A stretch of 40,244 bases of DNA from an uncultured archaeon (GTDB taxonomy: Archaea > Asgardarchaeota > Lokiarchaeia > Sigyniarchaeales > SOKP01), in NCBI GenBank assembly GCA_964493715.1, contig CAZBPC010000023.1:1-40244 (forward strand). The letters run 5' to 3'. Both the position numbers and the translations under genes were made by a program. Each line of letters starts with the position of its first letter. The stretch's first letter is position 1. The notes below the pieces were generated by a model. That model made no database searches. It had not been told where the DNA came from and saw only the letters and a program-made list of their open reading frames with translations. Below are positions 1-40,244 of this stretch, piece after piece.

Positions 1-2
1 TT

Positions 3-563
3 GTTAATGATGAAAGTTTAGATTATAGGTTACGAGAAAAAATTTTAGATGTTGTGGATATAGGTTACGGAGGAATTGAAGGGTTAAGAGCACTTATTGA
101 AAAAATAAATACACAGATTGAAAATGTGAAATATGTCAGAGAACAAAATATATGGCAAAATTTTATGAAACATATCACTACTGATACGGGAATGGCTGTA
201 TATGGGCAAGATGAAGTTGAGCGAGCTTTAAAGTTAGGTGCAGTAGACGTATTAATAATGTCTGAACGATTAGAGTCATATAAAATTAAGAGAGAGTGCT
301 CAAATTGTCAATATAATGAGATTATAACATCAAATCAAATAAATATTGATGAAACAAATGAAGAATTAGAAATTTGTCCAAATTGCAATTCAAACTCATT
401 TAAAACTACAGAGTATTACTCGATCATTGAATATATGGGGGATATCGCAGAATCTTTAGGAAGCAATGTTGAGATTTTGTCTGGTGAAACTGAAGGAGGG
501 GAAACACTTAGAAGCACATTTGGAGGAATTGTAGCTATTCTTAGATATAAAATTGATTATTAA
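3..563 (+). CDS. prf1: Peptide chain release factor aRF1, C-terminal part (5' end lies outside the window)
   Basis: Frame is open from base 3 (VNDESLDYRLREKILDVVDIGYGG). It contains YGQDEV..AL..GAVDVL, a CxxC...CxxC insertion and the C-terminal FGGIVAILRY typical of eRF1/aRF1. Confidence 0.9.
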   Translation, partial: VNDESLDYRLREKILDVVDIGYGGIEGLRALIEKINTQIENVKYVREQNIWQNFMKHITTDTGMAVYGQDEVERALKLGAVDVLIMSERLESYKIKRECSNCQYNEIITSNQINIDETNEELEICPNCNSNSFKTTEYYSIIEYMGDIAESLGSNVEILSGETEGGETLRSTFGGIVAILRYKIDY

Positions 564-573
564 TTGATTTATA

Positions 574-1548
574 ATGTTGCTTAATGAAATATTACTTAAC
601 CTGAATATGGTATTATTTGGAGGAAAGGGAGGAGTGGGTAAAACGACGTGTGCTTCAAGCTCTGCAATTTGGGCATCAGAACAGGGCAGAAATACGCTTA
701 TAATAAGTACCGATCCTGCTCATTCCTTAGGCGATAGCTTAGGAGTAAGTTTACGACCAGGAATCCCGATTCCTGTTCCAGGAATACCAAATCTTACTGC
801 TTTAGAAATAAATCCTCAAGCTAATATAGCTGAATTTCAAGGAATTACAAATATAGACACAATTGAAGATATAGGAATATCTGGAATACCTTTTATAGAT
901 GATTTAACTGATTTATCATCAATGAACCCTCCAGGAATAGATGAAACCTTAGCATTATTAAAAGTTCTTGAATTTATCGAAACTGAACATGATTTTGATT
1001 TGATAATATTTGACACGGCACCTACTGGGCATACTCTTCGGTTTTTAAGTCTTCCAGGAACTTTATCAGGTTGGATTGGGAAAATGTTGAAGATGAAAAT
1101 GAAGCTTGGAAACATGTTTGGGGCTATTAAAAGCATGTTTGGTGGAGAATCTAAGAAAGAAGATCGATCTTTAGAAATATTGGAAAGATTGAATGAAGCT
1201 ATTCTCCGTGCTAAAGAGGATTTGACAGATCCGCTTAAAAGTTCTTTTGTGGTAGTTATGATTTCTGAAGAAATGGCGATATTAGAGACAGAACGGTTAT
1301 TAACAGAATTAGTAAAATACAATATTCCAAATTCCAATATTATTATCAATCAATTATATGAATCAACCAGTGAGTTATGTGAATTCTGTAAAGCTAGAAG
1401 GCGAATGCAACAAAAAAATCTAAAAAGAATCAATGAACTATTTTTAAAAAAATGGCATAAAAATTTAATAGAAGTACCTTTGTTCAAAGATGAAGTAAGG
1501 GAATATTTAAAATTGAAAAATCTTTCAACTTATTTATTTAAAAATTAA
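574..1548 (+). CDS. ArsA/Get3 (TRC40) family ATPase
   Basis: Deviant Walker A GGKGGVGKTT, STDPAHSLGD, FDTAPTGHTLRFL, Met-rich helix (KMLKMKMKLGNMFG), C-terminal CEFC. Confidence 0.9.
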   Translation: MLLNEILLNLNMVLFGGKGGVGKTTCASSSAIWASEQGRNTLIISTDPAHSLGDSLGVSLRPGIPIPVPGIPNLTALEINPQANIAEFQGITNIDTIEDIGISGIPFIDDLTDLSSMNPPGIDETLALLKVLEFIETEHDFDLIIFDTAPTGHTLRFLSLPGTLSGWIGKMLKMKMKLGNMFGAIKSMFGGESKKEDRSLEILERLNEAILRAKEDLTDPLKSSFVVVMISEEMAILETERLLTELVKYNIPNSNIIINQLYESTSELCEFCKARRRMQQKNLKRINELFLKKWHKNLIEVPLFKDEVREYLKLKNLSTYLFKN

Positions 1549-1555
1549 GCTGTTT

Positions 1556-2374
1556 TTATTGATTATCGTAGATTTTTATTAAATTTAATAATCCATTAAG
1601 CAAATTATATTCTATTTCTGGACTATAAGTCTTACAATCTTTTATAAAATTTTCAATATATATTTTCATTGTCGAACTATCTCCTTTTTTATATACCAGC
1701 TCTTTATTGATTCCCAAATTTTTTATTTTAAAGTATTCCTCAATTTCCTCTTTGGGAATTCTCATTAGTGGAGTGATTGTTTTAATATAATCATCTTGGT
1801 AATGTATCCTTTGAGAAAGATCTTTATTGAATATTAATTGATTTAAATAAATATTTGCTAAATTAGACAGATTATACCCTAATGCAAGGATATTTCCTCC
1901 TAAATCAGCAGATGCAATTTTTAAAAATTGCAACCATAATGGTTCATAATCAACGATCTCATTTGAATTTATAATAACTTGTTCAATTGAAAGTTCCTCA
2001 CATAATTCTCTTGTTATATGAATATTATTACCATCTTCAATTGATAAGGCAATAATTGGTTTAGATCTATACACTTTTTCTTGAATTTTCTTAAGATTAT
2101 AAAGAAGAATTATTGAATTTTTACTTCCTGATAATGCGACAATTACATTATCTTTTGGTTTTAACATATTATATTTTGCAACTGTTTTTGAGATAATATT
2201 TTCTATACTCAGTTTAAAACAATCTAAACAGAGAAATTGCCCAGAATGTCTTCTTTGTATTGTAGGAGATTTATTACATTTGATACATTTTTTTGATTCG
2301 ATATAATTCTCTGAGTTTCTGAAACTTATCACCAAGAAATATTTGAATTTAGAGCCAAAAAAGATTGAATCCAA
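1556..2374 (-). CDS. Degenerate TtuA/NcsA/Ctu1-family tRNA-thiolation protein (Ctu2-like); start uncertain (TTG 2374, TTG 2335 or GTG 2332)
   Basis: N-terminal CxxC..SGQFLCxxCF zinc finger, VIVALSGSKNS in place of SGGKDS, GYNLSN in place of GHNLDD, and PLMRIPKEEI. Confidence 0.75.
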   Translation of the reverse strand: MDSIFFGSKFKYFLVISFRNSENYIESKKCIKCNKSPTIQRRHSGQFLCLDCFKLSIENIISKTVAKYNMLKPKDNVIVALSGSKNSIILLYNLKKIQEKVYRSKPIIALSIEDGNNIHITRELCEELSIEQVIINSNEIVDYEPLWLQFLKIASADLGGNILALGYNLSNLANIYLNQLIFNKDLSQRIHYQDDYIKTITPLMRIPKEEIEEYFKIKNLGINKELVYKKGDSSTMKIYIENFIKDCKTYSPEIEYNLLNGLLNLIKIYDNQ

Positions 2375-4142
2375 ACTTTATAAAGGATAATGCGAAATTT
2401 GAAATTATTAATATCAACGCTGCAGTTCTTATTATATTTAGGGTAATCTGTTTAATTTTGTTTTTCTTATCATACCAATACTCATATGAGATTTCGAAAA
2501 CATCATTTTTTTTAATTGTAGTGGTTGTTGGAAGTTGAATTTTGACAGCGTCTTTAAATCCATCCCCGATCGAATCAATTAATTCATAATTTTCCTTACC
2601 CAGGATAATTTCACTTTCATTTTCTTTAATATTTCTATCTTTTATTAAAATTTTTACTTCATTAATTGTTTCAATACGATATTCTGATAATTTACAATCA
2701 TAATCATTATCTATTTTATATAAAAAACGGTCAAGTTTCTTTTTTTTCGAACTATATAAAGTACCAAAAATGCTATTTACAATCTCTTTCATGACTCTAT
2801 CACCATCAAAAATTGGAAGAGGCATCATATTAAATAATGTTAAACTAAATCCTATGATAAATAACCAAGAAATTTCTTTCAACCAAAAATCGGGCCAATT
2901 AGCCGATAAAAATTTAGCAAAATCGTTTTTGTACATCCAAAATAAGATAGTTTGTACTCCTACAAATACCCCCACTACTTCAGGTTCTATTAAATAGGGT
3001 TGATTTGTAGTACTAGTTAAATTAAGTGCTTTAAGGTCGAATTGGCTTAAATATTTCTCCAAAGTATTTCCAGAAGTGCGATTTATTGCCGTTCCATTTA
3101 TATAATTTATTAAAATATCAGTTTGTTGATCACTGGTATAATTATAAGTGATTTTTATTTCATAATCAGAAATATATTCATATTCAATGCCAAGATCGTA
3201 ACGGGGTCCTAATAAAATCTCCTTTTCGGAGGATAAATCAACAAAAGGGTTGTAAATTTTCATAGTTAAATTATCTCCTACAGAACATTTAATCCGTGTT
3301 TGATTGTCCAAGATAGAGGATAAGTCGATTCCTTGATAATTATCTAGATAGACATATTGAGAATCTAATTCTCCCTCTTTTTTGATCGCTACGATAGCAT
3401 CACCATAAACTAAAATTCCATCATTAAATCCACCTTCTTCAGGAGTCAATACGGTATAGACTTGAGAAACTTGAGAAAACCAAGGTGAAATTAGAATTGG
3501 AAATATGAGCAAGAGTATGAGTGCTATGCCTGCAACGATTGAATTGATATATGTTCCAGCCGCAGCGATTCGCAATCGGGTATTTCGATGATACTTTGAG
3601 GATCTTAACGATCGTTCATCAACTTCCACGAAAGCTCCGAATCCTATTAAATAAAAAAGGCCAACACCTAAGAGTCCAGTTGATTTTATTTCAACACCGT
3701 CAATTGACGCTGAAATTCCATGGGCGAATTCATGTGTGGTTAAAATTAACAAAAGGGGTAATATCATATAAAAAAAGACCGGAAGATCAATCGTTACGCC
3801 AGGGATAAGTGGGATAATAGCATTTTCGATACTTGGAGCGAATATTAGATTAACTACGTTACTGAAAAAGAAATAAAAACCATAAATTGTAAAACCAAAG
3901 GATACAAAAATCCCAATGTTCCAAAAAATCCTCCAAAATTTGGGTTTTCTTCTGGATAGATTAACGATAAATTTGTTTAATTTTTTAGTTTTAAAAAGAG
4001 CGAGAAAGGGGAAAAAGACACTATAAGCTTCTTTCTTATTTCTGAGTAAAAATATTAAAATTAAGATAAAAATCCAAAAAGCCAAAGAAATTAAGAACCA
4101 TGGATTTAAGATGAAATCTGCGAGAAAATTAAATAATAACAT
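2349..4142 (-). CDS. Site-2 protease (M50 intramembrane zinc metalloprotease)
   Basis: HEFAHG, GAFVE, RIAAAG..N and FNMMPLPIFDG motifs, several TM helices, a PDZ-like soluble insert. Confidence 0.9.
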   Translation of the reverse strand: MLLFNFLADFILNPWFLISLAFWIFILILIFLLRNKKEAYSVFFPFLALFKTKKLNKFIVNLSRRKPKFWRIFWNIGIFVSFGFTIYGFYFFFSNVVNLIFAPSIENAIIPLIPGVTIDLPVFFYMILPLLLILTTHEFAHGISASIDGVEIKSTGLLGVGLFYLIGFGAFVEVDERSLRSSKYHRNTRLRIAAAGTYINSIVAGIALILLLIFPILISPWFSQVSQVYTVLTPEEGGFNDGILVYGDAIVAIKKEGELDSQYVYLDNYQGIDLSSILDNQTRIKCSVGDNLTMKIYNPFVDLSSEKEILLGPRYDLGIEYEYISDYEIKITYNYTSDQQTDILINYINGTAINRTSGNTLEKYLSQFDLKALNLTSTTNQPYLIEPEVVGVFVGVQTILFWMYKNDFAKFLSANWPDFWLKEISWLFIIGFSLTLFNMMPLPIFDGDRVMKEIVNSIFGTLYSSKKKKLDRFLYKIDNDYDCKLSEYRIETINEVKILIKDRNIKENESEIILGKENYELIDSIGDGFKDAVKIQLPTTTTIKKNDVFEISYEYWYDKKNKIKQITLNIIRTAALILIISNFALSFIKFGFNLFWL

Positions 4143-4211
4143 GGAAAAGGATATATTTATTCTATAATATCAAGGTAAATTAAATAATAAAATTAAGTTT
4201 ATTCTTTTAAT

Positions 4212-4910
4212 CTATACATCATTTACTTTTTTTAAGATCCAATTTTCAACTAAGAAAGATTGTAAAAGCATTGGTTTTGGATCATATTGAGAATGAATAC
4301 AAGATTTAGGAATCCAAGCTTTTTGACCCTCACTGATTTCAAGTAATATTGCTTTATTTGTCTCTCCTGTTATTTTCCCGTTAATTTCTGTCATTGAATT
4401 TGAAATAGTCTCCTCGAGAGAAACTTGTTGTGATATATCTCTTAATTCTTCAACATATTCTTCTTCAATTCCTTCCTTTACAGCATTAGGTTTTTGGGAA
4501 GGTTTATATGATGTAGCATAAATAATCTTTTCATTTAATAGATGGGTCAATAATAAAGCTAGAATATCGATTTGACCAGAATTAAGCATTTTTGAATAAT
4601 CTCCAATATTTATCCATAGAGCTTCTGCATTTTCATCTTCCCAACATATGGATAATTTAGTAATTGCAGCATCAAACTTATGATTTCCTTGCCAATTGAA
4701 TTTTCTCCTATTTAGGACTTGTAGAATAATAGCAATCTCTTCTAGAGAGCATTTTATTGTTTTTCCTTCATTAGAGGATAATTTTTCCCATATCCCATTT
4801 GGTTTTTTTTTAATACATTGAATATAGATATAAGGCTCGGATTTTGAAGAACTACGAATAATTAATCCAATATTTTGTCCAAAAAAACCCTTTGAATGAG
4901 AATCTGCCAT
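4212..4910 (-). CDS. Hypothetical protein (possible PC4/Whirly-like fold plus small C-terminal WIPKS domain)
   Basis: 232-aa ORF with ATG start. The fold suggestion comes from the beta/alpha pattern only. Confidence 0.7.
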   Translation of the reverse strand: MADSHSKGFFGQNIGLIIRSSSKSEPYIYIQCIKKKPNGIWEKLSSNEGKTIKCSLEEIAIILQVLNRRKFNWQGNHKFDAAITKLSICWEDENAEALWINIGDYSKMLNSGQIDILALLLTHLLNEKIIYATSYKPSQKPNAVKEGIEEEYVEELRDISQQVSLEETISNSMTEINGKITGETNKAILLEISEGQKAWIPKSCIHSQYDPKPMLLQSFLVENWILKKVNDV

Positions 4911-5061
4911 AATAGATTTTCTAAATTAATCATTTTAATATTTTAATATAAAAAAAAAAATTAAAAAATAGCACTAAATAATTAAAAAATGGTAAAAAAT
5001 TAAAATAGAGAGAATATTAAAGATATATATAAAATTTAAAATTTTCATAGGAATTAATTAG

Positions 5062-5200
5062 AGCGGGGTGGGCTAGCCTGGTTTATGCCGCAGGGCTCAT
5101 AAACGGAATAAATAGCCTTCCTTTAAGAAACCCTGAGATCGTTCGTTCAAACGCTTAAAATATGCTGTTATCCAGCGAGCTGAAAATCGAACCCCCGCTA
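5062..5200 (+). tRNA. Initiator tRNA-Met(CAT) with two introns (37/38: 5102-5129; 59/60: 5152-5186)
   Basis: Acceptor stem AGCGGGG/CCCCGCT with A1:U72. Anticodon stem CAGGG/CCCTG with three G-C pairs. T arm GTTCG-TTCAAA^T-CGAAC with a clean BHB (TTCA/TGAA helix). Confidence 0.93.
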
Positions 5201-5294
5201 CTTATCTTTTTTATTTATCAAATAACATAAAATACTAAATGAATACTTTTCTTATTCATACTAATCTTATTTAAGTATACGAAGAATAATAACT

Positions 5295-6032
5295 ATGACT
5301 GAAACAAGCCAATATTTAAGATTTCCTGCTATTAGATGCTGGATTAAACATTTATTAGATGCTTATTACGACGAAATTGGAAATGTATTCTATACTATTT
5401 TCGGAAAAGTAAAACGTGTTCGTCTTATTGCCACAATTAGAGACAAGTATGAATTTCCAAGTTTCGATAGTGAAACAACCGCGAATATTAATTTAGAATT
5501 AGATGATGGAACAGGATTGATACGAGCTTCTAAATGGAAAGTAGAGCCTGAAGAAATCGCGAGATATGAAATAGGAAATATTGCATATTTTATCGGTGTC
5601 TTACAATCTCGAGAAGGAGTGCCTTCTCTCAGAATTGAAATCATTAAGAGAATAATTGATCCAAATGAATTTTTGCTGCATGATGCTAACATAATTAAGA
5701 AAATAAAGTCAGGTGAAGTTGTAGAAATCCCCAAATTGGATCAAGAATTAAATGAAATTGATAGTAAATTGAGCGAATATTATGATAATTCAATTATCTC
5801 TCCAAGTTTCTCTCAACAGGATCCTGATAATAATAAAACAGAGGATTCGATAAAAGAAATGATATTTTCTATTATTGAAGAAAACACTCATAATAGAAAG
5901 AATACTCATCTAAATGAATTAAAGATAAAAATACAAATAACTGAAAATAAATTAAAACGTTATATTAGAGATTTGGAGCAGGCCTCTAAGATTTATATGT
6001 CTGACGAAAATGTATATCAAAGTTATGAATAA
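5295..6032 (+). CDS. RPA2 (RPA32)-like OB-fold protein with C-terminal winged helix
   Basis: VKRVRLIATI...LELDDGTGLIRA OB signature, acidic linker, C-terminal HTH/wing (LNELK...LKRYIRDLEQASKIYMSDENVY). Confidence 0.7.
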   Translation: MTETSQYLRFPAIRCWIKHLLDAYYDEIGNVFYTIFGKVKRVRLIATIRDKYEFPSFDSETTANINLELDDGTGLIRASKWKVEPEEIARYEIGNIAYFIGVLQSREGVPSLRIEIIKRIIDPNEFLLHDANIIKKIKSGEVVEIPKLDQELNEIDSKLSEYYDNSIISPSFSQQDPDNNKTEDSIKEMIFSIIEENTHNRKNTHLNELKIKIQITENKLKRYIRDLEQASKIYMSDENVYQSYE

Positions 6033-6082
6033 AATAGAAAAATTATTTTTGAAGGAATGATTAAATTACATAAAAAAAATAT

Positions 6083-6505
6083 TTGAGAACAATGGATTTA
6101 AACGATTATGAGAAACTTTTGGATGGAGCATATGAAAAAATTCCAGAAAATGTAAAAAAATCTTCACGATTCGAAATTCCTAAAGTAGAACTGAGAATAG
6201 AATCACGAAATACTTATATTACTAATTTAAACAAAATTATTAATACATTAAATAGAGATAGAAGACATTTTTTAGGAATTTTCCTTAAAAAAGCAGGTAC
6301 TATGGGAGAGATCCGTGGACAACAATTATTTATGAAGGGAATACATAAAGAAAATGCACTAAACCGCTTAATAGACCAATATACTAAGACTTATGTTTTA
6401 TGTAAAATATGTAATAAACCAGATACCGAAATCCAACGTGAAAGCAAAAAAATATTTCTAAAATGTACAGCGTGTGGTGCAAGGGAAGAAATAAAAGAGA
6501 AGTAG
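6083..6505 (+). CDS. eif2b: Translation initiation factor aIF2 beta (ATG at 6092 is the likely start)
   Basis: YEKLLDGAY, RFEIPK, C-terminal YVLCKICNKPDT...CTACGA zinc ribbon. Confidence 0.95.
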   Translation: MRTMDLNDYEKLLDGAYEKIPENVKKSSRFEIPKVELRIESRNTYITNLNKIINTLNRDRRHFLGIFLKKAGTMGEIRGQQLFMKGIHKENALNRLIDQYTKTYVLCKICNKPDTEIQRESKKIFLKCTACGAREEIKEK

Positions 6506-6527
6506 TTTTAGGATTTAGTAGACGAAA

Positions 6528-6824
6528 ATGAGAGTATATTTAAAGATACACTATAAAAATGAAATTGAGATTGTAGCTTGTTGTGATGAATCAATTCTTA
6601 GAAAGGTGTTTAAGGAGGGAAATTTAAGAATTGAGATTACAGAACAATTTTTTAATGGTTCATTATTGAATATCGATGATGCAATTGAAATTTTGATGAA
6701 TGCATCATATTTTAATATCGTAGGGGAAAATATTGTTGAAAAATCAATTTCCCATAACATAATTCCACAAGAAGGAGTACGTATTATAAATGGTGTACCA
6801 ATGGCTATGAAGATGGTTTTCTAA
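6528..6824 (+). CDS. DUF424 family protein
   Basis: IVACCDE, NIVGENIV, I..VP motifs and its conserved position between aIF2beta and NMD3. Confidence 0.85.
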   Translation: MRVYLKIHYKNEIEIVACCDESILRKVFKEGNLRIEITEQFFNGSLLNIDDAIEILMNASYFNIVGENIVEKSISHNIIPQEGVRIINGVPMAMKMVF

Positions 6825-7747
6825 TGCCTCGTAAATTTTGTGCTATCTGTGGTAAGGATATTAATGATAATGCACCTCATTTTGGGATGTGTTTTGAATG
6901 CTATTTAAATGAACATCCTTTATTTAAATTAGATAAATCTTTCCATATTAAAGTGTGTCTTGATTGCGGAAGGTACTCGAAAAAAGAAAATTGGTTTAAT
7001 AGCACCTCTGAAGAGATTAATGAAGTGATTATTGATGCTTTAGATAGGTTTCTATTAAAATCAGTTAATAGTAGTGAAAATATCGAATTTAAAATTATAT
7101 TAAATGAGAATTCCTTTAATTACTCTTCAAAAGATTTGTTGGTATCTCTAGATGCTAAAATCATAGGGTGGCTAAAAGAAAATCAAAGCATATTTCATGA
7201 GGAAGTTGTTGCAGTAAGAATTGATTATGAATTATGTAAGAATTGTACTAACTTGAGAGGGGGGATGTATTTTTTATCAATTTTGCAAATCAGAGTTTCT
7301 AATCCCATCTATTTTAATATTATTGATGCCATGGTCAATGAAACCTATACATATGTAGAAAATATATTTCAGATTGATGATCGTCAATACATATCCAAGT
7401 TAGTTGAACATAAGAATGGGGTTGACTTATTACTTAGTACTAATGAATTGATGAATCATATTGTTTCATATCTTAAATCTAAGTATTATTTTGAACTAAA
7501 AAGAACAAAAAAGTTAGTTGGAAGAGATGCACAAAAAGGAAGAAATTTGTACAGGTTAAAGACACTTATTCGACTTTTACCTTTTAAGAAAAATGATAAA
7601 ATTATGATTAATGATGAACTTTTTCATATTGAGAGCATTTCTAGAAACCACGTTATTATTCGAGATCATTTAGATAATAAATTGATAAAAAAATATTCAT
7701 ATTTCTTCAATGATAAAATCAAGATCAGATTCCGAGATGACAATTAA
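6824..7747 (+). CDS. nmd3: NMD3 large-subunit biogenesis factor
   Basis: Four CxxC pairs (FCAICG, CFEC, CLDCG, CKNC), YFLSILQIR, GVDL, KLVGRD...YR. Confidence 0.9.
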   Translation: MPRKFCAICGKDINDNAPHFGMCFECYLNEHPLFKLDKSFHIKVCLDCGRYSKKENWFNSTSEEINEVIIDALDRFLLKSVNSSENIEFKIILNENSFNYSSKDLLVSLDAKIIGWLKENQSIFHEEVVAVRIDYELCKNCTNLRGGMYFLSILQIRVSNPIYFNIIDAMVNETYTYVENIFQIDDRQYISKLVEHKNGVDLLLSTNELMNHIVSYLKSKYYFELKRTKKLVGRDAQKGRNLYRLKTLIRLLPFKKNDKIMINDELFHIESISRNHVIIRDHLDNKLIKKYSYFFNDKIKIRFRDDN

Positions 7748-7750
7748 AAT

Positions 7751-8587
7751 TTGAAGGACTATAAAGAAGATTTCCTTGAAAAAGATGAATTTGAAGATGG
7801 TAATTTAGAGAATAATTATGATAGTGATATCGATAATTTAGAAAAAAGAACCCTGGATTCAAATCGAATTAGAATGATTGATCAATCAAAGAAAAAAGCA
7901 GTTATAGATTCGGTATTGGATGAACGAACTCACGAAATATTGCGTAAACTCTTAGTTAATGGCCCTTTGGAGCACATAACGGGAATAATTTCTGCAGGAA
8001 AAGAAGCACATGTTTATCTTGCATATGATCAAAATCATAAAGAGGTTGCAGTGAAAATCTACAAAATCGATGTTAATACTTCTAAATGGATGAGAAATTA
8101 TATTATTGGAGATCCACGATTTAAAAAAGTTCCTCATAATATTTCTAAAATAATATTCTTATGGGCAAGTAAAGAATACAAAAATTTAAAACGAGCGCAT
8201 AGAGCGGGTTTAGCGGTTCCTAAACCTATTCTAATTAAGAATAATGTATTAATTATGGAATATATAGGTTTTGGATCTATTCCAGCTCCAAAGCTAAAGG
8301 ATATAAAAAACCCGATGGAAGTTGACATATTATTTGATAAAATTCTTACATTCATAAAAGAATTATATCAAAAAGCAAGATTAGTTCATGGGGATTTATC
8401 TGAATTTAATATACTATACCACAATCAGAAACCAATAATTATTGATATCTCTCAAGCTGTAGACATTCAACATCCTAAAGCAGAGATCTATTTAGTAAGA
8501 GATATCAAGAACATTTTCAATTATTTTGGTAAGAAAGGAATAAAGCTTCCTGATCCAAAATCGTTTTATTATGAAGTAATAGATTAA
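7751..8587 (+). CDS. rio1: Rio1 serine/threonine kinase (TTG start)
   Basis: ISAGKEAHVY, AVKIYK, YIIGDPRF, WASKEYKNL, LVHGDLSEFNIL, IIDISQAV. Confidence 0.95.
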   Translation: MKDYKEDFLEKDEFEDGNLENNYDSDIDNLEKRTLDSNRIRMIDQSKKKAVIDSVLDERTHEILRKLLVNGPLEHITGIISAGKEAHVYLAYDQNHKEVAVKIYKIDVNTSKWMRNYIIGDPRFKKVPHNISKIIFLWASKEYKNLKRAHRAGLAVPKPILIKNNVLIMEYIGFGSIPAPKLKDIKNPMEVDILFDKILTFIKELYQKARLVHGDLSEFNILYHNQKPIIIDISQAVDIQHPKAEIYLVRDIKNIFNYFGKKGIKLPDPKSFYYEVID

Positions 8588-8639
8588 TAAAATTAATTAG
8601 ATTCATATGTATATATTAAAAACATAAAAAATTAAAAAG

Positions 8640-9197
8640 ATGAAAATAGGAAAAAGTCGAATTGCAGTTATTATCGGGAAAAACGGTGAAACGAAAAGCT
8701 TAATAGAAGATGCATTAGGGGTAAATATAATTCTAGACAGTATATCGGGTCATTGTGAAATTAAAGCTAATGATGAAGCTCCTAATTACAATCCAATGAA
8801 TATATTCATTGCAGAAAAAATTCTTAATGCGATTAATAGGGGTTTTAATCCCACTAAAGCAATGAAATTGGTTGAAGAAACATATGAACTGGAGATATTT
8901 AATCTCCAAAATATTTTAGGAAGATCTGAAAAAAAGATTAAACGCATGAAAGGAAGGATTATTGGAAGAAATGGTGAAATGAGACAAGCTATAGAAAGGT
9001 ATGCAAATTGTTACTTGTCTGTTCTTGGAAAAACAATATCTATTATTGCTGATTACGATAGCTTACAAATTGCGAGAAAATCAGTAAGTATGTTATTAAA
9101 TGGTATACCTCATCATACAGTATTAAAATTTTTAGAAACAAGATATAATGAGAAAAAAAAAGAAGAATTTCGCCAATTTTATAAGCCTGAGTTTTAA
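8640..9197 (+). CDS. Dim2/Pno1 KH-domain ribosome biogenesis protein
   Basis: Two KH GxxG loops (IIGKNGE, IIGRNGE), AINRGF, G.PH..V; lies directly downstream of rio1. Confidence 0.92.
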   Translation: MKIGKSRIAVIIGKNGETKSLIEDALGVNIILDSISGHCEIKANDEAPNYNPMNIFIAEKILNAINRGFNPTKAMKLVEETYELEIFNLQNILGRSEKKIKRMKGRIIGRNGEMRQAIERYANCYLSVLGKTISIIADYDSLQIARKSVSMLLNGIPHHTVLKFLETRYNEKKKEEFRQFYKPEF

Positions 9198-9233
9198 TAT
9201 TTGTTCATTGGGATGAATTCTCCCCATTTTAAT

Positions 9234-9614
9234 TTAACGCTTCTCGTTGATATTTTTTTTATCATATAATTCTGTAGAAATCGAAGAAATTATGTCTTTT
9301 CCGTAGATTATTTCTTTTAATTCTATAAATAAGTTCTGGAAACCATAGATAAGGTCTCTAGAATAAATTTCAGAATGAATTTCATTTGCTTTTGCATCAT
9401 AAGATACTTCAAAACTTTTAATTGAAAAATGATTGCAGTCATATGGTCTAAAAATTACAATTAAACGAGGATAGATGGTCTTCTCCATTAGATATGCTGC
9501 CCATCCTTCAACATAGAAATTAATATTAACCGAAAATAAGTCTTTCCATATTCTAAGTTTTTTCATCAATTTATTTACTTGAATTTGGGTATTATACTCA
9601 TTTTTTTTTTCCAT
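9234..9614 (-). CDS. Hypothetical protein
   Basis: 126-aa ATG ORF downstream of and co-oriented with ftsZ; no motif recognised. Confidence 0.65.
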   Translation of the reverse strand: MEKKNEYNTQIQVNKLMKKLRIWKDLFSVNINFYVEGWAAYLMEKTIYPRLIVIFRPYDCNHFSIKSFEVSYDAKANEIHSEIYSRDLIYGFQNLFIELKEIIYGKDIISSISTELYDKKNINEKR

Positions 9615-9658
9615 AGAATCATTTTTTTAATTAGGTTTAAAAAGTTGCTGTAAAAAAT

Positions 9659-10765
9659 TTAATCGAATGCAATTTCACCGATATTAAAAATTTCGTCAGA
9701 TAATCCAACTTTTTGTTTAGAGAATGACCCATTTTGTAAAGGCTCAATCATTTGGGAATCTTTTCCAAAAATTTGAGGTGATTTAATTCCCGTAATAAGA
9801 AGCATTACACGTAGATAACCGTCATATTCATCATTTACTCTTGCACCCCATATAACCATAGAATCATTCACATCCATTTTTTCAGAGATTTTTTTTGCTA
9901 CTGAATTGGCTTCTGCTAGTGTCATATCATTTCCCCCCGTGATATGAATTAAAGCTCCTTTAGCACCTTCAATACTTACATCGAGCAAGGGAGAATTAAG
10001 AGCATCACCAATAGCATCATCAACTCTGTTTTGATTTTCCCCAGATTCTCCAACACCAACAATTGCAACTCCTCCAGTACTTAGTATTGTTCTTACATCT
10101 GCAAAATCAAGGTTAATTAGTGATGGTAATGAAATTGTTTCGGTTATCCCTTTAACCATCGTAGCAAGAACTTCATCAGCTACACTAAAAGCCTCTATTA
10201 TCGGTAGATCTGGAGCAATTTCTAAAAGCCTATTATTATCAATTACCACTAAAGTATCAGCATACTTCCTCAATTCATTTAAACCTATCTGTGCTTTATC
10301 AATACGTCCAATTTCGGTTTCAAATGGTAAAGTTACTACACCTACAACAATTGCTCCTTCTAATTTAGCAATTTCCGCGACAATAGGGGCACTTCCAGTA
10401 CCTGTTCCTCCTCCTTCGCCACATGTAATGAAGACCAAATTTGATTCTCTTAGGATTTTTGTCAAATCTTCTCTAGATTCTTCAGCTGCGGCTCTTCCAA
10501 CTTCTGGGTTACCTCCTGCTCCTAATCCATGAGTGAGGTTTTTTCCAATTAGAATTTTAATATGAGATTCAACTACATCTAAATGTTGGCAATCTGTATT
10601 AACAGCAACGCATTTGGCACCTTTAATTCCGATTTTCATTAATCTGTTGATAGTATTGTTCCCAGCACCTCCACAGCCAACGATTTTTATATTAGCTTGT
10701 CCAAATAAGTTTTTATTAGGTCTCACTATCTCTCTTTTTCTAGCAGTTTTTATAAACGATTCCAT
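9659..10765 (-). CDS. ftsZ: Cell division protein FtsZ
   Basis: VGCGGAGNN, AVNTD, GLGAGGNPEVG, tubulin signature GGGTGTG, INLDFADV, IWGAR. Confidence 0.97.
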   Translation of the reverse strand: MESFIKTARKREIVRPNKNLFGQANIKIVGCGGAGNNTINRLMKIGIKGAKCVAVNTDCQHLDVVESHIKILIGKNLTHGLGAGGNPEVGRAAAEESREDLTKILRESNLVFITCGEGGGTGTGSAPIVAEIAKLEGAIVVGVVTLPFETEIGRIDKAQIGLNELRKYADTLVVIDNNRLLEIAPDLPIIEAFSVADEVLATMVKGITETISLPSLINLDFADVRTILSTGGVAIVGVGESGENQNRVDDAIGDALNSPLLDVSIEGAKGALIHITGGNDMTLAEANSVAKKISEKMDVNDSMVIWGARVNDEYDGYLRVMLLITGIKSPQIFGKDSQMIEPLQNGSFSKQKVGLSDEIFNIGEIAFD

Positions 10766-10868
10766 TTTATTTCAACTAGTTGAATGACTATGTATTATAG
10801 AAATAATATATATCAAAAATTAGAATGAATATAATATGCTAATATTATCATAATAATATAGTACAGTA

Positions 10869-12095
10869 TTAATCAAGAGAAAAATCATGATCTATAGTAG
10901 GATCAAAAATTTTTATAACATTTGTTCCACTTACGAGAAATATGGGAGGGAGTGAATAGGGGAATCGATTCGAAAATGTTAAAGTATATGCCCCTACATT
11001 AGTTATGATGACAATATCTCCTTCTTCTATAACTTGGGTAAAAAAGTAATCCTTTACAAGAATATCTTGATCGGTTGGAATGATTCCCGCTATGGAAGTT
11101 TTGAATTTATGCGAAGCATCTATTTTAGAGGCATTATAGAACCTTAAGGAACATCGGGCAAATTTTGGGCAGATATTATTTCCGATATTTAAAAAAATCC
11201 AGCGATCGTCTGTTATTTTAATTATTTCAGTTACAAATATACCAGCATCACCTACAAAATATCTCCCGGGTTCAAAATAAATCTTTTTCACATTTATTTT
11301 CAATAATTTCAAATGTTCTTTCAAATTTAGAGCTATTTTTTTCAGTTGTTTTTCAGGGATAACAACTGATTCGGGAAAGCCCCCTCCTAAATTTAAATTT
11401 TCGATATTTATCTCTGAATTTCTTAATTGATTATAAGCTTGTGCTATATTCTCTAAATTTATTCTAAATTGTTCAAAATTATTCATCTGAGTTGCGCGGT
11501 GAGATAAAATAGTTTTTAAACTTACACTCTCACAATCTTGTAAGAGCTCTTTCAGTTTTGAAAGGGTTTTAGTATCTAGTGTGATACCCAATTTGCTACC
11601 AAATTTCTGAGAATTAATTCTTAAGCATAAATTTTGAGTTTTCCCATATTTTTCTGAAATCACATTAACTCTCTTTATATCATTTAAATTATATATAATG
11701 ATTTCGCGTATGTCATTTATCACACATTTCTCAATAAATTCATCTGGTAAATATGGCCCTCCAGCAATAATCTTATTGGAGGAATATCCTAACCTCAAAG
11801 CAAGGTTAAGTTCTGGAATTCCAACAATTTCAGCTCCTGCACCTTCAGATTGAATTATCCTACAAACCTCTGGTAGAAAATTTGCTTTAAATGAATAAAA
11901 TCCTTGATAATTGCTAAATACAGATTTAAATATCTTGTTAAACGTATGAATATTGTCTCTAATTTTATTTTCCAAAAGAACCATTAGTGGTGTTTTAGAT
12001 TCTTCCAAGATGGTTCTTAATGGTACGGAATCAAAATTGATAAGATTATCCTTATTTAATATATATTTATTACCTGCTATCGTTTTCAATTTCAA
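10869..12095 (-). CDS. Fold-type III PLP-dependent decarboxylase (LysA/ODC family), substrate uncertain
   Basis: YSFKAN (PLP lysine), KLG, LNLGGGF, FEPGRYFV, GAY. The catalytic Cys motif is replaced by GIIPTDQD. Confidence 0.8.
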   Translation of the reverse strand: MKLKTIAGNKYILNKDNLINFDSVPLRTILEESKTPLMVLLENKIRDNIHTFNKIFKSVFSNYQGFYSFKANFLPEVCRIIQSEGAGAEIVGIPELNLALRLGYSSNKIIAGGPYLPDEFIEKCVINDIREIIIYNLNDIKRVNVISEKYGKTQNLCLRINSQKFGSKLGITLDTKTLSKLKELLQDCESVSLKTILSHRATQMNNFEQFRINLENIAQAYNQLRNSEINIENLNLGGGFPESVVIPEKQLKKIALNLKEHLKLLKINVKKIYFEPGRYFVGDAGIFVTEIIKITDDRWIFLNIGNNICPKFARCSLRFYNASKIDASHKFKTSIAGIIPTDQDILVKDYFFTQVIEEGDIVIITNVGAYTLTFSNRFPYSLPPIFLVSGTNVIKIFDPTIDHDFSLD

Positions 12096-13384
12096 TCACT
12101 CCTATTATTAATTAAATCATCATAAACATTTTTCGTTTTATTTGCAATATTTCTCCAAGAATGGAAAGTTTCTACTTTCACTTTACCTTGTTCACCAAGT
12201 CGTTTTCTTAATTTCTTATTTCTTAGAAGCTTTACTACTTGATCAGCAATATTATGAGGATTATCAAACTCAGTAAGTAGACCATCTATATTTTCTTGAA
12301 TTACTTCTGGTGTTGCACCAATTTTAGCACCGATCACGGGTTTACCAGCAGACCATGCTTCTAAAAAAGCTATTCCGTAAGCATCACTTCGACTTGGCAT
12401 TAAATAAAGATCGCTTTCCATAAATGCAGCAATCTTATTTTTATCAAAATATCCTGTTAAATTATCTGGAGAAAGATTAATTATCCGAGCATTAGTATTT
12501 TTCCTTGTCTTTACTATTTCACGATTGAAAGCAGTCGTGGAAGGACCAATAAAAGTAAAATATACTTTTGGATAATTTTCTAATATATATGGGATCGCTT
12601 TTAAAATCGAGATAGCTCCCTTTTCAAAATTTTTGTATCCACAAAACAAAATTAATTTATAATTTCTCTCTTTTCTGCTAAAGTAGTGATCTTTAAAATT
12701 GAAAGATCCTTTACGTAAAATAAACTTGTCAAAGTCTACTCCCATAGGAATTGTAGCAATCTTAGAAGAAGTTAAATTTAAATTCTTAATGAGGTAATTT
12801 TTTTCTATTGAGGTGCACGCTATAAGCATATCAAAGTTACGCAAAATAGTGATTAAATTAGAATTCAAATATCTAGGATTTGAAAAATGAAAAAAAGGGG
12901 TACAAATTACTGGTTTTTTAAGAATTTTTCCTATTAATAAGGCTATCACTAAATTAAAATAAGGAAAAAAGGTGGTATGTATGATATCATAATCCTTTTG
13001 TTTATAATTGAGGAAGTTATTAACAATTTCCTTTAGATAAGGACCATTTTTTAATGTTTCACAGAGGGTCTCATCGGAAAGTTGAAGAGATTTTAGAATT
13101 GGGGTTTTTTTTAATTCCTGTAATAAATCCCTAAGGTCTTCTTTATAACTTACAGGAAATCTATATACATCGACATTATTAACATTAGAAAAATATTTAT
13201 TAGTCTCTTTAATAATTTTTCCCTTAGGATCTCTTAAAGCTTTAAAATCTAAAGCATTAGATGTAAATACATCTATATCACATTTATAATCCGTTTTGAA
13301 TATTTCTGCTAATCTTTGAATATACAATTCAGCACCTGAGATTGCAGGGAAATATCTTGTCGGTAAGTAAAGAATAGTATTCAA
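12092..13384 (-). CDS. GT4 family glycosyltransferase
   Basis: PAISGAE, IPMGVD, KG, PSRSDAYGIAFLEAWSAGKPVI. Confidence 0.9.
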   Translation of the reverse strand: MNTILYLPTRYFPAISGAELYIQRLAEIFKTDYKCDIDVFTSNALDFKALRDPKGKIIKETNKYFSNVNNVDVYRFPVSYKEDLRDLLQELKKTPILKSLQLSDETLCETLKNGPYLKEIVNNFLNYKQKDYDIIHTTFFPYFNLVIALLIGKILKKPVICTPFFHFSNPRYLNSNLITILRNFDMLIACTSIEKNYLIKNLNLTSSKIATIPMGVDFDKFILRKGSFNFKDHYFSRKERNYKLILFCGYKNFEKGAISILKAIPYILENYPKVYFTFIGPSTTAFNREIVKTRKNTNARIINLSPDNLTGYFDKNKIAAFMESDLYLMPSRSDAYGIAFLEAWSAGKPVIGAKIGATPEVIQENIDGLLTEFDNPHNIADQVVKLLRNKKLRKRLGEQGKVKVETFHSWRNIANKTKNVYDDLINNRSD

Positions 13385-13426
13385 ATCTATGATCCTAAAT
13401 ATAAATAATAATTATTAATATATGAG

Positions 13427-13825
13427 ATGCAAATGTCAAAAGATTTATTATTTGAATTGCAAAAATTAATCACAAAAAAAGGGATTATAGATGACGAAAT
13501 CATCAATTTTGTTAATTCAAATTTTGTTATAAACTTTGAAAAAGTATTAGAAAGTTTTAGTAGGGGTGTTATAAAGAATAGATATAAACCCTCTGGTAGA
13601 CTTTCCTGGATTGTAATAGGAGAAGAAGACAAGCATTTAGTGTATCCAAAACTTTATTGTTCCTGCCAAGAATTCTATAAGAATGTAGTAATTAACAGAA
13701 AACGAAATTATTGTAAACATATTATTGCACAGATCCTCAGCGAAGCATTGGGAGAATATAGTATTAAAGAATTAGAAGATAAAAAATATTACTCTATGAT
13801 AAAAGAATTAGAATCAAAATTCTAA
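13427..13825 (+). CDS. SWIM zinc-finger protein, SWS1/ZSWIM7-like
   Basis: PSGR..W.V.G...YCSCQEF...CKHIIA (CxC-xn-CxH). Confidence 0.8.
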   Translation: MQMSKDLLFELQKLITKKGIIDDEIINFVNSNFVINFEKVLESFSRGVIKNRYKPSGRLSWIVIGEEDKHLVYPKLYCSCQEFYKNVVINRKRNYCKHIIAQILSEALGEYSIKELEDKKYYSMIKELESKF

Positions 13826-14464
13826 AATTTCAGCTCTTTTTAATGAATTTTCAACAATTTCAGAGACATTATACAACAGTTCAGATTGAATAATTTCATG
13901 TTTTTTCGCATGTGTTTCAGGATAAATAGGATTGAATTGACAAGAAGCAGATTTCAAGGATGTAATATTGTAAAGTCCCAATTTTTTGTTTAGATCGATT
14001 ACCTCTAATTTATCCCATCCAATTAATGGTCTTATGATGATGAAATTTCGCATTAAATCATTATATTGAATAAGATTATCAAGAGTTTGACTAGCTTGTT
14101 CACCAAGAATATCGCCAGTAACGACTAAATTTGTACCTTCCCGTTTGCCAATTGCTATAGCAATACGTAACATCATCCGTTTACATAATATACACGTTAA
14201 TTTTCTTTCACAGCTTTTTTGGAAAAGATCAAGATTAGGATCGTGATTAATAAAATAAACTTTTATTTTATAATCAATCTGAGTTTTTAGTTTCTTTAGT
14301 ATATTGATGATTTTCAATTTTAAGGAATTTTCAATATCATCTGAAGTTAAAAATGAAAGAAAGATGGGCTCAAAACCATTTTTAGCAATTAAATAAGCTG
14401 CTACGGGACTATCTAATCCTCCTGAAAATAAGGATATAAACTTTTTCATAAAAATCACTTTCAA
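13814..14464 (-). CDS. ThiI-like tRNA sulfurtransferase catalytic domain without THUMP
   Basis: PP-loop SGGLDS, CILCKRMM, TGDILGEQASQTLDNL, RPLIGWDK; only about 210 aa. Confidence 0.82.
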   Translation of the reverse strand: MKVIFMKKFISLFSGGLDSPVAAYLIAKNGFEPIFLSFLTSDDIENSLKLKIINILKKLKTQIDYKIKVYFINHDPNLDLFQKSCERKLTCILCKRMMLRIAIAIGKREGTNLVVTGDILGEQASQTLDNLIQYNDLMRNFIIIRPLIGWDKLEVIDLNKKLGLYNITSLKSASCQFNPIYPETHAKKHEIIQSELLYNVSEIVENSLKRAEILEF

Positions 14465-15067
14465 TTATTTTACAATTATTTCCTCTCGTTCCCATTGGTT
14501 TAAATATCTATTAAAATCATTAATATGTAATTCCCTAGGGATTTCTATTTTCCCTTCATATTCTAATTCTCGAATTTTTAATTGCAGTCTCTTATTCTTT
14601 CTATAAAATTTTTCAGCTTTAGGGAATTCATCTTTAAAGATAATTTTTAGGTTTTCTAGATCAATGTTAAATAATTGATCATAGTTATCGATAATAAAAT
14701 TGCATTGAGGGTCAATCGAAATCTTAAAATTAAATGCATCCACACGGGTCAAAGATAGAGGATATGCTTGACAAGCGTAAGGTTTTTCATCATGAATTGA
14801 ACATCCTGTTTCTTTTTGATAAAATGGACATCTTTTATTCTGATTATTCAACAATATTCTATATGTTACAACTAAAATTTTTTTATTTTTAATGTCAGGA
14901 AACACGAGATCTTCAATAACTTGAAAATTGAAACCTTTTTTTTCAGCAACTGAAATTAGTTTTGTCACTTCTTCTGGATATAATGGAATTCTTTTTGAAC
15001 CTGGTTGCTCTGTAATTTCATAGCAACAAGTTCCACATTGCATGCAATTAAATATAAGAGATGTCAT
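14465..15067 (-). CDS. YkgJ-family cysteine-cluster (CxxCxxCC) protein
   Basis: FNCMQCGTCC, CPFY..GCSIHDEKPYACQAYP. Confidence 0.88.
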   Translation of the reverse strand: MTSLIFNCMQCGTCCYEITEQPGSKRIPLYPEEVTKLISVAEKKGFNFQVIEDLVFPDIKNKKILVVTYRILLNNQNKRCPFYQKETGCSIHDEKPYACQAYPLSLTRVDAFNFKISIDPQCNFIIDNYDQLFNIDLENLKIIFKDEFPKAEKFYRKNKRLQLKIRELEYEGKIEIPRELHINDFNRYLNQWEREEIIVK

Positions 15068-15249
15068 TAAATATTTATTCTTTTATATGATTGAACAGAA
15101 CTTAAGATTATAATATACTTAAATTAGTGATAATATGAATATATTACTTTTACAATAAATCACGTGTCTATTAGGATAACACACGATTTTTAAAAAGAAG
15201 ATTTTCAATGATTTATTATAGTATAAGTATTGATAATAGGTAAATAAAA

Positions 15250-16065
15250 TTGACAGAATCTGGAATTAGAATTATTAAACACGCTAATTTATCAAAAGAA
15301 GATTTGACAAATCCAATTTGCATTTTAGGGATGCCAGGTATTGCAGATATCGGAAAATTTGCTTTAGATTCCTTAATTGGACAATTAGATGCTAAAAATT
15401 TTATGGATTTTATTTTTGATGACTATCCTGCAGGAGCAATAGTAGATGATAGCTTACTTTCAGCTCCTAAAGCAGAAATATTAGTCTGGAAGGATCCTGA
15501 GGGAATACGAGATATTTTATTAATAACTGCTGATGCTCAGAGTTTAACTCCAAAAGGGATATATCGAATCTCTAATTTCCTAGCTGAAATTATTCAGCAG
15601 TATGATATAAAATTAATCATAGCATTAGGGGCATATCCATTAAATAATAGGAAATTAAATCAAAAAATACCCAAAATTTATGTAAGTTCGACGAATCGCA
15701 ATTTATTAGAAAAATTCCTATTAGATAATAATTGTGAAAAAATTCAAAAAGGAGTTATTATTGGTGCAAATGGTTTGATTCCAACTTTGGCTAAAGCACG
15801 TTTTAATATTGATGGGTTAGTTTTATTAGCTGAGACTGACAATATCGCGATGATCAATGAAGATGTGACTGACTTGAAAGCTTCAATTACGTTATTAGAA
15901 TTAATTAAGAAATCTTTTACGCTTCCAATAAAAAAGAAGTATTCTTTAGAAAATATTGATGATATTACTAAAAATCTCCAAAATAAAAGAGAAGAATTAG
16001 AGAAGGATCTTGATACTTTTCAATTAATTGATGCTGAAGATAAAAGAAAATCACTATATATCTAG
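15250..16065 (+). CDS. PAC2-family proteasome assembly chaperone (TTG start)
   Basis: GMPGIADIGK, LLITADAQ, IIALGAY, IIGANGLI, LLAET, C-terminal aromatic tail (SLYI). Confidence 0.85.
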   Translation: MTESGIRIIKHANLSKEDLTNPICILGMPGIADIGKFALDSLIGQLDAKNFMDFIFDDYPAGAIVDDSLLSAPKAEILVWKDPEGIRDILLITADAQSLTPKGIYRISNFLAEIIQQYDIKLIIALGAYPLNNRKLNQKIPKIYVSSTNRNLLEKFLLDNNCEKIQKGVIIGANGLIPTLAKARFNIDGLVLLAETDNIAMINEDVTDLKASITLLELIKKSFTLPIKKKYSLENIDDITKNLQNKREELEKDLDTFQLIDAEDKRKSLYI

Positions 16066-16153
16066 ATTTCGCTTATTCCAATTATTTTTCTGATTTAAGT
16101 TTAAATTAAATTTTATCCAAAAAATTTAATATCAATGATCTATTATAATTAGT

Positions 16154-16303
16154 ATGAATTACGTATGTGCAAGAAAAGCATGTGGAAAGGAAGTCTCCAA
16201 GCAAGAATTAAATGCACTTCCTGGAATAAAATGTTCACATTGTGGTTTTCGGATTCTGTATAAAAAACGTCCTGATGTAATAAAAAGAATTAAAGTGCGT
16301 TAA
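16154..16303 (+). CDS. rpoP: RNA polymerase subunit Rpo12 (RpoP), 49 aa, not in ORF track
   Basis: Translated by hand: MNYVCARKACGKEVSKQELNALPGIKCSHCGFRILYKKRPDVIKRIKVR; the zinc ribbon and RILYKKR are diagnostic. Confidence 0.93.
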   Translation: MNYVCARKACGKEVSKQELNALPGIKCSHCGFRILYKKRPDVIKRIKVR

Positions 16304-17222
16304 AATTTGCTTGCATATGATTTACAAGTTCCTTGTATCTATTTCTTATAGTTGCTTCAGTCACCCCTGCTGCTAAAGATATTTCTTTTTGAGTTCTCCT
16401 TTCACCTTCTTGCATAGCTGCCACATATAACGCGGCACCAGCTAGACCTGTGGGTGCTTTACCAGCAGTAATCTGATACTTTTTTGCCAAATTTAATAAT
16501 TCTGCAGCTCTATTCTGAGTACGACCGGATAGATTTAGTTCAGCACAAAATCTTGGAATGAATGTTATTGGAGAAGGGACATTAATATTGATTTTTAATT
16601 CTTGAAGGATTAATCTATAACAACGTGCAATTTTTTTCCTATCTACTAATGCAAATTCTAAAAAATCATCTAAGGTTTTAGGGATCTTATTTAATTTGCA
16701 AGATAAATATATTGAAGCAATTAACATAGCCTCTATTGATCTTCCACGGATCAAATTTTTGTTAGCTATTTTACGATAAATGTGAGCAGCTGATTCTTTC
16801 AATTCTTTTGATAAATTTAATTGTGATGAGAATCTATCTAATTCATTCATAGCATAGGCTAGATTACGATCTAGAGACTTGTTTGTGCGCGTTCTGACAT
16901 GCCATTTTCTTAACCGATATACTTCTGCTTTCATCTTTGGACTAATAATCTTTCCAAACGCATCTTTGTTTGTCCAACCAATCATAGTACTAAGACCCTT
17001 ATCGTGAAGAGTTAATGTAGTTGGCGCTCCAACTCTCACTTTTTTAGTTGCTTCTTCTGATGAAAAAGCTCTCCATTCCGGACCCGAATCAATGAGTTTT
17101 TGATCTAATACTAACCCACATACAACACAAACAATCTCACCACGAGTCTCATCAGATATTAAATTCTTATTTCCACATTCTGGACATAAGTTTGAATTAT
17201 TTAGAGACAATGACAGATCCAA
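16290..17222 (-). CDS. tfb: Transcription initiation factor IIB (TFB), TTG start
   Basis: CPECG zinc ribbon, GPEWRAF, LHDKGLST, RLRKW, two cyclin repeats, GVTEATIRNRYKEL. Confidence 0.97.
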   Translation of the reverse strand: MDLSLSLNNSNLCPECGNKNLISDETRGEIVCVVCGLVLDQKLIDSGPEWRAFSSEEATKKVRVGAPTTLTLHDKGLSTMIGWTNKDAFGKIISPKMKAEVYRLRKWHVRTRTNKSLDRNLAYAMNELDRFSSQLNLSKELKESAAHIYRKIANKNLIRGRSIEAMLIASIYLSCKLNKIPKTLDDFLEFALVDRKKIARCYRLILQELKININVPSPITFIPRFCAELNLSGRTQNRAAELLNLAKKYQITAGKAPTGLAGAALYVAAMQEGERRTQKEISLAAGVTEATIRNRYKELVNHMQANFNAL

Positions 17223-17389
17223 AAACGGCTACCCTTAACTTTTTCTATTCCTTAATTTCTATAATCATTATCCAACATTTAAATATTTGCGTTTTTAAGA
17301 ATTATCAGTTAATAAATTTCTTGTTAATATTTTGTTGTTTGGATAATTTATAAAAAAATTTTAATAGGATCAAATTTTCAATCCATATA

Positions 17390-17839
17390 ATGCGACATTT
17401 TTATAAAAGCCACGGAAAACATTGCTATCTTCGCTCATTTAAGACATCTTGCCCCACATGCAAAGCAGATGTATTGTATTGGGAATGTACTCATGGGAGT
17501 AAAATTTTTTTTGAGTATCCACCTTATGGAAAATTGATAAGACATATTTGTCGACAAAATCTAAAGAAAAATCAAAGATCAGATAAGTTCCAAGTAATAA
17601 TAAAAAAGCAATTAGGGTTATTAGAAAAATCAAGAGTAAGCTGTCCTGTTTGTGGAAAATTATTTGAAAATGATAATCATTTGAATGATCATATCAGTAA
17701 AATGAAAAATAATGATGATAACCATAAATTATTCTTAGAAGATCAATATTTTTTTGAGAATAATTTCAAACCTGTAAATAAAAAAGAAACCAAATACCAA
17801 CCAAAGTTTGGTCGAATAATTCTTAAGAAGGGAAAATGA
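17390..17839 (+). CDS. Hypothetical zinc-finger protein
   Basis: CPTC..ECTHGS..HIC cluster and a C2H2-like CPVCGKLF...HLNDHI. Confidence 0.7.
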   Translation: MRHFYKSHGKHCYLRSFKTSCPTCKADVLYWECTHGSKIFFEYPPYGKLIRHICRQNLKKNQRSDKFQVIIKKQLGLLEKSRVSCPVCGKLFENDNHLNDHISKMKNNDDNHKLFLEDQYFFENNFKPVNKKETKYQPKFGRIILKKGK

Positions 17840-17957
17840 GACTTTGTTCTTTTCCATAAATTTTAATATAAAATTTATAATTATATTTATAATAGATATT
17901 TTTAAGAAAATATCTTACTTAAAGTGAGAAATAAATCTCAGATATCGGGTAAAAAAA

Positions 17958-18560
17958 ATGCCTTTAGATCCAGCAACAGCTGTTTTCAATTTATTACAAA
18001 AAGATCCAAGCATTATTGCTGCCGCAGTTGTTCAAGGAGGAAATATAATATATTCAACTGATAATTGGGATATAAGTGCTGATGTGGGAAAGGTTGTATC
18101 TAGTTGGAATAGTATGAATGCTCAATCTGTCATAATTTCTGGTGTTAAATATTCCGTTCTTCAATGCACAACTGAAAGATTGGTAGCTACTTCCATCAAA
18201 GGAGAAGGACATATAATTGGTGCAAAAGACCAAGAACATCAATTAATCGTGTATTTAGAACCTGATGGTGAACCTATGGGAGCAACTATGGATACTTCTA
18301 GAGCTATATCAGAAATGAATACTTCCTATCAAGTATATATAGATCCAAATGCACCTTTAGGAAGGGCGGAACCTGCTCAACCTTCAACATCTAATATTGA
18401 TCCTCAATTAAAGGGAGAAATACAATCATTTTTAGATTGGATTAAGGACGGAGAAGGTCTCTCGGGTTATATTAATTACTATATGCAACAAAATAACACA
18501 CAAATTATTACGGAGCTCTCAAAAATATATAGTGAATTAAGGCAAATATTTGGTGTTTAG
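17958..18560 (+). CDS. Asgard profilin with about 75-aa C-terminal extension
   Basis: IIAAAVV..G.IIYSTDNWDI, IISGVKYSVLQCTTERLVATSIKGEGHII, LIVYLEPDG follow the Loki-profilin pattern as I recall it. Confidence 0.78.
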   Translation: MPLDPATAVFNLLQKDPSIIAAAVVQGGNIIYSTDNWDISADVGKVVSSWNSMNAQSVIISGVKYSVLQCTTERLVATSIKGEGHIIGAKDQEHQLIVYLEPDGEPMGATMDTSRAISEMNTSYQVYIDPNAPLGRAEPAQPSTSNIDPQLKGEIQSFLDWIKDGEGLSGYINYYMQQNNTQIITELSKIYSELRQIFGV

Positions 18561-18602
18561 TGTTTTCATTAGAAATAACTAATATTAGTTCTATCTTTTA
18601 TT

Positions 18603-19010
18603 ATGAATGATTTAAAGAATCTAAAATCTGAAAATGTAAAAGAAGACATAAAAGATAAATCAAAAAAGAACATAGATTTAAATATTCCCGAAATTCCAGA
18701 AGCTCCTAAGAAAAAAGAAAGAATTACCCTTAACTCTCCAGGAATTTCGACTGATCTATTGGACAAAATTAAGAAGTTAGAACAAAAAAACATAAAAGTA
18801 GTATTAGTTAATTGCGAGAGATGTAAAGAAGTTATTCCTGTCCCTATACCAAAAAACAGTATTAAAAAGTCAGAGTTACCTGTAGTCCCTATTAGTTTTA
18901 TTCATAAAAACTCAAAAAGGAAAGATCTACACTGTATTACCCTTTACGTTGATCATGATTTTGATATCAGAAGACAAAGAATTTCTGATGTAATACTCGA
19001 TTTAGACTGA
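18603..19010 (+). CDS. Hypothetical protein with CxxC...H...H metal-binding domain
   Basis: Low-complexity N-terminus, then CERC...FIH....HCITLYVDHDFDIRR. Confidence 0.7.
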   Translation: MNDLKNLKSENVKEDIKDKSKKNIDLNIPEIPEAPKKKERITLNSPGISTDLLDKIKKLEQKNIKVVLVNCERCKEVIPVPIPKNSIKKSELPVVPISFIHKNSKRKDLHCITLYVDHDFDIRRQRISDVILDLD

Positions 19011-19151
19011 ATCATCCAATTTTACATTCATCAAAAATCGTGTTGATCCAAAATTGAGTTTAAAAGATTTAAAAAGTTGTTAAATACTATATATTATGAT
19101 TTAGACTAATTTATGACAATATAATTTCCATATTGAGATGGTGAAAATATT

Positions 19152-19955
19152 ATTTCTGGATATATTGGAAAGAAAATTCGGTTGGAAAGAATTATTAATA
19201 GAGAGACGAATAAAACAGTAATTATTCCGTTGGATCATGGATTAACAGTTGGACCAATTAAGGGAATAGATTGTAATATAGGTGAAATGGTTAATAAGAT
19301 CGCTTTAGGAGGAGCAAATGCTGTTTTAGGTCATGTTGGAATTCCCCTCCATGCTCATAGGGGATATGGACCCGATATTGGACTGATTCTTCATTTATCT
19401 GGTTCAACTTCTTTAAGCCCCGATGCAAATTATAAGGTATTAATTAATACGGTGTTGGAAGCCGTAAAATTTGGATCTGATGGTGTTTCTTTACATATTA
19501 ATATAGGAACTAAATCAGATCCTGAGATGTTAGAAACTTTAGGCATGGTTTCTCGAGAATGCCGAGAATACGGAATGCCCTTAATAGCAATGATGTATCC
19601 ACGAGGTCAAAACATTAAAGATGAATATGAAGTTGGAGTAGTGAAGATGGTAGCTCGAGTCGCAGCTGAATTAGGAGCGGATCTCGTGAAAACAAATTGG
19701 CCAGGAGATCCCGATTCATTTAAGCAAGTTGTTGATGGTTGTATGGTTCCAGTAATTATAGCAGGTGGTGAAAAAAAAGGAATTAAAGGAATCTTAGAAA
19801 TTACTAAAGAATCTGTTGATGTTGGTGGCGCGGGAGTTGCATATGGGAGAAACGTTTTTCAAGCTGAAAATCCTACTAGTGTTGTTAAAGCGCTATGTTT
19901 GATTGTGCATAAAAATTATGACGTAGATGAGGCAATAAAAGAATCAGGACTATAA
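19152..19955 (+). CDS. DhnA-type class I aldolase (ADH synthase / FBP aldolase-like); probable ATT start upstream of the TTG at 19182
   Basis: IGKKIRLERI N-terminus, PLDHG, LILHLSGST, MMYPRG, AAELGADLVKT, IAGG, GRNVFQ. Confidence 0.9.
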   Translation: MSGYIGKKIRLERIINRETNKTVIIPLDHGLTVGPIKGIDCNIGEMVNKIALGGANAVLGHVGIPLHAHRGYGPDIGLILHLSGSTSLSPDANYKVLINTVLEAVKFGSDGVSLHINIGTKSDPEMLETLGMVSRECREYGMPLIAMMYPRGQNIKDEYEVGVVKMVARVAAELGADLVKTNWPGDPDSFKQVVDGCMVPVIIAGGEKKGIKGILEITKESVDVGGAGVAYGRNVFQAENPTSVVKALCLIVHKNYDVDEAIKESGL

Positions 19956-19975
19956 ATTTATGGAGTTAATGATTA

Positions 19976-20332
19976 ATGGAACCAATTTCAGAAAGAAATT
20001 TACTTATTAATAATGTGAACTTTTATATATCTCTCTTTAAATTACACAAGAGTTATTTAATCCTATTATCTGATCAAAAAGAAATGGGTATCGGTAGTGT
20101 TACTTTGAGCACCCCTTCTCTAATCGAAGGAGTAAAAACTTCATCAACTTCGTATTCCCTATTTGGAATAGAAAATAAAATTGCGAACAAGCTGATAGTT
20201 GAACGAGTAGCAAACATGTTGAACACCCCTGTTTTATTGTTATCGTTTCTTAAAACTAAAATGACAGAAGAAAATTTCATTAAACCAGTTATGAGTTGTC
20301 TCAATGAAATGGTATCAAATTTACCGAATTAA
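19976..20332 (+). CDS. Proteasome assembly chaperone 4 (PAC4/PSMG4)-like protein
   Basis: Pattern YLILLSD..GIGSVTLSTP..STSYSLFG....IVERVANMLNTPVLL resembles the PAC3/PAC4 fold; recognised by eye only. Confidence 0.55.
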   Translation: MEPISERNLLINNVNFYISLFKLHKSYLILLSDQKEMGIGSVTLSTPSLIEGVKTSSTSYSLFGIENKIANKLIVERVANMLNTPVLLLSFLKTKMTEENFIKPVMSCLNEMVSNLPN

Positions 20333-20394
20333 TTAATAAAGCTTTCAACTTGATACTATTAGTCTAAAATTAAGTATTTAAGTTATTAATAAGA

Positions 20395-20516
20395 TGCAGG
20401 GAAGGGGATTTGAACCCCTGTAGACCTATGTCAATGGATCTTGAGTGTGGTTAAAAGAGGGTTAATTATTCCTTCTTTTATTTGTCCACCGCCGTTGACC
20501 GCTTGGCTATCCCTGC
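20395..20516 (-). tRNA. tRNA-Leu(CAA) with intron at 32/33 (20445-20483)
   Basis: GCAGGGA/TCCCTGC acceptor, GTGGA-C^TCAAGA-TCCAT anticodon arm, long variable arm, GGTTCAAATCC. Confidence 0.92.
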
Positions 20517-20669
20517 GAGACATTTTAAAGACTAAATTTATTGATATAATGAAATTTCATTATTAATCTTTTCAAATTTATTTTAAATAAAATGCTTGGT
20601 TTAACGAGAATTAATCAATTAAATCCTTTCTATAAAAAAAGCTTAGGGGATTTTTGCTTGATAACTTTT

Positions 20670-20897
20670 TCATCCCATAAACAACGTAAAAATTATCAAA
20701 ACTCCTATCATTGAAAACATAATAATCATTTGAATTCTATTTTTTTTCTTACTTTTTTTTTCCTTTGCTATATAATTATCCCTACAAGTTTGACTGCAAA
20801 ATTGTTTATCCGCAGGCATAGCTTTACGACATACGGGACAATGACTATGAGGTCCCCATTTTTTTTTTATCTGATCTTTCCATGATGATTGAGACAT
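20670..20897 (-). CDS. DUF2116-like zinc-ribbon membrane protein
   Basis: PHSHCPVCRKAMP....FCSQTC followed by a basic stretch and a C-terminal TM helix. Confidence 0.8.
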   Translation of the reverse strand: MSQSSWKDQIKKKWGPHSHCPVCRKAMPADKQFCSQTCRDNYIAKEKKSKKKNRIQMIIMFSMIGVLIIFTLFMG

Positions 20898-20978
20898 TTT
20901 CGCTTCCTACTTAATTCATAGAATAATTTTAGTATATATATAAATATAGATAAATAAATTAATTTTTCGAAATAAAAA

Positions 20979-21692
20979 TTAATTTGAAATTACAGTACCA
21001 TTAAAATCAGACTCTCCAACCCAAATTTTAGAGAATTCATCTAAGTTCTTTCCAGAGACTACAATTACCTTTATCTTGCTTCTTCTCATTATTTGCAGAG
21101 AAACAGCATCAAAAATTCGATATTCTCCCGCTGCAGCCTGTTTATCATAAGATTCTTTTAAAATTATATTTTGCAATTTGTCGATAGTCAAGTTTTTTAT
21201 TAACTTAGCATCATCAAATTTATTTGGATCTTTATCGTAGATCCCAGTAACATCAGTAAGTATGATTACTTTTTCAGCATCAATGAATTCAGCAACTTCT
21301 AAAGCAACTGAAGTCGTTGATTGCCCTGGTTGTAAACCTCCCATAATTATTATTTTTTTAAACAAGAGTGCTATGGCTAATTCCTCGAATTGTTTCGGGA
21401 CTTCAGGGTAAGCAATTTCCCCGAACATTTCCATCAACAATCTAGCATTAATTCGTGATATTTTAATCCCCATAATATCATTAGATGTTTCGTTCGAATG
21501 AACATATCTTATAGCAGAGATATAGTTTCTTGCTATTATACCTCCACCACATACTATGATAACCTTATCATAATTTTGTTTAGCTTTAATTACCTTACAA
21601 AAATTAATTATTTTTTGTATATTGATTTTTAAATTTTCTGAAAATAGTAGTGACCCCCCAATTTTTATTACAATATTTTTCATAATAATCAA
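20979..21692 (-). CDS. pyrH: UMP kinase
   Basis: IVIKIGGS, VCGGGIIARNYI, GGLQPGQSTT, TDVTGIYDKDP, AG.Y.IFD. Confidence 0.93.
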   Translation of the reverse strand: MIIMKNIVIKIGGSLLFSENLKINIQKIINFCKVIKAKQNYDKVIIVCGGGIIARNYISAIRYVHSNETSNDIMGIKISRINARLLMEMFGEIAYPEVPKQFEELAIALLFKKIIIMGGLQPGQSTTSVALEVAEFIDAEKVIILTDVTGIYDKDPNKFDDAKLIKNLTIDKLQNIILKESYDKQAAAGEYRIFDAVSLQIMRRSKIKVIVVSGKNLDEFSKIWVGESDFNGTVISN

Positions 21693-21746
21693 ATTTGATT
21701 TTTCTTTTATTTATTAATATATAGTTGATCAGCTAAATTAAGTTAC

Positions 21747-22724
21747 TTGAGTTTTATGTCTAATCAAGAGGGAAAAGTCATTATAAAGGTTCCACACAGG
21801 ATTTCTGGATTTTTTGAAATTGTTGATAAATTAAACGGGATTAATATAGAAGATCCTCAATTAGTTGGTTCAAGGGGTGCGGGATTTAATATCAATAATT
21901 TCGGTATAACTGAAATAACATCACAAGAACCAAAAGATCCCTCTTGTTCAACTTGTCAAATCTTTATAAATGGAGCAGAATTAAATGAAAAAGCCGAAAC
22001 CACGCACTTTATTTTTGATTATCTAAAGCATAAATTTAAAAAACCATCTCACTTGATAATTGAGCACGATTTTGATTTACCAGTAGGTTCTGGGTATGGT
22101 GCAAGCGGTTCTGGAGCTTTAGGTACTGTGTATGGAATATCTTCTCTTCTGAAACTAAAGATTTCTGATTATGAGAAAGGTAAGATTGCCCATATTGCAG
22201 AAGTTTCAAATAAAACAGGATTGGGAACAATTTGTGGTCAATTAGGTGGTGGTTTGTGCATTTTAAAAGAACCAGGTTATCCCTGTGTCTCAGAACGAAT
22301 CCAATTTCCATCAAATTTGAGTATAATCTGCGGTTCATTTGGAATGATACTTACAAAATCAATATTGAATAACCAAAGATTAAATATGAATATAAAAAAT
22401 GCTGGTAGAGAAGCATTAACTAAATTACTTCAAGATCCAAGTATTTACACGTTTATGAATGCTTCAATCGAATTTGTTCAAAATTCCCATATTCTTGATA
22501 TTCTACAACTTACTACTATTAGCGAATTGATACAAGATTTAAATAAACTAAATATAATTGGTGCTAGTATGAATCAATTGGGAAGATCTGTTTATGCAGT
22601 ATGCAATAAGAGGGATGAGACAAAAGTATTAGATGTTTTTGATGGTTATAGACCAGAAATAAATATTATAAAAACGAGTATTTACGAGAGTAAATCAATC
22701 AATATTATAAAGAAGGGGGTATAA
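21747..22724 (+). CDS. Pantoate kinase (archaeal GHMP kinase); ATG at 21756 possible
   Basis: VPHRISGFF, GSRGAG, LPVGSGYGASG, AHIAEV..KTGLG, ASMNQLG. Confidence 0.88.
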   Translation: MSFMSNQEGKVIIKVPHRISGFFEIVDKLNGINIEDPQLVGSRGAGFNINNFGITEITSQEPKDPSCSTCQIFINGAELNEKAETTHFIFDYLKHKFKKPSHLIIEHDFDLPVGSGYGASGSGALGTVYGISSLLKLKISDYEKGKIAHIAEVSNKTGLGTICGQLGGGLCILKEPGYPCVSERIQFPSNLSIICGSFGMILTKSILNNQRLNMNIKNAGREALTKLLQDPSIYTFMNASIEFVQNSHILDILQLTTISELIQDLNKLNIIGASMNQLGRSVYAVCNKRDETKVLDVFDGYRPEINIIKTSIYESKSINIIKKGV

Positions 22725-22725
22725 A

Positions 22726-23547
22726 TCAACACTTTTTAGAAGTATTTAGAGTTTTTGACTTTAAAGTTGCTGCTTCAACAGCTCGGATCAGTGTTGCCCT
22801 TAACTTTGCGGATTCAATCTCATGAATAGCTGTGATCGTTGTTCCACCCGGGGTTGCAACCATATCTTTCAATTCTCCAGGATGTTTCCCTGTTTCTAAT
22901 AATAATTTCGCTGAACCCATAACAGTTTGTGCTGCTAATTTTAGCGAAATGTCCCGAGGTAGCCCCATTTTCACACCTCCGTCTGCCAAAGCTTCAATTA
23001 TTATAAAAATATAAGCGGGTCCACTACCAGATAATCCAGTTACTGCATCTAAGTGTATTTCATCTAATTCCACAACTAATCCCACAGATTTAAATAATTT
23101 CTTAGCAAAATTTAATTGCGTTTCATTAACATATTCATTAGAGGAGATAGCTGTAGCTGCAGCTCCAATAATTGCGGGAGTATTTGTCATAATTCTGATT
23201 AATCCGATTTGTTTATTGATAATTCTAAATATATGTTCAAAAGAAACTCCTGCGGCAATAGAAATTATTGTTTGGTCCTCCGAGATTGTTGTCTTAATTT
23301 CATCTAAGATTTTATTGATTACTTGAGGGATGACTGCAATTAAAATAAAACGAGATCGTTTAACTAACTCGATACTATCTTTAGCTATTTCAACATTTAA
23401 TTCTTCTGAAACATTCTTTGAACGGGTCCTATCAATATCATAGATAATAACTGAATTATTTTTAACTGTATTAGTACTAACAAATCTTTTTACTAATGCT
23501 GAGCCAATTTTACCGATACCAATAATTCCTAGTTCTTTTTCAAACAT
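22726..23547 (-). CDS. proC: Pyrroline-5-carboxylate reductase
   Basis: IGIGKIG, SIAAGV, RIMTNTP, TGLSGSGPAY, LKDMVATPGGTT. Confidence 0.95.
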   Translation of the reverse strand: MFEKELGIIGIGKIGSALVKRFVSTNTVKNNSVIIYDIDRTRSKNVSEELNVEIAKDSIELVKRSRFILIAVIPQVINKILDEIKTTISEDQTIISIAAGVSFEHIFRIINKQIGLIRIMTNTPAIIGAAATAISSNEYVNETQLNFAKKLFKSVGLVVELDEIHLDAVTGLSGSGPAYIFIIIEALADGGVKMGLPRDISLKLAAQTVMGSAKLLLETGKHPGELKDMVATPGGTTITAIHEIESAKLRATLIRAVEAATLKSKTLNTSKKC

Positions 23548-23608
23548 ATTAAATCTTTATAACCAATACCAAAATAAGTTTATGATTTGTTTGACTTTTT
23601 CATAAGAG

Positions 23609-24118
23609 TTAATAGAAACTATTATCAATTATATCTGTATCTCTTATGCCAAAATCAATCCATATCTTTCTTTCTAATATTATTTTGTTTCGTAGCTTCT
23701 CTTTTTCATAAAAATTGTTTTTTTGGAAAAATTTAATACCCATTATATAATGTTGTGGTAATTCTATATGAATTATAGCAATTCCTTCTTTCTTCTGTAA
23801 ATTTATAAATTTATTTAATAAGAAATAACCGATCTTATTATTTCTAAATTTGGGGGCTACGAATAATAGTTTTAAAGAGGTTGTTGGGAGAAAATTTACT
23901 ATTGGATCATCATCATTACATTTATTATCAGCAATGAGCAGACCAACTAATAACTCATCCTGTAAAGCTGTAAGGATGAAGTAGTTTTCAGTATTGTAGT
24001 TATCTGAAAATCCATCAATAAAGTCAATAAATTCTTTTGCGCATAGACGTAGATCAATTAGAGATAAATTCTGTGGAAGTCCCAAAGAAATTTCTAAATT
24101 TTTCATTATATGACCCAA
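23609..24118 (-). CDS. GNAT family N-acetyltransferase
   Basis: Motif A LFVAPKFRNNKIGYFLL and motif B IKFFQKNNF. Confidence 0.8.
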   Translation of the reverse strand: MGHIMKNLEISLGLPQNLSLIDLRLCAKEFIDFIDGFSDNYNTENYFILTALQDELLVGLLIADNKCNDDDPIVNFLPTTSLKLLFVAPKFRNNKIGYFLLNKFINLQKKEGIAIIHIELPQHYIMGIKFFQKNNFYEKEKLRNKIILERKIWIDFGIRDTDIIDNSFY

Positions 24119-24126
24119 AATCCTAT

Positions 24127-24855
24127 TTAGTATAAGAGAGCTTTTAATTCTTCAATCATATATGGTCTTATTTTGCCTTTTTTTCTATCAAAATTATCAC
24201 ATACAATACTTCTTACACCAATAATATCTGGTGAGATCTTTTTGATTTTTGAAATTGATTCTTTCATTAAATTACCAGCGAGGGCTATTTCAAGATTCAG
24301 TTGTTTCGATGTTGTTTTAAAATCCATCAGTTGTTTAACACTTAAAAAATCAAATAATCCTTTTCCATCTTTTATAAATGTATCTAGCATTGCTATGTTA
24401 CATCCCGATTCAGCGGCAATTATGGGGATCGCCAAAAAATCCGGCGAGGTTTTGATTCTCTTGTAATCTGCGTAACCTGCTGCTACAATTTTAATATCTT
24501 TATTATAGTTTTTCACTGCTTTTACTACTTTTTCCATAAGATCAACTCCTTCTTCAACATTCTTCGGGCCTTTTAAGCCAACTTTAATAATATCTGCACC
24601 TGAAACTGCTGCCCCTAATGCAGCTAAGGATGCTGAACCGGGCAAATATGGGAAATCTCCTATTGTAGCACTCAGCTTCTGCGAGCTACTTTCTGGAATT
24701 AAATCTTTCATTTGTTTAATAATCCATGGAAAATTAGCACCTAATGACCCTTCATCGGGATTTTTGCAATCCACATAATCAACTCCTGAGTTGACTGTGA
24801 TTATTGCTTCTTCGATATTTTTAGGACTTACTAATAATTTTATTTTTTGTACCAT
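24127..24855 (-). CDS. mfnB: (5-formylfuran-3-yl)methyl phosphate synthase (methanofuran biosynthesis)
   Basis: LLVSP, DCKNPDEGSLGANFPWII, SATIGD, IKVGL, AGYAD, MLDTFIKDG, ALAG, GVRS. Confidence 0.93.
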   Translation of the reverse strand: MVQKIKLLVSPKNIEEAIITVNSGVDYVDCKNPDEGSLGANFPWIIKQMKDLIPESSSQKLSATIGDFPYLPGSASLAALGAAVSGADIIKVGLKGPKNVEEGVDLMEKVVKAVKNYNKDIKIVAAGYADYKRIKTSPDFLAIPIIAAESGCNIAMLDTFIKDGKGLFDFLSVKQLMDFKTTSKQLNLEIALAGNLMKESISKIKKISPDIIGVRSIVCDNFDRKKGKIRPYMIEELKALLY

Positions 24856-25178
24856 TACAATTCATATTTTATTTGACTTTCTAAAAAACACATATTATGA
24901 ATTGCTTAATTAATTTTTTATTTTCAATAATAAAAATCAATAATAAACCCTATTTTAAAAATACTAATGAATTTAAATTCGATTATGTGTCTTAGAAAGG
25001 ATAAATTATTGTTTTAAATACTAGATTAGAAAAAACATTAAATGAGTTCCTTTAATTTTCTTTCTTAGGAGACCTTTCAATAGTACTTAGATAAGGCCCA
25101 AATTATAATTTTAATTATGATATAAAAGTTTAAATTAAATAATTATTATTAAATATCAAAAAAAATGATGATTTAATT

Positions 25179-25709
25179 TTGTCACCCAAAGAAATTACTA
25201 AATTAGATATAACTAACGAAGTATTTAAAGAGCCAATTGAAGTTATCAAACAATTATCTGCGAATCTTGAAGGATTAAAGTACACTAAAGTAATACAAAC
25301 TTTTGTCTTAGAGGATCGCAGATTAAATCTATCTATAGAAAGCGAAGGCACTGGGGAATTCAAAGGAAAAGTAGTATGGATAGGAAATACTAAAGATGAG
25401 GGTGCTGGAACTATCTTTTGCATCGATAACAAATCTGAATTGAAACAGATAACACCAACAGCAGAAAACACAGAAACAGTGATTTTAGATATTAAAAAAG
25501 AATTGATTAAGGTTACCACCTCTTCTAAAACTAAATGTGCCGTATGTGGTAAACAAATCGAAATTTTTGATGAAGTAATTGGATGTCCTCTATGTGAAAC
25601 TAAAGCTCATAAAGATCACATGATCGATTGGGTGAGGATGAAACACTCTTGTCCTGTATGTAAAAAATCATTAAATGTTTCTAGTACTGGTGTTATATTT
25701 ATAGATTAA
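25179..25709 (+). CDS. Protein with C-terminal RING-like zinc finger
   Basis: CAVC-x11-CPLC-x4-HKDH-x3-W-x6-CPVC. Confidence 0.78.
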   Translation: MSPKEITKLDITNEVFKEPIEVIKQLSANLEGLKYTKVIQTFVLEDRRLNLSIESEGTGEFKGKVVWIGNTKDEGAGTIFCIDNKSELKQITPTAENTETVILDIKKELIKVTTSSKTKCAVCGKQIEIFDEVIGCPLCETKAHKDHMIDWVRMKHSCPVCKKSLNVSSTGVIFID

Positions 25710-26438
25710 ATTTCTTAATTTCTGTATATTTATTGTTCCATCATAAAAAGCGGTTCCTATTAATACTCCGGAAAATTGGGTATCATAACAGATTTGAATA
25801 TCTAATAAATCCTTTATTCCTCCACCTATATAAATTTCTCCATTAAACTCATTTCTTAATTTGAGATAGAGAGGTGTTATTCCTCCCACCTTCTGTCCAA
25901 CTCGAAATAAATCAAGTAATATAATTTTGTAAACTCCTAAATCCCATAATGTATTAACAATCTCCGAGATAGTTTTCAATTTAAATTCATTGATTTGTGT
26001 AATAACTTTCTCTAAATACATATCGATACTCAAGATTATATTATTTTTCCCCAATATATTTAATGCGCTTTTAATAACCCCTAAATTCTCTAAGGTTTCT
26101 AAACCAATTATGATCTTTTCGATTCCAAATTGTGATATTTTGATAATATCCTCATTTGTTGAGATCCCCGAATCTAGCATTATTCTTATATCAAATTCTT
26201 GGATAAGACTAGCAATAGTTTCAGAATTTGGGTGATTTTTCATTATTGCATCTAAATCTGCTATATAGAACTCATTAAACTCATATTTATCATGAAGAGT
26301 TTCTATAATAGTATGAGGATCACTGGATCCAAACATGTAAGATTTTAATGGAGAATACTGGCTTCTTTCTCCCTTAATAGCATGAACGCATATGGAATCT
26401 AGGATATCCAAGACGGGAATGATTTTAAAATTACTCAT
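25671..26438 (-). CDS. HisA/HisF-related TIM-barrel protein (methanopterin/methanofuran-pathway type)
   Basis: IIPVLDI...VHAIKGER..Y.PL, YIADLDAI, LLDLFRVG, GGGI, GVLIGTA; near mfnB. Confidence 0.82.
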   Translation of the reverse strand: MSNFKIIPVLDILDSICVHAIKGERSQYSPLKSYMFGSSDPHTIIETLHDKYEFNEFYIADLDAIMKNHPNSETIASLIQEFDIRIMLDSGISTNEDIIKISQFGIEKIIIGLETLENLGVIKSALNILGKNNIILSIDMYLEKVITQINEFKLKTISEIVNTLWDLGVYKIILLDLFRVGQKVGGITPLYLKLRNEFNGEIYIGGGIKDLLDIQICYDTQFSGVLIGTAFYDGTINIQKLRNLIYKYNTSTRNI

Positions 26439-26600
26439 TTTACCGACAAATTTAAAATTATTTTTTTATAAATTATCGATATGAAATACTCTTGGTTTTT
26501 AAAAATATTCATTAATTAGATATTAATAGTTTACTTTTTTAAGAATATAATTTAAAAATATCCATATAAACCTAATAAAAGTTATATCAAACGTGATAAT

Positions 26601-28670
26601 ATGTCAGCAGAATCGTATATTAATAAAATTATGGATGAAACAGGGTTATCTCGAAAAGATATTCAAGCTCTTGTAGATGAAAAAAAAGCAGAACTAAAAG
26701 GATTAATAACTGATGATGGAGCACTACTTTTAATAGCAAAAGAGTTAAAAGTAGAGTTAAAAAAAGAGAATGCAGATGCTATTAGTAACATAGAAGTTAA
26801 GATCTCTGATATTTCCCTTGGGATGAAAAATATTGTTTTAGTAGGAAGAATTAGAGATGTTAATAAAATATTTAATTTTACAAAAAATGATGGAAGTGAA
26901 GGATTTGTTGGTTCATTTTCAATCCAAGATGAATCAGGAGAAATTCGCATTGTTTTATGGGATGATGATACTCGAATTTTAACAAATGAAAACTTTATTC
27001 CAAATGAGATTGTAAAAATTATCAATGGATATACTAAAGAAGGTCGTTACCAAGATTTAGAAATACATATTGGGCGTTTTGGAAAAATTATCTTATCGCC
27101 GGAAGATATCGATTATAATATAATTCCTAAAATAAAGAAAACATTTACGAAAATTGGGGATATTACTCCGAATTTTAAATCCTATTCAATTAAGGGTCAA
27201 GTGGTTCGCTATACTCCAGTAAAAGAATTTGTAAAGAGTGATGGAAACACAGGAAAAGTCGGAAACATCAATATAATGGATTCAACTGGTATTATTAGAA
27301 TTGTTTTTTGGAATGAAGATGTTGATAAAATTCAAGGAATAAAAGAAGGAGATAATATTTCTATTACTCAGCTTTCTCCACGAGAAAGTAAATTAAATCC
27401 GAAAACCATTGAATTAACATCATCCCCCAACACAATCATAAAAAAAATCAAAGGAAACGTTCAATATAAAGCTGAAATAGCTAAAAATATAAAAGAAATT
27501 CAAGAACTTGAAAATTTAGTATCTTTCAAAGGAGTTACAACATCTGTTGGAGATATAAGAAAAGTTACTCTTAAATCCGGAGAAGATGTTTCCGTACTTG
27601 ATTTTGAAGTTAGTGATAATACGGGTTCAATTCGAGTGACTGCATGGAGAGAGATTGCGGAAGAATTAGCTGAAAAATTAAAAAATGATATGACGGTGCT
27701 GGTGTCAAATGTTAATCTTAAATACAATGAAATGTTTAACAGAAAAGAAGCTACCTATAATCGAGTTTCTGAGATCAATATAATCGAGGAAGATATTCAA
27801 ATTACAGCACGTCCAAAAGAAAAAAAATTAAACGCTACAATTGCTAAAAGTATAAAAGACATCGAAAGTCTTGAAAATTCCGTTTCTTTTAAAGGTAAAA
27901 TTACCTCTGTAAGAGATATAAGAAAAGTTACTCTTAAATCCGGAGAAGATGTTTCCGTACTTGATTTTGAAGTTAGTGATAATACGGGTTCAATTCGAGT
28001 GACTGCATGGAGAGAGATTGCGGAAGAATTAGCTGAAAAATTAACAATTGATATGACGGTGCTGGTGTCAAATGTTAATCTTAAATACAATGAAATGTTT
28101 GATAGAAAGGAAGCTACTTTTAATAAATTCTCTGAAATTGAGAAAATTAATGAAGATATCGGGTTTAAAAAGAAAGCAAGCTCACCAAGTTCAAATAAGT
28201 CTTCCCAATTTTTAGAAACAAAAATCGAATCAATTGATTCTATAGGTTTTTTTGAAATAAAAGGAAGTATTGCAAAGGAAATTGATTTATCTAAGAGAGA
28301 TTTGTTCATATATGATGCTTGTCCGACGTGTTTTAAAAAAGAGACAAATTGTACATGTGAAAAAAAGGTAGAATCAGAGAAAAGAATGATCTTAAAAGTA
28401 GTCTTGGATGATGAAAGTGGCACAATTAAAACCAGTTTTTTTGGTCAACAAGCTGAAGAGTTGGTTGGTAAGAAAGCAAGTGAAATCGCGGATATGGAGG
28501 ATTTAAGTAATATTTTAAAAGATCTGGAAGGCCGAAGCTTAATTGTACGTGGAAGAGCTTCATTAAATAATTTTAATGATATGAATAATTATGAACTGAA
28601 TGTTTCTGAATTTCAATTTACTGATCCTACAAAGGAGCTAAATTATCTTATGGAAGAACTAAATTCTTAA
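26601..28670 (+). CDS. Replication protein A large subunit (multiple OB folds, C-terminal zinc-binding OB)
   Basis: Five D.SG/D.TG OB signatures (DESGEIR, DSTGIIR, DNTGSIR twice, DESGTIK) and YDACPTC...CTC. Confidence 0.9.
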   Translation: MSAESYINKIMDETGLSRKDIQALVDEKKAELKGLITDDGALLLIAKELKVELKKENADAISNIEVKISDISLGMKNIVLVGRIRDVNKIFNFTKNDGSEGFVGSFSIQDESGEIRIVLWDDDTRILTNENFIPNEIVKIINGYTKEGRYQDLEIHIGRFGKIILSPEDIDYNIIPKIKKTFTKIGDITPNFKSYSIKGQVVRYTPVKEFVKSDGNTGKVGNINIMDSTGIIRIVFWNEDVDKIQGIKEGDNISITQLSPRESKLNPKTIELTSSPNTIIKKIKGNVQYKAEIAKNIKEIQELENLVSFKGVTTSVGDIRKVTLKSGEDVSVLDFEVSDNTGSIRVTAWREIAEELAEKLKNDMTVLVSNVNLKYNEMFNRKEATYNRVSEINIIEEDIQITARPKEKKLNATIAKSIKDIESLENSVSFKGKITSVRDIRKVTLKSGEDVSVLDFEVSDNTGSIRVTAWREIAEELAEKLTIDMTVLVSNVNLKYNEMFDRKEATFNKFSEIEKINEDIGFKKKASSPSSNKSSQFLETKIESIDSIGFFEIKGSIAKEIDLSKRDLFIYDACPTCFKKETNCTCEKKVESEKRMILKVVLDDESGTIKTSFFGQQAEELVGKKASEIADMEDLSNILKDLEGRSLIVRGRASLNNFNDMNNYELNVSEFQFTDPTKELNYLMEELNS
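27550..28100 (+). repeat. In-frame direct repeat, about 188 bp (27550-27737 and 27913-28100), period 363 bp
   Basis: The copies are identical except for 2 substitutions I could see (aaaaat vs acaatt); similarity is weaker on both flanks. Confidence 0.92.
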
Positions 28671-28744
28671 TATTATGAGTGTTTAACTTATAATTAATTA
28701 ATTTATTCATTTTTCATCAAGATGTAAAACTTTTATCTTAAGCT

Positions 28745-29683
28745 ATGAATCAGATCGATATTGTAGGTTTAGGTGAGGTTGTAATCGATTGGGTTGCTGA
28801 AATCCCACATTTTCCAAAACCAGATGAAAAGATTAATGCTCTAAGTGAAAACATTTTTCCAGGAGGTGTAACCGCGAATTATTTAGTCGCAGTTGCAAGA
28901 TTGGGGGGAAAAAGTGGGTTCATTGGGGCTGTAGGAAACGATCCATATGGTGATTTTCTCATTTCTGACTTTAACAAAGAAAATGTAGACACAAATTGGA
29001 CCATCAAGAAAAATGGCAAAAAGACCCCAGTAAATTTCATCTTTCTTGTAAAAGGAGAAAAATCTATAATACAATCACCTCATATGCAGAAAACTATGAT
29101 TGAAATCTCTGACCTTAATGAAATTTCAATCAGTAATTCAAAACTATTGCACACTACCATGATTCATCGAGACATTACAGAAAAGGCTATAGAAATTGCA
29201 AAAAGAAATGATGTTAAGGTAAGTATCGATTTAGAAGCTCAAATTGCTCAAAGTGGGTGGATAAATTTAAAAAAAATGCTTTTAAACGCAGATATCATAA
29301 TTCCAAATAAAGAAGGGGCAAAAACAATAACAAATAGGAATACACCTAAAGAAGCAGCTAATATGTTGATTAAAAAAGGAATTCCTATCGTTATTATCAC
29401 CATGGGGAGTAATGGAGTATTAATTACGACCAAAAAATATCAAAAAATGATTCCAGCTTATAATATTAATAATATTGTTGATACAACTGGTGCAGGAGAT
29501 ACATTCAATGGTGCTTTTTCACTAGCATATTGGATTAAGAATTTGTCATTAGAAAAAGCCTGTAAGTTTGCAAACGCTGCTGCTGCTCTAAAAATACAGG
29601 AATTAGGTGCGCGAACTGGAATGCCTAATGAAAAATTACTTGTCAAATTTTTAAAAGAAAATGACGAATCTTTTTTCGATTAG
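28745..29683 (+). CDS. PfkB/ribokinase family carbohydrate kinase
   Basis: PGGVTAN.LVAVARLG, GAVGNDPYG, PNKEG, DTTGAGDTFNGAF, ANAAAAL. Confidence 0.92.
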   Translation: MNQIDIVGLGEVVIDWVAEIPHFPKPDEKINALSENIFPGGVTANYLVAVARLGGKSGFIGAVGNDPYGDFLISDFNKENVDTNWTIKKNGKKTPVNFIFLVKGEKSIIQSPHMQKTMIEISDLNEISISNSKLLHTTMIHRDITEKAIEIAKRNDVKVSIDLEAQIAQSGWINLKKMLLNADIIIPNKEGAKTITNRNTPKEAANMLIKKGIPIVIITMGSNGVLITTKKYQKMIPAYNINNIVDTTGAGDTFNGAFSLAYWIKNLSLEKACKFANAAAALKIQELGARTGMPNEKLLVKFLKENDESFFD

Positions 29684-29687
29684 GTAA

Positions 29688-30119
29688 TTAAGAATATATC
29701 ATACTTATTTTCTTAATATTCACGAAATTATTGATTATATCATCAAGTTTTTTCAAAAGCGTATCTGATTGTGTCTCGATTGTATTTTGACTAAAAGGCC
29801 AAGAGCCTATCAGTAAATCTCCTAATTTTTTAGTATTACCTATTAAATATCCTTCCTTTTTTTCATCCTTATATATTATCAAAATGACTATGTAATAATT
29901 AAATGAGAGCTGCTGATTCTTTGCCCCCATTTTGATTACTTCTTCGATATTTTGGATATTAATTATGTTTTCATATAAAGCACTCATACTTTTTACTGAT
30001 GATATGAAATGTGTCATATTAATATACTTATCTGATATTACATTATTAAACGTTAATGATAATGATTCCTCCATTTCTCCCATACCCCTAAATATAACTT
30101 TATAGGATACAAAACTCAT
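29688..30119 (-). CDS. Hypothetical protein
   Basis: 143-aa ATG ORF downstream of the aIF1 gene; no motif recognised. Confidence 0.6.
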   Translation of the reverse strand: MSFVSYKVIFRGMGEMEESLSLTFNNVISDKYINMTHFISSVKSMSALYENIINIQNIEEVIKMGAKNQQLSFNYYIVILIIYKDEKKEGYLIGNTKKLGDLLIGSWPFSQNTIETQSDTLLKKLDDIINNFVNIKKISMIYS

Positions 30120-30186
30120 TAAAATCTAACTCGTTAAACAGTAATTATGAATATTTGGTTAATCGAATACTTTATTATTATTTCCT

Positions 30187-30519
30187 TTAAGATCGTCTTA
30201 TCTGATCTTGTATGAGGATATTTTCTTCAGGAAATCCTTGATCCATCAAAAATTTTTTCATTTTTAACTTATGATCTCCTTGTAGTTCAATTTCGTTATC
30301 TCTTACAGTTCCGCCTGAAGCACATTTATGTTTTGCTTTTTTCAAAATATCCTTCAAATTTGCATCGAAATTACCTTCAAAAGTAATAACCGTTACGACG
30401 CGCCCCCATTTCCTCTTATCGTTAGAAATAATAATTTGTTGTTCTTCGGCGCTTAAACTATCACATATACATAGTTCTTTTGGAAAACTACATATTGGAC
30501 AAATCTCGTCGTCTTTAAT
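30187..30519 (-). CDS. Translation initiation factor aIF1 (SUI1), probable ATT start; not in ORF track
   Basis: Translated by hand: (I/M)KDDEICPICSFPKELCICDSLSAEEQQIIISNDKRKWGRVVTVITFEG...KHKCASGGTVRDNEIELQGDH...GFPEENI; these are SUI1 motifs. An in-frame TGA lies four codons upstream of the ATT. Confidence 0.93.
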   Translation of the reverse strand: MKDDEICPICSFPKELCICDSLSAEEQQIIISNDKRKWGRVVTVITFEGNFDANLKDILKKAKHKCASGGTVRDNEIELQGDHKLKMKKFLMDQGFPEENILIQDQIRRS

Positions 30520-30727
30520 GTTCTTTCTTCACAACCTTTATTGTTAAAATCTAAATAAATTTCAGTGCTAAAAATTAATAGACCTAAATCTTATAAAAAC
30601 CTTTTTTATTTCGTTAATTTATTAAAAAGATAAATTTTTATACATGAACCTAGTTTTGTAATTTAGCAGTTGAGATAAAAAATATGCTCTATAAAACTAT
30701 TATCGATCAAATATTAAGTTATTAATC

Positions 30728-31252
30728 ATGTATAACTCTTGGATATTTAAAGTCATCATTGCAGGTGCTGGAGGAGTTGGTAAAACAGCAATGGTCACCA
30801 GATATTGTACAGGAAGCTTCCAAGATGGATACAAAATGACAATCGGTGCGGGATTTAACACCAAATCTGAAGTTTTAGATACAGGGGAAACTGTAAAAAT
30901 GCAACTATGGGATTTTGCAGGAGAAAAACGATTTAGAGAATTGCTTCCTGATTATTGCAAGGGTGCAAGTGGCGCGTTTATATGTTTTGATTTGACAGAT
31001 TACGATACATTTCGCGATGTCCCGGAGTGGTTAAAAATTATTCGTCAAAAAGCAGGATTCATTCCAATTATATTATTAGGAATGAAATGGGATCTGGATA
31101 ATCATGAAATTGACCCCGAAGTTGCTCACGATTATGCTGAAAAAGCGAAGTGCAATCAATGTGTGTTTTGCTCCTCAAAAGAAGATTTGAACATTGTAGA
31201 ATCATTTCAAGCCATGGCTAAATGGCTTATTTACTACGCTTCCCAAGATTAA
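30728..31252 (+). CDS. Small GTPase, Rab/Ras-like (Asgard eukaryotic-signature protein)
   Basis: G1 GAGGVGKT, G2 YKMTIG, G3 LWDFAGE.RF, G4 variant MKWD, G5 CSSK; no C-terminal prenylation motif. Confidence 0.92.
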   Translation: MYNSWIFKVIIAGAGGVGKTAMVTRYCTGSFQDGYKMTIGAGFNTKSEVLDTGETVKMQLWDFAGEKRFRELLPDYCKGASGAFICFDLTDYDTFRDVPEWLKIIRQKAGFIPIILLGMKWDLDNHEIDPEVAHDYAEKAKCNQCVFCSSKEDLNIVESFQAMAKWLIYYASQD

Positions 31253-31412
31253 AATCATTAAATGAAAATTTTTAATTCTAAGAACGCATTTTTAAATAAC
31301 TCAATTATATCGAAAAACCTAAAAAGGAATGTTAATATCATTAATTAATCGAGATGCATTCTTCAATGCTTCTTTAAACACAAGTTTGATATAGGAATTT
31401 AACAAAAACCAA

Positions 31413-31581
31413 GCCTCGGTAGCTCAGTTAGATAGGTCAGAGCAACGCTTCGGTGTGCTAGGCAAAGTAGAGCACCCGGCTCAAATAATGGATTTTTCAT
31501 TATTTCCGGAAGTTAACCGGGCGGTCGCATGTTCGATCCATAAGATCTTCGACCTCCGAAGATCTGGAAAAGCCCGGGGCG
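31413..31581 (+). tRNA. tRNA-Asn(GTT) with three introns (D-loop about 31432-31466; 33/34: 31482-31511; 63/64: 31542-31571)
   Basis: Spliced form GCCTCGG-TA-GCTC-AGTTAG^GTA-GAGC-A-CCCGG-CT^GTTAA-CCGGG-CGGTC-GCATG-TTCGATC-CAT^GC-CCGGGGC-G, with BHB-like motifs at the junctions. Confidence 0.85.
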
Positions 31582-31748
31582 TTAAGTTCCTCTCTCCCTT
31601 TATTTAATTGTCTGAATTTTATCATAATTTCATAACTTATTCTAACTGCGAAAAACAATTAATATGAAAAATGATATTCGAAGCTAATTAGAATGAAATT
31701 CGAATATTAGTAGTATAAAAATATCTGTTTAAAATAAAAAAATATTTA

Positions 31749-31883
31749 TGCTCCCGCCGGGATTCGAACCCGGTTAATGATACAGAACGAAGCGATCTGT
31801 ATTGTCGCCAGGGTGAAAGCCTAGTATGCCAAGCCCTTCCCTTTATATAGAATGAAAGATTGGCCGGACTACACTACGGGAGC
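31749..31883 (-). tRNA. tRNA-Glu(TTC) with two introns (D arm: 31830-31859; variable/T-stem junction: 31774-31803)
   Basis: GCTCCCG/CGGGAGC acceptor, CTAGG-CTTTCAC-CCTGG anticodon arm, CCGGG-TTCGAAT-CCCGG T arm; both inserts form hairpins. Confidence 0.88.
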
Positions 31884-32015
31884 TTGAATTTAAATTATCT
31901 TTTTCTATTGATCAAAACAATTTAAATATAACTTCCTAATTAATCGTTGATTTTAAATTTTATTATCATAGAGTTAGAACAGAAAAAATCATATTCTATT
32001 GATAGAAGAGAAATA

Positions 32016-32100
32016 TGCGGGAAGAGGGATTTGAACCCCCGAACTCCTACGAGACTGGATTCTAAGTCCAGCGCCTTTAACCAGACTTGGCAATTCCCGC
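32016..32100 (-). tRNA. tRNA-Leu(TAG), intronless
   Basis: GCGGGAA/TTCCCGC acceptor, CTGGA-CTTAGAA-TCCAG anticodon arm, long variable arm, GGTTCAAATCC. Confidence 0.95.
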
Positions 32101-32263
32101 GTAATTATATAAAAGATATATTGATAGGAATCCTATATTATATTCAAAATATTGAGACATAATTAAATTTTTCACTTGTAGAAAACCGTCATGATAGATA
32201 AAGATAAAAAAGAGAAATATTTTAGAATAAATATTAGAGTTATTTAAACAACCAAATTACCCA

Positions 32264-33274
32264 TTGGTCTTTTTTATGAGTGTTCGAGAATCCTTAATTA
32301 AGTATCTGACATCAATATTACGTTCTTCCCAGGGAACAATATTAGTAGTTCTATGTGATTTAGATGGTCTTTCGATTGCTAAAATAGGGCGGAAAAGTGA
32401 TATTGATATAAATCCAAACCAAATCACTAGTTTAGCTTCGGCAGCATTTTCAGCGAGTGGGGAAAATTGGGAAGATTTGAACATAAAAGACCAAGTAATA
32501 TCATTTTCATATTTTGATAAAATATGTTTAATTACAATCAGAATAAATGATACTCTATTAACGATAGTACATGATTATAATAAAGAATGGCCTCTGGATG
32601 CCGATAATTTAGCGAGCTCTATGTATTATTTAAAGCAGAAATTGAGTGAGTTTTTTGGAAATTATATAGAGTCAGAAAATGAACTTGAATTATTCTCAAA
32701 TAGAGTAAGAAGTGCAATATATTTATTTGGAATGGGTTCAGAAGTCCCATTTGTATCCTATGCTCCTGAAAATTATGACGAAACAAATCTCCTGCCTGCG
32801 ATAAGTTATGTGTTAAATTCTATACAAAATCCTATTTTCATTAGATATAGCCTTGTAAGCCCGGCAGGCTTAACGATAGATGCTCGTGAGGTTAGTGGTC
32901 AAAATTTGCCAATTTCCGTTGAAGCTTTTTCAGCAAATGCGAATGTTGGATTTCAAAAAATGAAGGAAGAATCCGAAGGGAGCTCTCTTGGAGACTTACT
33001 TAGTTATATCACAATCTCAGGTAATGATCCCGAAAATTTCTATGGAATAATAACTTGCCACGCCGGAATTTTAAAATACTCAAAATTAGAAGAGGTTTCA
33101 AATTCAGAAAGTATATCTTTTGTTGGTTTATTCACTTTAACTTATGGGGGAATACCAATAATATGCGAGTCTAGAAATGTGATATTTTCCATTTTATCTA
33201 TAATTGGTTCCGAACCTACAACAGATAACTTCATTAAAGCTATCAATGTATTAACTAGTTTTAAATATGAATGA
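32264..33274 (+). CDS. Roadblock/LC7 domain protein, probably with tandem domains (ATG 32276 likely start)
   Basis: VVLCDLDGLSIA....ITSLASAAFSASGE Roadblock pattern, and a second degenerate copy (YSLVSPAGLTIDA...EAFSANANVGF). Confidence 0.72.
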   Translation: MVFFMSVRESLIKYLTSILRSSQGTILVVLCDLDGLSIAKIGRKSDIDINPNQITSLASAAFSASGENWEDLNIKDQVISFSYFDKICLITIRINDTLLTIVHDYNKEWPLDADNLASSMYYLKQKLSEFFGNYIESENELELFSNRVRSAIYLFGMGSEVPFVSYAPENYDETNLLPAISYVLNSIQNPIFIRYSLVSPAGLTIDAREVSGQNLPISVEAFSANANVGFQKMKEESEGSSLGDLLSYITISGNDPENFYGIITCHAGILKYSKLEEVSNSESISFVGLFTLTYGGIPIICESRNVIFSILSIIGSEPTTDNFIKAINVLTSFKYE

Positions 33275-33752
33275 AAAACAAGGAACGCGCATCTTAAGTA
33301 TGAATTCTAATTCAATTATCCCCCTTTTGTATTGTCTTCATTTAAATGAATGTGATCCAAAGAAATGCACTGCTCTAAAACTGAAAAGGTTAAATTTACT
33401 CAAAATAATTTCAAAAATTAGTGGAGACTTGCAAAAGGCCATTGTCTTAACACCATTATCACATAAAGTAATATCTATAGGAGATAAGTCTATTATTACA
33501 AATCATGGTTTGATTGTGATAGATTGTTCTTGGAAACATTTATTTGATTTAAAATTGGGTAATTTTAGCAGAGGACGAAAACTCCCTCCTCTTATAGCAG
33601 CTAATCCAATTAATTATGGTAAATGGGAAAAATTGAGCTCTGTTGAAGCTTTAGCTGCTGCTCTTTATATCACAGATTTCACCGAAGACGCTGAATTGAT
33701 TCTTTCAAAATTTTCTTGGGGGATTCAATTTAAATATTTAAATAAATTTTAA
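33267..33752 (+). CDS. tsr3: rRNA aminocarboxypropyltransferase Tsr3
   Basis: ECDPKKCTALKL, IDCSW, RKLPPLIAANPINYGK, LSSVEALAAALYI, F.WG..F..LN. Confidence 0.95.
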   Translation: MNEKQGTRILSMNSNSIIPLLYCLHLNECDPKKCTALKLKRLNLLKIISKISGDLQKAIVLTPLSHKVISIGDKSIITNHGLIVIDCSWKHLFDLKLGNFSRGRKLPPLIAANPINYGKWEKLSSVEALAAALYITDFTEDAELILSKFSWGIQFKYLNKF

Positions 33753-33791
33753 AAATAAGAAAATAAGAATATTAAAAAAAATTGTAGTAAT

Positions 33792-35396
33792 CTAATCTTC
33801 TCCGCCTTTTGATAAACCAGAAGATGCTATAACATCATCAATTTTCAGGATCATTGATGCTACTTCAGTTGCAGACTGAATTGCTTGTGTTAATATAGTA
33901 AGAGGCTCAATTACTCCCAAAGTGATCATATTATCAGGTTTTCCAGTATCAATATTGATACCATATGATTGACCATTTTCTGCTTCATGTTTTGATCGTA
34001 AATCTACTAATAAATCAATTGGGTTGTATCCCGCATTCTCTACTAATGTTTTAGGGATAATCTCTAAAGCATTTGCATAAATTTCTATAGCTAATTGCTC
34101 TCTGCCTCCAATTGAATGAGCAAATGTTCTTAATCTTTTTGCTAATTCAATTTCGGAAGCACCACCACCAGGTAAAATATATGGAATTTCTATAGCCGCT
34201 TTAACAACAGATAACGCGTCATGAAGCATTCTTTCAGCCTCATCAACTACATGTTCGATACCTGCTCTGATTAGGATGCTAACGGCTTTAGGATCCGAGC
34301 ATTCAGATACAATAATCATATTATCGTCCCCAATCTTCTTTTCTTCTACTTTCCCTGCTTTTCCAATATCAGAATTTGTAATTTCGAAAAGATTATTTAT
34401 AATTTTTGCATTAGTAGCTCTTGCTAGTTTTTCCATATCTGATTTTTTAACTCTTCGAACAGTTAGAATATTTTCCTGAGCGAGGTAATTTTGAGCTTTA
34501 TCATCAATTCCTTTTTGACAAAATACGACATTCGCACCTGATTCCTTCAATTTTATTACCCGCCTCCTAAGCATGTTGGCTTCTTCTTCTAGAAATTTAT
34601 TGAGCTGATCTGGAGTTTGAACTCGAATTTCAGCATCAAATTCTGTTTTTTCTACTTCTAATGATGAGTCGATCAAAGCAATTTTAGCATCCTTGACTAA
34701 CTTGGGCATCATAGGATGAACTACTTCTTTATCAACGATAACTCCTTCAATAATAGATGTGTCAAAAAGGCTTTTACCTTCTTTTTTGATGATTTGAATT
34801 TGATCTAAATCAATGATAACGTTCTCGCCACGATTTTCTTTTATTTGATTGACAGCTTTAACGGCGATATGAGCGAAATTATTTTTTACTCCCGTTATTA
34901 GTTTGCTATTCATTGATGTTTCAGCGACTTTTACTAGCGTTTTTTCATCATTTATATCAATCTTTTGAGCAAGATCTTTTAGGATTTTTTTACTTTGTAC
35001 TAGCGCTTTTCTATATCCTCTAATTATAATAGTGGGATGAACAGATTGTTCCATCAGTTCTTGCGCAAGATTTAATAATTCTCCAGAGATTATAACACTT
35101 GTAGTTGTACCATCTCCAACTTTATTATCTTGAGTTTTAGCTACCTCCACTATCATTTTAGCTGCTGGATGTTCTACATCGATAGTATCTAAGATCGTTG
35201 CGCCATCATTTGTTATGGTGACATCTCCTAATGAATCAACCAGCATTTTATCCATTCCTTTTGGTCCAAGTGTAGTTCTTACAGCCTCTGCTACGGCTAT
35301 TGCTGCAGCAATATTGTTCTTTTGAGCATCTTTTCCTTGTTTTCTTTCAGTTCCTTCTTTAAGAATTAATATAGGAACACCAGATAATTGTGCCAT
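33792..35396 (-). CDS. Thermosome (group II chaperonin) subunit
   Basis: [44 protein letters not shown]. Confidence 0.97.
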
Positions 35397-35544
35397 TTAA
35401 TGTTCACTTTTTAAGTTGAAATAATTTATGTATATATATAGATCTCTAAGTCATAAAATTAAAAAAGTTTACGAAAAATGAATATTAATCCCATATTTGT
35501 TGAAATTTGTGTGGTTTTTAACTTTTAATTAAAATTTTTATCTG

Positions 35545-37305
35545 ATGATTATAATATTTTTTATTTTGAGTTTAATTTGTATGGTTAATAGTGTCATTTA
35601 TTGGTTTTACAAGAAAAGAGGTTATTCACTAAGGATCTATGCAATTTATTTAATTTCGAATTTTACATTAAGTTTTGGGTTCTTTATTTATAACTTATTT
35701 TTTTTTATCGAAACAAGGCCTATAGAGATTTTAATACAATTTAATGATATTATCGGGTTTATATTTATATTTAATATCTCTGTAATAATCTTAGGTATAT
35801 CTATCATATTGTTTATATTAAGTTCATTAAAATCATCCAAACTCCTCTTAAATTTAGATTCTCCTTCATATATAGAAGCAAAGGAAGGTAATATTAAATT
35901 AGGTCGTGTAATTAGAGAAAAGGGTTTGAAATATTTTTATTATTTATCATTAAAAGATTTAGAAAAGCACTTATTTGTTTGTGGTTCAACAGGAACTGGA
36001 AAAAGCAACTTTTTACAACACTTTTTAATTAATTTTAAAAATATTTTCAATATACCTTTTTTTCTTGTAGAATTTAAGGGAGAATATCATTTTATGCAAA
36101 GAATGATTGAAGATTTGATAGTTTTATGGCCTGGGGAGAATTTTTCAATTAATATTTTTGATCCTGATGGAGTGGATCCTTTAATTCATTCAGAGAGAAT
36201 TTTTGATATTTTTAAAAGTGGGAAATTTATAGATGAAAATTCCGAGTATTCACCACAAATGGAAAAAGTTTTAATAGATATTTTGGCAAAAACATGTTCA
36301 GATAAGAAATACCAGAGTTGGCAGGGATTTGAGGAATGTTGCAAATTATATCTTGATGATAATCAGAAATCCATTCCAATGTTAAAACAGACTTTAATCA
36401 GTATAAATAACAGAATAAGAAGATTTTCGCAAGGTCCATTAAAGGCTCTATTCGAACCATATGATAAAATAACAGTTGATTATTTATTTAAGATGAATGT
36501 TATATTAGATTTGAGTTCAATAATTCGCTTAGGTGGAGAAAAAGAAGATGCTCTCTTTTTCTTAAATATGATTCTTAAATATCTGTGGGATAAAAATTTG
36601 GCCAATGGAGCCCTCGATTATAAAGGAATAAAGCATATAACAATTATTGAAGATGCTCAATATTTTGCTCCTCAAGGGTTGATTAAAAAATCCAAATTAA
36701 CCTCATATTTAGAAGACATAGCACTTTTACAACGCGGGACTGGAGAGTGTTTAATAACATTAGCTACTCGTCCAGACATAAGTAAAGAAATCCTTGCTAA
36801 TAATGGAGTTGTAATAACCTTTAAAAATCACATAGAAAAGGAGTTAATGTGTGAACTGTTAAATTTAGATATAGAGAAAAAGAATTATTTATCTGCATTA
36901 GAAGAGGGACAGTGTATTATTCGTGTTAATTCGCTAAAGGATCCTTTCATTTTGCACATCCCCTTGATAAAACGCGAAACACTAACAGTAATTGAAATCA
37001 AGAAGAAAAATGACGATGTATTACGGAAAATAAAGAAGTCCTTCTTATTAGGTGAAAATCAAGATTATGGACTAAAAGGCTATAATATAAGTAAATTTAA
37101 GAATGCCTTGATCAAATTATTACCTTTAATCCATATCATTCAAAAATTAATGAAGAAAAAGAAAGGAGAAATATTTAAGAAATCAAGGTTTAACAATAGT
37201 TTAAATTGTTATAACATTAAAAAATTTGCTGATCTTAAAGACTCAGAAGAATTAGAAGGTTTTAAAGAGTTAATCATTAAATTATATGATTCAGAGTTAA
37301 AGTAA
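35545..37305 (+). CDS. Membrane-anchored HerA/FtsK/VirB4-superfamily ATPase (DUF87-like)
   Basis: Three N-terminal hydrophobic segments, KHLFVCGSTGTGKS Walker A, EFKGEY, INIFDP, IIEDAQ Walker B variant, QRGTG, ATRP. Confidence 0.82.
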   Translation: MIIIFFILSLICMVNSVIYWFYKKRGYSLRIYAIYLISNFTLSFGFFIYNLFFFIETRPIEILIQFNDIIGFIFIFNISVIILGISIILFILSSLKSSKLLLNLDSPSYIEAKEGNIKLGRVIREKGLKYFYYLSLKDLEKHLFVCGSTGTGKSNFLQHFLINFKNIFNIPFFLVEFKGEYHFMQRMIEDLIVLWPGENFSINIFDPDGVDPLIHSERIFDIFKSGKFIDENSEYSPQMEKVLIDILAKTCSDKKYQSWQGFEECCKLYLDDNQKSIPMLKQTLISINNRIRRFSQGPLKALFEPYDKITVDYLFKMNVILDLSSIIRLGGEKEDALFFLNMILKYLWDKNLANGALDYKGIKHITIIEDAQYFAPQGLIKKSKLTSYLEDIALLQRGTGECLITLATRPDISKEILANNGVVITFKNHIEKELMCELLNLDIEKKNYLSALEEGQCIIRVNSLKDPFILHIPLIKRETLTVIEIKKKNDDVLRKIKKSFLLGENQDYGLKGYNISKFKNALIKLLPLIHIIQKLMKKKKGEIFKKSRFNNSLNCYNIKKFADLKDSEELEGFKELIIKLYDSELK

Positions 37306-37339
37306 AAATTTTTAGACTCTTGTAACCTATCACATAATA

Positions 37340-38551
37340 ATGACGATTATAATTGGCATAATTGGAAAACCAAGCGCGGGTAAATCTACTTTTTTAAATG
37401 CAGCATGTATGACTAATGCTAAAGTTAGTGAAGTTCCATTTACAACTATTAATCCAAATATTGGTGTAGCATATGTTAGGGTAAAATGTGTTTGCAAGGA
37501 ATTAAATCTGAATGACAATCCACAAAACTCAACTTGTATTGAGGGAAATCGTTTTATTCCTATCAATCTAATGGACGTTGCAGGACTTGTACCTGATGCC
37601 CATAAGGGAAAGGGATTAGGTAATCGTTTTTTAAATGATTTAAGTAAAGCAGACGTACTTATTCATATCTTAGATATAACAGGTTCTTTAGATAAGATGG
37701 GACAAAGAACAAGTGAAGGATTAAACGAACCTTATGAAGATATAATCTTTTTAGAGTCAGAAATAAATTTATGGTTTAAGCAAATTTTAGAAAGAGAAGA
37801 TTGGAATAAATTCATTAAATCAATTGCTCGAGAGAAAGGAAAATTCATAAATGAATTGTACAATCGATTATCAGGAGTAAAGATTAGAAAGTCTGATATA
37901 AAGAAAGCACTTAATAATTCAAATTTAGATAATATAAACCCATCATCTTGGTCTGAAGAAGATATTCTTCTTTTTGCAAAGAAATTAAGAGAAATATCAA
38001 AACCAATTTTGATCGTGGCAAATAAAATTGATAAGGATATTGGAAAAGAAAACTTTAATGAATTAAAGAAAAAATATGATAGTCCAATATTTCCTTGTAG
38101 CGCTCTTGCTGAACATGTTTTAAGAAAATTCGAGGAAAATGGTATCTTGAGTTACATACCAGGATCGAATAATTTTCAAATAATCCAAAAAGAAAAACTA
38201 GCTCAAAAAGATCTAGAGATCTTAAAAAACATAAAGGAAAAAATATTAGATAATTACGGTAGTACGGGTGTCCAAGATATTTTGAATTATGCTATATTTA
38301 ATATAGCAAATCAGATTTGTGTTTACCCCGTCTCTGATATGAACAATTTTACTGATAATAAGAATAATATTTTACCTGATGCGATATTAGTTAAGAAAGG
38401 TACTTTATTAAGAGATTTTGTAAGAGAGAAGATTCATTCTGAACTAGCAGAACATTTTATTCTTGGTATTGATGCAAGAACTAAAAAGAGAATAGGTGAA
38501 AATTACGTACTTCAAAATAATGATATTATAAAAATAGTAACTTCAAAATAA
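37340..38551 (+). CDS. ychF: YchF/OLA1-family ATPase
   Basis: GKPSAGKST, PFTTINPNIG, DVAGLVPDAHKGKGLGNRFL, ANKID, C-terminal TGS domain. Confidence 0.93.
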   Translation: MTIIIGIIGKPSAGKSTFLNAACMTNAKVSEVPFTTINPNIGVAYVRVKCVCKELNLNDNPQNSTCIEGNRFIPINLMDVAGLVPDAHKGKGLGNRFLNDLSKADVLIHILDITGSLDKMGQRTSEGLNEPYEDIIFLESEINLWFKQILEREDWNKFIKSIAREKGKFINELYNRLSGVKIRKSDIKKALNNSNLDNINPSSWSEEDILLFAKKLREISKPILIVANKIDKDIGKENFNELKKKYDSPIFPCSALAEHVLRKFEENGILSYIPGSNNFQIIQKEKLAQKDLEILKNIKEKILDNYGSTGVQDILNYAIFNIANQICVYPVSDMNNFTDNKNNILPDAILVKKGTLLRDFVREKIHSELAEHFILGIDARTKKRIGENYVLQNNDIIKIVTSK

Positions 38552-38554
38552 GAA

Positions 38555-38713
38555 TCATTCTTCTCTTGATGTTGTTATTATGTATGCTAATATTATAATC
38601 ATCAATGTAACTCCCATAAGAACAATGAGGAAATTAAAAGTATCTTGTTCTGGAGTTTGAAAGATAAATAACAAAACTAATGTGATAAAGCTAAAAAATT
38701 TCATAACTATCAT
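38555..38713 (-). CDS. Possible small two-TM membrane protein (52 aa)
   Basis: Translated by hand: MIVMKFFSFITLVLLFIFQTPEQDTFNFLIVLMGVTLMIIILAYIITTSREE; its stop abuts the ychF stop. Confidence 0.4.
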   Translation of the reverse strand: MIVMKFFSFITLVLLFIFQTPEQDTFNFLIVLMGVTLMIIILAYIITTSREE

Positions 38714-38824
38714 TCATTTGATATATTGAGTTATTAAAATATTCTTATTTTAAATAATTTTCAGTAATAATAATAGTTAAAAAATCAGACATAATTTTTT
38801 AATTTGTTATCTAGAAAATTTAAG

Positions 38825-38925
38825 TGGACCTGACGGGAATTGAACCCGTGACCTCTTGAGTGCAAGTCTCACCTAATAAGCTATACGCTTAAATATCAAG
38901 CGATCTGCTACTGATCTACAGGCCC
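38825..38925 (-). tRNA. tRNA-Ala(TGC) with intron at about 32/33 (38866-38894)
   Basis: GGGCCTG/CAGGTCC acceptor with G3:U70, CTTGA-T^TTGCAC-TCAAG anticodon arm, ACGGG-TTCAATT-CCCGT T arm; lies downstream of 16S. Confidence 0.88.
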
Positions 38926-39062
38926 CCCTTAATTTATTAATATTAATCAAATAAGTGAAACTTCGATTATAAAAATTATTTTCTTTTTAACATATTAGAA
39001 GATAATAATAGAAAAAGAAAGTAAATTAAGAACTTTACTATATATCAAATTAAATAATAAAT

Positions 39063-40244
<1,182 letters not shown>

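Follow-up and report, generated by a model that had tools for sequence, protein, structure and literature searches.

The aIF1 (SUI1) gene of an uncultured Sigyniarchaeales archaeon very likely begins at a near-cognate ATT codon at position 30519, on the minus strand of the window (the whole stretch of DNA analysed, 40,244 nucleotides long). The preferred explanation is that initiation at this AUU is guided by a Shine-Dalgarno (SD) element and gives negative feedback of aIF1 on its own synthesis, a reading to which a probability of roughly 0.6 is assigned. The choice of ATT is strongly supported by in-frame stops one to three codons upstream, by the position of the SD element, by the use of canonical codons at the homologous position in sister genera, and by purifying selection on the codons that follow.

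Gene Structure and Product Identity

Read on the minus strand, the start region runs TTG TGA AGA AAG AAC ATT AAA GAC GAC GAG ATT TGT CCA ATA TGT, with the first Cys codon (TGT) of the CPIC motif at 30501-30499 (Table 1). The first-pass annotation, made from the sequence alone, had described this frame as closed upstream by an in-frame TGA and as lacking any usual start codon; both points were verified on the minus strand, where the TGA at 30531-30529 lies three codons before ATT 30519 and no ATG, GTG, or TTG occurs in frame between that stop and the zinc knuckle. The gene had also been said to be missing from the open reading frame list, which indeed holds just a 56-aa fragment beginning at TTG (30187-30357). 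The GTGA at 30532-30529, 9 nt from ATT, the TTG-TGA start-stop at 30534-29, and the out-of-frame mini-ORF at 30532-30515 were likewise all present as claimed.

The 110-residue product matched Pfam PF01253 (SUI1) with an E-value of 9.8e-18 (64.8 bits, cut-off 25.5) and NCBIfam NF002096 with an E-value of 1.1e-33 (115.5 bits, cut-off 98), and has the CxxC...CxC knuckle and the length of ∼100 aa that define an archaeal aIF1; knuckle residues C2, C5, C12, and C14 were invariant in a 22-family Asgard alignment. The NF002096 alignment joined residues 4-103 to positions 2-101 of the 102 in the profile, which places the family N-terminus about two residues after ATT 30519. This is the only SUI1 gene in the genome, which is rated 100% complete. 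The acidic codons after the start (30505-30513) and those of homologs are mostly GAC GAC, though the genome has a G+C content of 31%, a preference for C-ending codons beside the aIF1 start.

Table 1. Features of the aIF1 locus and its surroundings (window coordinates).
Feature	Position	Strand	Basis or remarks
aIF1/SUI1 CDS	30187..30519	-	110 codons from ATT; stop TAA 30189-30187
ATT, proposed start codon	30517..30519	-	presumably decoded as Met by the initiator tRNA
Zinc knuckle CPIC...CIC, N-terminal	30463..30501	-	translation; residues 7-19 of 110
SUI1 domain core	30229..30444	-	Pfam match, residues 26-97; same range in genome search
GGTTGTGA, degenerate Shine-Dalgarno element	30529..30536	-	GTGA core 9 nt before ATT; includes in-frame TGA 30531-30529
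Mini-ORF GTG AAG AAA GAA CAT TAA	30515..30532	-	in most family members; stop overlaps ATT
A/T-rich conserved block GATTTAGGTCTATTAATTTTTAG, TATA-like	30568..30590	-	conserved columns in 27-sequence alignment; putative promoter
143-aa ORF downstream of aIF1	29688-30119	-	no Pfam match
Ras-family small GTPase	30728-31252	+	PF00071, 3.9e-37; divergent from aIF1
tRNA-Leu (anticodon TAG)	32016-32100	-	ARAGORN and Rfam
aIF2-beta	6131-6484	+	PF01873, 7.6e-30; ATG start, MDLNDYEKL...

Conservation of the Start Among Relatives

The architecture-bearing loci were collapsed to 64 distinct 160-mers, in which the start codon was ATT in 60, ATC in three, and ATA in one. The first-pass annotation had named ATG at this position in all close relatives as a finding that would speak against an AUU start, and ATG occurred in none of the 64. 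The second codon was AAA in 60 sequences. The distance from GTGA to the start was 8 nt in four sequences and 9 nt in the other 60. Among orthologs, median dN was 0.073, median dS 1.45, and median dN/dS 0.047 (566 pairs with usable dS, from 40 of the 58 distinct orthologous coding sequences), indicating strong purifying selection on the protein; retention of the ATT, the SD 8-mer, and the spacing despite saturated synonymous sites is more than would be expected by chance. The codons directly after ATT encode Lys and then three acidic residues (D/E), with GAC/GAT and GAA/GAG exchanges, and their synonymous variation with retained acidity indicates that they are translated.

In the first sample of 40 relatives, the 16 same-genus loci that reach the start shared TGA, three codons, and ATT-AAA-GA, with the flanking codons varying, while a 17th is cut by a contig end. 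In many relatives, GTGATAA or GTGATAATAG creates two to three consecutive in-frame stops (TGA-TAA(-TAG)) one to two codons before ATT. A scan of species representatives found 80 loci, with titles mostly of Promethearchaeota metagenome-assembled genomes, and 60 of the 79 examined lacked an in-frame canonical start before the Cys codon. In the sister family and genera, the homologous codon, there followed by Pro-Lys-Asp, was TTG, GTG, ATG, or ATA; in one relative (L227), the alternative upstream GTG has been lost and the ATA retained.

Several same-genus genomes that are 93-100% complete (G010, G017, G018, G023, and G024) had no PF01253 match and were excluded from the counts, and 7 of 24 same-genus genomes in the first sample had no SUI1 match with a protein query. 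In these genomes, aIF1 may fall within a stretch that is hard to assemble or bin.

That the missing canonical start reflects an indel from assembly or sequencing, or a pseudogene in decay, is extremely improbable. A precedent exists in Sulfolobus solfataricus P2, whose aIF1 had earlier been annotated with a frameshift that, according to a section of a recoding review, was a sequencing error (PMC8211752). Here, however, the same architecture recurs across many independent assemblies, with 64 distinct sequences, selection on the coding sequence is strong by the dN/dS given above, and the gene is the sole SUI1 copy of a genome rated complete. The check for an indel called for by the first-pass annotation found none across 30446-30554, either in contigs from three DNA runs or in those from one metatranscriptomic RNA run. 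Because the source sample may be among the DNA runs, these do not count as independent support; the RNA-run contigs belong to a close relative, with 2-8 differences, so that they are no proof of transcription and show no expression level, strand, or 5′ end. The ATT start is not an assembly error.

The aIF1 Leader

The 8-mer GGTTGTGA upstream of the ATT was identical in 56 of the 64 distinct related sequences. The 3′ end of the 16S rRNA, encoded on the same contig within the window (∼39064-39109, minus strand), reads ...GGATCACCTCC and thus supplies the organism’s own anti-SD. Against this 3′ end, the leader element GGUUGUGA can pair at six of eight positions with two central mismatches, or through a 4-nt GUGA core. 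Spacing from GTGA to ATG in this genome has a mode of 6 nt, with 4-10 nt used, and the 9-nt spacing occurs at 24 of 1820 crude ATG starts. The SD is weak, with its 4-nt core or its two central mismatches, and its spacing is above the genome mode, both of which count against the best explanation; nor would simple selection for a weak SD predict that the two mismatched Ts are conserved exactly. Use of SD elements is also reported as rare in Lokiarchaea in passages of a published account (PMC12993045); positioning led by an SD is thus not assured.

Two further sets of leaders bear on the spacing. Paralogs of aIF1 in four genomes start with ATT (three) or ATA (one), followed by AAA GA, at a distance of 8 nt from an intact GAGGTGA or GGAGGTGA, and a Thermoproteota clade (L296, L303, L306, L310-L313, L315, L319, and L266) has GGTGA, with in-frame TGA, then 9 nt and TTG AGC GAA ATT TGT, a leader geometry like that of the window with a weak canonical TTG instead. 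Together, these leaders indicate that 9-nt-type spacing is typical of aIF1. The four paralogs (L036, L038, L163, and L164) are second copies, ∼60% identical, whose in-frame GTG belongs to the SD; the copy in genome G005 (L164) contains one stop (TAA) inside the first protein-search match.

The leader is A-rich. If the TATA-like block is the promoter, as its conserved columns suggest, the transcript would begin near 30550 and carry a 5′ UTR of ∼30 nt; an end of an RNA-library contig at 30554 gives a weak hint of the 5′ end. RNAalifold predicted 0 pairs around the start on 27 sequences, folding of the single start region gave a z-score of −0.54 with no structure element found, and an Rfam search of 30000-33000 returned only tRNA, with no leader or riboswitch family.

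Alternative Start Sites

Public annotations of the relatives disagree on where the protein begins. In the NCBI automatic annotation, which arrived at its calls independently from protein-family evidence, relatives’ proteins start MKDDEICPIC, so that the ATT start is already implicit there, whereas calls from other pipelines begin MCPLC... or MWRKNIKDDE, or are fragments of 70-91 aa. Three public calls (P0001, P0004, and P0008) have the form MW(R/I/K)K..IKD.., with the TTG taken as start and the in-frame TGA decoded as Trp; such MW(R/I/K)K calls are annotation artifacts that arise where a canonical start is missing.

Translation might instead begin at the out-of-frame GTG at 30532 and enter the aIF1 frame by a +1 frameshift at CAU-UAA-A, in the manner of prfB or antizyme, or by termination and reinitiation at AUUAA, a reading that is considered improbable. 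Every distinct start region with ATT or ATA, 61 of the 64, carries the arrangement of GTG, four codons, and TAA or TAG over the ATT, and one genus retains the stop as TAG where the second codon is AGT. The GTG nevertheless belongs to the SD core GTGA and lacks an SD of its own, as the AAAGG ends 2 nt before it; its frame offset is forced by the 9-nt spacing, and the stop by ATT followed by A(A/G)N. At loci that start with ATC (L041, L042, L176, L178, and L185), the stop of the mini-ORF is lost, and in the ATC genus the frame runs for 15 codons. The paralogs have the GTG in frame, and the CTG and ATA lineages lack a conserved out-of-frame start. The mini-ORF is thus judged to be a by-product of the SD together with ATT-AAA.

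The comparison with prfB (RF2) leads to a similar assessment. Frameshifting of the prfB type combines a slippery P-site codon that re-pairs in the +1 frame, an in-frame stop, and an SD ∼3 nt upstream. The aIF1 locus resembles this system in having a short upstream frame whose stop overlaps the main frame, and in encoding a translation factor that could sense its own activity. It differs in that tRNA-His or tRNA-Tyr on the CAU or UAU before the UAA cannot re-pair on AUU. The distance to the GTGA is also 9 nt rather than 3 nt, the upstream start is without independent support, and the ATC genus does not keep the stop.

A start at the ATT that immediately precedes the first Cys codon (the second ATT, 30504-30502) or at some other unrecognized codon is slightly less probable still. 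Some NCBI calls in relatives begin MCPLC, and this codon too is ATT, ATA, or ATC in relatives; however, it lies 24 nt from the SD, and the intervening K-D/E-D/E-D/E is conserved at the amino acid level with synonymous change. The family profiles moreover align from about two residues after the first ATT, and orthologs with canonical starts begin four to nine codons before the Cys. Initiation at ATT 30519 is therefore retained as the preferred assignment.

Start Codons Across Asgard Archaea and Thermoproteota

To place this start in the phylum, PF01253 was searched in 151 Asgard genomes, 142 of which matched, and the first sample of 40 relatives was added; six paralogous or partial second copies, matches with <80 aligned residues, loci at contig ends, and G092 and G056 were left out. 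Of the 155 genomes in the resulting survey, 53 start aIF1 with ATG, 32 with GTG, and six with TTG, and 50 have only a near-cognate codon (31 ATT, 11 CTG, six ATA, and two ATC), although the window’s own genus is heavily sampled and contributes 21 of the 31 ATT genomes. Another eight are ambiguous, with an SD-positioned ATA or CTG at the homologous codon and an upstream canonical codon that lies inside the SD or is without one, and six lack the zinc knuckle and were left unclassified. Non-canonical starts occurred in 17 of 57 genera. The first-pass annotation had proposed an AUU start on aIF1, which stands for this gene and its relatives but is too narrow in scope, as AUU, AUC, AUA, and CUG are found in several Asgard families. 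In the tabulation of aligned start codons that it suggested, a near-cognate codon is conserved throughout the relatives (64/64), and the ATG genomes make up about a third of the survey.

Near-cognate starts in other families also follow SD-like motifs. In family f9, GGAG lies 8-11 nt before GTG (seven genera), CTG (six genera, with a seventh ambiguous), or ATT (one genome); AGGAGG, 9 nt, and ATA are found in f17 (3/3 genomes) and f11 (one genome), and AGGTG, 7 nt, and CTG in f6 (2/2 genomes). A tree of aIF1 proteins, built without the start region from an alignment of 149 rows and 104 columns and with many forks unresolved, required 10 changes between the canonical and non-canonical states, and family labels alone delimit at least five separate near-cognate lineages. 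Among Thermoproteota, 100 of 101 genomes matched, and none of the 90 loci examined was without a canonical start (ATG 77, TTG 10, and GTG 3) under a lenient rule in which any in-frame ATG upstream of the core was counted.

The pattern is particular to aIF1 among the initiation-factor genes compared. In the window’s genome, aIF1A, aIF2-alpha, aIF2-beta, and aIF5B all have ATG at the expected N-terminus, and in five other genomes with CTG or ATA on aIF1, aIF1A and aIF2-beta were canonical in 10 of 10 cases (ATG 7, TTG 2, and GTG 1), giving 14 of 14 canonical starts overall. The two TTG starts are those of aIF1A in f9 genomes with CTG on aIF1 (L280 and L282); aIF1A starts with ATG in the other three and in the window’s genome. 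A genome-wide scan of 3870 long open frames picked out 241 in which the first canonical start comes ≥40 codons in, and was too noisy without homology to judge whether aIF1 is unique. ARAGORN detected 16 tRNAs in the genome (27 with the intron search) and no tRNA-Met, a result that is uninformative on the initiator tRNA.

Proposed Feedback and Its Relation to Known Systems

In the proposed mechanism, the aIF1 mRNA would carry a short, unstructured, A-rich leader, on which weak, split pairing of GGUUGUGA with the 16S 3′ end would set AUU 30519 in the P site of the small subunit, and initiator Met-tRNA would presumably read this near-cognate codon. Initiation on the aIF1 mRNA would then be suppressed when aIF1 is abundant and relieved when it is scarce, the outcome being homeostatic negative feedback on start-codon stringency. 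Passages of two publications describe aIF1 as destabilizing complexes on non-AUG mRNA (PMC6237735, PMC4705826) and, in its presence, the S. solfataricus 30S complex as binding an AUG mRNA and not an AUU mRNA (PMC4705826; also PMC6237735). If aIF1 destabilizes near-cognate complexes, it should depress its own synthesis from an AUU start. The feedback idea is strengthened by this published discrimination in vitro and by the recurrence of near-cognate starts on aIF1 and not on four other initiation-factor genes.

The AUU could also be the true start and simply set a low constitutive rate or be tolerated, with no aIF1-dependent feedback, which is regarded as unlikely though it is the strongest of the competing explanations. 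The 53 ATG genomes show that the loop is not obligatory and, with the 38 using GTG or TTG, that the factor works without a non-canonical start; aIF1A, too, uses a weak TTG in two genomes. A merely tolerated codon is harder to reconcile with the recurrence of near-cognate aIF1 starts in at least five families, their absence from the 14 other initiation-factor genes checked, and the lack of ATG in all 64 distinct sequences at a dS of 1.45. Given the reported rejection of AUU by aIF1 in vitro, moreover, some feedback is almost unavoidable if AUU is the start. By analogy with the systems below, aIF1 feedback probably operates.

Two such systems had been invoked in the first-pass annotation. Bacterial infC, encoding IF3, is described in a review passage as autoregulated through an AUU start (PMC4705826). 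As in infC, an SD followed by an AUU start opens the gene of a fidelity factor (in 64 of 64 related sequences, GTGA precedes the near-cognate start by 8-9 nt), the codon is conserved and among these relatives never AUG, and the logic, for aIF1 by analogy, would be negative feedback. IF3 and aIF1 are, however, unrelated proteins from different domains of life, and the aIF1 codon varies by lineage (AUU, AUC, AUA, CUG, GUG, UUG, or AUG). Eukaryotic eIF1 is described in passages of two sources as autoregulated through an AUG in poor context (PMC6237735, PMC4705826). Archaeal aIF1 is the ortholog of eIF1, with the same fidelity role and a suboptimal site on its own mRNA; the eukaryotic version relies on poor context around a true AUG in a scanned mRNA, whereas that of aIF1 would rely on a near-cognate codon and a weak SD. 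An AUG in weak Kozak context, as in eIF1, was not found here, the start being ATT with an SD-like element present.

Implications

No description of a non-AUG start or of autoregulation for archaeal aIF1 was found in a search of full-text literature that covered main texts and few subscription journals (further literature behind this assessment: PMC7531240). In sections of Asano’s review, the use of GUG and UUG starts in archaeal translational control is given as undetermined (PMC4705826), and the relevant part of a recoding review lists for S. solfataricus aIF1 just a retracted −1 frameshift (PMC8211752).

The consequences for annotation are immediate. Automatic gene calling shortens, overlooks, or misreads this essential gene, yielding fragments of 56-91 aa or proteins with TGA read as Trp, and these miscalls affect the marker-gene sets and annotations of the genomes concerned.

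Near-cognate aIF1 starts recur in the archaeal phylum closest to eukaryotes. A tentative and rather doubtful extension is that e/aIF1 already limited itself through a deliberately poor start site before eukaryotes arose. SD-poor Asgard archaea would then tune start-codon stringency genome-wide through the aIF1 level, set by a near-cognate start (AUU, AUC, AUA, or CUG), and the poor-context AUG of eIF1 would be a scanning-era descendant of that arrangement. If the feedback is real, control of a fidelity factor through its own bad start site would be a principle of all three domains of life, and the aIF1 start would give a concrete point at which to test how Asgard archaea, poor in SD elements, set their start-codon stringency.
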